Part shown: positions 1 to 64,000 of the stretch, piece after piece | Position numbering within the stretch: position 1 is the stretch's first letter | Layout: every line of letters starts with the position of its first letter | DNA from: Rhodobiaceae bacterium | Lineage (GTDB): Bacteria > Pseudomonadota > Alphaproteobacteria > RS24 | Assembly (NCBI GenBank): GCA_038123715.1 | Contig: JAYPAN010000004.1 | Location: 4,744-68,743, forward strand | DNA: 64,000 nucleotides | Direction of reading: 5' to 3' | Translations under genes and position numbers: made by a program | Notes under the pieces: generated by a model | Seen by the model: the letters and a program-made list of their open reading frames with translations, nothing else | What the model was told of the DNA's origin: nothing | The model's database searches: none

Positions 1-8514: not shown

Positions 8515-9888
8515 ATGTTCAGTATTTTTTCCGGACTTGGTATTCGTGCTGCGGTTTGTGCGGGCTTGATGCTGGCGGCCTTAACGTCAATGTCTCCGGC
8601 TCGCGCGCAGATGGATGAGGCGTGGCGTCCCCAAAAATCAACAACGCTGATTGTTCCCTCCAATCCCGGCGGCGGTTGGGATCAGACAGCGCGCTTCATG
8701 CAACGGGCAATTGAGGCAAATAAGCTGTCACCGACATCGGTGGAAGTGATAAATCGCGGCGGCGCCGGTGGAACAATCGGCTTGACCGAATTGGTCGAAC
8801 GCCATGCCACCGACCCCTATAAATTGATGGTAAGCGGTTTTGGCATGACCGGCTCGGTTTTAATGCATTCCAGCAAGCATAATATCATGTCAACCACGCC
8901 GCTTGCGCGTCTGACGAGTGAATATCAGGCGATTGCGGTGCCAGCCAATTCGCCGTTCAACTCTCTCGATGACTTATTGACCGCCTTCAAAGCCAATCCG
9001 AAAGCGTTTAGTTGGGGGGGCGGCTCAGCTGGCGGTTCTGACCATATTTTTGCTTATTTGCTGGCTGAGGCCTTGGATATTGAGGCAACCAAAGTCAATT
9101 ATGTCGCCTTTACCGGCGGCGGTGAGGCTTCCGCCGCGCTTTTGGGCGGTCAGGTGGATGCCGGTATTTCAGGCTTTGGCGAGTGGGGCGGCTTGGCCGA
9201 TTCCGGTCGTATTCGATTGCTCGCTGTGTCCTCCGACCAACGCATGGCGGATGATGACACACCGACTTTCCGCGAACTCGGCATTGATTTGCTGTTTGCA
9301 AATTGGCGCACCATTGTCGCCGCCCCCGGCATCACGCGCGCTCAGAAGGAATGGTATGTTGACTTGTTGCGCCAGGCACGCGCCTCTGATGAATGGCAGG
9401 AAACGCTGAAGCGTAATAATTGGACGGATAGTTTTTTGACCGGCGAGGATTTCGATAATTTCATTATCGCCGACAGCGCACGCACCGCCCGCATATTGCA
9501 GCGTGTCGGGATATCGGGCGATAAGGGGACAAGCTGGGCAGCGGTCGGGCCTTATTTATTTCCCAATATCGCGATGGCGGGTCTGATTATTTTGGCCGCA
9601 CTTATTTTCTGGGAAAGCCGTCGGCACGCAACCGCCGGTGCTGCGCCCGACATGTCAGAGGAAAAGCATCCCGACACAAAGGCTTTCGTGCAAACGGCGG
9701 CAATCATTTTCGCCTATATTTTGGGTTTGAAGTTTATCGGCTTCATCTTTGTCACACCGCCGGTTATCGTAGCGCTTTCGTATCTGCTCGGCTCACGCGC
9801 CTATGGGCGCGACATTGCTGTCGGCTTGTCGGTTACCGCGCTTATCGTCGTCATATTTGAACATCTTTTAAATGTAGATGTTCCCTAA
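8515..9888 (+). CDS. tripartite tricarboxylate transporter TctC substrate-binding domain fused to a TctB-like 4-TM domain
   Basis: Signal peptide, then Bug/TctC hallmarks (NPGGGWD, NRGGAGGTIG, FTGGGEASAALLGG). One frame continues into about 130 aa with four hydrophobic segments, sitting where tctB normally lies, immediately before tctA. Confidence 0.8.
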   Translation: MFSIFSGLGIRAAVCAGLMLAALTSMSPARAQMDEAWRPQKSTTLIVPSNPGGGWDQTARFMQRAIEANKLSPTSVEVINRGGAGGTIGLTELVERHATDPYKLMVSGFGMTGSVLMHSSKHNIMSTTPLARLTSEYQAIAVPANSPFNSLDDLLTAFKANPKAFSWGGGSAGGSDHIFAYLLAEALDIEATKVNYVAFTGGGEASAALLGGQVDAGISGFGEWGGLADSGRIRLLAVSSDQRMADDDTPTFRELGIDLLFANWRTIVAAPGITRAQKEWYVDLLRQARASDEWQETLKRNNWTDSFLTGEDFDNFIIADSARTARILQRVGISGDKGTSWAAVGPYLFPNIAMAGLIILAALIFWESRRHATAGAAPDMSEEKHPDTKAFVQTAAIIFAYILGLKFIGFIFVTPPVIVALSYLLGSRAYGRDIAVGLSVTALIVVIFEHLLNVDVP

Positions 9889-9906
9889 TTTTGCAGGGCC
9901 TTAATT

Positions 9907-11421
9907 ATGTCAGAGTCACTTTTCACAAATCTTGCCAATGGATTTTCAGTCGCCGCGACGCCGGAAAACCTGCTTTTTGGCGTTATTGGTGTGGTTCTTG
10001 GAACCGCAGTCGGTGTGCTGCCCGGTCTTGGCCCGGCGGTTGCCATCTCCCTGCTTTTGCCCCTAACTTTCGGTCTTGATCCGATTGCCGCCTTTATCAT
10101 GTTTGGCGGTATTTATTACGGCGCGATGTTTGGCGGCGCGACGACTGCGATTTTGGTCAATACGCCGGGCTGTTCATCCTCTGCTGTCACCACTTTTGAC
10201 GGGCATCCATTGGCCAAGCAGGGGCGGGCAGGAACGGCGCTCAGCACCGCCATTATCAGCTCTTTTGTCGGTGGGACATTTGCCACATTGGCGCTGATGT
10301 TGCTGGCGCCAAGTTTGGTTGAATTGTCGCTGCTTTTCGGGCCGCCTGAATATTTCGCCTTGATGCTTTTGGCGCTGGTATTAGTGTCCACCATTGGCGG
10401 CGCGTCGCTGTCAAAATCGGTCTTTGCCACTTTTCTCGGCTTTGCCATCTCGCTCATTGGCATTGATATGCAAACCGGTGTGTCGCGCATGACTTTCGAT
10501 ATTCCGGAGCTTTACAGCGGCATAAATGTGGTGCTGGCCGGTATCGGCCTGTTTGCGGTCGGAGAGGTTTTGTGGGTTATGTCCGGCGGTGGCGCGGAGC
10601 CGGATGAAAATGCCGGCCTGCGCGGCAGTCTGTTTTTGACGCTCAGCGAATTAAAGAAATCGGCTATGGCTTGGTTGCGAGGCACGGTTCTGGGTTTCTT
10701 CGCGGGTATTTTGCCGGGATCAGGTGGCACTTTGGCGGGGTTCATGGCTTATGGTGTTGAGCAACGCTTTTCCAAAACGCCGGACAAGTTTGGCAGCGGC
10801 TTGGTGGAAGGCGTTGCCGCGCCCGAGTCAGCCAATAATGCGGCGGCGGGCGGCAGCATGGTTCCGCTTCTGGCGCTTGGTATTCCGGGGTCTGCGACAA
10901 CTGCGGTGATGCTGGTGGCGTTCCAGATTTACGGTTTGCAGCCCGGCCCGCTATTGTTTGAAAATAGCGGCGATTTGGTTTGGGGTTTGATTGCCAGCCT
11001 GTATATCGCCAATGTGCTTCTGGTTCTGTTCAATCTGCCACTTGTTGGTCTTTGGGCGCGTTTATTGACATTGCCGCAGGGGCTTCTTTATGGCTGCGTT
11101 CTCGTTTTTTCAAGCCTTGGCGCTTATTCGCTCAAAGGCAGTATTGGCGATGTTTTTATTGTCTATGTTTTGGGGGTCATGGCTTTTTGTATGCGTCGGT
11201 TTGGTTTTCCTGTCGCCCCTGTGCTGCTCGGTATTGTTTTGGGGCCACTTATTGAGCAGGAATTCCGTCGCGCCATGTCGATTTCGGGTGGCGATATTAT
11301 GATTTTTGCGACCCGCCCGATTGCCTTGACTTTATTTGCCCTGACCGCCCTGTCTTTGATTGTGCCATTGGCGCGAAAATCGCGCAATAAGACAGGTCTG
11401 GGTGCGCTGCAAGGCGACTAA
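9907..11421 (+). CDS. tctA: tripartite tricarboxylate transporter large permease TctA
   Basis: 504-aa polytopic membrane protein with typical TctA motifs (GVLPGLGP, GILPGSGGT, AAPESANNAAAGG). Confidence 0.9.
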   Translation: MSESLFTNLANGFSVAATPENLLFGVIGVVLGTAVGVLPGLGPAVAISLLLPLTFGLDPIAAFIMFGGIYYGAMFGGATTAILVNTPGCSSSAVTTFDGHPLAKQGRAGTALSTAIISSFVGGTFATLALMLLAPSLVELSLLFGPPEYFALMLLALVLVSTIGGASLSKSVFATFLGFAISLIGIDMQTGVSRMTFDIPELYSGINVVLAGIGLFAVGEVLWVMSGGGAEPDENAGLRGSLFLTLSELKKSAMAWLRGTVLGFFAGILPGSGGTLAGFMAYGVEQRFSKTPDKFGSGLVEGVAAPESANNAAAGGSMVPLLALGIPGSATTAVMLVAFQIYGLQPGPLLFENSGDLVWGLIASLYIANVLLVLFNLPLVGLWARLLTLPQGLLYGCVLVFSSLGAYSLKGSIGDVFIVYVLGVMAFCMRRFGFPVAPVLLGIVLGPLIEQEFRRAMSISGGDIMIFATRPIALTLFALTALSLIVPLARKSRNKTGLGALQGD

Positions 11422-12860
11422 TCAGCCGGGGTCTGGTCGGAGAAAAAATCTTCGAGGAAAAATGCCGCCAAGTCTGACCGGTTGTTGAGTCCGGATTTGG
11501 CGTATATGGCACCGGCTTGTTGGCGGACGGTTCGTTCGCTTTTTTCGCGCGCATCCGCCATTTCTTTAAAGGATAAGCCTTTCAGCAGCATCCACCCGAT
11601 TTCCGCCTCAGCCGGGGTCAAGCCCCATTCGGTGAAACTTTCATTGATGTGCGTCGCGGCTTCAGAATGGGTCTGATCCAATTGCGCGCGCACCCTATCC
11701 GCATCCGAGCGGGCGGCATTTAGTTCGCGTGCCATGCCTTGTTCGCGCCAATTATTGCGATAGCGTTGCCATATCAGCAAGGCTAATAGGCCGAGCGCCA
11801 GCAAAACCGAAATAATCGCCCAAAGATATTGACGCATCATGACGGAGGCAAAGCGGTCAGCCGCATTGGCGTCCTCAGCCTGTGCGGCAGCGCGGGTCAT
11901 GTCACGGCTGACGGCGTTTTTCTCATCTTGCAGAAAAGCGGTGAAGGCTGTCGGCGCCAGCCAAGCAGATTCCCATCCATATCTGCGGGTTTCTGCTTTC
12001 CATATATCGCTTTTGGTCATTTGGCGAAACACGGCTTCGAGATGATTTTGCTGCTCCAATGTAATGGCAGATGAGGCGAAAACGCCACGCCAATCGCCAT
12101 TTGTGAATTGCAACCCGAAATCTGCCAAGGGTGGCGCAGCTATACCATCGAGATAAGTGTCGCCGGCCACGGCGATAATACGCACCCGACCCAATTCCGC
12201 ATATTCGGCAATTTCCTCATAGGAGGACACATTGATTGCATTGTCGATTTCCAGAAATCGTTTCACAGCGGCAGTGCCGCCGCCCGGCGTCGGCACATAG
12301 CGCATTTGGTCACGCGGATAGCCCAATTGGTCAGCTATCGCCCAAATCAACATTTCATCTATGCTGCCCGATGAGCCGCCTGTCCACGGCAAAGCCTCGG
12401 CGTTGGGCATGTTCATAGCTTCCACCAAATCGCCAAAATCTCGGATGAAACTGTCTTCTCGAACGGCCAGAACAATGCGGGGACGGGTCAATCTGGCAAT
12501 CGGTGTCACATCATCCAATGACACCACAGAATTATTGAAGAAAGCGGCTCCGACCACTGTCCGTCCGCCAATAAAAACAGCAGACGGATCATTGCGGCGC
12601 GACTCGATAAAATTGGCCAAGGCTATCAGGCCACCGGCGCCGGGCAAGCGAACGATATTGACGGTTTCGGCAAGGCCGGAGGCGACAAGCGCGCGCCGCA
12701 ACGCCTGACCCGATTTGTCAAACCCGCCCTCCGGATTGCCGGGAACGTAAATTGTGAGATTAGCCATTTTGGCACTATCGGAGGCCATCGCCCCCGGATT
12801 TGTCAGCAAGGGCAAGGCCATGAAAAATAACACCAGAAATATATGCCTGCAGAGTGTCAT
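11418..12860 (-). CDS. membrane-anchored one-component regulator: periplasmic TctC-like domain - TM helix - coiled linker - LuxR/GerE HTH
   Basis: Signal peptide MTLCRHIFLVLFFMALPLLTNPGAMA. A TctC-like domain of about 300 aa aligns by eye with 8515-9888 (NPEGGFD, LPGAGGLIAL, TPGGGTAAV). One TM helix (YLWAIISVLLALGLLALLIW). C-terminal LTPAEAEIGWMLLKGLSFKEMA...SERTVRQQAGAIYAKSGLNNRSDL is a GerE-type HTH. Confidence 0.75.
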   Translation of the reverse strand: MTLCRHIFLVLFFMALPLLTNPGAMASDSAKMANLTIYVPGNPEGGFDKSGQALRRALVASGLAETVNIVRLPGAGGLIALANFIESRRNDPSAVFIGGRTVVGAAFFNNSVVSLDDVTPIARLTRPRIVLAVREDSFIRDFGDLVEAMNMPNAEALPWTGGSSGSIDEMLIWAIADQLGYPRDQMRYVPTPGGGTAAVKRFLEIDNAINVSSYEEIAEYAELGRVRIIAVAGDTYLDGIAAPPLADFGLQFTNGDWRGVFASSAITLEQQNHLEAVFRQMTKSDIWKAETRRYGWESAWLAPTAFTAFLQDEKNAVSRDMTRAAAQAEDANAADRFASVMMRQYLWAIISVLLALGLLALLIWQRYRNNWREQGMARELNAARSDADRVRAQLDQTHSEAATHINESFTEWGLTPAEAEIGWMLLKGLSFKEMADAREKSERTVRQQAGAIYAKSGLNNRSDLAAFFLEDFFSDQTPAD

Positions 12861-13038
12861 ATTTCCCCCAAAAGGAACCTTATATTGAAAAACAAAGAGT
12901 GCCAAGATGATAGCGTTAGCGCGTGTGGGGCGAACAGTCATAAGTCATTTGTCTTGGTTTGCCGATTTGGCGGCCTTCATGGCTTGGAAGGTTATAGCGA
13001 TTGCGCTATTTTTTGTGGCCCAAATAGGAGTCGCATCA

Positions 13039-13842
13039 ATGAAAATCAGCCTGCCCAATTTTCGGTTTTGTTTTCCTGTCTTATTGGCTATGGCGCTTTC
13101 AGCTTGCGCTGGCAAGCCACCGTCAACCATTCATGTGATGAGTTCGGGAGGGTTCACCGCGGCTTATAAGGTGCTGGGGCCAATGTTTGAAAAGGAAACC
13201 GGAATCCTCCTGGTCACCGCTTATGGCGCATCCGGCGGTGGGGCGCCCGATTCAATACCGGAACGTTTAAAGCGTGGTGAATATGCCGATGTTGTAATTT
13301 TATCACAGCGTGGTTTGGGCAATATTACCAAAGCGGGGCATGTTGACCCGGCCAGCCATGTTGATTTGGCGCGCTCCGGCATTGGCATGGCCGTCTTGGC
13401 GGGCGCGGCGCAACCGGATATAAGCACGACCAAGGCGTTTGTTACCGCCATGCGCGACGCGGCGTCTATTGGCTATTCGGCCAGTGCTAGCGGCACATAT
13501 TTGTCAAAAAAGCTGTTTCCCAAGCTGGGTATATGGGATGAGATTCGTGGCAAATCCACCCGGGTCATCAGCGAGCGCGTCGGCGCTGTCGTCGCGCGCG
13601 GCGATGTTGAAATCGGCTTTCAGCAAATCAGTGAAATCTTACCGATTGCGGGTATTGATTATGTCGGGCCGCTGCCTGACGCGATTCAAAAAATTACCAT
13701 TTTCTCAACCGGCCTGACGCGCGGCGGCAATAAAATGCTGGGGCAGAGGCTTATCGACTATCTGTCAGCCACCGATAAAATTGAGCTTATTGATGCCACC
13801 GGGCTTGATGCGGTTGCCAAGGATTTAGTGGAAAATAGGTAA
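13039..13842 (+). CDS. orphan periplasmic substrate-binding lipoprotein (ModA-like type 2 PBP)
   Basis: AGGAG RBS, lipobox LSAC, and ModA-like motifs (SSGGF, YGASG, GIGMAV, EIGFQQISE). No permease or ATPase gene is adjacent. Confidence 0.55.
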   Translation: MKISLPNFRFCFPVLLAMALSACAGKPPSTIHVMSSGGFTAAYKVLGPMFEKETGILLVTAYGASGGGAPDSIPERLKRGEYADVVILSQRGLGNITKAGHVDPASHVDLARSGIGMAVLAGAAQPDISTTKAFVTAMRDAASIGYSASASGTYLSKKLFPKLGIWDEIRGKSTRVISERVGAVVARGDVEIGFQQISEILPIAGIDYVGPLPDAIQKITIFSTGLTRGGNKMLGQRLIDYLSATDKIELIDATGLDAVAKDLVENR

Positions 13843-14001
13843 TGAGGCGCGTCCAGCCCTTTTGCGCCACCTTATTGCAAAAGCGCGGCGCAACTTCCAT
13901 GTGTTATTGGTTTCCGGCCAAAGGCGATTTTTTCAAATCAGCTCAATTTACATGCGCTTCGCTCACTGTTTAGCGGCACTTATTATTAGTTGAGGTTTTT
14001 T

Positions 14002-15051
14002 ATGACAATCACGCAATCTGCGCCCGACACGACACATAAATTACACGGCATGCTTATGTCGCCGTTTTCGATGAAGTTGCGAGCTTACCTGCGGTATCGC
14101 CGCATCCCCTTTCAGTGGTGCAATAATGCGCGCGCGCATGAAATCGCCATGACGAAAGTCAGCACCTATATGGTACCGGTGATTGAATACCCCGACGGCA
14201 CATTCGAGAATGATTCAACGCCAATCATCGATAAGTTTGAAGAGAATATTGCTGCGCGCCGCACGGAACCTGAGAATGAAGCAGACGCCTTTCTCGCTTA
14301 CTTGATAGAAGACTTCGCAGACGAATGGTTGCTCTGGCCCTTCTTTATGCATCGTTGGCGCTTGGAGGCAGACCAAAAATACAACAGCCAGTGGATTCTC
14401 TATGAGGCGCTGCAGGGCCATGTCCTCGATGATGATTTTGCGGCTCAGAGTGAATTTTGGGCCAGTCGTCAATTGAAAGGCCTGAAATTGCTTTGTGGCA
14501 GTCCCGATTATGACGCATTACTCGACGACAGTCTGCAAACGTTTTTGGGCATTATGGAAAATGCCGTATCAAGCAGACTATTTTTTTTTGGTTCGCGCCC
14601 GTCTCGTGCTGAGATTGCGATTTACGGGATACTCTCTCAAGAAATACAGGATCTCTCAGCTTCTTCATTTATGTATGAGAAGTATAGATTCACGACGCGC
14701 TGGGTAAGCATGATTGACGACCTGAGTGGCGTGGAGGGAGAATGGGAACCTCTAAGCACCGATAGAGAAAAACTTTTGGCGTCACCGGTAGCAGAAATAC
14801 TGGAGCTAAGCGGGAAATACCATTTGCCGTTATTGCTTGCCAATGAAACAGCTCTCGCCAATGGCGAGGGTGTATTTTCCTTTGATATCGATGGCACTAA
14901 GTTCACGCGCAATTCCCACCTTCGCCATGCAACTTGTTTGCCCGCGCTGCGAAAACGCTACGCTCAGCTTTCCGGAGAGTCAAAGTGCGCGCTTAAAACC
15001 GTTTTGGAAAAATCGAACTGCTTGATGTATCTGGCCGATCATGCCGCGTAG
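14002..15051 (+). CDS. glutathione S-transferase-like protein (thioredoxin-fold N-domain)
   Basis: N-terminal SPFSMKLRAYLRYRRIPF...VPVIEYPDG...DSTPII is a GST_N-like pattern. GAGG RBS lies 6 nt before the ATG. The gene is visibly AT-richer than its neighbours. Confidence 0.5.
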   Translation: MTITQSAPDTTHKLHGMLMSPFSMKLRAYLRYRRIPFQWCNNARAHEIAMTKVSTYMVPVIEYPDGTFENDSTPIIDKFEENIAARRTEPENEADAFLAYLIEDFADEWLLWPFFMHRWRLEADQKYNSQWILYEALQGHVLDDDFAAQSEFWASRQLKGLKLLCGSPDYDALLDDSLQTFLGIMENAVSSRLFFFGSRPSRAEIAIYGILSQEIQDLSASSFMYEKYRFTTRWVSMIDDLSGVEGEWEPLSTDREKLLASPVAEILELSGKYHLPLLLANETALANGEGVFSFDIDGTKFTRNSHLRHATCLPALRKRYAQLSGESKCALKTVLEKSNCLMYLADHAA

Positions 15052-15161
15052 AGAGTCCGACCTGCAGTTTGAGCCATTTTCAATTTCCTCAAACAATAAC
15101 GCCTGAAGGTCAATCACTTATTTCTCGTGACACGGTACTGATGGCACGCCCGCAAATTGCG

Positions 15162-15701
15162 CTAGGTCAGCCCGACCCCGCCAAGCACGCCGTGAAACCG
15201 GTAGAGCAGCCAGTAAAGCCCAAGCCCGCCAATAATGGCAACGCCATCTCGATAGGCCGGTTGCTTTTTAGGAAGTTTCGCCGCCAGTGAGAAGCGCCGA
15301 TAAATCGCATAGCCGCCAAAGGTGACGAATATAATGGTCGAGGTTAAATCGCCATTGGCCAAAAGGTGGAGCAGCGCCCAAACAATGATTCCGGTAAGCA
15401 TTGGATGTTTAACATAGCGGCCAATGTTTCCGGGAATATTGCCCGCGACAATCAATATGGTCGCAACAGGCATCAGATAAAGCGCCAGCTCATGCGCGGC
15501 TGGCAGCGGCAACCATAATTGCTGATAGCTGGCCTGCTGATAGCCCAAAACAATCATGACCAGGCTTATGACCGACAAAATGGTCACAATTGCCTCATAG
15601 GCATGAGCGCCGCCAAGGGCTTCAATTTTTCCACGATATCCCAATACCGAAATAAGATGGCTGCCCAAAAATAAAATGCAGCCCGCAATCAAAAGCGCCA
15701 T
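15162..15701 (-). CDS. NnrU family membrane protein
   Basis: Start MALLIAGCILFLGSHL, several TM helices, and HPMLTG..WALLHLLANGD, which is typical of NnrU. Confidence 0.7.
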   Translation of the reverse strand: MALLIAGCILFLGSHLISVLGYRGKIEALGGAHAYEAIVTILSVISLVMIVLGYQQASYQQLWLPLPAAHELALYLMPVATILIVAGNIPGNIGRYVKHPMLTGIIVWALLHLLANGDLTSTIIFVTFGGYAIYRRFSLAAKLPKKQPAYRDGVAIIGGLGLYWLLYRFHGVLGGVGLT

Positions 15702-15902
15702 GTCGCCCCCCAAAGTCCGTTGGCCCGAAACCATTAAGCCAGACCCAGAATAGCCGCCCCTCTGGCCGGGTCTATTATTATTTATTGATATCGCTCAGTT
15801 TTTCTGGCGGCGGAGCCGGTGGCCGGTGGCGCAAATGATTTGGGTTTTTAAGAACTCATCCGCGCGCTGGCTTGTTCAATTATCGGATTTGAGGCCTGTG
15901 AT

Positions 15903-16037
15903 ATGATGAAAAAATGCGTCGCTGTCGTTTTTATTTCTCTTTTTGCCGCAAGCTGCGCCGACCAAGGCTTTAAGCGGCCAAAAGAAGAAACCTATAAAAT
16001 ACCCGAATATGTCACCGGTGAAATCACCGTGAATTGA
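15903..16037 (+). CDS. small lipoprotein (44 aa), below the ORF-track cutoff
   Basis: MMKKCVAVVFISLFAASCADQGFKRPKEETYKIPEYVTGEITVN has a basic N-terminus, a hydrophobic core and the lipobox FAAS-C. It sits in an otherwise empty 350-nt gap. Confidence 0.4.
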   Translation: MMKKCVAVVFISLFAASCADQGFKRPKEETYKIPEYVTGEITVN

Positions 16038-16081
16038 GGCGCGGCGCACGCTTGCGCGACCACGCCTCTTTATTATGCCGT

Positions 16082-16672
16082 TTACCCATGCTTGCCGGAT
16101 GACCAGCCCATGGCTGCCAAATGGCTTTCGGCAAAAGCCAGAGGGCTGTCTTCAAGGCTTGTGGCCAGCGTGTCATTCCAGCGATTGAGAAAACCGAAAG
16201 CGGCGACAACGGCGATGATTTCGGCGATTTCGGCATCACTGAAATGCGCGCGGGCAGCCTCGAAATGGCGCGCCTCAGCCGCATTTGGCACACTCGCGCC
16301 AGCTTGCGCCAAGGCCAAGGCGGCGCGCTCGGCTTCGGTGAAGGCCGGGTCGGTTTCATAGGCCCACAGCTTCTCGATTTTTTCCGCCGTCACGCCATGA
16401 TTGTGCGCGCCATGGGCGGTATGCGCCTGACAATAGCGGCAGCCCGCCGTCGCCGAAGCAATATGCGCCACCATTTGCCGCAAGCCCGGCGCCAATAATG
16501 CGCCCGGTCCCATAAGCGGCGCCATCAGCGCCAGAAAACCGCGCAACACTTCCGGTCGGTGCGCCATGATTTTCAGCGAATTGGCCTCAAAGCCCATAAT
16601 GGCGGCAGACAGGCTCAGCTCCTCGGCCAGTTCTTCGAGATTTTCCGGCGGTGCGGGTGATAAATGTGCCAT
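16082..16672 (-). CDS. carboxymuconolactone decarboxylase/AhpD-like peroxidase-related protein
   Basis: CRYCQAHT (CxxC-H) motif in an all-alpha protein of about 196 aa, typical of the AhpD-like family. Confidence 0.7.
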   Translation of the reverse strand: MAHLSPAPPENLEELAEELSLSAAIMGFEANSLKIMAHRPEVLRGFLALMAPLMGPGALLAPGLRQMVAHIASATAGCRYCQAHTAHGAHNHGVTAEKIEKLWAYETDPAFTEAERAALALAQAGASVPNAAEARHFEAARAHFSDAEIAEIIAVVAAFGFLNRWNDTLATSLEDSPLAFAESHLAAMGWSSGKHG

Positions 16673-16684
16673 GTCCTGTCTCCT

Positions 16685-17200
16685 TTATTTCTTGTCGGTC
16701 TTTTCTTCACGCTTTTTCAGCGTCACGAAATTGGCGGTTGACGAGCCGGTCGCCAGCAAGCGGCCTTCGCTGTCATAAAGCTCACCCTCGACAAAGCCGA
16801 CCGATTTGCCACGCCGGATGACGCGACCCACACAATAAAGCCGCCCCGGCCGCGCCGGTGACAACATGGAGACTTTAATCTCAAGTGTCGGGCTGATTTG
16901 CCCCCAATCAAGATTAAGGCCAATGGCGAACGCCATGGCATCATCAAGAAAAGCGGCAACATTGCCACCCTGAATGCCGCCCCATTTATTGCACAGCGCA
17001 TCGCTGGCATTAAACGCCATTTCAACAATACCAGCCTGTTTGTTCACAGCCAGCAATTCCAACCCCAAATGCGCCGATGTCGGTGATGGTTTGGCGTGCG
17101 CCGATTTCACATTGGGCGGCCAGTCTTCAACATTGGTGGTGAAGCCGTCGCGCGCTGTGCCGATTGTGTCGATTATATTGTCTGAATTCGTCTCGGCCAT
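16685..17200 (-). CDS. PaaI-family (hotdog fold) thioesterase
   Basis: GGIQGGNVAAFLDDAM and GRVIRRGKSVGFVEGELYD motifs. GGGGAGG RBS precedes the ATG at 17200. The stop lies 12 nt from the next gene's start, so the two form an operon. Confidence 0.7.
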   Translation of the reverse strand: MAETNSDNIIDTIGTARDGFTTNVEDWPPNVKSAHAKPSPTSAHLGLELLAVNKQAGIVEMAFNASDALCNKWGGIQGGNVAAFLDDAMAFAIGLNLDWGQISPTLEIKVSMLSPARPGRLYCVGRVIRRGKSVGFVEGELYDSEGRLLATGSSTANFVTLKKREEKTDKK

Positions 17201-17301
17201 CGCCTGCCTCCCCAAGTAAACGCATCCGACGCCCGCGCGCCGCAACGCCAAACGATAAACAGGCTCTGGCTGGCTGGCAAGTCGCGTGATAAAGTTTTGT
17301 T

Positions 17302-17778
17302 ATGACACAGGCTTCCGATATGAGCTGGCTGCTGCCACCGCAATTTTGTCAGGACATTGAAGTGCGCGATGCCGATATTGATGATTTCGGCCATGTGAAC
17401 AATGTTGTCTATCTTGGCTGGATGGCGCGGGTCGCTTGGGCAGCGTCAAAATCTGTCGGCTTTGACTTTGCGCGTTATGAAAGCCTTGATTGCGGCTTTG
17501 TTGTCACCCGCCATGAGATTGACTATCGCCGCGCCGCCATGCCCGGCGATACAGTGGCGGTGGCGACCTGGATTGCCCGCAATGATGGTCGCTTGCGCCT
17601 GCGCCGCCGGTTTCAAATGGTCGCGCATAAGACAGGCGAAACGCTGGCTTTCGGGCTGACCGATTTTGCCTGCATGAAATTGTCCAATGGCCGTGCCTGC
17701 CGCATGCCGGATGTTTTTGCCAAGGGCTATGCGGTGGACGCCAAGGCCGAGGCGGCGTTTACCGCCGCACTTGATTGA
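17302..17778 (+). CDS. acyl-CoA thioesterase, YbgC/4HBT family
   Basis: DIDDFGHVNNVVYLGW catalytic region and a hotdog-fold length of 158 aa. Confidence 0.7.
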   Translation: MTQASDMSWLLPPQFCQDIEVRDADIDDFGHVNNVVYLGWMARVAWAASKSVGFDFARYESLDCGFVVTRHEIDYRRAAMPGDTVAVATWIARNDGRLRLRRRFQMVAHKTGETLAFGLTDFACMKLSNGRACRMPDVFAKGYAVDAKAEAAFTAALD

Positions 17779-17796
17779 TATGTCATTGACCCTTGC

Positions 17797-18477
17797 TCAT
17801 GGCGCGAGGCGATAACCGCCTTCCTCCGTTAACAGCAATTGCGGCACTGACGGGTCAATCTCAATTTTCTGGCGCAGGCGGTAAATATGGGTTTCCAGCG
17901 TATGCGTGGTGACGCCGGCATTATAGCCCCAGACTTCATGCAGCAGATTTTCGCGCGAGACGGGCGGGCCATCGGCGCGATAGAGAAAGCGCAATATATT
18001 GCTTTCCTTTTCGGTCAAGCGAATCCGCTCGCCATTATTCTGGGTGAGGATTTTCAGCGCCGGTTTGAATTCATAGGGGCCGATTTTCAGCACCGCCGAG
18101 TCGCTGTTTTCATATTGGCGCAAATGCGCCCTTATGCGCGCCAGCAATACACCGAATTTGAACGGCTTGGTGACATAATCATTAGCACCGGCATGAAGGC
18201 CAAGAATCGTATCCGCCTCCGAGCTGGCGCCGGTCAACATGATGATTGGCGCAACAATTTTCTGCTTACGCATGATTTTGCAGGTTTCGCGGCCATCCTG
18301 GTCGGGCAGGCCGACATCGAGCAGAATAAGGTCGAAGCTCTCCTCCCGACAGCGCGCCAAACCGTCCGCCGCCGTATCGGCAAAGACCAGCACAAACTCC
18401 TCATGCAAAGCGAATTGCTCTTCCAGCGCTTCGCCCAGCACAGTATCATCTTCAACCACAAGGATTTTATGCTGCAT
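17797..18477 (-). CDS. OmpR-family response regulator (no adjacent kinase)
   Basis: Receiver domain (ILVVEDD, LILLDVGLPDQDG, KPF) plus a winged-helix output (LTEKESNILRFL, THIYRLRQKI). Start chosen at MQHKILVVEDD. Confidence 0.85.
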   Translation of the reverse strand: MQHKILVVEDDTVLGEALEEQFALHEEFVLVFADTAADGLARCREESFDLILLDVGLPDQDGRETCKIMRKQKIVAPIIMLTGASSEADTILGLHAGANDYVTKPFKFGVLLARIRAHLRQYENSDSAVLKIGPYEFKPALKILTQNNGERIRLTEKESNILRFLYRADGPPVSRENLLHEVWGYNAGVTTHTLETHIYRLRQKIEIDPSVPQLLLTEEGGYRLAP

Positions 18478-18581
18478 GGACAACCTCGTATATTGCGTGT
18501 TGCCCAGCATATAGGGGCGATGGGCGGAGTTGAACCCCCAGATTGCCGGGCGCGGCAAAAGGGCAGCGATATGGATAGGCC

Positions 18582-19118
18582 ATGACCAAGGGCGACACTA
18601 GTGAGGATATTATCGTGCGCGGCACGGGTGAGGGGCATCTTGCCACGCTCAGTTTTGGGGAATTGAGTGCCAAATGCGCGCTTGGCGCAGCAGGCATCAC
18701 CGAGCAAAAGACAGAGGGCGACAAAGCAACACCGGCAGGGCGGCTGGCTTTGCGCCGCCTTTGGTATCGCCCCGACCGCGCGGCGCGTCCGCAAACCGGT
18801 CTGCCGGTCAGCGAAATCCGCCAAAATCTCGGCTGGTCGGACGACAGCGCCGACCCGGATTATAACCGCCTTGTGGGCCTACCGCATGGGTTTGGCCATG
18901 AGAAACTGTGGCGCGATGACGGGCTGTATGATTTATTTATTGAGCTGGGCTGGAATGACACCGCGCCGCAAGCGGGCTTGGGCAGCGCGATTTTTATGCA
19001 TCTTGAGAAGAATGATTTTCAGCCGACATTGGGCTGTGTGGCGATTGCGCGCGACACCATGATGGCCTTGCTGCCGCATTTATCGGCGGCGCATTTTATC
19101 CGCATTGAAAAAGCCTAA
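18582..19118 (+). CDS. L,D-transpeptidase-family (YkuD-like) protein
   Basis: SAIFMHL....GCVAI catalytic His/Cys signature near the C-terminus. Confidence 0.65.
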   Translation: MTKGDTSEDIIVRGTGEGHLATLSFGELSAKCALGAAGITEQKTEGDKATPAGRLALRRLWYRPDRAARPQTGLPVSEIRQNLGWSDDSADPDYNRLVGLPHGFGHEKLWRDDGLYDLFIELGWNDTAPQAGLGSAIFMHLEKNDFQPTLGCVAIARDTMMALLPHLSAAHFIRIEKA

Positions 19119-19825
19119 TCGCGCGGCCCGAAAATTTGCGTGCCGAGCCTGATATGGCTGGCGCCCTGATGTATCGCGGTTTCAAAATCACCACTCATGC
19201 CCATAGAGCAATGCGCCAGCCCATGCGTGTCGGCCAGTTTGCGGAGCAACGCAAAATGCGGCGCAGGCGCATCATCCACGGGCGGCAGGCACATCAGCCC
19301 CTCCGGCTGCAAATCATAGCTTTCGCGGCAAAGCTGCAAAAAATCGGCCAGCTCATGCGGCGCGATGCCGGATTTTTGCGGCTCCTCGCCCGTATTGACC
19401 TGCACATAAAGGCGCGGGAAAGGCGCATCAGGCTGGCGGTCGCGGGCGCGCGCCAGCGCAGCGGCCAATTTCGGGCGGTCGAGCGTTTCAATCACATCAA
19501 ACAGCGCCACCGCCTCCTCAACCTTATTGGTCTGCAACGGGCCAATCAAATGCAGTTCAATGTCTTTGGCCTCCTTGGGCGCATATTTGGCGGCAAAGGC
19601 GCGCAATTGCGGCCATTTGGCCGCCGCTTCCTGCACACGATTTTCACCAAACACGCAATGGCCAAGGGCAATTACCGGCTCAATTGCTGCGACCGGCTTG
19701 GTTTTTGATACGGCCACCAATGTCACCGCATCCGCCGCGCACCCTGCCTGTTCGGCGGCACGCGCCATTTTCGCCTGTATGTCTGAAAGGCGCTTGGCGG
19801 GGGAAATTATCGGCTCACTCATCAA
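19115..19825 (-). CDS. yggS: YggS-family pyridoxal-phosphate homeostasis protein
   Basis: VAVSKTKP (PLP lysine), FGENRVQE and HLIGPLQTNK motifs. Confidence 0.9.
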   Translation of the reverse strand: MMSEPIISPAKRLSDIQAKMARAAEQAGCAADAVTLVAVSKTKPVAAIEPVIALGHCVFGENRVQEAAAKWPQLRAFAAKYAPKEAKDIELHLIGPLQTNKVEEAVALFDVIETLDRPKLAAALARARDRQPDAPFPRLYVQVNTGEEPQKSGIAPHELADFLQLCRESYDLQPEGLMCLPPVDDAPAPHFALLRKLADTHGLAHCSMGMSGDFETAIHQGASHIRLGTQIFGPRD

Positions 19826-19947
19826 CTCATTTGCTCACAGGGTCGCTTGGACAATATGCGGTTTTCAACATTTATTCCGGCAAGACCGGCAGCATGGCGC
19901 GCTTCAAGGCTTGCCTGTCGCGCCATGTCGCGCCAAGCTAGGCGTTC

Positions 19948-20511
19948 ATGCCCTTGCTGACAAGCCCCCAACCGCACTGGCCGTCGCGCATTATGATAAG
20001 CGACGCCGACCGCCTGCCTGACTGGCGCGCGGCACTGGCGCGTTTGCCGCGCGGCAGCGGCCTTGTTTTGCGCGATTATCACCATAAAAACCGCGCCGCT
20101 TTGGCGCAAGAAATGGCGGCGCAATGCGCGGCGCGCGGCCATGTGTTTTTTGTCGGTGGTGATGCGGCACTGGCGCGACGGCTCGGCGCACGCCTGCACG
20201 CACCGGCATATATGACCCATAAACCCGCTCCGATAGCGGCCAGCGCAGCTGCCCATAATGCGGCGGAAATCATCCGGGCAGCGCGACATAATTATCAGGC
20301 CGTGCTGCTGTCGCCGGTTTTTGCGACCAAAAGCCACGCGCACGCACGGCCGCTTGGCGCGGTGCGCCTGCACAGGCTGGCCGGTCTAGCGAAACAATAT
20401 GGGCTGGTTTGTTATGCGCTGGGCGGCATGAATGAGCGCCATTGGCAAAGGCTTGGCGCGGCACATGATTTGCTGCACGGCTTTGCCGCGATTGACGCTT
20501 TTGCCCGCTGA
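19948..20511 (+). CDS. thiamine-phosphate synthase-like (TMP-TENI family) protein
   Basis: VLLSPVFATKSH and YALGG motifs and a size of about 187 aa. The start is uncertain. Confidence 0.55.
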   Translation: MPLLTSPQPHWPSRIMISDADRLPDWRAALARLPRGSGLVLRDYHHKNRAALAQEMAAQCAARGHVFFVGGDAALARRLGARLHAPAYMTHKPAPIAASAAAHNAAEIIRAARHNYQAVLLSPVFATKSHAHARPLGAVRLHRLAGLAKQYGLVCYALGGMNERHWQRLGAAHDLLHGFAAIDAFAR

Positions 20512-20619
20512 CCAACGCCCCCGCCGGTAAACTGGCACAGGTCTTTACATTTGCCCGCACCCGCCATAATAGTGGTGCAGGTTTCAATCTTTCAAAAACT
20601 CCGGCGGAGCTTCAATTCA

Positions 20620-21174
20620 ATGCAAAAATCAAGGCAAACAATCTCCCTTCATGGCGTTCGTGTATTTTCTGCCGCGCTGGCTTTGGCCGTGCTGGCCGCC
20701 TGTGGTCAAGCCGGACGCGAAGCGGTCTATCCCGAAGACACGGATGCGGCAACCGCCGAAACCGGTTCGATTTTCGATATTTTCTCAGGCAGCAGCAAGC
20801 CCACAAGTGAAGCTGCGCCGACACAGGGCGGGGCAAAAAAGCCAAGCGGGCTGGCGGTCAATGCCGATTTGTGGCGCGCCGCGCTGGAGACAATTTCCTT
20901 CATGCCGCTGGCCTCGGCCGACCCAATCGCCGGTGTGGTGATTACCGAATGGTATAATGACCCGAAAATTGCCGATGAGCGTTTCAAGATAAACATTATT
21001 GTCAGCGGCGTTGAGCTGCGCGCCGATGCGGTGCGCGTGACGCTGATGCGCGAGAAAAAACGCGGCGCGCGCTGGTCAACTGTGGATGGCAATAAGCTGG
21101 TCGCGCGCCAGCTTGAAAACATTATTCTGACCCGCGCCAGAGACTTCCGTATTCGCGGTGCCGCACGGCGCTAG
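20620..21174 (+). CDS. DUF3576 lipoprotein
   Basis: Lipobox LAAC and the conserved [29 protein letters not shown] block. It lies upstream of leuS, as in other alphaproteobacteria. Confidence 0.7.
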
Positions 21175-21205
21175 CGCCCGCGCAAACCGCCGGAAAGAGG
21201 CTGTT

Positions 21206-23770
21206 ATGGAAAGATACGACCCCGCACAAAGCGAGCGCCGGTGGCAAGCGGCGTGGGAAGAACAGGATTGTTTTGCCGCCCTGCCGATAGATTGCGGCAA
21301 GCCGAAATATTATGTGCTGGAAATGTTTCCCTATCCGTCGGGGCGGATTCATATGGGGCATGTGCGTAATTACGCAATGGGCGATGTGGTGGCGCGGTTC
21401 AAAAAAGCGCAAGGCTTTAATGTGCTGCACCCAATGGGCTGGGATGCGTTTGGTATGCCGGCCGAAAATGCTGCGATGGAGAAAAACACCCATCCCGCCG
21501 ATTGGACATATAAAAATATCGATACTATGCGCGCGCAATTAAAGCGGCTCGGCCTGTCGATTGACTGGAGCCGCGAATTTGCCACTTGCGACCCTAACTA
21601 TTACCGCCATGAACAGGCCATGTTCCTTGATTTTCTTGACGCCGGTTTGGTTGACCGGCGCGAAAGCACTGTCAATTGGGATCCGGTCGATATGACTGTT
21701 CTGGCCAATGAGCAGGTGATTGACGGCAAGGGCTGGCGGTCGGGCGCGACGGTTGAGCAAAAGCGGCTGACGCAATGGTTTTTGAAAATCACCGATTATG
21801 CGGGCGATTTGCTGGATGCGCTGGACGGGCTGACACGCTGGCCGGAAAAAGTGCGGCTCATGCAGCGCAATTGGATTGGCCGTTCCCAAGGGCTGCAATG
21901 CCGGTTTGAATTGCAACAGCCTTTTGGAGATATTGATGCGCTGGACGTGTTCACCACGCGGCCCGATACTTTTTACGGTGCCAGTTTTTGCGCCATTTCG
22001 CCCGACCATCCGCTGACGCTTGCACTGGCCGAGACAAGTGCCGAAGTGCAGGCTTTCCGCGCCGAATGTGCGGCGCGCGGCACCAGCGAAAGCGATATTG
22101 AGGCCGGTGAAAAACTCGGTCTGGATACCGGCTTGCTTGTGTGTCACCCGTTGGACAAGGACTGGCTGCTGCCGGTCTATATCGCCAATTTTGTCTTGAT
22201 GGGCTATGGCACGGGGGCGATTTTTGCCTGTCCCGCCCATGACCAGCGCGATTTGGATTTCGCCCGCAAATATGGCCTGCCCGTGCGTCCGGTCGTGCGC
22301 CCGCGCGACACTGGCGATGATTTCGATATTGGCGATGAAGCCTATACGGGTGACGGCGTGTTGTTTCATTCCGCCGAGCTGAACGGGCTGACGCCGGGTG
22401 AAGCGCAAGAAAAACTGATAGCCGAATTCGCCGCTGACGGGCGCGGCACGGCGCAAATCAATTTCCGGTTGCGCGATTGGGGCGTTTCGCGGCAACGCTA
22501 TTGGGGCTGCCCGATTCCGATTATTCACTGCGATGATTGCGGAGCAGTGCCGGTTCCGCGCGCTGAATTGCCAGTTCGCCTGCCCGATGATGTCAGCTTT
22601 GACAGGCCGGGCAATCCGCTTGACCATCACCCGACATGGAAACATGTTGCCTGTCCGGTCTGCGGCAAGGATGCGCGGCGCGAGACAGATACTTTCGACA
22701 CATTTATAGACAGCAGCTGGTATTTCGCCCGCTTTACCGAATTGGCCGAAACCACACCGACCGAACCGGCGGCAACCGGCCATTGGCTGCCGGTTGATCA
22801 ATATATTGGCGGCATTGAACATGCGATTTTGCACCTGCTCTATTCGCGCTTTTATGCCCGTGCCATGGAAAAAACCGGCCATTTGAGCGTGCGCGAGCCG
22901 TTTGACGGGCTGTTCACGCAAGGCATGGTGTGTCACGAAACCTATCGCAATGCGGAAGGGCAGTTTTTGTCGCCCGATGAGGTAACGATTGGCGCTGACG
23001 GGGCGTTTGAAAAAGCCGATGCGGCGGGCAAAGTGACCATTGGCGCGGTCGAGAAAATGTCGAAATCAAAGAAAAATACCGTCGATCCGGATGATATTGT
23101 CGCCCGCTATGGGGCCGATACGGCGCGCTGGTTCATGCTGTCCGACAGCCCGCCCGAACGCGATGTGCAATGGACGCAAGAAGGCATTGAGGGCGCTTGG
23201 CGCTTTGTCCAGCGCGTCTGGCGGCTGGTCAATGAATTTGCCGAAAACGCGGCTGACACGCAAAGCGGCGAAGTCGGCCAAGACGGCGAAGCGGTTTACC
23301 GCGCCACCCAGCGCGCCATTGTCGATGTGACACAAGACCTTGAGGCACTGGCCTTTAACCGCGCCGTCGCCCGACTGTATGAGCTGACGAATATATTATC
23401 CGGCTTCAAGCCGACCAATGCGGCCGAGCAGGCGATTTTGCGCGACGGGCTGGCTTGTCTGGTGCAGCTTTTCGCGCCCATGATGCCGCATCTGGCCGAA
23501 AGCTGTCACAATCTGCTTGGCGGCGACGGGCTGTTGGCTTCAACCCCTTGGCCGAGCGCCGATGAGAGCGTGCTTGTTGAGGACAGCGTGACCCTGCCGG
23601 TGCAAATCAACGGCAAAAAAAGAGCCGAAATAAATGTTCCCAAAGACGCCGACAAGGATATGATTGAACAGCTTGCTTTGGCCGAGCCTCAAGTGGAGAA
23701 ATTTATTGACGGGCAAACAATACGCAAAGTCATTATTGTGCCGGGACGCATTGTCAATTTGGTCATTTAA
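21206..23770 (+). CDS. leuS: leucine--tRNA ligase
   Basis: HMGHVRNY (HIGH) and KMSKSKKN (KMSKS) motifs over about 855 aa. Confidence 0.97.
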
Positions 23771-24254
23771 CGGCTGGCGACACGGGCTTTTGCTGCTGCC
23801 GATATTGGCGGTGCTGCTGGCCGGATGTGGCTTTGAGCCGGTGCATAAGAGGGGGGTTGCCGGTGAAGAACGCTTTGCCCTGCGCGCGCTGAGCCTGCCC
23901 GCCACACCGGCAGGCGACCAGCTAAAGCGATTGCTGGCGCCCTATCTGTCGGAAAATGCGGAAGCGGATTATGCGCTGGAAATTGCGCTTGAAACCGGCC
24001 AAACCGGCCTGTTGCTGGACAGGGAAGGCACGGCGCTGCGTTTGCGCGTAACCTCGCAGGCGCAATTGACGCTGCTCGGCGATGCGGCGACTTCTAGCGC
24101 GTCCAAAACCCTGGCAGTGGCACAGGAATATACAAGGCTGGATGATGATATGGTCAATCTGGCGACGCGCGAATATCTGGAAGAGCTGAATGTGATTAGC
24201 CTGTCTGATGCGATTATCCAGTATTTGCGCGGGATAGAGGATGGTTGGCGATGA
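23751..24254 (+). CDS. lptE: LPS-assembly lipoprotein LptE
   Basis: Lipobox LLAGCGF and the leuS-lptE-holA synteny. No ATG is available, so I assume a TTG start at 23751 overlapping the leuS end. Confidence 0.6.
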
Positions 24255-25312
24255 AACTGGCCGCCCATCAGGTCGATAATTTCCTGCAAAGCATGACAGC
24301 CGAAAATGCGCCGCGCCTTATTCTGGTCTATGGCCCGGACAGTGGCGGGGTGCGTGAAATTATCCAGAAACTGCGTCGCACCTATTTGGGGCCGGAAGCC
24401 GACCCGCTGCAATTGGCGCAAATTGACGAACGCGACTTGTCGGGCGACCGCGCCGCACTGGCGACAGAAGCCGCCGCCATTCCGATGTTTGGCGGCAATA
24501 AGCTGGTGCATGTGCGCGGCGGGGGCGCGCCGGTCAGCGCGGCGGTGGCGCATTATTTGGAGAACCCTTCCCCCGATGCGCTGGTGCTGGTCGAAGCCGG
24601 AGCGCTGAAACCCTCAAGCGGTCTCCGCAAGGCGGCGGAGGCCAGCAAACAGGCTATGGCACTGCCCTGTTATGAGCTGGAGGCGCGCGATATGGCGCGG
24701 CTGGCGCGCGACCATTTGGAAAAACACGGGCTGAACATTGAAGCGGCGGCCTTGCAGGCATTGGTTGGCATGTTGGCTACAGACAGGGGCATTTTGCAGC
24801 GCGAGCTTGAAAGGCTGGTGCTGTTTATGGGGTCGGAAGCCGCCCTTGTCACTATGGATGATATTGATGCCGCTATGGGCGATATTGCCCAAAGTTCAGT
24901 TGATGCGCTGGTCGATAATATCGCTTTGGGCAAAATTGACGCCGCCGACCAGGCGCTTGACCGGCTGGTCACGGGCGGGCGTTCTGTGTCGAGCCTGCTT
25001 GGTACCATTCGCGGCCATTTTCAGACTTTGCATCTGGCCGCCGCGATGAAAGAAAAAGGCGTGCGCGAGCAGCAGATTTTTGCAGGCTTTCGCCCGCCTC
25101 TGCATTTTCGCCGCAAACCGCTGGTCACCCGCCAGCTTGAGCTTTGGAGCAGTGGTAAAATCACCCGCGCGCTGACTTTGCTGCAAAATGCCGAACGCTT
25201 CAGCCGCAGCGGGGCGACATCCGGCGCGCCGGGACTGGATGACGCACAAGCCGGCCAAGTGCTGTTGCGGATTGCCCGCGCCGCCCATCTTCAACCCGCA
25301 AATCGCGCCTAG
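24251..25312 (+). CDS. holA: DNA polymerase III delta subunit
   Basis: ATGA overlap with the lptE stop, LILVYGPDSG N-terminus, about 350 aa, and conserved synteny. Confidence 0.85.
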   Translation: MKLAAHQVDNFLQSMTAENAPRLILVYGPDSGGVREIIQKLRRTYLGPEADPLQLAQIDERDLSGDRAALATEAAAIPMFGGNKLVHVRGGGAPVSAAVAHYLENPSPDALVLVEAGALKPSSGLRKAAEASKQAMALPCYELEARDMARLARDHLEKHGLNIEAAALQALVGMLATDRGILQRELERLVLFMGSEAALVTMDDIDAAMGDIAQSSVDALVDNIALGKIDAADQALDRLVTGGRSVSSLLGTIRGHFQTLHLAAAMKEKGVREQQIFAGFRPPLHFRRKPLVTRQLELWSSGKITRALTLLQNAERFSRSGATSGAPGLDDAQAGQVLLRIARAAHLQPANRA

Positions 25313-26271
25313 CCGCGCGCCAGCAAAACCGCCACCAGCCCGTCAAGCTGTTCCAGCGAACGATAATCAATCCGCACCGCACCGCCCTTTTCGCCGCCCT
25401 TATCATCAATTTGCACTTTCAGGCCAAGCGCATCGGCCAGCGTTTTTTCCAATGCCCGCGTATCAGCGTCTTTTTCATCGGATTTGGGGGATTTGGGGGA
25501 TTGGCCACCCGCGCCCATCCCTTCACCAGCAACCTTACCGGCCGCCAGTTTTTCCGCCTGCCGAACATTAAGCCCTTGTTTTACAATCATTTCTGCCAGT
25601 TTCTCCGACTCTTCATGAGCCAGAATGGCGCGCGCGTGACCGGCAGACAGCGCGCCCGATATAAGATAGTCGCGGATTTTGGCGGGCGCCCCGGCCAGCC
25701 GCAGCGTATTGGCAATATGGCTGCGGCTTTTACCAATTATCTCTGCCAAATCGGCTTGCGTATAGGTGAATTCATCAATAAGTCGTTGATATCCTTCGGC
25801 TTCTTCCACCGGATTCAAATCGGCGCGCTGCACATTCTCAACAATGCCAATTTCCAGCGCCTCGCTGTCCGATAAATCGCGTATCACCACCGGCACATTG
25901 TGTAATTGCGCCTGCTGCGCCGCCCGCCAGCGCCGTTCGCCAGCGATGATTTCATATTGGCCGTCGCCAATCGGGCGCACCAGCAATGGCTGTAAGATGC
26001 CGCTTTTCTTGAAAGATTCGGCAAGGCTGGACAAGTCATCAGGGTCAAAATGTCGCCTTGGCTGAAACTTTCCCGGCTGCAAACAATCAATCCCAAGCGT
26101 CATCGGTGCGGCCTGACCATTGGCGGCAAGCGCTTCACCGTTTGGCGTGTCACCTTTTGGCGGGTCGGAAGCGACTGGGGCGTCAACAGCTTGCGTCGGT
26201 TGCGGCGATACCGGATTGTCGCCAATCAGCGCCGACAGGCCGCGCCCCAAACCTCTTTTTTTCTCACTCAT
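25309..26271 (-). CDS. parB: chromosome partitioning protein ParB
   Basis: RGLGRGLSALIG, IIAGERRWRAA and an HTH region. Start chosen at MSEKKRGLG, which has a GAGG 6 nt upstream. Confidence 0.93.
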   Translation of the reverse strand: MSEKKRGLGRGLSALIGDNPVSPQPTQAVDAPVASDPPKGDTPNGEALAANGQAAPMTLGIDCLQPGKFQPRRHFDPDDLSSLAESFKKSGILQPLLVRPIGDGQYEIIAGERRWRAAQQAQLHNVPVVIRDLSDSEALEIGIVENVQRADLNPVEEAEGYQRLIDEFTYTQADLAEIIGKSRSHIANTLRLAGAPAKIRDYLISGALSAGHARAILAHEESEKLAEMIVKQGLNVRQAEKLAAGKVAGEGMGAGGQSPKSPKSDEKDADTRALEKTLADALGLKVQIDDKGGEKGGAVRIDYRSLEQLDGLVAVLLARG

Positions 26272-26318
26272 CTTTGCCTCTTTCATTTCCGGCGGGGTAT
26301 TGCCGCCCCTTTGCGCCC

Positions 26319-27164
26319 TTATGCAGCTTGGCCGCGCGCTTCTTCGCGCTGTATCAACTCCGATGCCAGCCGCATATAGGCCTGACTGCCCGCGCATTTA
26401 TGGTCATAAAGCAGCGCCGGTTTGCCAAAACTCGGCGCCTCCGACACGCGCACATTGCGCGGGATCACACTTTGATAGACCAGCTCGCCAAAATGGCCGC
26501 GCACATCATTTTCCACCTGCCCCGACAGATTGTTCCGCAAATCGAACATGGTCAGCACAATGCCCTGAATATCCAGCGCCGGATTCAAACTGTCGCGCAC
26601 CTGCTCTATGGTTTGCAAAAGCTGGCTCAACCCTTCCAGCGCGAAAAACTCGCATTGCAGCGGCACCAGCACGGATTGGGCAGCCACCATCGCGTTTAAT
26701 GTCAGCATGTTCAGCGAAGGCGGGCAGTCAATCAGAATATATTCATAGGATTTGCCGGAATTGTTATTGGCCTGAAATGCGGCAATCTCATCGGCCAGAC
26801 GGTGCAAGCGGCGCGGGTTTTCGGCCAGCTCCACCTCTATGCCCAACAAATCCATGCTGGCTGGCAACAGGTCAAAGCCCGGCACGGCAGTGCCACAAAT
26901 TGCTTCGGCCAATGGCACTTCACCCAGCAACACATCAAAGCTGGTTTTGTCGCGCGCCGCGCGGTCAATGCCCAAGCCGGTGCTGGCATTGCCTTGCGGG
27001 TCAATATCAACCAACAAAACCGGCACGCCAATGGCGGCCAGCGCAGTGCCAAGATTTATCGCAGTGGTGGTTTTGCCAACGCCGCCTTTTTGATTGGCCA
27101 AACAAATAATGCGGGGCGTTGCGCTGCGGGGATTTGGCGCGCGCTCTGTGTTTATATTTTCCAT
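26319..27164 (-). CDS. parA: chromosome partitioning ATPase ParA
   Basis: Deviant Walker A NQKGGVGKTTT; Soj/ParA family. Confidence 0.95.
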   Translation of the reverse strand: MENINTERAPNPRSATPRIICLANQKGGVGKTTTAINLGTALAAIGVPVLLVDIDPQGNASTGLGIDRAARDKTSFDVLLGEVPLAEAICGTAVPGFDLLPASMDLLGIEVELAENPRRLHRLADEIAAFQANNNSGKSYEYILIDCPPSLNMLTLNAMVAAQSVLVPLQCEFFALEGLSQLLQTIEQVRDSLNPALDIQGIVLTMFDLRNNLSGQVENDVRGHFGELVYQSVIPRNVRVSEAPSFGKPALLYDHKCAGSQAYMRLASELIQREEARGQAA

Positions 27165-27224
27165 TAGCAATCGCCCCCACTTTGCCTCGAAACAGCCGCA
27201 ATTCAGGGGTTTCGAGTATTTCGC

Positions 27225-27887
27225 CTAGCCCGCCACGCGCTTGGCCAAACGGTCAATCTGCACAATGCGCGCCGTCTCATCGGTTTCGCTGACATGTGTG
27301 CTGACTTCTATATCCCATATTTTCTCGGCGCGCGTCAATTCATCTTGCCAATCGCGCCCCTTGTGAAGCAGCGCAATTGTGGATGAATTGAAAAACGGCG
27401 CGAGCAGGTCGAGCAAATGCGACAAATCGGCCAAAGCGCGGGCGCTAATCGCCTGAATATCGGCCAGAAAGGGGGGGGTGTCTGCCGCCAGCGCCTCAAT
27501 CCGGCAATTATGCACACTGGCCGGCACGCCGGTTTCGCGGATAACCGCCTGCAAAAACGCTGATTTGCGGCGGTCGCTCTCTACCAAATGGACATGCGAT
27601 GTGTCAGGCGACGCATTTTCTGTGTTATCAGCCAGCATAATCGCCAGAACCAGCCCGGGAAACCCGCCGCCACTGCCCAAATCAAGCCAGATGCGCCGTT
27701 GCGCCCCGGCCAAGGCCAGCAGTTGCGCCGAATCCAGCACATGACGCTCCCAGAATTGCGCCAGCGTCGCCGGGCCAACAAGATTTATTTTCTGCTGCCA
27801 TTTGCCAAGCAGCGCCTGGTAGCTCAAAAGCCGGGTGATTGTTTCACGTGAAACATTGAACCTTTGTTCAAATTGCTGCGGACCCAT
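27225..27887 (-). CDS. rsmG: 16S rRNA (guanine527-N7)-methyltransferase RsmG
   Basis: FNVSRETI, W..KINL and DLGSGGGFPG SAM-binding motifs. Confidence 0.93.
   Translation of the reverse strand: MGPQQFEQRFNVSRETITRLLSYQALLGKWQQKINLVGPATLAQFWERHVLDSAQLLALAGAQRRIWLDLGSGGGFPGLVLAIMLADNTENASPDTSHVHLVESDRRKSAFLQAVIRETGVPASVHNCRIEALAADTPPFLADIQAISARALADLSHLLDLLAPFFNSSTIALLHKGRDWQDELTRAEKIWDIEVSTHVSETDETARIVQIDRLAKRVAG
27840..27855. promoter_or_regulatory. parS centromere site (perfect palindrome) inside rsmG
   Basis: TGTTTCACGTGAAACA matches the parS consensus TGTTNCACGTGAAACA at all fixed positions. It encodes the NVSRET motif of RsmG. Confidence 0.85.
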
Positions 27888-27895
27888 TTTGTGTC

Positions 27896-29782
27896 CTATT
27901 CTGCTGCTGCCTGCCGCCCTTTGCGGACATGATGCAGCAAAAGCGTCAGCGCAGCCGGTGTCATGCCATCCAGCCGCGCCGCCTGCCCCAGCGTGACAGG
28001 CCGCGCCGCATCAAGTTTCTGGCGCACTTCCGTGGACAGGCCGGGCAATGCCAAATAATCCATATCAACCGGCAGGCGCAACGCCTCATCGCGGCGGAAA
28101 GCAGCAATATCGGCCTCTTGCCGGTCAAGATAACCAGCATAAAGCGCTTCGGTCTCGATTTGCGCCCGCACAATCGGCGCCCAATCGGCCATTTGCGGCC
28201 AAATCGCTGCCAGTTTTTCCCAGCCAATATCGGGATAGGCCAGCAAATCAATCACATTGCGGCGCACGCCATCCGCCCGCAGCGCCAGCCCATGCGCCTG
28301 CGCCTCATTGGGTGTTAACGCAAGGCCGCGCGCCATCACGCGCGCCGCGTCCAGCGTCGCCATTTTCTCGGAAAAAGCCGCCGCGCGCGCCGCCCCGACC
28401 AGCCCGCAGGCCACCCCTTTGGCGGTCAGCCGCTGGTCAGCATTATCGGCGCGCAAAGTCAGGCGATATTCGGCGCGTGCAGTGAACATGCGATAGGGTT
28501 CGGCCACACCCTTTGTGACCAAATCATCAATCATCACGCCAATATAGGCCTCGGCGCGGTCAAACAGCACGCTGTCCTGCCCGCCCGCCTGACGCGCCGC
28601 GTTCAAACCGGCCACCAGACCCTGCCCCGCCGCTTCCTCATAGCCGGTTGTGCCATTGATTTGTCCGGCCAGAAACAGCCCCGGCAAGGCTTTCAGTTCA
28701 AGGCTGGGCAGCAGCGCGCGCGGGTCAACATAATCATATTCAATCGCATAGCCGGGGCGCATGATTGTAACATTTTCCAGCCCTTCAATGGTGCGGATAA
28801 ACGCATCTTGAATATGCGCCGGCAATGAGGTTGAAATGCCGTTTGGATAAACCGTCGGATCGTCCAGCCCTTCCGGCTCAAGGAAAATCTGATGCCGCTT
28901 GCGGTCGGGAAAGCGCGCCACCTTATCCTCAATAGAGGGGCAATAGCGCGGGCCAACCCCTTGAATCTGGCCGGAATAAACGGCTGATTGGTTGATATTG
29001 GCCTGAATAATATCAAATGTCGCCTGATTGGTATGGGTGATGTGGCAAACCGTTTGCGGCACGCTGATTTCTTCGGTCAAAAAAGAAAATGGCACAGGCT
29101 CGGCATCGGCAGGCTGCGCCTCAAGCCGGTCAGTATCAATCGTGCGCCCATCCAAGCGCGCCGGCGTGCCGGTTTTCAACCGCCCCATTGTCATGGCGCC
29201 GGTTTCTTCGGCCAGCGCATAAAGTCGCTTGGAAAGCGTGATGGCGGGCTTTTCGCCATGCCGCCCCGCCGGACGCCGTTCATCGCCAATATGGATAATG
29301 CCGTCGAGAAATGTGCCGGTTGTCAGCACCAAAGCGGCAGCGCGGAAAATATCACCATTTTCTGTTATCACACCGCAGGCGCGGCCATTTTCAACGCAAA
29401 TATCGTCGACCGCCGCCGCCAGAACAGTCAGATTGTCCGTGTCACCAATCGCTTGTTGCATGGCTTGGCGATAGAGCTTGCGGTCGGCCTGGGTGCGCGG
29501 CCCATGCACGGCAGGCCCTTTGCGGCGATTGAGCAGGCGGAATTGAATCCCCGCCGCATCAGCCACGCGCCCCATCAGCCCATCCAACGCATCAATTTCG
29601 CGCACCAAATGACCCTTGCCGACGCCGCCAATCGCGGGATTGCAAGACATTTCGCCAATTGTATCGGCGCGATGCGTTGCCAACAAGGTTTGCGCGCCAT
29701 AGCGTGCCGCCGCCGCTGCCGCTTCGCAACCGGCATGGCCACCGCCAATAACAATCACATCCCAGTGCCGTGCGTTTTGCAT
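27896..29782 (-). CDS. mnmG: tRNA uridine 5-carboxymethylaminomethyl modification enzyme MnmG
   Basis: [18 protein letters not shown] motif, about 628 aa, GidA family. Confidence 0.96.
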
Positions 29783-29903
29783 AGTGCCGCCCAAATTAAT
29801 GCTCCAATTTTCGACCTGCCTCGTGCCAGTCGAATAAGTTTCGAGCCTGTTCGGCTATCTAAGCCGCCCCATCATAAAACTCAAGAAAAACATCGCGCCC
29901 AAA

Positions 29904-29919
29904 TGTTTCACGTGAAACA
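29904..29919. promoter_or_regulatory. parS centromere site (perfect palindrome), mnmG-mnmE intergenic
   Basis: A second exact TGTTTCACGTGAAACA. The palindrome extends to 18 bp (ATGTTTCACGTGAAACAT). Confidence 0.85.
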
Positions 29920-29936
29920 TTGGCGTAATTTGCCCC

Positions 29937-31298
29937 CTATTTGCCGATACAAAAATCGGCAAACACAATATCAAGCAAGGCCTCGACATCCACCGCGCCG
30001 GTAATCCGACCAAGGCTCCGCATGGCCAGCCGCAAATCCTCGGCGGCCAGCTCCAGCCCGACACCGGACTCCGCCGCCGCCAAGGCACGGTCAATCTGTG
30101 CCAGCGCCTCCGCTAAGGCACTGTAATGGCGCTGGCGGGTCAAGACCGGCGCTTCCTGCGCGCCATAAAGCGCGGCGACATCTTTCTGCAATGCGGCCAG
30201 CAAAGCGTCAACACCGTCGCCCGTGGTCGCCGATATAGCAAAATCTGCCGCACCCATCGCCGCTTCCAGCGCCTGCGCTGACCCGTCCGTAAGGTCAGTT
30301 TTATTCATCACCAAATAGCGCCTGCCTTCTGAAATGGGTGGAGAATCTGCCGGTGGCGCGCCGCTCTCGATATCAGGCGCGTGCAACCAGACCTGAATAT
30401 CGGCCAGCTCGGCCTGTTGCAGCGCGCGGCGCACGCCCTCCCGTTCAATATCATCGCGCGCATCGCGCAATCCGGCCGTGTCCACCAGCGTCACCGGCAC
30501 ACCGGCCATCACCATCGCGACTTCCACCACATCGCGCGTCGTGCCGGCGCGCGCCGATACAATCGCCGCCTCCCTTCCCGCTAAGTTATTGAGAAGGCTG
30601 GACTTTCCAGCGTTGGGCGCGCCCAAAAGCGCAATCCGCAGACCCTCGCGCAAGCGTAGCCCGCGCTTTTCATTCAATTGCGCCTGCATGGCGTCGCGCA
30701 AGTCAGGCAGGCTGGCCAGCGCGGCACGACCCAAGCCGCCGGGCAGTTCCTCATCGGCGAATTCCAAATCCGCTTCAAGATGCGCCAATGCGGTTTTCAG
30801 CCCGTCGCGCCAAGTTTCCAACATATCGCGCAAACCGCCACCAAGCTGCCCCAATGCCTGCAGCGCCTGCGCCCGACCCTCGGCATCAACCAAATCGGCA
30901 ATCGCCTCTGCCGCCGTCAAATCCAGCTTGCCATTCATCACCGCGCGACGGGTGAAATCACCTCCGGCGGCGGCGGCACAATCGGGCATATCGGCCAAGG
31001 CGGCCAGCACCGCCTCCACCGTCGCCGCCCCGCCATGCAAATGCACCTCAACCATATCCTCACCGGTAAAACTGTGCGGCGCAACAAAGCGCAAAATCAG
31101 CGCCTCATCCATTAGCCGCCCCTGCCCATCGCGCAAACGTCGCAAGGACGCGATGCGCGGCGGCGGCAATGTCTCAAGCCCCATAGCGCGCAACACGCTG
31201 TCGCAAGCCGCGCCACTGAGACGCACAACCGCCAGCGCCGCCCGCCCCGGCGGGGTGGACAGGGCAAAAATCGTCTGCTCCTTATAGGTGCTGCTCAT
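29937..31298 (-). CDS. mnmE: tRNA modification GTPase MnmE
   Basis: TIFALSTPPGRAALAVVRLSG, G-domain GAPNAGKSSL/DTAGLR/NKTD, and the C-terminal FCIGK motif. Confidence 0.95.
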   Translation of the reverse strand: MSSTYKEQTIFALSTPPGRAALAVVRLSGAACDSVLRAMGLETLPPPRIASLRRLRDGQGRLMDEALILRFVAPHSFTGEDMVEVHLHGGAATVEAVLAALADMPDCAAAAGGDFTRRAVMNGKLDLTAAEAIADLVDAEGRAQALQALGQLGGGLRDMLETWRDGLKTALAHLEADLEFADEELPGGLGRAALASLPDLRDAMQAQLNEKRGLRLREGLRIALLGAPNAGKSSLLNNLAGREAAIVSARAGTTRDVVEVAMVMAGVPVTLVDTAGLRDARDDIEREGVRRALQQAELADIQVWLHAPDIESGAPPADSPPISEGRRYLVMNKTDLTDGSAQALEAAMGAADFAISATTGDGVDALLAALQKDVAALYGAQEAPVLTRQRHYSALAEALAQIDRALAAAESGVGLELAAEDLRLAMRSLGRITGAVDVEALLDIVFADFCIGK

Positions 31299-31309
31299 GA
31301 CTTCACGCC

Positions 31310-31357
31310 TCACATTACGCATCACATGACACTTCATATGACACTTCACATGACACT
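31310..31357. repeat. tandem 12-bp repeat, 4 copies (TCACATGACACT type)
   Basis: TCACATTACGCA / TCACATGACACT / TCATATGACACT / TCACATGACACT. It lies 12-59 nt upstream of the mnmE ATG, in the divergent gap to 31415. Confidence 0.8.
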
Positions 31358-31414
31358 TGGCCTGCCGCATATTCATTGCTGGCCTTGCGCCGATAAGCCG
31401 CTAAACTGCCTTTT

Positions 31415-33505
31415 ATGACAACTGATTTCAATCAAAACCGCCTCGCCACCGCCACCAGCCCCTATCTGCTGCAACATAAGGATAATCCGGTGCATTGGCA
31501 GCCTTGGGAGGCGGCCGTGTTTGACGAGGCGCGCCGCCGCGATGTGCCAATCCTGCTGTCGGTCGGCTATGCGGCCTGTCATTGGTGTCATGTCATGGCG
31601 CATGAAAGTTTCGAAGATGACGAGGTAGCCGCCGTCATGAACGCGCATTATGTCTGCGTCAAGCTTGACCGCGAGGAACGCCCCGATATTGACGAGATTT
31701 ATATGACCGCCCTGTCCATGCTGGGCGAGCAAACCGGTTGGCCGTTGACGATTTTCATGACACCGGACGGCAAACCGTTTTGGGGCGGCACTTATTTTCC
31801 CAAAATGCCGCAATATGGCCGACCCGGCTTTATTCAGGTTTTGCAGGAATTATCGCGGGTCTGGCACGACGACCGAAGCCGCATTGCCAATAATGCCCGC
31901 GCCCTGACCGAGGCGCTGACCGCCCGCGCCCGTGCCGACGCCAAAGGCAGCTTGCACAGTGACTTACCGCCCCGCGCGGCGCGCTCCATTGCCGCCCATA
32001 TGGACAGGCAGCGCGGCGGCATGAATGGCGCGCCAAAGTTTCCACAGCCGTTTTTCTACCGGTTTTTGCGCCATCAGGCACAACGCGACCATGACACTTC
32101 CCTGCAAGAAGCCGTGCGCCTCACCGCCCGACAAATCTGTCTCGGCGGCATGAATGACCATGTTGGTGGCGGCTTTGCCCGCTATTCGGTCGATGCCGAT
32201 TGGCTGGTGCCGCATTTTGAAAAAATGCTCTATGACAATGCGCTGCTGATTGGCCTGCTGGTTGATATGGTGAAAGACGCCCACGCCGAAAGCGGTGCAA
32301 ACAGCGCAGATGCGGCATTATTCAGCCACCATTTAACCGCCACGATTGACTGGCTGACGCGCGATATGAGGCTTGAAAATGGCAGTTTCGCCGCCAGCCT
32401 TGACGCCGATACAGAAGGCGAAGAAGGTCTGTTTTATGTCTGGCAAAAACCGGAAGTCGAGGCCTTGCTGGGGGCGGAAGCAGCCAATTTCTGCGACGCT
32501 TATGACATTACCGAAGCCGGCAATTTTGAAGGCCGCAACATTCCCAACCGCCTCAAAATACCGGAAATCCAGCCAGATGAAAATGCGCTTAAAGCCAATC
32601 TGGCCGTCTTGCGCGCCGCCCGTGACAACCGCACCCGCCCCGGCCGCGACGATAAATGTTTGGCTGACTGGAACGCCATGATGATTGTCGCCCTGAGCGA
32701 AGCGGCGCTGTGTTTCCGCAATCTCGAATGGCTGGCTTTGGCCGAACGCGCCTTTGCCGCCTGCCTGGACAGTTTGGCGACAAAAGATGGCCGCCTGATG
32801 CACAGCGCCCGCAATGGCAATTGCCTCGACATATCGCTGGCTGATGATTACGCACATATGGCGCTGGCCGCCTGCGCCCTGTTTCAGACCACTGGCGACA
32901 GCGCCTATCTCGCCTATGCGAAAAACTGGGTGGCGCGGCTGAACGCTGATTATCTCGACCCGGAACGCGGCGGCTATTGCGCTTGCGCCGCCGGGCAGGC
33001 AGATGTTCTGGTGCGAAACCGGCCAAGCACGGATAATGCGACCATATCGGCCAATGCGGCGACGCTGGAGGCCTTGGCGCGGCTCTGGCACTTGACAGGC
33101 GACGCTGATTATCACACCGCCGCCACGGCCCTGCGAGAGGCGCTGGGCGGCCTTTTGCCAAGCAATTATGTGTCCATGACCGGTTTTCTCAATGCCGCCC
33201 TGTTGCATGATTATGGCGTATTGCTGGTTCTGGTCGCGCCTGACACTGCTGCCCCGCCCCTGTCCGACACGGCGATGGCGCCTTTGTTGGATATTGCCGG
33301 CACGCACCGTCTGGCCGGTCTTGTTACGCTGGTCACACCGGATACGGCCGCGCTGTCACCAACCCATCCGGCATTCGGCAAAACCGCCATTGACGGCAGG
33401 CCAACCGCCTATATTTGCGCCAATCAAAGCTGCCAGCCACCAATCACCGACCCTTCCGATTTGCGCGCGGCACTTGACGCCCTCATATCGGGCGGTCACA
33501 ATTAG
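31415..33505 (+). CDS. thioredoxin-domain protein (YyaL/DUF255 family with six-hairpin glycosidase-like C-domain)
   Basis: SPYLLQHKDNPVHWQPW and GYAACHWCHVMAHESF motifs over about 696 aa. Confidence 0.85.
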   Translation: MTTDFNQNRLATATSPYLLQHKDNPVHWQPWEAAVFDEARRRDVPILLSVGYAACHWCHVMAHESFEDDEVAAVMNAHYVCVKLDREERPDIDEIYMTALSMLGEQTGWPLTIFMTPDGKPFWGGTYFPKMPQYGRPGFIQVLQELSRVWHDDRSRIANNARALTEALTARARADAKGSLHSDLPPRAARSIAAHMDRQRGGMNGAPKFPQPFFYRFLRHQAQRDHDTSLQEAVRLTARQICLGGMNDHVGGGFARYSVDADWLVPHFEKMLYDNALLIGLLVDMVKDAHAESGANSADAALFSHHLTATIDWLTRDMRLENGSFAASLDADTEGEEGLFYVWQKPEVEALLGAEAANFCDAYDITEAGNFEGRNIPNRLKIPEIQPDENALKANLAVLRAARDNRTRPGRDDKCLADWNAMMIVALSEAALCFRNLEWLALAERAFAACLDSLATKDGRLMHSARNGNCLDISLADDYAHMALAACALFQTTGDSAYLAYAKNWVARLNADYLDPERGGYCACAAGQADVLVRNRPSTDNATISANAATLEALARLWHLTGDADYHTAATALREALGGLLPSNYVSMTGFLNAALLHDYGVLLVLVAPDTAAPPLSDTAMAPLLDIAGTHRLAGLVTLVTPDTAALSPTHPAFGKTAIDGRPTAYICANQSCQPPITDPSDLRAALDALISGGHN

Positions 33506-33532
33506 CCGAGTTTGATGATTGGGGGGGGAGAG

Positions 33533-34249
33533 ATGACACAATCAGAAGCGATACAATCCGAAACCATTTCCATTGCCGCCGAAGGGGGGCATTTTGACGC
33601 TTATTTAGCGCGCCCGTCAGCCCCGCGCGGCGGCGCGGTCATTGTGATACAGGAAATTTTCGGCGTGAACGAAAATATCAAGCAAGTCGCCAATTGGCTG
33701 GCCAGACAGGGCTATCTGGCCGTCGCGCCCGACCTGTTCTGGCGCATTGAACCCAATGTCGCGCTGACCGACCAGTCTGAGGAAGAATGGCAAAAAGCCT
33801 TTGCGCTGATGAACGCTTTTGACGGCGATCAGGGCGTCAAGGATATTCAAGCGGCGATTGACCATGCCCGCACGCTTGACGGGGGCAATGGCAAAGTCGG
33901 CACGCTCGGCTTTTGTCTGGGCGGGCGCATGGCTTATTTGGCAGCCACGCGCAGCTCGGCAGATGCCAGCATTGGCTATTATGGCGTCGGAATACAAGAT
34001 ATTCTCGACGAGGCGGCCAATATCACCAAACCGCTTATCCTGCATATTGCCTGTGAAGATGATTTCGTGCCAGCCGAGGCGCAAGCGGCCTTACATGCCG
34101 GGCTTGATGACAATCCGCAGGTCACTTTGTTTGACTATGCCGGCCAAGACCATGCTTTCACCCGTGAGGGCGGCATGCATTACAACGCCGAGGCGACAGC
34201 GCTGGCGCATCAGCGCAGCCTTGATTTGCTGGCGACCGCTTTATCTTAA
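33533..34249 (+). CDS. dienelactone hydrolase family protein
   Basis: VIQEIFGVN, GFCLGG nucleophile elbow and a late HAF motif. GGGGGAGAG RBS precedes the ATG. Confidence 0.8.
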   Translation: MTQSEAIQSETISIAAEGGHFDAYLARPSAPRGGAVIVIQEIFGVNENIKQVANWLARQGYLAVAPDLFWRIEPNVALTDQSEEEWQKAFALMNAFDGDQGVKDIQAAIDHARTLDGGNGKVGTLGFCLGGRMAYLAATRSSADASIGYYGVGIQDILDEAANITKPLILHIACEDDFVPAEAQAALHAGLDDNPQVTLFDYAGQDHAFTREGGMHYNAEATALAHQRSLDLLATALS

Positions 34250-34279
34250 AGCTTAATAGCTTAATGGCTTTAAAGCGGG

Positions 34280-35545
34280 TCAGGTATTCATCGAGTCGAA
34301 AAACTCGTCATTGTTTTTCGTCGCTTTGAGCTTGTCGAGCAGGAACTCAATCGCATCGACCGACCCCATCGGGTTCAAAATCCGGCGCAACACATAGATT
34401 TTCGACAGGGTTTCCTTGTCGGTCAGCAATTCTTCCTTGCGCGTGCCGGATTTCATAATGTCAATGGCCGGGAAAACGCGCTTGTCAGCAACTTTCCGGT
34501 CAAGCACCACTTCGGAATTGCCGGTGCCTTTGAATTCCTCAAAAATCACTTCATCCATGCGCGAGCCGGTCTCGATAAGCGCGGTGGAAATAATGGTCAG
34601 CGAGCCGCCTTCCTCAATGTTACGCGCCGCGCCGAAAAACCGCTTCGGGCGTTGCAGCGCATTGGCATCCACACCACCGGTCAGCACTTTGCCGGAGCTT
34701 GGCACAACAGTGTTATAGGCACGACCCAGCCTTGTGATACTGTCGAGCAAAATCACCACATCGCGGCCATGCTCAACCAATCTTTTAGCTTTTTCGATAA
34801 CCATTTCAGCAACTTGCACATGGCGCGTCGCCGGTTCGTCAAAGGTTGACGAGACCACTTCACCGCGCACCGAGCGTTGCATATCGGTCACTTCTTCGGG
34901 GCGCTCATCAATCAGCAGCACAATCAGATAACATTCAGGGTGATTATTGGCGATGGATTTGGCGATATTTTGCAAGAGAACCGTTTTACCGGTGCGGGGC
35001 GGCGCGACAATCAGCGCGCGCTGACCCTTACCAAAGGGCGCCACAATATCAATCACCCGCGACGACAAATCCTTGACCGTCGGGTCGGCATTCTCCATTG
35101 ACAATGAACTGTCAGGGTAAAGCGGGGTCAGATTGTCAAAATGAACTTTCTGGCGTGCCTTGTCAGGGTCTTCAAAGTTAATTTTATTGACTTTCAGCAA
35201 GGCGAAATAACGCTCGCCATCCTTCGGGCTGCGAATTTCGCCCTCCACCGTATCGCCGGAGCGCAAGGCAAAGCGTCGAATTTGCGACGGGCTGACATAA
35301 ATATCATCCGGCCCCGGCAGATAATTGGCATCCGGCGAGCGCAAAAACCCGAACCCGTCCTGCAATACTTCGACAACACCCTCGCCGATAATATTGACAT
35401 TATCCTCGGCCAGTTTTTTCAAAATTGAAAACAACATATCCTGTTTCAGCATGGCCGAGGCGTTTTCAATCTCATGCTCTTCGGCAAAGGCCAAAAGCTC
35501 GGTCGGAGATTTCGACTTTAATTCTTCAAGTTTTATTTGATCCAT
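34280..35545 (-). CDS. rho: transcription termination factor Rho
   Basis: Full-length Rho (421 aa) with GFGFLR and APPRTGKT (Walker A) motifs. Confidence 0.98.
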
Positions 35546-35634
35546 AATGACCTGCTACATGAAAACAGCCAGTGCGTGAGTATTGTCAACACATACAAAC
35601 GGACAAAGGCACGGGCTTTGTGGAGAAGGATTTC

Positions 35635-35663
35635 ATTATAGCCCGACTTGTCGCGCTTCACAA
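35635..35663 (-). promoter_or_regulatory. candidate sigma-70 promoter of rho
   Basis: On the minus strand, TTGTGA-N17-TATAAT lies about 90 nt upstream of the rho ATG, leaving a leader of about 80 nt. Confidence 0.35.
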
Positions 35664-35692
35664 GCACGCTTTCATACCTTAAGAAACCGGCG

Positions 35693-36142
35693 TCAAAACG
35701 GCCGGACAATCACCATGATGACGATAATCACCGTCAAAACCGGCGGTATCTCATTGATAAGGCGGAAAAACCGGCTGCTGCGCGGCGGCACACCGGAAAC
35801 AAACTTCTTACGCATGGCAGCCAAAAAGCCGTGATAGGCTGACATAAATATCACAGCCCCCAGCTTGATATGCATCCAAATACCGGCATTGGCCCAAAAG
35901 CCGTCGCGCACCAACAGCAAAATGCCGAAAAGCCATGCCGCCATCATGGCCGGGTTCATGATGATACGCAGCAATTTCGCTTCCATTGTCTCAAATACTT
36001 CATGCGGCTGGCCGGTTTCCATCGCCTCAGCATGATAAACAAACAAGCGCGGCAGATAATACATGCCAGCCATCCAGAACATGACGGCAATCAGATGAAA
36101 CGCCAATATCCACGGATAAAACTGAACCAGAAAATCACTCAT
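35693..36142 (-). CDS. hemJ: protoporphyrinogen IX oxidase HemJ
   Basis: AFHLIAVMFWMAGMYYLPRLFVYH is the HemJ/UPF0093 signature. Four TM helices; adjacent to hemE. Confidence 0.85.
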   Translation of the reverse strand: MSDFLVQFYPWILAFHLIAVMFWMAGMYYLPRLFVYHAEAMETGQPHEVFETMEAKLLRIIMNPAMMAAWLFGILLLVRDGFWANAGIWMHIKLGAVIFMSAYHGFLAAMRKKFVSGVPPRSSRFFRLINEIPPVLTVIIVIMVIVRPF

Positions 36143-36158
36143 GACGCGCCCTTTTGCC

Positions 36159-37190
36159 CTAAACCGCGCGCACAGCGGCAATCAATTCGCCAATATGTGC
36201 GGGCGGGGTTTGAGGCACAATGCCATGCCCAAGATTGAAAATAAACGGACGACCGGCAAAATCAGCCTTTATGGCAGCGATTTCCTTTAGCATTGCCGCC
36301 CCGCCAGCGACCAGTATTTGCGGGTCAAGATTGCCCTGCACCACCAATTCCGGTGGCAATGTGTCAGCCAGCTTGCGCCGGTCGCAGTCCGCGCCGAGGC
36401 TCAACCCGTCGCAACCGGTTTCATTGGCATATGCCGTCAAATCATAGCTGGTGGCGCGCGGGAAAGCGATAATTGGCACATTGGGCGCATAGGCTTTCAG
36501 ACCGGCGATAATGCGCGCCACTGGCGCGACACACCAACGCTCAAAATCCGCGCCATGCAGCGATGACGCCCAGCTTTCAAAAAGCTGTATCACTTCCGCA
36601 CCGGCATCAATTTGCGCGGCCAGATAATCAATACTTGCCACAACCAGCATGTCGATAATCTCTTGAAACGCTTGCCGGTCTTGCTCAGCCAAAGCGCGCG
36701 CCGACGCTTGGTCGGGCGTGCCGCGCCCGGCCACCATATAGCTGGCGACCGTCCAAGGCGCGCCGGCAAAGCCTATTCGCGTAACTTCCGGTGGCAGGCT
36801 AACCGACAAGCGTTTCAGCGTCTCGAAAACCGGCGCCAAATGGTTAGCCAGCCCGTCCAGTGTTAGGCTGTCCGCATTGACAATCGGTGTCAGACGGGGC
36901 CCTTCGCCGGTTTCAAACCAGAGTTTTTGCCCCATTGCCTGCGGCAGGAGCAAAATATCAGCAAATAAAATCGCCGCATCAAAGCCATAGCGCCGAATGG
37001 GTTGCAGCGTCACTTCCTCGGCCAATTCCGGCGTATAACATAAATCAAGAAACCCGCCTGCCTGTTCGCGGGTTTTACGATATTCCGGCAGATAGCGCCC
37101 GGCCTGCCGCATCAACCAAACCGGCGGCACACTCTGGGCTTGGCGCGATTCAAACAGGGTTAAAAGTTTTTTGTCTGTTGCTTTTGTCAT
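36159..37190 (-). CDS. hemE: uroporphyrinogen decarboxylase
   Basis: PVWLMRQAGRYLPEY motif and 343 aa. Confidence 0.96.
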   Translation of the reverse strand: MTKATDKKLLTLFESRQAQSVPPVWLMRQAGRYLPEYRKTREQAGGFLDLCYTPELAEEVTLQPIRRYGFDAAILFADILLLPQAMGQKLWFETGEGPRLTPIVNADSLTLDGLANHLAPVFETLKRLSVSLPPEVTRIGFAGAPWTVASYMVAGRGTPDQASARALAEQDRQAFQEIIDMLVVASIDYLAAQIDAGAEVIQLFESWASSLHGADFERWCVAPVARIIAGLKAYAPNVPIIAFPRATSYDLTAYANETGCDGLSLGADCDRRKLADTLPPELVVQGNLDPQILVAGGAAMLKEIAAIKADFAGRPFIFNLGHGIVPQTPPAHIGELIAAVRAV

Positions 37191-37214
37191 ATGCCGGTCA
37201 TTTGGTTTGCAGGA

Positions 37215-37223
37215 TTATCCTCA
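37215..37223 (+). promoter_or_regulatory. DnaA-box-like 9-mer TTATCCTCA
   Basis: One mismatch to TTATCCACA. Confidence 0.5.
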
Positions 37224-37233
37224 CTGACATCGT

Positions 37234-37275
37234 TCTATTTATTAATAATATAAAAAGATAGTAGTTGTTATTGTG
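37234..37275. other. AT-rich tract, candidate DNA unwinding element
   Basis: TCTATTTATTAATAATATAAAAAGATAGTAGTTGTTATTGTG lies between DnaA-box-like sites. Confidence 0.45.
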
Positions 37276-37287
37276 TCGCGCTTTGGC

Positions 37288-37296
37288 TGGGGATTA
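37288..37296 (-). promoter_or_regulatory. DnaA-box-like 9-mer TAATCCCCA
   Basis: Resembles the Caulobacter G-box TGATCCCCA. It is part of GGCTGGGGATTAT, which recurs inverted at 37621-37633. Confidence 0.5.
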
Positions 37297-37312
37297 TTTG
37301 TTTTGCCCCAAA

Positions 37313-37321
37313 TCATCCCCA
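37313..37321 (+). promoter_or_regulatory. DnaA-box-like 9-mer TCATCCCCA
   Basis: One mismatch to TGATCCCCA. Confidence 0.5.
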
Positions 37322-37491
37322 AAACAGAATAATAGTTTGGTAATGCCAGCGCCGCCAACTTATGCCCAAAGTTTCAACATGGTGGAAAAACGGGCGCATG
37401 TTGCACTATTTCCCTATCTTTTGTTGGTAGCATTGCGCCTGTGCAAAATGTTAATATTGGGAATAAATCGCACGCGTCATATCGTTCCGTC

Positions 37492-37509
37492 TTATCCCCT
37501 ATTTCCACA
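37492..37509 (+). promoter_or_regulatory. adjacent DnaA-box-like pair TTATCCCCT + ATTTCCACA
   Basis: Two head-to-tail 9-mers, each 1-2 mismatches from TTATCCACA. Confidence 0.45.
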
Positions 37510-37603
37510 GACCGGTGTTTCAGGGTTAATAAATCGCGCAAAACCGGCAGAGTAAAATTGTATGCTTGTGCATGAATTTTCTTCCGCCACGGCAAAAGCT
37601 GAC

Positions 37604-37612
37604 TTATCCTCT
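37604..37612 (+). promoter_or_regulatory. DnaA-box-like 9-mer TTATCCTCT
   Basis: Two mismatches to TTATCCACA. Confidence 0.4.
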
Positions 37613-37621
37613 CTATTCACA

Positions 37622-37630
37622 TAATCCCCA
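37622..37630 (+). promoter_or_regulatory. DnaA-box-like 9-mer TAATCCCCA
   Basis: Same 9-mer as 37288-37296 in the opposite orientation. Confidence 0.5.
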
Positions 37631-37651
37631 GCCAATGGATGCAATCGGCGC

Positions 37652-38488
37652 GTGAGCAAAAGATATTTCCACCTTCATCTGATATCGGACAGCACTGGCG
37701 AAACCATTGCCGCCGTGGCGCGCGCCGTATGCGCGCAATTTACCGGCACTCAAAGCATTGAACATGCCTATGGTTTGGTGCGCGGGCGCAAGGCTCTTTT
37801 GCGGGCGCTGGAAGCGATTGAAGAAAATCCGGGGCCGGTTATGTATTCAATCCTCGATGCTGATTTGCGCGAGGAATTGCAACGCAAATGCGCGCTCATC
37901 AACATACCCTGCATGGCCGTGCTGGAGCCGTTTGTGGCAACGATGAGTGCTTATCTGAATGTTGAGGTCAGCGGCAAGCCGGGCAGCCAGCACACTTTGG
38001 ACACAGATTATTTCCAGCGTATTGCGGCGCTTAATTACACGATTCAGCATGATGACGGGCAGAGCCAGAATGATTTGAATGAGGCGGATGTCATTCTTAC
38101 CGGTGTTAGCCGAACCTCAAAAACGCCGACCTGCATGTATCTGGCAAATCGCGGGCTTAAAGCGGCCAATGTGCCGCTTGTGCCGGGTATTGACCCGCCG
38201 GAGGAATTGCTGACCGCAACAAGGCCATTGATTGTTGGCCTGACGACAAGTCCGGAGCGCCTGTTGCAAATCCGCAAAAATCGGCTTTTGTCGCTGAACG
38301 AAGATAATGACACGGAATATATTGACCCGGAGCAGATAAAAAGCGAGACAACCGAAGCACGCCGCCTGTTCGCCCGACAAAAATGGCCGATTATTGATGT
38401 CACGCGCCGGTCGATTGAGGAAACCGCCAGCGCGATTTTGAACCTTTATCAGGCGCATGATCCGGACAAGCCGAATGATGCCATATAG
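37652..38488 (+). CDS. pyruvate,phosphate dikinase / PEP synthetase regulatory kinase-pyrophosphorylase (DUF299)
   Basis: GTG start, HLHLISDSTGET and GVSRTSKTP (P-loop) motifs. Confidence 0.9.
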   Translation: MSKRYFHLHLISDSTGETIAAVARAVCAQFTGTQSIEHAYGLVRGRKALLRALEAIEENPGPVMYSILDADLREELQRKCALINIPCMAVLEPFVATMSAYLNVEVSGKPGSQHTLDTDYFQRIAALNYTIQHDDGQSQNDLNEADVILTGVSRTSKTPTCMYLANRGLKAANVPLVPGIDPPEELLTATRPLIVGLTTSPERLLQIRKNRLLSLNEDNDTEYIDPEQIKSETTEARRLFARQKWPIIDVTRRSIEETASAILNLYQAHDPDKPNDAI

Positions 38489-38542
38489 AATTATGACCGA
38501 ACAGCCTGCAAAGGACGGGGAATGGCACGGCAAATAACCGAT

Positions 38543-39157
38543 ATGTCGCAAAAGCTGGTTTTGGCGTCGGGCAGCGCGGTGCGCGCCTCGCTTCTGCGTG
38601 GAGCCGGTTTGGCTTTCGAGATTACTGTATCCGGCGTTGATGAATCAGCGATTAAAGCAGCCTATCAAGAACACAAACCCGATAGCGGCACTTATGACGG
38701 CTTGGCGCTGACGCTGGCCGAGGCCAAGGCGCAAGCTGTGGTCGCAAATGTTGATGCGGCGGCGCTGGTGATAGGGGCTGACCAGCTTCTTGTGCTGGAT
38801 GACAAAGTTTTCGACAAGCCGCGCGACCGCGACGAGGCCAAGCATAATCTGATGTTGTTTCAAGGGCGCAGCCATTGTCTTGTTGGCGGTGTGGTTCTGG
38901 TTCAGAGCGGGCAAACCCTGTGGCAGCATTGTGAAACTGTGACATTGAAAATGCGCGCGCTATCGGAGGCGTTTATTGATGCCTATTTGGACGCGGCTGG
39001 CGATGAGGTTTTGAAATCGGTCGGCGCTTATCAGCTAGAGGGGCTGGGCGCGCATTTATTTGAAGCGATTGAGGGCGATTATTTCTCAATCCTTGGTTTG
39101 CCGCTTTTGCCGCTTATGGCGGCTTTGCGCGCGCATGGCGGGCTGCACCATGTCTGA
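38543..39157 (+). CDS. maf: Maf-like nucleoside triphosphate pyrophosphatase
   Basis: LVLASGSAVRASLL and GADQ motifs; about 204 aa. Confidence 0.88.
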   Translation: MSQKLVLASGSAVRASLLRGAGLAFEITVSGVDESAIKAAYQEHKPDSGTYDGLALTLAEAKAQAVVANVDAAALVIGADQLLVLDDKVFDKPRDRDEAKHNLMLFQGRSHCLVGGVVLVQSGQTLWQHCETVTLKMRALSEAFIDAYLDAAGDEVLKSVGAYQLEGLGAHLFEAIEGDYFSILGLPLLPLMAALRAHGGLHHV

Positions 39158-39998
39158 GCCGAAGCTGACGCCGCGCTATGGCATTATTGGCTGGCCGGTT
39201 GCCCATTCGCGCTCGCCGCTGATTCACAAGCACTGGTTGGCCGCGCAGGGCGACAAGGCGGTCTATGAAACCGTGCCGATTGACCCACAGCTTGATTTTC
39301 GCGCCGCGCTTGAAGACATGGCGCAAAATGGCTTTGCCGGTGCGAATGTCACCATACCGCATAAAGAAAACGCTTTTGCTGCTATGGACACTCTGTCGGA
39401 GACAGCGCAGCGGCTCGGTGCGGTAAATACGATAAGCTTCGCCAAGGGTCGATTAAGCGGCCACAACACAGATGGCGGCGGCTTTGTTGCCGGGCTGGAC
39501 GCGGGTGGCACGGATTGGCGACACCGGCCAGTGGCCTTGGTCGGTGCGGGCGGCGCGGCGCGGGCGATAGTGGCGGCATTGGCCGATGAAGGCGCGCGTG
39601 ATATCAGGCTGTGCAATCGCAATCGCGCGCGCGCCGAAAGCCTTGTCGCTTTGGCCGGCACAGGCGGGCGGGTCACAATCTATGATTGGGCGGCGCGCCA
39701 AGACATGCTGGCCGGTGCCGGTCTTTTGGTCAACACGACCAGCCTTGGCATGAAAGGCCAACCGGCTTTGGACATTAACCTTGACGGGCTTGCCGCGTCG
39801 GCCTTGGTCAGTGATATTGTTTACACACCATTGGAAACGCCTTTGCTGGCGGCGGCGCGGCAAAACGGGCTGCGCGCGGTTGACGGGTTGGGCATGCTTT
39901 TGCACCAAGCGGCTTTGGCGTTTGAAGTCTGGTTCGGCACGCGCCCGGAAGTAACACAAGCCTTGCGCCAATTGGTGCTGGCCGATTTGGAGGAATAG
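39150..39998 (+). CDS. aroE: shikimate dehydrogenase
   Basis: GIIGWPVAHSRSPLIHKHW, NVTIPHK and GAGGAARA motifs. Overlaps the maf end by 8 nt. Confidence 0.92.
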   Translation: MSEPKLTPRYGIIGWPVAHSRSPLIHKHWLAAQGDKAVYETVPIDPQLDFRAALEDMAQNGFAGANVTIPHKENAFAAMDTLSETAQRLGAVNTISFAKGRLSGHNTDGGGFVAGLDAGGTDWRHRPVALVGAGGAARAIVAALADEGARDIRLCNRNRARAESLVALAGTGGRVTIYDWAARQDMLAGAGLLVNTTSLGMKGQPALDINLDGLAASALVSDIVYTPLETPLLAAARQNGLRAVDGLGMLLHQAALAFEVWFGTRPEVTQALRQLVLADLEE

Positions 39999-40000
39999 CC

Positions 40001-40654
40001 ATGTATCTGATAGGGCTGACAGGGTCAATCGGCATGGGCAAAACATTGACGGCCAGCCTGTTTGAGGCGGCCGGTGTGCCGCGCTATGACGCTGATGCCG
40101 CCATTCACGCGCTGTATGCGCCGGGCGGTGATGCTGTTGCGCCAATTGCTGAATTATTTCCCGACGCGATTGTTGATGGCGCGGTGGACAGGGGGATTCT
40201 TGGTCAATTGGTGCTGAAAGATGCCGACAAGTTGAAGCAATTGGAGGCGCTGGTGCATCCGCTGGCCGGCGCGTCGCAAATGGCTTTTCTGTCGCGTCAT
40301 GCCGAAGCCGGTGCGCCAATGGCGCTGCTCGACATTCCCTTGCTTTATGAAACCGGCGGCGATGGTTTTGTTGATTGTGTGGTGGTGGTCAGTGCGCCTT
40401 ATGAAGTGCAGCGCGCTCGTGTGCTGGCGCGTCCCGGCATGAGCGAGGAAAAGTTTCTCGATATTTTGGGCAAGCAAGTGCCGGATGCCGAAAAGCGCCG
40501 CCGCGCCGACTTTATTGTGGACAGTTCGGTTTCGGTAGAAGACGCGCGCCGCCAGATTCATGATATTCTTGCTGCTCTGGAAGGGCGCGAAGGCACGGCG
40601 CTGGACGCCCGCCGCCAGAGATATGAGCAACGCGAAGCCGAGCGTGGCGCGTGA
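40001..40654 (+). CDS. coaE: dephospho-CoA kinase
   Basis: [13 protein letters not shown]-loop at the N-terminus. Confidence 0.92.
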
Positions 40655-40706
40655 CAGAGAGCCACAGGTAGACCAACGAAGGCAGACCAGCGAAGATAGG
40701 CCGACC

Positions 40707-41468
40707 ATGCGTGAAATTGTCCTTGATACTGAAACCACCGGTCTTGACCCGACCACAGGCGACCGGATTGTCGAGATAGGGTGTCTCGAACTGGTCAATC
40801 GCTTACCGACCGGCGAGACCTATCATGTTTATATCAATCCGGAGCGTGATATGCCGCCGCAAGCCGAGCAAGTGCATGGCTTGTCCGAGGCGTTTTTGCG
40901 CGACAAGCCGCTTTTCGCCGACATTGTGGCGGGGTTTTTGCAATTTATCGGCAATGATGCGCTGGTCATTCACAATGCCGATTTTGACATGAAGTTTCTC
41001 AATGCCGAGCTGGCGCTGCTCGGCCAGAATAAACTGCCCAACCCGGTGGTGGATACGCTGGCTATGGCACGCAAGCGCTTTCCCGGCTCACCCGCCAGCC
41101 TTGACGCGCTGTGCCGCCGTTTCGGGGTCGATAATTCAAATCGCGATTTGCACGGCGCGCTGATTGATTCCGAATTACTGGCCGGTGTCTATCTGGAATT
41201 ATCCGGCGGTCGCCAGCCCGACCTCGTATTTCAGGAAGGCGTGTCAAAAGGCGCGGTCGTGCCAGCTACCAATGGAAATAATGTCGGGGGCAATAATGTC
41301 GGGGTCGCCAGCGCTGCTGATATGCGCCAGCAAAACGCGCCGCGCAAGCGCCGCCCCGCCCCGCTTGCCGCCCAAGTGAGCGACAGCGAAGCGGCGGCGC
41401 ATCGCGCCTTCATTGCCGAATTTCCGCAAACTGCGATTTGGTTAAAACGGCAGCAGGACGAGGCCTGA
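40707..41468 (+). CDS. dnaQ: DNA polymerase III epsilon subunit (3'-5' exonuclease)
   Basis: [15 protein letters not shown] (ExoI), [10 protein letters not shown] (ExoII) and [14 protein letters not shown] (ExoIII) motifs. Confidence 0.93.
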
Positions 41469-42080
41469 TTAGTCGGCCGGAGCCGGCTCTTGCTGGCTTG
41501 CTTCATCGGCTTTGGCCGCTTCGGCTTCGCGTGCTGCTTGGCCTTGCTGATATAGCGAGACGAAATCAATAGGATCCAACAAAATCGGCGGATAGCCGCC
41601 ATCGCGCGTTGCATCGGCAATTATACGGCGGGCGAAAGGAAACAATTGGCGCGGGCCTTCAATCAGCAAAACCGGCCCGATATTATTTTCCGGCACATTG
41701 GCCAGACGGAAAATGCCGCAATATTCCAATTCAGCAATAAACTTCGCATCTTCGCCGGATTTGGCTTCAACGCGGAATTTCAGCAGGACTTCATAATCAT
41801 TTTCAGCCAGCTTGCGCGCGCCGACATTGGCATTGACGCCGATTTCCGGCTCGCCATCGGCCAGAAAACGCGGTGCGCCCGGATTTTCAAACGATAAGTC
41901 ACGGACATATTGCGTTAAAATGGCCATGCCCGGCCCGCCATCAACATTTTGCTCACCGGCTGCTGCGGCCTCTGCTGCTCCTGCGGCTTCATTGGGTGTT
42001 TCGGTGGCCGGTGCTTCAGCCATTTCTTCAGGCTTTTCCGATATGCCGTTTTCGCCTTTGGCCTTGGATTTTTTGCTCAT
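41469..42080 (-). CDS. secB: protein-export chaperone SecB (with a ~50-aa acidic/Ala-rich N-terminal extension)
   Basis: ILTQYVRDLSFENPGAP core. AAGGAGA RBS lies 6 nt before the ATG at 42080. Confidence 0.88.
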   Translation of the reverse strand: MSKKSKAKGENGISEKPEEMAEAPATETPNEAAGAAEAAAAGEQNVDGGPGMAILTQYVRDLSFENPGAPRFLADGEPEIGVNANVGARKLAENDYEVLLKFRVEAKSGEDAKFIAELEYCGIFRLANVPENNIGPVLLIEGPRQLFPFARRIIADATRDGGYPPILLDPIDFVSLYQQGQAAREAEAAKADEASQQEPAPAD

Positions 42081-42263
42081 TGTTTTTCTCCTTCATCTGG
42101 ATTGAGCCGGACAGGTCACGCCCGTCTGGCAGAGGCATAGCAAACTTGCCGATTGAGTGCAATCTCAACATGCTGGCTCAACCTGCCCGCAAGCATAGGC
42201 GCAAAATCCCAAAAAACCTAAAAACGCCGCCCTTTCCCCTTTTCTTGTCCCTATTTCTTACCC

Positions 42264-42731
42264 TTATTCCTTACCGGAAGGCGGGTCATTAACCTTATAA
42301 TCGCCCTCTATGATATTTTGCTCCGGCGACGGCTTTTGCGGGGAAACGGAACCGGCGCCGAAGCGTCCGATAATGCTCGGCAGCAAAGCCTCCAACAGGC
42401 TGGCCATTAAAAACAGCCGACCGGCAGGCCAGAGCAGAAAAAAGCCCAAAGCATCGGTCAGAAAACCCGGTGTCAGCAGCAACAGCCCGGCCAGTAAAAT
42501 CAGGACGCCATGCGCCATTTCCCCCAAGGGTGCGCCGCCGCGCGCTTGCGCGGTTTGCGCGCGGCGCAGCACATCAAGCCCTTGTCGGCGCATCATGGAC
42601 AGGCCAATCATGGCGGTGGCGAAAATCAGCAATACCGTCCAACCCGCCCCTATCGCGCCGCCTATTTCAATGAACAGGAAAATCTCGACGAGTGGCACGC
42701 CTATCAGAATAAACAGCAATAAACCGGGCAT
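42264..42731 (-). CDS. fxsA: FxsA family membrane protein
   Basis: LLFILIGVPLVEIFLFIEIGGAIG and LLLLTPGFLTDALGF motifs. Confidence 0.85.
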   Translation of the reverse strand: MPGLLLFILIGVPLVEIFLFIEIGGAIGAGWTVLLIFATAMIGLSMMRRQGLDVLRRAQTAQARGGAPLGEMAHGVLILLAGLLLLTPGFLTDALGFFLLWPAGRLFLMASLLEALLPSIIGRFGAGSVSPQKPSPEQNIIEGDYKVNDPPSGKE

Positions 42732-42906
42732 TGGCGGCTCCTTTCGCGCCCAATGTGGCATATCGCGCCCTCATGGCCGAGGGTTTTATGCACGCAAGCG
42801 GGCGTAATTATGTATCAGGGGTTGAAAAAGCCCCGCAATAGGCCAAATATGGGGTATTGAGGCGTTGCCTTAAAGACCCGGACGGCATTTTCCCTCCGGC
42901 AAAAGC

Positions 42907-43641
42907 ATGGAGCGCAGAACCATCGACCCGTTAAATCTTATACTTCTGGTGATTGTCGTGTTTATCGGCTTCAAATTACGCAGCGTTTTGGGCATGCGGA
43001 ATGATGAAGACGCGCGCCATGACCGGTCAAATGCCTATCGGCTGAACCGCGATGCGTTTTCCGGCGCGCCCAAAGACGATAATGCCAATCAGGCCAAGGA
43101 GGATAAACCGGCGACGGATAATGTCACGCCGCTTGAGCAGGCTAGACCGGAAACGGCACAAGTGTCCAGCGAGGAAGGCATGGTCGCAGGCGAGACGCCG
43201 CCGGATGGGCGCGGGCTGGCCTATTTCCGTGATTATCTGCCCGATTTCAACGAGGGCGTGTTCCTTGATGGTGCGCGCGCCGCCTATGGCATTGTGCTGG
43301 AGGCGTTTGCGGCGGGCAATTTGGAAAAGGCGGAAGTTTTTCTTGATGAGGCGGTCTATCAGGGTTTTGCCGAGGCGATTGCCGCGCGCGAAAAAGACGG
43401 GCTGGAATTGCATACGGAGATATTGCGGCTCGACCGGCCAATGATTGAAGATGCGATTTTTGAAAATGGCATTATGCGTCTGGAAGTGCGCTATCGGGCC
43501 GAAATCATTTCCTATGTGAAGGCCAAAGGGGCGGATGAGACGCCGCCTGACCCCAGCATCAGCCGCGATTTATGGACATTTGAGCGCCCGTTTGATGCGC
43601 CGGAGAATAGCTGGAAACTGGTCGCCACCAGCGCCGAATAG
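42907..43641 (+). CDS. Tim44-like domain protein
   Basis: N-terminal TM helix and a C-terminal Tim44-type domain. The secB-neighbouring position is typical of alphaproteobacteria. Confidence 0.75.
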   Translation: MERRTIDPLNLILLVIVVFIGFKLRSVLGMRNDEDARHDRSNAYRLNRDAFSGAPKDDNANQAKEDKPATDNVTPLEQARPETAQVSSEEGMVAGETPPDGRGLAYFRDYLPDFNEGVFLDGARAAYGIVLEAFAAGNLEKAEVFLDEAVYQGFAEAIAAREKDGLELHTEILRLDRPMIEDAIFENGIMRLEVRYRAEIISYVKAKGADETPPDPSISRDLWTFERPFDAPENSWKLVATSAE

Positions 43642-43654
43642 GCTTGCGGTCATC

Positions 43655-44257
43655 ATGCGCGACAAGGCAAAACCCCCTATATCTGAAAAATCGGCCAGAA
43701 CCGGTAATTTGTCGGAAGGGGATTTGGCTTTGTGGAACCGGCTGGCCGGCACGGCAACGCCTCTGCCGGAAAACCGCCGCGCTTATCATGTCGCTGCCGC
43801 ACCGACCCGAGCTGTGCCGTCCAAACCGGCGCGCGCCAGTGGCGGCAAATCAGCCGCACCGACACCGGACAGGCAGGTGAAAACAGCCACGCCAATGCGC
43901 GCTTTGTCACCGGAGGCGCGTATTGATCCGAATCTGCGCCGCCGCCTGCAAAAAAACCGCCAGCCAATAGAAGCAAGGCTCGATTTGCACGGAATGACCG
44001 CCGCCCAGGCACAAAAGCGCCTGACGCAATTTATCATGGAGGAAAGCGCCGCCGGGCATAAGTTTGTTTTGTTGGTCACCGGCAAGGGCGCGGGCGGCAA
44101 TGGTGTCTTGCGGCGATTGGTGCCGGAATGGCTGAATATGTCGCCCTTGGCACCCTATATTGTGGCCTTTGGCGCGGCGGCGGTGGTGCATGGCGGCAGC
44201 GGCGCGCTTTATGTGCATTTGCGCGCCAAGCGTGCGGGCAGCGATGGGCGCGCCTGA
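43655..44257 (+). CDS. Smr/MutS2-family domain protein
   Basis: LDLHGMTAAQAQKRL....LLVTGKG Smr signature in the C-terminal half. Confidence 0.75.
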   Translation: MRDKAKPPISEKSARTGNLSEGDLALWNRLAGTATPLPENRRAYHVAAAPTRAVPSKPARASGGKSAAPTPDRQVKTATPMRALSPEARIDPNLRRRLQKNRQPIEARLDLHGMTAAQAQKRLTQFIMEESAAGHKFVLLVTGKGAGGNGVLRRLVPEWLNMSPLAPYIVAFGAAAVVHGGSGALYVHLRAKRAGSDGRA

Positions 44258-44375
44258 CGCAATGGGCGTTGAGCCAATTATTCGCTTTGATAAAGCCGGT
44301 CGGGTTTGCTAAAACAGGCGCACTGTTGGCAGTTCGGTGGCTATGCGCCCCGGCGGACTGAAGGATTTTAGTTTC

Positions 44376-44975
44376 ATGAGCGGACGCACAGCGCAAAAAT
44401 CGCGCGACACCAAGGAAACGCAAGTTTCCGTCTCGGTCAATCTCGACGGCACTGGCGATTATCAGGTGAACACCGGAATTGGCTTTCTTGACCATATGCT
44501 TGAGCAATTGTCGCGTCACTCGCTGATTGACCTGAAAGTTGAGGCCAAGGGCGATTTGCACATTGATTTCCACCACACCACCGAAGATACCGGCATTGTG
44601 ATTGGTGAGGCGGTGCGTGAGGCTTTGGGCGATTTCAAAGGGCTGACCCGCTATGGCAGCGCCACCATCCCAATGGATGAAACCTGCACGCGCGTTTCGC
44701 TGGATGTGTCGCAACGCCCCTATCTGATTTGGCGGGTCAATCTGTCTAAGCCGAAACTGGGCGACATGGACACGGAATTGTTCAAGGAATGGTTTCAGGC
44801 CTTCGCGCAGGCAGCGGGCATTACACTGCATGTCGAAAATCTTTATGGCGAGAATAATCACCATATTGTCGAGAGCTGTTATAAGGGGCTGGCGCGGGCG
44901 TTGCGCCAAGCCATTGAAATTGACCCGCGCAAGGCCGATGCCGTGCCATCCACAAAAGGCGTGCTGGGCAGTTAA
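44376..44975 (+). CDS. hisB: imidazoleglycerol-phosphate dehydratase
   Basis: [17 protein letters not shown] and HHIVES motifs. Confidence 0.95.
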
Positions 44976-44992
44976 GCTGACGGATAGGGCAG

Positions 44993-45628
44993 TTGAGCAT
45001 TGCATTGATTGATTATGGCTCGGGCAATCTGCGCTCGGCGGAAAAGGCTTTTGCCAAAATGGCGGGCATGGCCAAATCGCCGCGCGCCGTGTCTGTCACT
45101 GCCGACCCCGATATGGTCGCGCGCGCCGCGCATATTGTCTTGCCCGGCGTTGGTGCATTCGGCGATTGCGCGGCAGGCCTGCGCGCCATTGACGGCATGA
45201 CGGAAGCCCTGCAAACCCGCATCTGTGAACAGGGTTATCCGTTTCTCGGCATATGTGTTGGCATGCAATTGACTTGCGCCACCGGGCTTGAGCGCGGCAC
45301 GCATGACGGGCTGGGCTGGATTGGCGGCACGGTCGAGGCATTGGCTGTGCCGGATGGGTTGAAAGTGCCGCATATGGGCTGGAATGAGCTGGCCGTGGCG
45401 CAGCCGCATCCGGTTTTTGACGGGCTGGATGGCGCGCATGCCTATTTTGTGCATGGCTATGCCGCCCGCCCCGATGACAGGCAGCATATTGCCGCGACCA
45501 CTGATTATGGCGGCGATATTGTCGCCGCATTGGCGCGCGATAATATATGCGGCACGCAATTTCACCCCGAAAAAAGCCAGCAAACGGGCTTGCGGCTGAT
45601 TGCCAATTTTCTGGATTGGACACCATGA
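44993..45628 (+). CDS. hisH: imidazole glycerol phosphate synthase, glutamine amidotransferase subunit
   Basis: TTG start, [21 protein letters not shown] (catalytic Cys) and FHPEKS motifs. Confidence 0.95.
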
Positions 45629-46353
45629 TTTTATTTCCCGCCATTGATTTGAAAGACGGCCAATGCGTGCGCCTGCAACAGGGCGACATGGGGCGCGCCA
45701 CTGTGTTCCATGACAATCCGGCTGAGCAGGCGGCGGCATTCGCCGCGCAGGGCTTTTCGCATTTGCATATTGTCGATTTGGATGGTGCTTTTGCCGGAGC
45801 GCCGGTCAATCGCGCGGCGGTTGAGGCGATATTGGCGGCCAGCCCGGCGCAAACCCAGCTTGGCGGCGGCATCAGGGATATGGCGACTATTGCAGCCTGG
45901 CTGGAGGCTGGTATCGGGCGGGTGATTTTGGGAACCGCTGCTGTGCGCGACCCGCAATTGGTCATGGATGCTTGCCGCGCCTTTGCCGGACAGGTCGCTG
46001 TCGGCATTGATGCGCGCGCCGGGCGTGTCGCGGTTGAGGGGTGGGCGGAGACCGGCGAAATTACGGCGGTTGATTTGGCGCGTCGCTTTGAAGATGTCGG
46101 CGTGGCCTGCTTGATTTATACCGATATTGACCGCGACGGCATGTTGCAGGGGGTCAATGTGGCAGCAACCGCCGCATTGGCGCAGGCGGTGACGATACCG
46201 GTGATTGCCTCTGGCGGCTTGGCCGGTATTGAAGATGTCAAAGCCCTGTTGCCGCATGAAGGCGATGGCGTGATTGGCGCGATTTCGGGTCGCGCCCTCT
46301 ATGATGGCCGTCTTGACGCCGCCGAAGTGTTGGCACTGGACGGGGTGGCATAA
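45625..46353 (+). CDS. hisA: 1-(5-phosphoribosyl)-5-[(5-phosphoribosylamino)methylideneamino]imidazole-4-carboxamide isomerase
   Basis: [20 protein letters not shown] overlap with hisH. Confidence 0.95.
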
Positions 46354-47120
46354 TGCTAAAAGTGCGCGTGATACCCTGTCTCGATGTGCATGAAGGGCGC
46401 GTTGTGAAGGGCGTCAATTTTGTTGATTTGGTCGATGCCGGTGACCCGGTCGCCGCCGCCCAAGCCTATGATGCGGCCGGTGCGGATGAACTATGCTTTC
46501 TTGATATTTCCGCCTCGCATGAAAACCGCGCCACGCTGATTGATGTGGTGCGCGCCACGGCTGAGCAATGTTTCATGCCGTTGACCGTGGGCGGCGGTGT
46601 GCGAACACCGGATGATGTGCGTAATTTGCTGCTGGCCGGTGCTGATAAAGTCTCGTTTAACACGGCGGCGGTTAATAATCCCGATGTGGTCGCGCAAGCC
46701 TCGCACAAGTTTGGCGCGCAATGCATTGTGGTGGCGATGGATGCCAAGCAGGTCGACACTGACCGCTGGGAGATTTTTACCCATGGCGGGCGCGAGGCCA
46801 CCGGCATTGAGGCCGTTGGTTTTGCGCGGCAAATGGCTGAATATGGCGCCGGTGAGATTTTGCTGACCTCTATGGATCGCGACGGCACCAAGGCCGGTTA
46901 TGATTTGGCCTTGACGCGGGCTATTGCCGATGCCGTGCCGGTGCCGGTGATTGCGTCAGGCGGGGTCGGCAATTTGGCGCATTTGATTGACGGCGTGCGC
47001 GAAGGTCATGCCAGCGCTGTGCTGGCTGCCTCAATTTTCCATTTCGGCACTTATTCCATCGCTGAGGCCAAACAGGCCATGGCCGAGGCCGGCCTGGCAA
47101 TCCGCTTGGGCGCGCCTTGA
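46353..47120 (+). CDS. hisF: imidazole glycerol phosphate synthase, cyclase subunit
   Basis: [14 protein letters not shown] and SGGVG motifs. TAATG overlap with hisA. Confidence 0.96.
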
Positions 47121-47230
47121 TGGGCTTGGTGCGGGAAAACAGGCGGCGCATAAACGGGCTTGGATTGGCATGTGCTTTCTGATAGAGCAGGGGCAGGTTA
47201 GGATGACAGCACCTTGGGGGAGAGGTCACA

Positions 47231-47563
47231 GTGACATCTGAACAATTAGACAAGCTGTTTGCTGAGATTGAAAAGCGCCGCAGCGCTGCGCCCGATAGCA
47301 GCTATTCCGCACAATTATTGGCCGATTTGCCCCGCGCCACCCGCAAGCTGGGTGAGGAGGCGGTGGAAACCATTATCGCCGCCTTGCAACAGGATGACGC
47401 GGCATTGACCGCCGAAGCGGCTGATTTGCTTTATCATTTGCTGGTCGTGCTGGCCGCGCGCAATATCCCGCTGGGCGATGTCATGCAGGTCTTGGCCGCG
47501 CGCGAGGGTGTTTCCGGCTTGGCCGAAAAGGCGGCGCGCCAACAGCAGGGCGATAATGACTGA
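47231..47563 (+). CDS. hisE: phosphoribosyl-ATP pyrophosphatase
   Basis: GTG start, KLGEEAVE and [11 protein letters not shown] motifs. Confidence 0.9.
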
Positions 47564-48506
47564 ACAGAATTCAAAAACCCTGTCGCCCTATCGCTCCTTC
47601 ACCGCCGAGGAATGGTCGCGCTTGCGCCAAGACACGGAAATGACCCTGACCGAGCAGGAATTGGAAAAACTGCGCGGACTTGGCGAGACCGTATCGCTGA
47701 AGGAAGTGGAAGAGATTTACCTGCCATTGTCGCGCCTTTTGAACCTGTATGTTGAAGGCACGCAAAATCTGCATGGTGTCACCAATCAGTTTTTGGGCAG
47801 CGAAACAAAAGTCCCCTTTATTATTGGCGTGGCCGGCTCGGTAGCGGTGGGCAAAAGCACGACATCGCGTATTTTGCGCGAATTGCTGGCGCGCTGGCCG
47901 TCGCATCCGCAGGTGCAATTGCTGACAACAGATGGTTTTCTCTATCCCAATGCGGTGCTGGAGGAGCGCGACCTTATGCAACGCAAGGGGTTTCCCGAAA
48001 GCTTTGATTTACGCAAATTGCTCGGCTTTCTGTCCAAGGTCAAATCCGGCGCGCCGGTTGCCACCGCACCGGTCTATTCGCATATCGCCTATGATATTCT
48101 GCCCGATGAGCAGGTCAGTGTCGCCCAGCCCGATATTTTAATTGTTGAGGGGCTGAATGTGCTGCAACCGGCTATTATGGCCGAGGCCGATAATGAGATA
48201 CCCTTTGTCTCTGATTATTTCGATTTCTCAATTTATATTGATGCCGAGGCGGACATCATCCAACGCTGGTATGTTGAGCGTTTTATGTCCTTGCGCGAAA
48301 CCGCCTTCCGCCAGCCCGGCGCTTATTTCAAGCGCTATGCCGATTTAAGCGATGAGCAAGCGGAACAAACCGCCATTGATATTTGGACGCGCATCAATCT
48401 GGCCAATTTGTCGGAAAACATTCTGCCGACACGCGGGCGCGCCGACCTTATTTTGCACAAAAGCACAGATCATGCGATTGACCGCGTGATGCTCCGCAAA
48501 ATCTGA
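47556..48506 (+). CDS. coaA: type I pantothenate kinase
   Basis: [18 protein letters not shown]-loop. Overlaps the hisE end by 8 nt. Confidence 0.93.
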
Positions 48507-48519
48507 CCCAAATCTGCCG

Positions 48520-49524
48520 CTATAGAGACAGGCCGTGGCGCTGCATCAGCGCCGCCAAATCACTTTGCGGGCGCGGCCCGAAATGGCGAATAACCTCGCT
48601 GGCCATGACCACACCAATCCCTGCCGCTTGCGCCGGTGTCTGACCATTGGCCAGACCGGCGAAAAATCCGGCGGCAAATTGGTCGCCCGCACCGGTCAAA
48701 TCCTGCACATCATCAACCGCCACGGCAGGCACGCGCTCAACCGTGTCATGGTCAATCACCATCGCCCCTTCGGCGCTCATGGTGACAACGCCAAGCAGGC
48801 CAAACCCGCGCATACCGGCAATCACTTCGTCAAAATTGTCAGTCTCAAACAGCGCATGGGCTTCGGCCAGATTGGCCAGCACAATGTCAATATCTTCTGT
48901 CAAAAGCCTGTGAAAGGCGGCGCGGTGGCGGTCAACGCAATAGGCATCGGCAAGCGAAAAGGCGGCTTGCCCGCCTTGCGCGCGCACTTGGCGGGCGGCC
49001 TGCGTGAAAGCGGCACGACCCGGCTCGGCATCCCAAATATAGCCTTCGGCAAAAATCAGGCCGGTTTGCGCCAGCAAGTCATTATTCAAATCTTCCGGTG
49101 CTGTTGTCACTGACGCGCCGAGAACCGTGTGCATGGTGCGCTCGGCATCGGGCGTGACCAAAACAAGGCAATGTCCGGTGGGGTGGGCTTCGGCGTCAAG
49201 CGGCGTGACCGGAAAGCGCACGCCCAAATCGGTCATGCTGTCGGAGAATAAAGCGCCCAGCGCATCATCTCCGATTTTGCCGATAAAGCCGGTTTCCTGC
49301 CCCAAAGCGGCCAGACCGGCAATCGTATTGGCAGCAGAGCCACCGGCGCGCTGTGTGTGGACATGCAGATTTTCGCGCATGGCTACCGAGCGTTCGGCAT
49401 CAATTAGCGACATGGAGGCTTTCGGGCTGCCAAGCGCCTGCAACCCGGCATCGTCAATATCGGCGAATAAATCAACCAGCGCGGCACCCATGCCGGTAAT
49501 CAATTTCGGGGCTGTTTGGGACAT
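48520..49524 (-). CDS. PfkB-family carbohydrate/nucleoside kinase (adenosine-kinase-like)
   Basis: GGSAANT and DLTGAGDQFAAGF motifs. Confidence 0.8.
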   Translation of the reverse strand: MSQTAPKLITGMGAALVDLFADIDDAGLQALGSPKASMSLIDAERSVAMRENLHVHTQRAGGSAANTIAGLAALGQETGFIGKIGDDALGALFSDSMTDLGVRFPVTPLDAEAHPTGHCLVLVTPDAERTMHTVLGASVTTAPEDLNNDLLAQTGLIFAEGYIWDAEPGRAAFTQAARQVRAQGGQAAFSLADAYCVDRHRAAFHRLLTEDIDIVLANLAEAHALFETDNFDEVIAGMRGFGLLGVVTMSAEGAMVIDHDTVERVPAVAVDDVQDLTGAGDQFAAGFFAGLANGQTPAQAAGIGVVMASEVIRHFGPRPQSDLAALMQRHGLSL

Positions 49525-49563
49525 GCGGTGTCTCCTTTGTCAAAAATCAGGCTTTGGGTCAAA

Positions 49564-50205
49564 TCACGTCAGGCGGGTTTTGGCTTTGAAGCGACAAATA
49601 TCATGGACGCGGCAGTCCGGACATTTCGGCTTGCGCGCGACGCATATATAGCGGCCATGCAAAATAAGCCAATGATGCGCGTGTTGGCGATACGGTTCCG
49701 GCACACGTTTGTCCAGCTTTTTTTCAACCTCCAACACGGTTTTGCCCGGCGCGAGGCCGGTGCGGTTGGACAGGCGGAAAACATGCGTATCAACCGCGAA
49801 AGTGGCTTCGCCAAAAGCGACATTCATCACCACATTGGCGGTTTTGCGGCCAACACCGGGCAGGCTGGTCAGCGTGTCGCGATCGCGCGGCACTTGCCCG
49901 TCATGGGCGTCGAGCAGTTTTTGTGACAGGGCAAACACGTTTTTCGCCTTATTGCGGTAAAGGCCAATCGTCTTGATATGCGCGCGTATCACATCTTCGC
50001 CGAGCGCGACCATTTTGGCTGGTGTATCGGCCTTGGCAAACAGCGCTTTTGTGGCTTTGTTGACGCCTTTATCGGTCGCCTGCGCCGACAGCACAACAGC
50101 GACCAGCAGGGTGAACTCATTGGTGAAGGCCAGCTCGGTTTCCGGCGACGGGTCGGCCTCGGACAGGCGTTGAAAGAAAGTGGCGATATCCGCTTTTTTC
50201 ATCAT
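49564..50205 (-). CDS. nth: endonuclease III
   Basis: HhH-GPD LPGVGRKTANVV and the C-terminal 4Fe-4S cluster C-X6-C-X2-C-X5-C. Confidence 0.95.
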   Translation of the reverse strand: MMKKADIATFFQRLSEADPSPETELAFTNEFTLLVAVVLSAQATDKGVNKATKALFAKADTPAKMVALGEDVIRAHIKTIGLYRNKAKNVFALSQKLLDAHDGQVPRDRDTLTSLPGVGRKTANVVMNVAFGEATFAVDTHVFRLSNRTGLAPGKTVLEVEKKLDKRVPEPYRQHAHHWLILHGRYICVARKPKCPDCRVHDICRFKAKTRLT

Positions 50206-50285
50206 TTGCCTTTCCCGTGCCGTTTTGCGTCCATGTGCGACATTGCCGCCCTTGCTGTGCGCGCATTACGCCCTAAAACATATAT

Positions 50286-50819
50286 ATGTCAAATGCAACG
50301 CCTCCCTATGCAATGTCACAGGCCGCCCGCCCATTGGCGGATGATTTTTACCTGACTTTGCGCCCCAATGTGTCGCTGTCGCGGCAAGGGTTCCGCTTGC
50401 TGATGGTGGTTTTTGCTGCCATCAGCTTTACCGCGGGCGGGTTTTTCTGGGCGCAGGGCGCTTGGCCGGTATTCGGCTTTTTCGGCCTTGATGTGGTATT
50501 GCTTTATGCGTTTTTCAAACTCAATTACCGCGACGGCAAGCGCAGTGAAATGCTGTTTATGCAGGACGGCAAGCTGGTTTTTGCCCGCGCCGCAAGCTCC
50601 GGCGAGACGCGCCAATGGGTGTTTGACCCCTATTGGGTGCGCGTCAAGCTGACCGGTCGGCAAGGCGTGGATGATGAGGCCACAGCGCTGATTTTATCCT
50701 CACATGGTCAATATGTATCCGTGGGTGCGTTTCTGGCGCCGGAGGAGCGCGCCAGCCTCGCCGCCGTGCTGCAAATCACGCTGGCCAATTGGCGCAATCG
50801 TCCGCCGCAACCGGCGTGA
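50286..50819 (+). CDS. DUF2244 membrane protein
   Basis: Two TM helices followed by the FDPYWVRV block typical of DUF2244. Confidence 0.6.
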   Translation: MSNATPPYAMSQAARPLADDFYLTLRPNVSLSRQGFRLLMVVFAAISFTAGGFFWAQGAWPVFGFFGLDVVLLYAFFKLNYRDGKRSEMLFMQDGKLVFARAASSGETRQWVFDPYWVRVKLTGRQGVDDEATALILSSHGQYVSVGAFLAPEERASLAAVLQITLANWRNRPPQPA

Positions 50820-50876
50820 GTTTGCATCATCGGGCAATTGTGCTACTGTTTCGTGGCAATAAGGGAAACAATCATG

Positions 50877-51398
50877 CCCAAAAACAGATTTTTGGATAAA
50901 TCAAAGGCGCGCGGCCTGACGCTTTTATGTCACCGCGCCGCACCGACCCCTTTCGGCTCGGCGCTCTTACTCGCCACAGCAGAAGGTGAAATCGCTTTTC
51001 TAGGTTTTTGCGGGCAAGCCCGCGCGAAACGGGAAATCAGCGCGCTGCGAAAAAACTGGTCGCTGGCTGCGATAGAGGAACAGCCGAATAAATTGGCAAA
51101 GCTCGCAAAGGCGGCTTTTTCCGCTACACCGCCCCCGCTTTTGCTGATAGGCACGCCGTTTCAGCATAAAGTCTGGCGCGCTTTGCTGCGTATCAAGCCC
51201 GGCACCACGACCAGCTATGGCGCTTTGGCCGAAAAACTCAACACTGCGCCGCGCGCTTTGGGTGGGGCGGTTGGTGCCAATCCGGTTTCCTGTCTGGTTC
51301 CATGCCATCGCGTTCTGGATGGCAAAGGCGGGCTGAACGGCTATCGCTGGGGCTTGGGTGTGAAACGCCAATTATTACAGGCCGAAGGCGCGGCCTGA
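50877..51398 (+). CDS. ogt: methylated-DNA--protein-cysteine methyltransferase
   Basis: VPCHRV active site and TSYGALA motif. Confidence 0.88.
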   Translation, partial: PKNRFLDKSKARGLTLLCHRAAPTPFGSALLLATAEGEIAFLGFCGQARAKREISALRKNWSLAAIEEQPNKLAKLAKAAFSATPPPLLLIGTPFQHKVWRALLRIKPGTTTSYGALAEKLNTAPRALGGAVGANPVSCLVPCHRVLDGKGGLNGYRWGLGVKRQLLQAEGAA

Positions 51399-51405
51399 CA
51401 AAACC

Positions 51406-52035
51406 TTAAAGGGAGAGAATCTCTTTGTTCTCAACCGTGCCATCGGCAGCCAGCCGGTAAATATAAGGCACGCCAGTGGCGATATTGACATCAATAATCT
51501 CATCCTCGCCCAGCCCGTCCAGCACCATGACCAGCGCCCGCAGCGAATTGCCATGCGCGGCGACAAGAATGTTTTCACCAGCCGTGACGCGCGGCAAAAT
51601 CTCGGTTTGGAAATAGGGCAGCACACGCTCTGCCGTATCTTTCAAGCTTTCGCCGCCGGGCGGCGGTGTGTCATAGCTGCGCCGCCAAATATGTACTTGT
51701 TCTTCGCCCCATTTGGCGCGCGCATCATCTTTGTTGAGGCCAGATAAATCGCCATAATCGCGTTCATTGAGGGCGATATTGCGAGTTACCGGCAAATCGG
51801 TCTGGCCTTGCGTCTCCAGCAGCAGCGCGCAGGTTTTTTGTGCCCTTTGCAATTCCGAGGTAAAGCCGTGGTCAAATAATATGCCCTGCGCCTCAAGCTC
51901 TGCCTTGAGCGCGTGTCCGGCGGCGCGTGCCTCGCTAATGCCCTGCTCGGTCAAATCCGGGTCGCGCCAGCCAGTGAACAGATTTTGCTCATTCCATTGG
52001 CTTTGCCCGTGCCGCACAAGAACCAGAACACCCAT
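51406..52035 (-). CDS. gpmA: 2,3-bisphosphoglycerate-dependent phosphoglycerate mutase
   Basis: [12 protein letters not shown] active site and [10 protein letters not shown] motif. GGAGG lies 8 nt before the chosen ATG. Confidence 0.94.
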
Positions 52036-52052
52036 TATCATTGCCTCCGAAA

Positions 52053-52862
52053 TCAGGATGGCTCGGCCAGGCCGAGAACATGTTGCATATTGTATAGACC
52101 GGCTTGACGGCCAGTCGCCCATCGCGCGGCCTGCAAGGCGCCAAGCGCGAAAATATCCCGCGACTCGGCGCGGTGCGACAGGCGTATCTGCTCACCCAGC
52201 GTGGCGAAAATAACCTCATGGTCGCCAACCACACTGCCGCCGCGCAAAGCGGCAAAGCCAATCGCGCCCTCAGCGCGGGCTTCGCCAATGCCGTCGCGCC
52301 CGCTTTCGCGCAGCGTGTCCAGCGCCGCCCCGCGCCCCGAGGCGGCGGCCTCACCAAGCAGCAGCGCCGTGCCGGAAGGCGCATCGACCTTGTGGCGGTG
52401 ATGCATATCAAGGATTTCAATATCCCAATTATCGGGCAGGGCGCGCGCCGCTTGGCGCACCAGACCGGCCAGCAAATTAACGCCAAGGCTCATATTGCCG
52501 GATTTGACAATCGTCGCATGGCGCGCGGCGGCGGCAATGGCGGCCTCGTCATCGGCGTTAAAGCCGGTTGTGCCGATAATATGGGCAATGCGCGCCTGCG
52601 CGGCCAAACCGGCCAATTCCACAGAAGCGGCGGGCGAGGAAAAATCAACCAGCGCATCCGCACCGGCCAAGGCGGCCAGCGCGTCATCGCTTGCCACAAG
52701 CCCAAGCTCACCGACACCGGCCAGTGTGCCAAGGTCATGCCCCAATACAGCGCTGCCGGCCTGTTCAAGCCCGCCCGCAAGGGTCATGTCCTCGGCCTCA
52801 ATCGCCAGTCGCAAAAGCGTGCGACCCATGCGGCCACCGCATCCATTGATAACAAGTCTCAT
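52053..52862 (-). CDS. dapB: 4-hydroxy-tetrahydrodipicolinate reductase
   Basis: [27 protein letters not shown] motif. Confidence 0.94.
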
Positions 52863-52901
52863 GGCGCGCTTATACCAGCCTGCGCGCCTTGAGGCGAGTG
52901 C

Positions 52902-54032
52902 CTATTTGCCGGATTTGCCGCCTATATTGTGGCCAAAAGATTTTACCTGCGGGTAATTATCGTCATTCAGGCTTTTGCTGAACGCATCGAGTAATTTTTT
53001 CTGCTCGCGGCTCATATTGCTTGGGGTTTCGACATTTATCTGCACATAAAGGTCGCCCTGATTGCGGCTGCGTAAAACCGGCATGCCCTTGCCGCGCAGG
53101 CGGAATTGCTGGCCGGTTTGCGCGCCTTCCGGAAGGGTCAGCTTGACTTTTTTGCCGCCAAGAAGCGGCACTTGCACGCCGCCCCCGGCAATAGCCACAT
53201 CAAATGGCACGGGCATAATGCAGAATAAATCAGCACCGTCGCGCTGCATAAAGCCATGCGGACGGACATTGACAAAAACATATAAATCGCCCGAATTGGC
53301 GCCGCGCGGCCCGGCATCGCCTTCGCCCGACAGGCGTATCCGCGTGCCATCCTCAACCCCGGCCGGCACAGTGACCGACAGATTGCGCGGCTGCTGAATA
53401 TGGCCGCGCCCGCCACAATCGCTGCATGGGTCGGCAATGATTTGGCCGCTGCCCTGACATTGATGACAGGGACGCTCAACCATGAAAAAGCCCTGCTGCG
53501 CGCGCACTTTGCCATGCCCCTGACAGACAGAACATGTGGTCGGCTGGGTTCCGGGCTTGGCGCCTGACCCGCTGCATGTGTTGCAAGCGGCGGCGCGGGT
53601 GAGGTTGATTTGCCGGTCAACGCCGGTAAAGGCTTCTTCCAGCGATATTTCAATATCGGCGCGCAAGTCATTGCCGCGCTGCTGGCGTTGCGCGCCGCGC
53701 CCACGACGGCCACCGCCAAAAAACTCCTCGAAAATATCGCCCATAGAGCCGAAATCGCCGAAATTGCCGAAGCCGCCGCCACCGCCACCAGCACCTGCCC
53801 CGCCATTTTCAAACGCGGCATGGCCAAATTGGTCATAGGCAGCCCGGCTCTGGTCATCTTTCAAAATGTCATAGGCATGGCTGACTTCCTTGAAGCGGCG
53901 CTCGGCCTCCTCATCGCCGGGATTGACGTCCGGATGGTATTTTTTCGCCAGCTTGCGATAGGCGGATTTCAGCTCCGCCGCGCCGACCGAGCGATCCACG
54001 CCGAGAACATCATAAAGGTCGGCTTGCGCCAT
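52902..54032 (-). CDS. dnaJ: molecular chaperone DnaJ
   Basis: J domain (YHPD), G/F region and four CxxCxGxG zinc-finger repeats. Confidence 0.98.
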   Translation of the reverse strand: MAQADLYDVLGVDRSVGAAELKSAYRKLAKKYHPDVNPGDEEAERRFKEVSHAYDILKDDQSRAAYDQFGHAAFENGGAGAGGGGGGFGNFGDFGSMGDIFEEFFGGGRRGRGAQRQQRGNDLRADIEISLEEAFTGVDRQINLTRAAACNTCSGSGAKPGTQPTTCSVCQGHGKVRAQQGFFMVERPCHQCQGSGQIIADPCSDCGGRGHIQQPRNLSVTVPAGVEDGTRIRLSGEGDAGPRGANSGDLYVFVNVRPHGFMQRDGADLFCIMPVPFDVAIAGGGVQVPLLGGKKVKLTLPEGAQTGQQFRLRGKGMPVLRSRNQGDLYVQINVETPSNMSREQKKLLDAFSKSLNDDNYPQVKSFGHNIGGKSGK

Positions 54033-54073
54033 GGGCGGTTCCTTTGGTTACAGCGGGCAGGCGGTCAATCGGC

Positions 54074-56011
54074 CTAAGACGCCTTCTGGTCGTTTTGGGC
54101 GTCATCATCGCTGACTTCTTCAAAGTCGGCATCGACAACATTGCCGTCATCATTATCGGCGGCGTCATCCGTGGCATCGGCAGCCGCCGCCGCTTCGCCC
54201 TCCGCCTGCTGTGCCTTATAGACCGTCTCGCCGATTTTCATCGCCGCTTGCGACAGGGCTTGCGCCTTGGCTTCAATATCGGCCTTGTCATCGGCTTCGA
54301 GCGCGGTTTTCAGCTCAGCAATGGCCGCCTCGGCAGCTTCCTTATCGGCAGCATCAATAATTTCCTCATTTTCGGAAATCGACTTCTCCGTGCCATGAAT
54401 CAGCGCTTCGGCATTGTTACGCACCTCAACCGACTCCCGCCTTTCCTTATCGGCGGCGGCATTGGCTTCGGCATCCTTGACCATTTGTTCAATATCATCA
54501 TCCGATAGCCCGCCTGACGCCTCAATCCGGATGGTCTGCTCTTTGCCGGTCGCCTTGTCGGCAGCCGAGACATTAACAATACCATTGGCATCAATATCGA
54601 ATGTGACTTCAATTTGCGGCACGCCGCGTGGTGCCGGGGGAATGCCCTCAAGATTGAATTGGCCGAGATGTTTATTGTCTTCTGCCATTTCGCGCTCACC
54701 CTGAAACACGGAAATGGTGACGGCAGACTGGTTGTCATCGGCGGTTGAGAAAACTTGCGATTTTTTGGTCGGGATGGTCGTGTTGCGGTCAATCAGGCGG
54801 GTAAACACACCGCCCAGCGTCTCAATGCCCAGCGATAAGGGCGTCACATCAAGCAGCAACACATCTTTCACATCGCCTTGCAGCACACCGGCCTGAATGG
54901 CCGCACCCATAGCCACCACCTCATCGGGGTTAACGCTCATATTCGGCTCTTTGCCAAAGACTTCTTTCACGAAATCGCGGATGCGCGGCATGCGCGTCTG
55001 GCCGCCGACCAGCACCACCTCGTCAATATCAGCCAGTGAGACACCGGCATCTTTGACCGCTTCCTCACAAGGCTTGCGGGTACGCTGCACCAGCTCTTCC
55101 ACCAATTGTTCAAAAGCGGCGCGGGTGAGTTTCAGATTAAGGTGTTTGGGGCCGGAGGCATCGGCGGTGATAAAGGGCAGATTAACCTCAGTTTGCGCTG
55201 CCGAGGACAGCTCAATTTTCGCCTTTTCCGCCGCCTCTTTCAGCCTTTGCAGCGCCAGCTTGTCTTCGCGCAGGTCAATGCCATTTTCCTTTTTGAAGGT
55301 TTCGGCAAGATGCTCGACCAGTGCGCCGTCGAAATCTTCACCGCCAAGAAAAGTATCGCCATTGGTGGATTTCACCTCAAAAACGCCATCGCCGATTTCA
55401 AGAATGGAGACATCAAATGTGCCGCCGCCCAAATCATAAACAGCAATGGTCTGACCGTCTTTTTTATCCAACCCATAGGCAAGCGAAGCGGCAGTCGGCT
55501 CATTGATGATACGCAACACATCAAGTCCGGCAATTTTACCGGCATCCTTGGTTGCTTGGCGCTGGGCGTCATTAAAATAGGCCGGCACGGTAATCACCGC
55601 CTGCTCAACCGTTTCGCCAAGATAGCCCTCGGCGGTTTCTTTCATTTTTTGCAAAATAAAAGCGGAGATTTGCGAGGGAGAGTATTTTTCCTCGCGCGCC
55701 TCAACCCAAGCATCGCCATTATCGGCGGCGACAATATCATATGGCACCATGTCAATATCTTTGGCGGTGGCCGGGTCATCAAAGCGGCGGCCAATCAGGC
55801 GCTTAATGGCAAACAGCGTATTGCGCGGATTGGTGACGGCCTGACGCTTGGCCGGCTGCCCGACCAGCTTTTCATTTTCTTCCGTAAAGGCGACCATTGA
55901 GGGGGTGGTGCGCGCGCCTTCGCTATTTTCAATCACTTTGGGTGTGCTGCCATCCATCACCGCAACACAGCTATTGGTGGTTCCCAAATCAATGCCGATA
56001 ACCTTACCCAT
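54074..56011 (-). CDS. dnaK: molecular chaperone DnaK
   Basis: [13 protein letters not shown] and DLGGGTFD motifs; full-length Hsp70. Confidence 0.99.
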
Positions 56012-56048
56012 TTCAGCCTCGCTTTATTATCCAATCAAAATCATTACA

Positions 56049-56069
56049 AAGCGCCGTTTTGGACGGCGC
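56049..56069 (-). other. GC-rich stem-loop at the predicted 5' end of the dnaK transcript
   Basis: On the minus strand, AGCGCCGT-CCAAA-ACGGCGCT (8-bp stem) is followed by TTTGTAATGATTTTGATT. It starts about 12 nt downstream of the candidate -10. Confidence 0.5.
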
Positions 56070-56080
56070 TGTCCTGCGCC

Positions 56081-56110
56081 TTATATAAGTAGCCAGACCG
56101 GTCGCTGCAA
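56081..56110 (-). promoter_or_regulatory. candidate RpoH (sigma-32) heat-shock promoter of dnaKJ
   Basis: On the minus strand, CTTG-N18-CTTATATA fits the alphaproteobacterial heat-shock consensus CTTG-N17/18-CYTATNT. Confidence 0.6.
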
Positions 56111-56148
56111 GGGGCGGGTGGTATTTGTCCGTGGTTTTGGAGAGGTTT

Positions 56149-56790
56149 ATGGTAAGCCACAATATATTGGGGGAAGGCACAGCCTATCACCCCGAATATT
56201 GCGATAGGTCGGCGCAAACCGGTTTGCTGGCGGCGCTGGCGGAAATTATTGCCGAAGCGCCCTTTTTTGTGCCGCGCATGCCGAGCACCAATGTGCCTTG
56301 GTCTATCCGCATGACCAATTGCGGCGCGCTGGGTTGGGTGTCCGATAAAAACGGCTATCGCTACCAGCCGCTTCACCCCGAAACCGGCCGCGCCTGGCCT
56401 GCCCTGCCACCAGCTTTGCTGGATTTATGGCATGATGTGACAGACTGCCCGGCAGTGCCGGAATGTTGCCTGGTAAATTATTATGACAAGCCGGTTTCAA
56501 AAATGGGGCTGCATCAGGACAGGGATGAGGCAGCGCTCGATGTGCCGGTCGTGTCCTTGTCGCTGGGTGACAGCGCGGTGTTTCGCATGGGCGGGGCGCA
56601 ACGGCGCGGCAAAACGCGCTCCATGCGGCTGCATAGCGGCGATGTGCTGGTCTTTGGCGGCGCGGCGCGGCTCAATTTTCATGGCCTTGACCGCGTTCTC
56701 GCGGGCAGCAGCGCCCTGTTGGCCGAGCAGCCGGCTTTTGCTGGTGGCGGACGGCTGAACCTGACTTTGCGGCGGGTCGCGCCGGTTTAA
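56149..56790 (+). CDS. alkB: alpha-ketoglutarate-dependent DNA dioxygenase AlkB
   Basis: MTNCGALGWVSD and GLHQDRDE (Fe-binding HxD) motifs. GGAGAGG RBS precedes the ATG. Confidence 0.9.
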   Translation: MVSHNILGEGTAYHPEYCDRSAQTGLLAALAEIIAEAPFFVPRMPSTNVPWSIRMTNCGALGWVSDKNGYRYQPLHPETGRAWPALPPALLDLWHDVTDCPAVPECCLVNYYDKPVSKMGLHQDRDEAALDVPVVSLSLGDSAVFRMGGAQRRGKTRSMRLHSGDVLVFGGAARLNFHGLDRVLAGSSALLAEQPAFAGGGRLNLTLRRVAPV

Positions 56791-56828
56791 TCCTTCGCGC
56801 TTAATCCTTCGCCCTTAATCTTTAGCAA
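56787..56828. repeat. tandem 14-bp repeat x3 (TTAATCCTTCGCSC) bridging the alkB and grpE stops
   Basis: TTAATCCTTCGCGC / TTAATCCTTCGCCC / TTAATCTTTAGCAA. Copy 1 contains the alkB TAA, and copy 3 contains the grpE stop and last codons. Confidence 0.8.
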
Positions 56829-57465
56829 TGCCGACTTTGGCCGGACGCAGCAGGCGCTCTTCCATAATATAGCCGGTTTCCACCACTTCGATAATCGTGC
56901 CGGCGGGCTGGCCGGTGCCGGGCGCTTCAAACAGCGCCTCATGCAGATTGGGGTCGAATTTCTCACCCATCGGGCTGATTGGCGAGACTTTATTGCGGGT
57001 CAAGGCGGCTTGCAAATCGCGCTCCGTGGCTGCCACACCTTCCAGCAAAGCGCGCGCCTGTTCGGGCAGTTCTTCGCCCATTTCCTCAAAGGCTTTCAGG
57101 GCGCGTTGCAGATTATCAGCGACGCCGAGCATGTCGCGGGCAAAACTGGCCGCGCCATATTTCAGCGCATCGCCGCGATCGCGCTCGGCGCGCCGCCGCG
57201 TGTTTTCCAGCTCTGCCAGCAAGCGCATGATTTGGTCATTGGCCTCGGCCAGTTTTTCTTCCGGTGACGGCTCGGTTGGCGCGTCCACAGCCTCGGATGC
57301 TGCTTCTTCTGCCGTGCCGCCTTCGGCTTGGGCTTCAGCCTCGGTCGTTGCGTCCTGTGTCTCGGCGGTTTTTGTTTCCGGCGCGTCAGCCTCTTGCTGC
57401 GCCATTTCTTTGTCTGTTTCGCCTGCCATATCTGTCTCGCTTGCCATATCTTCCATTTCTTTCAT
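56815..57465 (-). CDS. grpE: nucleotide exchange factor GrpE (acidic low-complexity N-terminus)
   Basis: Conserved C-terminal half (LLEGV..ERDL, FDPNLHEA). The start is uncertain: several in-frame ATGs lie at 57447-57465 and a TTG at 57480. Confidence 0.9.
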   Translation of the reverse strand: MKEMEDMASETDMAGETDKEMAQQEADAPETKTAETQDATTEAEAQAEGGTAEEAASEAVDAPTEPSPEEKLAEANDQIMRLLAELENTRRRAERDRGDALKYGAASFARDMLGVADNLQRALKAFEEMGEELPEQARALLEGVAATERDLQAALTRNKVSPISPMGEKFDPNLHEALFEAPGTGQPAGTIIEVVETGYIMEERLLRPAKVGIAKD

Positions 57466-57529
57466 TCGTCTGTTTGCCAAGTTTCAGTCAATCTGTTGCG
57501 TGTTTCCTAATCGCCATTGGGTCATGGCG

Positions 57530-58591
57530 TCAACCAAGCATTTTCGTTACCACCCGCGCTGTATGGTCAACCAGTGGAATAAGCCGTGCATAATTGGCGC
57601 GCGTCGGGGCAATCACTCCCAATACGCCGACAATATGTTTTTCGCTGTCTTGATAAGGGCTGATGATAAGCGATGAGCCGGACAGTGAAAACAAAGGCGT
57701 TTCCGCGCCGATAAATATCTTCACCCCGTCGCTTTCTTCGGCTTGCGACAATAGCGCGACCAGTTCCTGCTTGCGGTCAATATCTTCAAATAAAAGCCGC
57801 ACCCGTTCCAAATCTTCCATCGCGGCCACATTATCAAGCAAATGCGACTGGCCGCGCACCAGCAGCGATTTGGCAAATAAATCGGCATTGCCGCCATTAT
57901 TGCCGATGTCGCCGGCCCATTGCGCCAGACCGGTTTCGACCAATTGCGCGGTCAGGCTGCCCAGCTCGGCTTCAAAGCGCGCCATTTCCTGCTGCAAATC
58001 GCGGCGCAATTCGCCCAGCGAGCTGCCTTTCAGTCGCGCATTGAGATAATTGCCCGCTTCGGTCAGGGCGGCAGGGCCAATACCGGCGGGCATGTCAATC
58101 ACCCGATTTTCGACATGATTGGTTTCATCGACCAAAATTACCAAAATCTGCGTCGCCGAAACTTGCGTGAACTCAATATGCTTAATGCCGCGCGCCGCTT
58201 GCGGCGCCAGCACCAGACCAGCGCACAGGCTGAGGCCGGACAAATTGTCAATCGCTTGCGTTAGCATGTCATCCATGCCAGTGCCATTGAGCTGCGGGGC
58301 AATCGCCTCGCGCTCGACATCGGATAATTCACCTAGCTGCAACAGCCCGTCTATAAACAGCCGCAGACCGGTTTGCGTCGGCAGGCGACCGGCTGAGACA
58401 TGCGGTGCATAAAGCAGACCGGCCCGTTCCAGCTCGGCCATGGTCGAACGTATCGAGGCGGGCGATAATTGCGGCTCCAGCACATCAGACAGACTGCGCG
58501 AGCCAACCGGATTGCCGGTTTCGAGATAGCTCTCGACAATTTGCTGGAATATCAGCCTTGCGCGGTCGGTTAAATCAGCCAGATTGCTCAT
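57530..58591 (-). CDS. hrcA: heat-inducible transcription repressor HrcA
   Basis: N-terminal winged-helix (VGSRSL, SPASIRSTMAELE), 353 aa, upstream of grpE. Confidence 0.94.
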   Translation of the reverse strand: MSNLADLTDRARLIFQQIVESYLETGNPVGSRSLSDVLEPQLSPASIRSTMAELERAGLLYAPHVSAGRLPTQTGLRLFIDGLLQLGELSDVEREAIAPQLNGTGMDDMLTQAIDNLSGLSLCAGLVLAPQAARGIKHIEFTQVSATQILVILVDETNHVENRVIDMPAGIGPAALTEAGNYLNARLKGSSLGELRRDLQQEMARFEAELGSLTAQLVETGLAQWAGDIGNNGGNADLFAKSLLVRGQSHLLDNVAAMEDLERVRLLFEDIDRKQELVALLSQAEESDGVKIFIGAETPLFSLSGSSLIISPYQDSEKHIVGVLGVIAPTRANYARLIPLVDHTARVVTKMLG

Positions 58592-58739
58592 GGCCTTAAT
58601 TTAGGCATTAAATCGCAGATTACCATAGGGGTTTAAGCCGCCCCCGCCCCCCCGCGCCCTCTTGTGAGACGCGGCAGGGCAGGCTAAACACAATGCATGA
58701 TAAATGCGCCGCCGCGCGCCAAGCAAAGGAACCGCCCTC

Positions 58740-59480
58740 ATGACCTCATCCGATGTTCAACGCCCTTCCGGTCGCGCCGCCGCGCAATTGCGCCATGTGT
58801 CATTTGAAACCGGCATTTCCAAACATGCCGAAGGCTCATGCTTCATCAAATTCGGGGACACGCATGTTTTATGCACGGCCAGTCTGGAAGAGCGCGTGCC
58901 GCCTTGGTTGCGCGGCAAAGGGCAGGGCTGGGTGACGGCGGAATATGGCATGCTGCCGCGTGCCACGGGCGACCGGATGCGCCGCGAGGCCAGCGCCGGC
59001 AAGCAATCGGGGCGCACGCAGGAAATCCAGCGCTTGATAGGGCGTTCCTTGCGCGCCGTGGTGGACATGAAAAAACTCGGCGAACACCAAATCAGCCTTG
59101 ATTGCGATGTCATACAGGCCGATGGCGGCACGCGCACCGCGTCAATTACCGGCGCTTGGGTGGCGCTTCATCAATGCGTGGCCGGCATGCAGGCGCGCGG
59201 TCTGGTCGGTGAGGGCGTGATAGCAGACAATGTGGCGGCGCTGTCTTGCGGCATTTACAATGGCCTGCCAGTGGCTGATTTGGATTATGCCGAGGACAGC
59301 ATTGCCGATACGGATGGCAATTTTGTTATGACCGGCAGTGGCGCGATTGTCGAGATTCAAGCAACGGCCGAGGGCGCGGCTTTTGACGAAACAGAGTTTG
59401 CCGAATTGATGCGGCTGGCCAAAAACGGCATTGGCGAGCTTGTTGCCTTGCAAAATGCGGCCATTGGCAAAGCCGGATAG
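58740..59480 (+). CDS. rph: ribonuclease PH
   Basis: [16 protein letters not shown] and [15 protein letters not shown] motifs. Confidence 0.95.
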
Positions 59481-59488
59481 GGCGCGCA

Positions 59489-60112
59489 ATGAGCCGGTCA
59501 CACCGCCAATTTGATGCGCCCAAGCTGGTTGTTGCCAGCCATAATCAGGGCAAAATCCGCGAAATTGACGATTTGTTGGGCCCGTTCGGCATTGAAACCG
59601 CCGGGGCCGATGCTTTGGGCTTGCCGGAGCCGGAGGAGACCGGCTCAACATTTATCGCCAATGCCGAATTAAAGGCGCTGGCTGCCGCCACAGCGACCGG
59701 TCTGCCTGCCCTGGCTGATGATAGCGGGTTGGCGGTGGATGCGCTGGATGGCGCGCCCGGCATTTATTCGGCGCGCTGGGCGCAAACCGCCTCGGGTGAG
59801 CGTGATTTTGACTTTGCCATGCATAAGGTGGAAATGGCGCTGTCCAAAAAGCGCGACATGGCGCGCACAGCCAGTTTTATTTGCGCGCTGACTTTGGCTT
59901 GGCCGGACGGCCATGTCGAAAGTTTTGAGGGGCGTGTTGACGGCACGCTGGTCTGGCCGTTGCGGGGTAAAAAGGGCTTTGGCTATGACCCGATGTTTCT
60001 GCCGCTGGGCGGTGATTTGACTTTTGGCGAAATGCAGCCGGATGACAAGCACGCCATCTCGCACCGCGCCGATGCGTTCACCCAGCTGGTCGAGGCGTGT
60101 TTTAATGGCTAG
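59489..60112 (+). CDS. rdgB: non-canonical purine NTP pyrophosphatase RdgB/HAM1
   Basis: [16 protein letters not shown] and GFGYDP motifs. Confidence 0.93.
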
Positions 60113-61244
60113 CCCGCCGCTTGGCGTTTATGTGCATTTTCCGTTTTGCGCCGCCATATGCCCTTATTGCGATTTCAATGTTTATAAAATGCGTGATTTG
60201 GATGCAGATGCGTGGGCTGATGCCTATTGTGCTGAATTGCGCCATGCCGCCAGACTGCGCCCGCAAGGGCCGGTCGAGACATTGTTTTTCGGCGGCGGCA
60301 CACCGTCTTTAATGCCAGTTGCGCTGGTCGCGGCAATTATTGACGAGATTGACCGATTATGGGGTTTTGCGGCCAAGGCCGAGATAAGTTTGGAAGCCAA
60401 TCCGGAAGGGTTGGATGCGCCGACCCTGCAAGATTTTGCCGCTTGCGGGATTACGCGGCTGTCACTCGGCGTGCAATCGCTGGATGATGCGGCGCTGGCC
60501 TTTCTCGGTCGCCATCACAGCGCCGCCCAAGCCATGTCGGTTTTTGCGCTGGCGCAAAATAGCTTTCCGGCCAGTTCGCTTGATTTGATATATGCAAGAC
60601 CCGGACAGACGCTGGCGGCATGGGAACAGGAATTGGCGCGCGCCTTGTCGCTGACCCCGCAGCATATGTCGCTCTATCAGTTGACTTTTGAGCCGGAGAC
60701 GGCTTTTGGCTTGCAATTGCGGCAAGGGCGGCTGCAGCCGCCGGAAGAAGAATTGGCTGTCAATTTGTTCGAGCATAGCCGCGCCGCTTGCGCCGCCGCC
60801 GGTCTGCCTGCTTATGAAATCTCCAATCACGCGCGCCCTGACGGGGAATGTCGGCATAATGTCAGCAATTGGCAGGGCGGCGATTATGCGGGCATTGGCC
60901 CGGGCGCGCATGGCCGCTTGAGTGTTGATGGTGCGCGCCATGCCAGCTATGCCCTGCCGACGCCGAATGACTGGCTGCAATCGGTCGCCGCAAAGGGTCA
61001 TGGCTGGCAAAGTTTTGAGCCGCTTGATGATGCGGCGCGCCATGCTGAGACCTTGTTGCTGGGGCTGCGTCTGACACAGGGCGTTGCCTATGAAAGGCTT
61101 TCTGCGGCGGGGCTGGTGCTCGATGGCGCGCGCCTTGCCGATATGCAGGCGGCGGGGCTGATTGTCCGCGACGCGACGCGCTTGGCCGCCACGCCGGAAG
61201 GCTGTCTGGTGCTTGACCGGCTGGTTGCCGAATTATTGCTGTGA
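60105..61244 (+). CDS. hemW: radical SAM heme chaperone HemW (HemN-like)
   Basis: [16 protein letters not shown] (CxxxCxxC) motif. Overlaps the rdgB end by 8 nt. Confidence 0.9.
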
Positions 61245-62756
61245 GGCGGGCGTGTCCTCAATGCCGGTTTCGGGCGCATCACCCGCCAAAACAGCATCAT
61301 CTATGGGCGGGGCGGCTTCGCGCAAGCGTGAGGCCAGCATCCGCGCTGCTTGCCGCCGCCGGTCATGTTCAACGAAACTGGCTGGCGCAGCATTTATCAC
61401 GCGGCTGCCACGGGCGGTGATTTCATGCACGGCCAGCCCGCGCTCGCCCAGCCCGTCCGGGGTCAGACGCAAAATCCCGTCAATACCGGCAAAGCCATTC
61501 GGGTCGGTCAGCAAATTGCGGGTAAACGGCTTGCCCGGCGCAATGCGCGACAATTCCGCCGCCAGCCCGATCGCGTCATAGGCGATGGAGGCAAGGCGCG
61601 GCGGCTCCTGCCCATAGGCGCGTTTGAAGCGGCGCACAAAGCGTTGCCAGACACCATGTTCGGGAGCCGGATACCAGCCGCCATGCAAAGGCGGCTCTTT
61701 GGTCAGGGACGGGTCATCCCACAGGCCAGTGCCGACAAATTTCACCAGTCGCGGGTCAATGTCGAAATAGGGAAGTAATGGCGCAAGGCTTCGCAAGGCC
61801 AGCCCGCCTTCCGGCATAAAGACAACATCATAGGGAATGTCGCCCAGCGTTTCCGAGCGTTTCAGCGCCTCATGCGCCGAGGTCAGCTCCGGTGCAATAT
61901 CGCGCAAAACGGTGAATAAATCTTCATCCGGCGTATCGGGCGGCGCCAGCGCGCGCGCTTCATTTGTCAGCCGCGCCATTTCCGCCTCATGGGCTTTTTT
62001 GCGGCGCTCAAATTGCGCCAAAGCCTGCACCGGCGCAAACATGCCGCGCGGGTCGGCCGGATAAAATTCGGTCTGCACCAAATCGCCGCCATAAAGCGCG
62101 ATTTGCGTTTGCAGGCTGTCATGCACACGCTCGCCAAATGCGCCTTCCGGCAGCAAGGCGCCGAAACGGGTCAGCCCTTGCGAAATGGATTCTGTGACAA
62201 TGCGGTCGATATTGTCTTCCGGCAAAAAGCCGAGCAGCCAGATATTGTCGCCCTTGACCGACCGGTCATTGGACAGCGCCAGCGCCGGCACATCGCGCCC
62301 GGCCAGCATGGGGGCAATGGCGGCTACCGAGGTTGAGAATAAAGGCCCGACAATCAAATCGGCTTTTGCTGCCAGCGCCTGTTTAACGGCTTCTTTTGCG
62401 CCGTCTGGCGTGCCTTTTGTGTCATGCAGGCTCAACACAATGTCACGGCGATCAAGGTCGAAAAGCGCCAGCTGGGCGGCGTTTTGCAAGGCGCGAGACA
62501 AATCGCGAATGGAGCTGCGGCTGTCGCCAAAGGGCAGCACCAGCGCAATCACCACCGCATTGTCGGGGCGCGGCGGCGGTGGCGGGTAGCCTGACAAATC
62601 AAGCGGCATGATGGGAATAACCGGTGCGGCTTGCGCCGCGTTTTGCGCCGTGCCGCCGGTTTGCGGCGCGGTTGGCGCACTGGCACAAGCGGCCAGCAGC
62701 AGGCTTGCAATCACCGCTGCAATAAAAGATTTGCCGGTTATTTTATATGCTGTCAT
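61233..62756 (-). CDS. LpoA-like penicillin-binding-protein activator (type 1 periplasmic-binding-fold lipoprotein)
   Basis: Lipobox LLAAC and a Leu/Ile/Val-binding-protein-like domain. It is divergent from rsmI, like E. coli lpoA/rsmI. Confidence 0.55.
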   Translation of the reverse strand: MTAYKITGKSFIAAVIASLLLAACASAPTAPQTGGTAQNAAQAAPVIPIMPLDLSGYPPPPPRPDNAVVIALVLPFGDSRSSIRDLSRALQNAAQLALFDLDRRDIVLSLHDTKGTPDGAKEAVKQALAAKADLIVGPLFSTSVAAIAPMLAGRDVPALALSNDRSVKGDNIWLLGFLPEDNIDRIVTESISQGLTRFGALLPEGAFGERVHDSLQTQIALYGGDLVQTEFYPADPRGMFAPVQALAQFERRKKAHEAEMARLTNEARALAPPDTPDEDLFTVLRDIAPELTSAHEALKRSETLGDIPYDVVFMPEGGLALRSLAPLLPYFDIDPRLVKFVGTGLWDDPSLTKEPPLHGGWYPAPEHGVWQRFVRRFKRAYGQEPPRLASIAYDAIGLAAELSRIAPGKPFTRNLLTDPNGFAGIDGILRLTPDGLGERGLAVHEITARGSRVINAAPASFVEHDRRRQAARMLASRLREAAPPIDDAVLAGDAPETGIEDTPASQQ

Positions 62757-62957
62757 GGGTCTTGCCACTTGTCCCGTCATTCTGCCATCCGGCGTGCGCT
62801 GTCATGATGCGCCAGCCTATCCGCGCCGCGCCGCCAAGTAAACGGCTTAGCGACAAAGCGCGGCATTTCAACCGGCTAATTTCACAATCTGGCGCTAAAT
62901 TATGGCGAGATTGCGTTCCGGGCTTGCCTTTCGCGGCAAAAAAGCGTTGCCTTGGGC

Positions 62958-63824
62958 ATGTCCGATTGGTCAGTGATAAATGCGCCACTTGCGCCCGGCC
63001 TGTATATTGTCGCCACGCCGTTGGGTCATGCGCGCGACATTACCTTGCGGGCGCTGGATGTGCTGGCCGCCGCCAATGCCATATATTGTGAGGATACGCG
63101 GGTCAGCGGCAAATTGATGGCGCGCTATGGCATTGCCACGCAGCGCCTTGCCTATCATGAGCATAACGCCCAGCGCATGCGCCCGAAAATCCTGCAAAGA
63201 CTGGCAGAAGGCGCGGCATTGGCGCTTATCAGCGATGCTGGCACGCCGCTTGTCTCCGACCCCGGCCTGCCTTTGGTGCGCGCCGCAAGGGCGGCGGGTC
63301 ATAATGTTTTTGCCGTGCCGGGCGCTTCGGCACCGATTGCGGCTTTGTCTGTTGCCGGTCTGGCGACCGACAGATTCAGTTTTGCCGGTTTTTTACCGCC
63401 GAAAAAACAGGCGCGGCAAACCGCCTTGCAAGAATTGTCGGGCGCACCCGGCACGCTGGTTCTGTTTGAAAGTGCCAACCGGCTTGCCGTGCTGATGGCT
63501 GATGTGGCTGCTATGACGCCACAGCGCGAGGCGGTGATTGCGCGCGAATTGACCAAAAAGTTTGAAGAGGTGATAAGCGGCACGGCGGAAGATTTGGCCG
63601 CGCGGCTGAAAGATATGTCGGTTAAGGGCGAATGTGTGGTGTTGCTGGCCGCCCCGCCTCCCGAAAATATGGATGCGGCGGCACTTGACAATGCGCTGGT
63701 CGCGGCGCTGGCTTCCAACAGTTTGCGCGATGCGGTGCAAATGGTGATGGCCGCTTATGGCTTGCCAAAAAAGCAGGTTTATGCGCGTGCGCTGGCTTTG
63801 TCCAAACAAGAAAAGGAAGTCTAA
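62958..63824 (+). CDS. rsmI: 16S rRNA (cytidine1402-2'-O)-methyltransferase RsmI
   Basis: LYIVATPLGHARDITLRAL, CEDTR and SDAGTPLVSDPG motifs. Confidence 0.93.
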   Translation: MSDWSVINAPLAPGLYIVATPLGHARDITLRALDVLAAANAIYCEDTRVSGKLMARYGIATQRLAYHEHNAQRMRPKILQRLAEGAALALISDAGTPLVSDPGLPLVRAARAAGHNVFAVPGASAPIAALSVAGLATDRFSFAGFLPPKKQARQTALQELSGAPGTLVLFESANRLAVLMADVAAMTPQREAVIARELTKKFEEVISGTAEDLAARLKDMSVKGECVVLLAAPPPENMDAAALDNALVAALASNSLRDAVQMVMAAYGLPKKQVYARALALSKQEKEV

Positions 63825-63946
63825 ACAGAAAAGGAGCCCGACGCGGAAAATGACCAAGAAAAAAAATACCGCCAACGCGCCGCAAAAAGACCGCCAAGAC
63901 CGCCGCCGCCAAGACCGCCGCCGTCAAAGCCGGACGGGTTGCCGAG

Positions 63947-64000
63947 ATGGTCGCCGCGCTTTATTTGCGCGCCAAGGGCTATCGGATTATCGCCCGTAAT
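63947..64000 (+). CDS. yraN: YraN-family (UPF0102) endonuclease-like protein, 5' fragment; true start unresolved
   Basis: The frame reading GRVAEMVAALYLRAKGYRIIARN matches the YraN N-terminal signature and runs off the window. The first ATG in that frame is at 63947, but conserved residues lie upstream of it (see the finding on the A8 tract). Confidence 0.6.
   Translation, partial: MVAALYLRAKGYRIIARN

Follow-up and report, generated by a model that had tools for sequence, protein, structure and literature searches.

The closest described counterparts of the regulator analyzed here are BguR of Formosa agariphila and SusR of Bacteroides, in which a signal peptide, a periplasmic sensor, one transmembrane (TM) helix, a helical linker and, at the C terminus, a GerE/LuxR HTH form a single chain that acts without a phosphorelay and controls an adjacent outer-membrane uptake locus with a TonB-dependent transporter. 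BguR has been characterized genetically and compared with SusR, and its deletion abolishes induction (bioRxiv 10.64898/2026.01.10.698779). The regulator that we describe, encoded in a 64,000-nucleotide stretch of DNA from a Rhodobiaceae bacterium (the window), has this same topology and the same kind of neighboring uptake locus. However, BguR and SusR sense glycans with a tandem beta-propeller/Y_Y_Y domain, whereas the sensor of the regulator has the TctC SBP fold. Moreover, BguR and SusR come from Bacteroidota and the regulator from Pseudomonadota, and homology outside the HTH is undetectable. They resemble each other in design rather than through descent, and the regulator is an uncharacterized variant of the membrane-spanning one-component regulators.

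Other systems share single aspects of this arrangement. In the BctC-BctDE and TctDE systems of Bordetella and Salmonella, a TctC-family protein senses a periplasmic tricarboxylate and a TTT transporter is induced, but there the binding protein is free and switches on a histidine kinase, by which a response regulator is phosphorylated, whereas in the regulator the SBP is covalently joined to the DNA-binding domain. The BvgS/EvgS-type kinases also carry an SBP-fold domain fused to a transmembrane signaling protein; theirs is of the SBP_bac_3 family and has a kinase phosphorelay as output, in contrast to TctC and DNA binding. ToxR, CadC and TcpP are, like the regulator, single-pass membrane-tethered transcription factors that bind DNA at the membrane without a phosphorelay, but in these proteins a winged HTH is N-terminal and cytoplasmic and the periplasmic sensor is C-terminal. 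A preliminary description of this DNA had called the regulator the mirror image of ToxR-like proteins, and indeed its polarity is opposite and its DNA-binding fold is of a different class. Finally, TcuR of the Salmonella tcuABC system has a presumed role in common with the regulator, the induction of tricarballylate utilization genes, but is a LysR protein, soluble in the cytoplasm, that responds to an intracellular ligand and is not homologous.

Results

A TctC-Type Sensor Is Joined to a LuxR-Type HTH in One Chain

The regulator gene occupies positions 11418 to 12860 of the minus strand and encodes 480 residues plus a stop codon. The minus-strand ORF runs without interruption from 11418 to 12941, giving 507 residues from its farthest ATG, at 12941. 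The start at 12860 is preferred because a GGGGGA Shine-Dalgarno sequence lies 4 nt upstream of this ATG and the N termini of homologues align there. From this start, residues 1 to 26 (12783–12860, minus strand; MTLCRHIFLVLFFMALPLLTNPGAMA, followed by SDS) look like a cleavable SPase-I signal peptide, as judged from hydropathy and the A-x-A motif; homologues show equivalent A-x-A-type ends.

The following residues, approximately 27 to 327 (11880–12782, minus strand), are predicted to form a periplasmic TctC/Bug-type Venus-flytrap sensor. Residues 60 to 285 match Pfam TctC (PF03401) with 31.4 bits against a gathering cut-off of 27, and comparison of the regulator family profile with solved TctC/Bug proteins retrieves 4x9t with an E value of 2e-33. 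The AF2 model of the regulator, with a mean pLDDT of 89.6, has the type II two-lobe fold of the TctC/Bug family, and in Foldseek searches BugD, BugE, MatC and TphC superpose on it with target-normalized TM scores of 0.84 to 0.87. In TctC/Bug proteins the pincer loop P-F-x-A-G-G-x-x-D holds the proximal carboxylate of the ligand via two waters (PMC5812351). The regulator keeps the P..GG.D signature of this loop (VPGNPEGGFD), with P40, G45, G46 and D48 each conserved to 90% or more across the family.

The sensor is connected to the HTH by a single TM helix (residues 345–364; 11769–11828, minus strand), located by hydropathy, and a cytoplasmic helical linker of about 47 residues (365–411; 11628–11768, minus strand). 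In the AF2 model, both are contained in one unbroken helix that spans residues 333 to 411. The linker is rich in Arg, Glu and Ala, and positive charges follow the TM helix. Together with the signal peptide and the single TM helix, these charges agree with the N-out/C-in topology put forward in the preliminary description. The distribution of linker lengths in the family has peaks at 39, 42, 46 and 48 residues.

Residues 412 to 474 (11439–11627, minus strand) form a LuxR/NarL/GerE-type HTH, identified by profile matches and by the AF2 model, in which it consists of four helices (416–426, 431–438, 442–456 and 461–474). The recognition helix, SERTVRQQAGAIYAKSGL, contains the signature S-x-[KR]-T-V; the HTH is the most conserved segment of the family, with SERTVRQQ invariant or nearly so. 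The regulator sequence by itself matches GerE (PF00196) with an E value of 3e-4 and 20.8 bits, just below the cut-off of 23.5. Many homologues exceed this cut-off, relatives with the same output module score 25 to 51 bits, and GerE annotation is precomputed in Pfam for many full-length homologues. In addition, the single sequence matches the C-terminal domain of DosR (E value of 5e-4) and a search with the family profile brings up GerE and the C-terminal domain of NarL (E values of 6e-4 to 2e-3). Thus, of the two HMM scans suggested in the preliminary description, that for TctC exceeds its cut-off and that for GerE does so for many homologues but not for the single sequence. Pfam, hydropathy, AF2 and profile searches together bear out the described order of signal peptide, TctC domain, one TM helix, linker and LuxR HTH. 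The protein has no kinase or receiver domain (HisKA, HATPase or REC), in keeping with the claim that it acts without a phosphorelay. Proteins of this HTH class bind inverted-repeat DNA as dimers, and the regulator may do the same.

The Architecture Defines a Conserved Family and Its Output Module Occurs with Other N-Terminal Domains

A homologue search gave 131 matches, more than 110 of them full length (430–530 residues) with the same architecture, and 53 genome loci encoding a full-length regulator were recovered, mostly from Alpha- and Gammaproteobacteria; in answer to the domain-architecture search proposed earlier, the family is thus present in at least 53 genomes. Family neighbors include TTT, MHS-type MFS, CitMHS and DctM/DcuC transporters and TonB-dependent receptors; carboxylates are the common theme of these neighbors and of the conserved pincer loop. 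The TM–linker–HTH module is found elsewhere on its own, within small proteins with two TM helices, and joined to other N-terminal domains; this unit is matched at E values of 1e-10 or lower by about 1,000 clusters (50% identity).

The TM–linker–HTH segment is homologous to that of the small two-TM LuxR proteins grouped as NF047608, the "LIC13292 family transcriptional regulator" (E value of 3.4e-17). These proteins have a recognition helix, TSERTVRQQA, nearly identical to that of the regulator and a similar DNA motif at their gene ends, but they are only 165 to 230 residues long with a short periplasmic loop, whereas in the regulator TM1 and the loop have given way to a signal peptide and a 300-residue TctC domain. 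The match of the regulator to NF047608 (63.1 bits against a cut-off of 200) covers only the TM–linker–HTH part, indicating a shared module rather than membership. Literature searches for LIC13292, TctC with LuxR, and "TctC domain" found no paper on the NF047608/LIC13292 family or on a TctC-LuxR architecture. The earlier statement that the architecture has no characterized example holds for the TctC sensor but not for the topology with a C-terminal GerE domain, for which BguR and SusR are precedents.

The Regulator Lies in a Tricarballylate Cluster

By its gene content, the locus is a tricarballylate cluster, with tcuB-tcuA and with genes for a TonB-dependent receptor, a fusion of TctC to TctB, TctA, the regulator and a ModA-like lipoprotein. 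The tcuB gene (2870–3943, minus strand; start taken from the L082 gene call) encodes a tricarballylate utilization 4Fe-4S membrane protein (TIGR02484, 326 bits, cut-off 247), and tcuA (3933–5312, minus strand) an FAD-dependent tricarballylate dehydrogenase (NCBIfam NF006130, 643 bits, cut-off 369); both exceed the NCBIfam equivalog cut-offs. The TonB-dependent receptor (5441–8179, minus strand; Pfam Plug and barrel; start from the L082 gene call and the RBS) is transcribed divergently from tctCB, lacks an N-terminal signaling domain, and is a conserved partner in Group A loci. In tctCB (8515–9888, plus strand; Pfam TctC and TctB), a TctC solute-binding domain is fused to the TctB membrane subunit, as it is in 12 orthologues. 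The tctA gene (9907–11421, plus strand; Pfam TctA, 513 bits) encodes the large TTT membrane subunit and converges on the regulator gene such that their stop codons overlap. On the other side, divergent from the regulator, an orphan ModA-like (SBP_bac_11) lipoprotein is encoded at 13039–13842 of the plus strand (Pfam; PDB ModA, E value of 1e-7). The preliminary description overlooked both the tricarballylate (tcuAB) identity of the locus and the TctC-TctB fusion.

The order SBP11/regulator/TctA/TctC-TctB/TonB-dependent receptor is kept in 12 loci of Alpha- and Gammaproteobacteria and also in Sphingomonas sp. SUN039, where MFS transporters take the place of the TTT system. Of 14 orthologous loci, only about 5 also carry tcuAB, and the gammaproteobacterial members are without these genes, which makes tricarballylate insecure as the ligand. 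As noted earlier, the locus contains no TctDE pair. The only receiver-domain gene, an orphan OmpR-type regulator at 17797–18558, lies 5 kb away, outside the conserved synteny, and no histidine kinase was found beside it. An Rfam scan of the window gave no matches.

The blocks listed in the preliminary description as shared between the regulator and the adjacent TctC all fall within a BLASTP alignment of 28% identity over 336 residues (E value of 7e-35), and profile–profile comparison gives an E value of 3e-77. The proposal that this likeness implies the same ligand is not supported, as identity is only 28% and paralogous regulators from other loci are closer to this TctC-TctB protein (35–41% identity) than is its own neighbor. 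Rather, it is regulon logic that suggests a ligand shared by regulator and transporter. The BLASTP alignment also runs on through the TM helix. Derivation of this helix from TctB TM1 was considered and rejected, as the profile–profile alignment ends with the TctC domain (residues 26–325 against 38–337), marking the continuation as a compositional extension.

A Candidate Operator Precedes the Uptake Genes

A family motif, discovered in Group A intergenic regions via shared k-mers, is a 7-2-7-like inverted repeat with the consensus TCCGTCA-AA-TGACGGA(TA). Enumeration of exact palindromes was less helpful in motif discovery. The best PWM match in the 64 kb is the predicted operator at 8445–8462 (minus strand; the plus strand reads TGGGTCAATTGTCGGATA), 53 nt upstream of the tctCB start codon, which fits the consensus best in its promoter-proximal half. 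Its core score is 22.1, with no other match of at least 12 in the whole window; in 50 shuffles the maximum averaged 13.7 and the highest was 21.5.

In 26 of 43 loci outside the motif training, a site lies no more than 300 bp from an end of the regulator gene, a fraction that overstates independence as many operator-bearing loci are closely related Novosphingobium/Sphingomonadaceae MAGs. In those 43 loci the motif occurs at 1.44 hits/kb near the regulator gene and at 0.053/kb elsewhere (27-fold). It goes with the regulator gene in four different cargo contexts and is also found, in other phyla, at the gene ends of the small two-TM proteins with the same HTH. In L054 and L037 it precedes the gene for the ModA-like lipoprotein, which is a conserved neighbor of the regulator. 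Collectively, these patterns indicate that the conserved site ahead of the tricarboxylate uptake genes is probably the binding site of the regulator, with tctCB as its predicted target, supporting the earlier suggestion that the regulator controls the neighboring transporter.

The sites are uniform in orientation, with the GGATA end always toward the downstream gene, and TAnnnT occurs at offsets 20 to 21 in 11 of 77 distinct sites compared with a mean of 0.83 per offset. At tctCB, the corresponding −10-like hexamer is TATACT (8484–8489, plus strand), 20 to 21 nt beyond the operator, and no −35 match was found at this promoter. This hexamer implies that the operator would be centered near −42 to −43 (about −42.5), the geometry of a class II activator site. 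The −10 assignment is one by pattern, and a generic σ70 promoter scan found nothing at the hexamer; a terminator scan was uninformative.

No second operator was found for the TonB-dependent receptor and tcuAB, there being no PWM match of at least 9 in 5313–5440, which had been proposed as a target region, or near 8180–8440. A weak half-site, AAGACAAATGAC, lies at approximately 12937–12955, between the regulator and ModA-like genes. With a single strong operator, and none for the receptor or tcuAB, the in silico evidence for control in the window covers tctCB and does not extend to the catabolic genes.

Proposed Mechanism and Alternatives

Taken as a whole, the data are probably best explained by a one-component regulator that spans the membrane, senses a carboxylate and activates an uptake operon. 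We infer both the direction of regulation and the ligand, probably tricarballylate or a related carboxylate. The periplasmic domain would bind a tri- or dicarboxylate, here most likely tricarballylate or a close relative, and closure of the Venus flytrap would change how a dimeric helix of TM segment and linker packs or rotates. The two HTH domains could then bind the inverted repeat TCCGTCA-N2-TGACGGA while the protein is still held in the membrane. At 8445–8462, centered some 42 to 43 bp upstream of the predicted tctCB-tctA transcription start, the bound site would stand in for the missing −35 element, which makes the regulator most likely a class II-type activator of the uptake operon. LuxR acts in this manner at the lux box. 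Its targets in related loci may also include tcuA and the genes for the TonB-dependent receptor and the ModA-like lipoprotein. In function, and with no phosphorelay, it would stand in for TctDE/BctDE or for TcuR, the LysR regulator.

The same operator could instead serve repression, with the unliganded regulator occupying a site that overlaps the tctCB −35 region and being freed upon ligand binding. The operator does overlap the expected −35 position, the spacing to the start codon differs at some sites, and several LuxR/NarL-family proteins repress. We nevertheless consider repression unlikely, as a good −10 stands beside no recognizable −35, the −10-like hexamer is sharply phased 20 to 21 nt from the site, as is typical of activator-dependent class II promoters, and the characterized analogue, BguR, is an activator.

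What activation responds to might also be transport itself, if the sensor docked on the TTT membrane subunits in the manner of an ordinary TctC or competed with the tethered TctC-TctB protein, as in CadC-LysP or BctC-BctE co-sensing. In favor of this, the sensor has an SBP domain of the transporter type, TTT genes whose own SBP is membrane-tethered are tightly linked to the orthologous group, and BctC both signals to BctE and feeds its transporter. Yet around many family members TTT genes are missing and MFS, CitMHS or DctM-type carriers are found instead, and profile comparison detects no homology of the regulator TM helix to TctB, leaving this reading distinctly improbable. The lack of TTT neighbors in many members also makes it unlikely that the sensor delivers substrate to TctAB.

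The link between motif and protein is purely one of co-occurrence, and the motif could belong to another, unlinked regulator, the fusion protein having a different target or no DNA-binding role. This we regard as very improbable. The motif tracks the regulator gene over four cargo contexts and, in other phyla, also the small two-TM paralogues; these loci have no other conserved transcription factor, and the 7-2-7 inverted repeat suits NarL/GerE-type dimers. About as improbable is that the ligand triggers cleavage near the membrane, freeing a soluble linker–HTH fragment to reach its targets, a mode known for other membrane-tethered transcription factors and for anti-σ factors. The locus has no conserved protease gene, the targets lie next to the regulator gene and encode membrane proteins, as fits a tethered factor, and linker lengths cluster at helical-turn increments (39, 42 and 46 residues), suggesting a role for the mechanical phase of an intact helix. 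The chance that the ORF is an artefact, two genes joined through a frameshift or assembly error as the preliminary description had cautioned, is practically negligible, as the fusion is borne by all of the more than 110 full-length homologues, the 53 genome loci and, independently, a metagenome contig that is nearly identical, AF2 gives one continuous helix over the junction, and nothing was found in its favor.

Discussion

More broadly, the TM helix, linker and LuxR HTH may constitute a general, phosphorelay-free transmembrane module with its own conserved operator, into which different sensors are plugged (none, TctC, CarboxypepD_reg-like or unknown domains). The TctC version would then be the first transporter-type SBP domain wired across the membrane to a DNA-binding domain, and would control paired TonB-dependent outer-membrane and inner-membrane carboxylate uptake, including a TonB-dependent tricarballylate route. 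We advance this generalization tentatively, at slightly less than even confidence.

The predicted operator and promoter geometry are directly testable, and for the building of whole-cell biosensors the SBP–TM–HTH design offers an attractive natural scaffold. If confirmed, the findings would mean that Gram-negative bacteria can read periplasmic organic acids and induce uptake genes via one compact protein, and would point to TonB-dependent tricarboxylate uptake in marine and soil Alpha- and Gammaproteobacteria. That many Bug proteins are "orphans" encoded beside regulators is a long-standing puzzle. Confirmation would add the large TctC/Bug family to the sensor domains known in transcription control, and TctC sensing in transcription would bear on the puzzle of these orphan proteins.

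The Regulator Is Encoded by a Single Intact Gene

The regulator lies on the minus strand, in an ORF that is unbroken from 11418 to 12941 in the ORF list of the window. As in the preliminary description, the ATG at 12860 is favored as its start, because it is preceded, at a distance of 4 nt, by a GGGGGA ribosome-binding site and corresponds to the starts of the homologues in the family alignment; the resulting protein (11418-12860) contains 480 aa. That description had also considered that the frame might represent two genes joined by a frameshift. Our search of 5.8 billion proteins returned 131 matches to the regulator, >110 of which are 430-530 aa long with >90% query coverage. In addition, a scan of one genome per species identified 53 full-length loci, and an independent metagenome contig carries a 99%-identical copy of the regulator in the same gene order as the window. 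Together, these full-length homologues, loci and near-identical copy refute a frameshift origin. The full-length loci belong to Sphingomonadales, Caulobacterales (including Litorimonas and Phenylobacterium), Parvularculaceae, Colwellia, Pseudoalteromonas, Cellvibrionaceae, Steroidobacteraceae, Wenzhouxiangellaceae, Woeseiaceae and Lysobacterales, and a few are from MAGs with other phylum labels. A few homologues are labeled by NCBI as either "LuxR family transcriptional regulator" or [quoted passage not shown]

The N terminus, MTLCRHIFLVLFFMALPLLTNPGAMA followed by SDS, is built like a signal peptide, with n-, h- and c-regions and A-x-A as the cleavage motif. The sensor matches the Pfam family TctC (PF03401) with 31.4 bits against a gathering cut-off of 27, and a profile built from 46 regulator-family members (A1) finds solved TctC/Bug proteins with E values of 2e-33 to 8e-16. 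A confident AlphaFold2 model obtained with the A1 alignment (mean pLDDT 89.6, pTM 0.69) places the periplasmic domain on BugD, BugE, MatC, AdpC and closed TphC with target-normalized TM-scores of 0.84-0.87, the closed forms fitting better than the open. The sequence blocks that had been noticed by eye as shared with the adjacent transporter TctC domain are real, as BLASTP aligns the two with 28% identity over 336 residues (E 7e-35) and profile-profile comparison gives an E value of 3e-77. The argument that had been built on this similarity, that both domains see the same ligand, is weak.

The only other strongly hydrophobic segment besides the signal peptide spans residues 345-364, and in the model this transmembrane (TM) segment and the linker form one unbroken helix, 333-411, with a four-helix LuxR-type bundle (residues 416-474) at the C-terminal end. 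The helix-turn-helix (HTH) domain scores 20.8 bits (E 3e-4) against GerE (PF00196), slightly below the cut-off of 23.5, which is passed by relatives with the same output module; precomputed Pfam GerE matches are present on many full-length homologues. The A1 profile also matches the NarL C-terminal domain and GerE (E 6e-4 to 2e-3), and the regulator sequence by itself finds the C-terminal domain of DosR/DevR (E 5e-4). The HTH is the best-conserved part of the family, with many invariant residues in the consensus SERTVRQQAxAIYAKSGLxNRSDLAAFFLED.

The Output Module Predates the TctC Fusion

The TM–linker–HTH module is older than its fusion to TctC. The NCBIfam model NF047608 ("LIC13292 family transcriptional regulator") matches regulator residues 352-473 with an E value of 3.4e-17, far under the NF047608 cut-off, and the one-genome-per-species scan contains 27 loci that encode the output module alone. 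Nearly all of these proteins have 165-230 aa and two TM helices with a short periplasmic loop; the linker is the same and the recognition helix near-identical. Their hosts include Bdellovibrionota, Anaeromyxobacter and Vicinamibacterales (L055-L081). An exhaustive search with residues 334-480 yielded 1,021 cluster representatives at E ≤ 1e-10, the majority of them small proteins, with ~30 TctC fusions among the best 150. Other carriers of the module have different N-terminal regions, for example a CarboxypepD_reg domain. The small two-TM proteins are an unstudied family of membrane-bound LuxR-type regulators, and our literature search found no publication on the NF047608/LIC13292 family.

The Regulator Resides in a Tricarballylate Utilization Locus

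The identity of the locus, which the preliminary description had overlooked, is provided by tcuB (2870-3943, minus strand; TIGR02484, 326 bits against a cut-off of 247) and the tricarballylate dehydrogenase gene tcuA (3933-5312, minus strand; NF006130, 643 bits against 369), both above their NCBIfam cut-offs. Domain searches further identify a TonB-dependent receptor without a signaling domain (5441-8179, minus strand), a TctC domain fused to TctB (tctCB; 8515-9888, plus strand) and tctA (9907-11421, plus strand), as well as the regulator itself. These genes make up a tricarballylate utilization locus that has uptake systems of its own for both the outer and the inner membrane, and it contains neither a LysR-type TcuR nor TctDE. 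The absence of TctDE had been noted before and holds: the window encodes a single receiver-domain protein, an orphan response regulator of the OmpR type (17797-18558, minus strand), 5 kb from the regulator. Its gene sits amid housekeeping genes, has no adjoining histidine kinase and falls outside the conserved synteny.

Several other features of the locus were observed. The TctC–TctB fusion, which is kept in at least 13 loci, joins the transporter substrate-binding protein (SBP) to the small membrane subunit, and the SBP is therefore membrane tethered; the sole fusion mentioned in a 2018 review of tripartite tricarboxylate transporters (TTT) is TctA–TctB. Divergent from the regulator is a ModA-like SBP_bac_11 lipoprotein gene (13039-13842, plus strand; domain search and ModA match), an orphan with no ABC partner that is a conserved regulator neighbor in alphaproteobacterial loci. 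The convergent regulator and tctA genes overlap by their stop codons at 11418-11421, with no terminator between them, and a similar 4-nt convergent overlap joins the regulator to a different neighbor in locus L084. The GC content is 0.46-0.55 over the tcu/TTT/regulator region (1-16000) and 0.57-0.62 in most of 16000-64000, with a dip to 0.51-0.53 at 34-38 kb; the high-GC part contains leuS, parB and gidA (21-30 kb). Horizontal transfer may have brought in the catabolic cluster as an island.

Neighborhoods were compared by tblastn of window proteins against 54 full-length loci and by look-up of further contigs. Group A loci, which hold the orthologues of the regulator and are found in Alpha- and Gammaproteobacteria, share the order of the window, in which the SBP_bac_11 gene and the regulator diverge, tctA and tctCB converge on the regulator, and the receptor gene follows. 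True tcuAB genes are present in ~5 Group A loci and a TcuA paralogue in three, while gammaproteobacterial members have neither. This paralogue (L037, L054 and L084) is a 488-aa FAD_binding_2 protein with 34-36% identity to TcuA; no TcuB was found in these three loci by tblastn or among gene calls, and the paralogue hints at a related yet different substrate. Sphingomonas sp. SUN039 retains the SBP_bac_11, tcuAB and receptor genes, with MFS carriers replacing the TTT system. Group B loci have a separate tctC-(B)-A operon followed by the regulator, with amidohydrolase and peptidase genes close by, and in Groups C and D the regulator is flanked on one side by an MHS-type MFS or CitMHS carrier gene and on the other by a gene for a TonB-dependent receptor. 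One looked-up contig has DctM/DcuC- and DcuA/DcuB-type carrier genes beside the regulator, and another has two MFS carrier genes. The shared theme is a carboxylate carrier with an outer-membrane receptor, which often flank regulators of this family (L001-L054), a pairing suggesting that organic acids are taken up through the outer membrane by a TonB-dependent route.

A Predicted Operator Precedes the Uptake Operon

One sequence, TATCCGTCAAATGAC, recurs between tctCB and the receptor gene in the window and in 11 Group A loci, mostly as two oppositely oriented copies with 35-80 bp between them. Its more symmetric copies form the 7-2-7 inverted repeat TCCGTCA-AA-TGACGGA, an arrangement that NarL/GerE-type dimers bind, and we predict that this repeat is an operator (TGGGTCAATTGTCGGATA in the window; motif consensus TCCGTCAAATGACGGA). 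A weight matrix made from 15 sites in these regions has one strong match in the entire 64-kb window, with a core score of 22.1; this site occupies 8445-8462, and the tctCB start codon follows 53 nt downstream. No other match in the window reaches 12, and the best score in each of 50 shuffles was 13.7 on average and at most 21.5.

The motif might be misassigned to the regulator. These loci share no other conserved transcription factor, and 26 of the 43 loci outside the training set, including some with quite different cargo, carry one or more sites no farther than 300 bp from the regulator gene ends, where matches number 1.44/kb compared with 0.053/kb elsewhere in the same loci. The sites of Sphingomonas sp. 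SUN039 are concentrated between its regulator and receptor genes; the ModA-like gene has a site ahead of it in L054 and L037, and L004 has a weaker one ahead of tcuA. Matches ≥12 are few in the small-protein loci, and most lie at the ends of the small gene, which strengthens the link between HTH and motif. Co-occurrence thus points to the regulator as the probable owner of the motif.

The orientation is uniform, the GGATA end always facing the downstream gene. A −10-like TAnnnT lies 20-21 nt past this end in 11 of 77 distinct sites (mean 0.83 per offset; 3 on the other side of the motif). In the window this hexamer is TATACT (8484-8489), with no −35 match ahead of it, and its position would center the predicted repeat near −42.5. 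Class II activators bind at this distance, LuxR at the lux box being one example. In several receptor promoters (L003, L004 and L005), TTGTTGC(A/C) occurs ~18-25 nt past the receptor-side operator; it might belong to the promoter or to a longer form of the site.

Proposed Mechanism and Relation to Known Systems

The signal peptide and the positive charges that follow the TM helix indicate that the TctC domain is probably periplasmic and the HTH cytoplasmic, making the regulator, as had been proposed, a topological mirror image of ToxR and CadC. In Bug proteins the pincer-loop signature P-F-x-A-G-G-x-x-D holds the ligand carboxylate (PMC5812351). The corresponding loop in the regulator reads VPGNPEGGFD, with P40, G45, G46 and D48 conserved in ≥90% of family sequences, and the sensor should therefore bind a carboxylate; from gene context, the ligand in the window is probably tricarballylate or a related tricarboxylate. 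A rival view has the regulator co-sensing through the transporter.

Onto the architecture, fold, family, locus and motif demonstrated here, a helix-packing mechanism can be proposed. It draws on the short spacing of only ~17 residues between the last sensor helix and the TM start, on the single helix that TM segment and linker appear to form, and on linker lengths, which cluster at 39, 42, 46 and 48 residues, steps of about one helical turn that suggest helical phase matters. Lobe closure of the sensor would change the packing of a dimeric helix pair, which would set the two HTHs on the inverted repeat, and the DNA-bound regulator would switch on the uptake operon from about −42.5; a repressor mode is the rival to this last step. 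The regulator would stay in the membrane throughout, the competing account being that proteolytic release frees the HTH.

The regulator is real, and the preliminary reading of it was largely right. The statement that no characterized example of this architecture was known needs revision, as its topology has precedents in BguR of Formosa agariphila and SusR of Bacteroides. BguR and, according to the BguR report, SusR share with the regulator a signal peptide, periplasmic sensor, TM helix, linker and GerE domain, and the match would extend to control of a neighboring TonB-dependent uptake locus; induction requires BguR (bioRxiv 10.64898/2026.01.10.698779). Their sensors, however, are unrelated to TctC. 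The physiological logic also resembles that of BctC–BctDE, in which the free TctC-family protein BctC conveys the presence of citrate to a kinase, but that system is a relay and the window regulator a covalent fusion. Reviews of SBPs in signaling or of TTT systems make no mention of a TctC–HTH fusion. The regulator is an uncharacterized variant of a known regulator type, now with a concrete, testable model of its operator and promoter.
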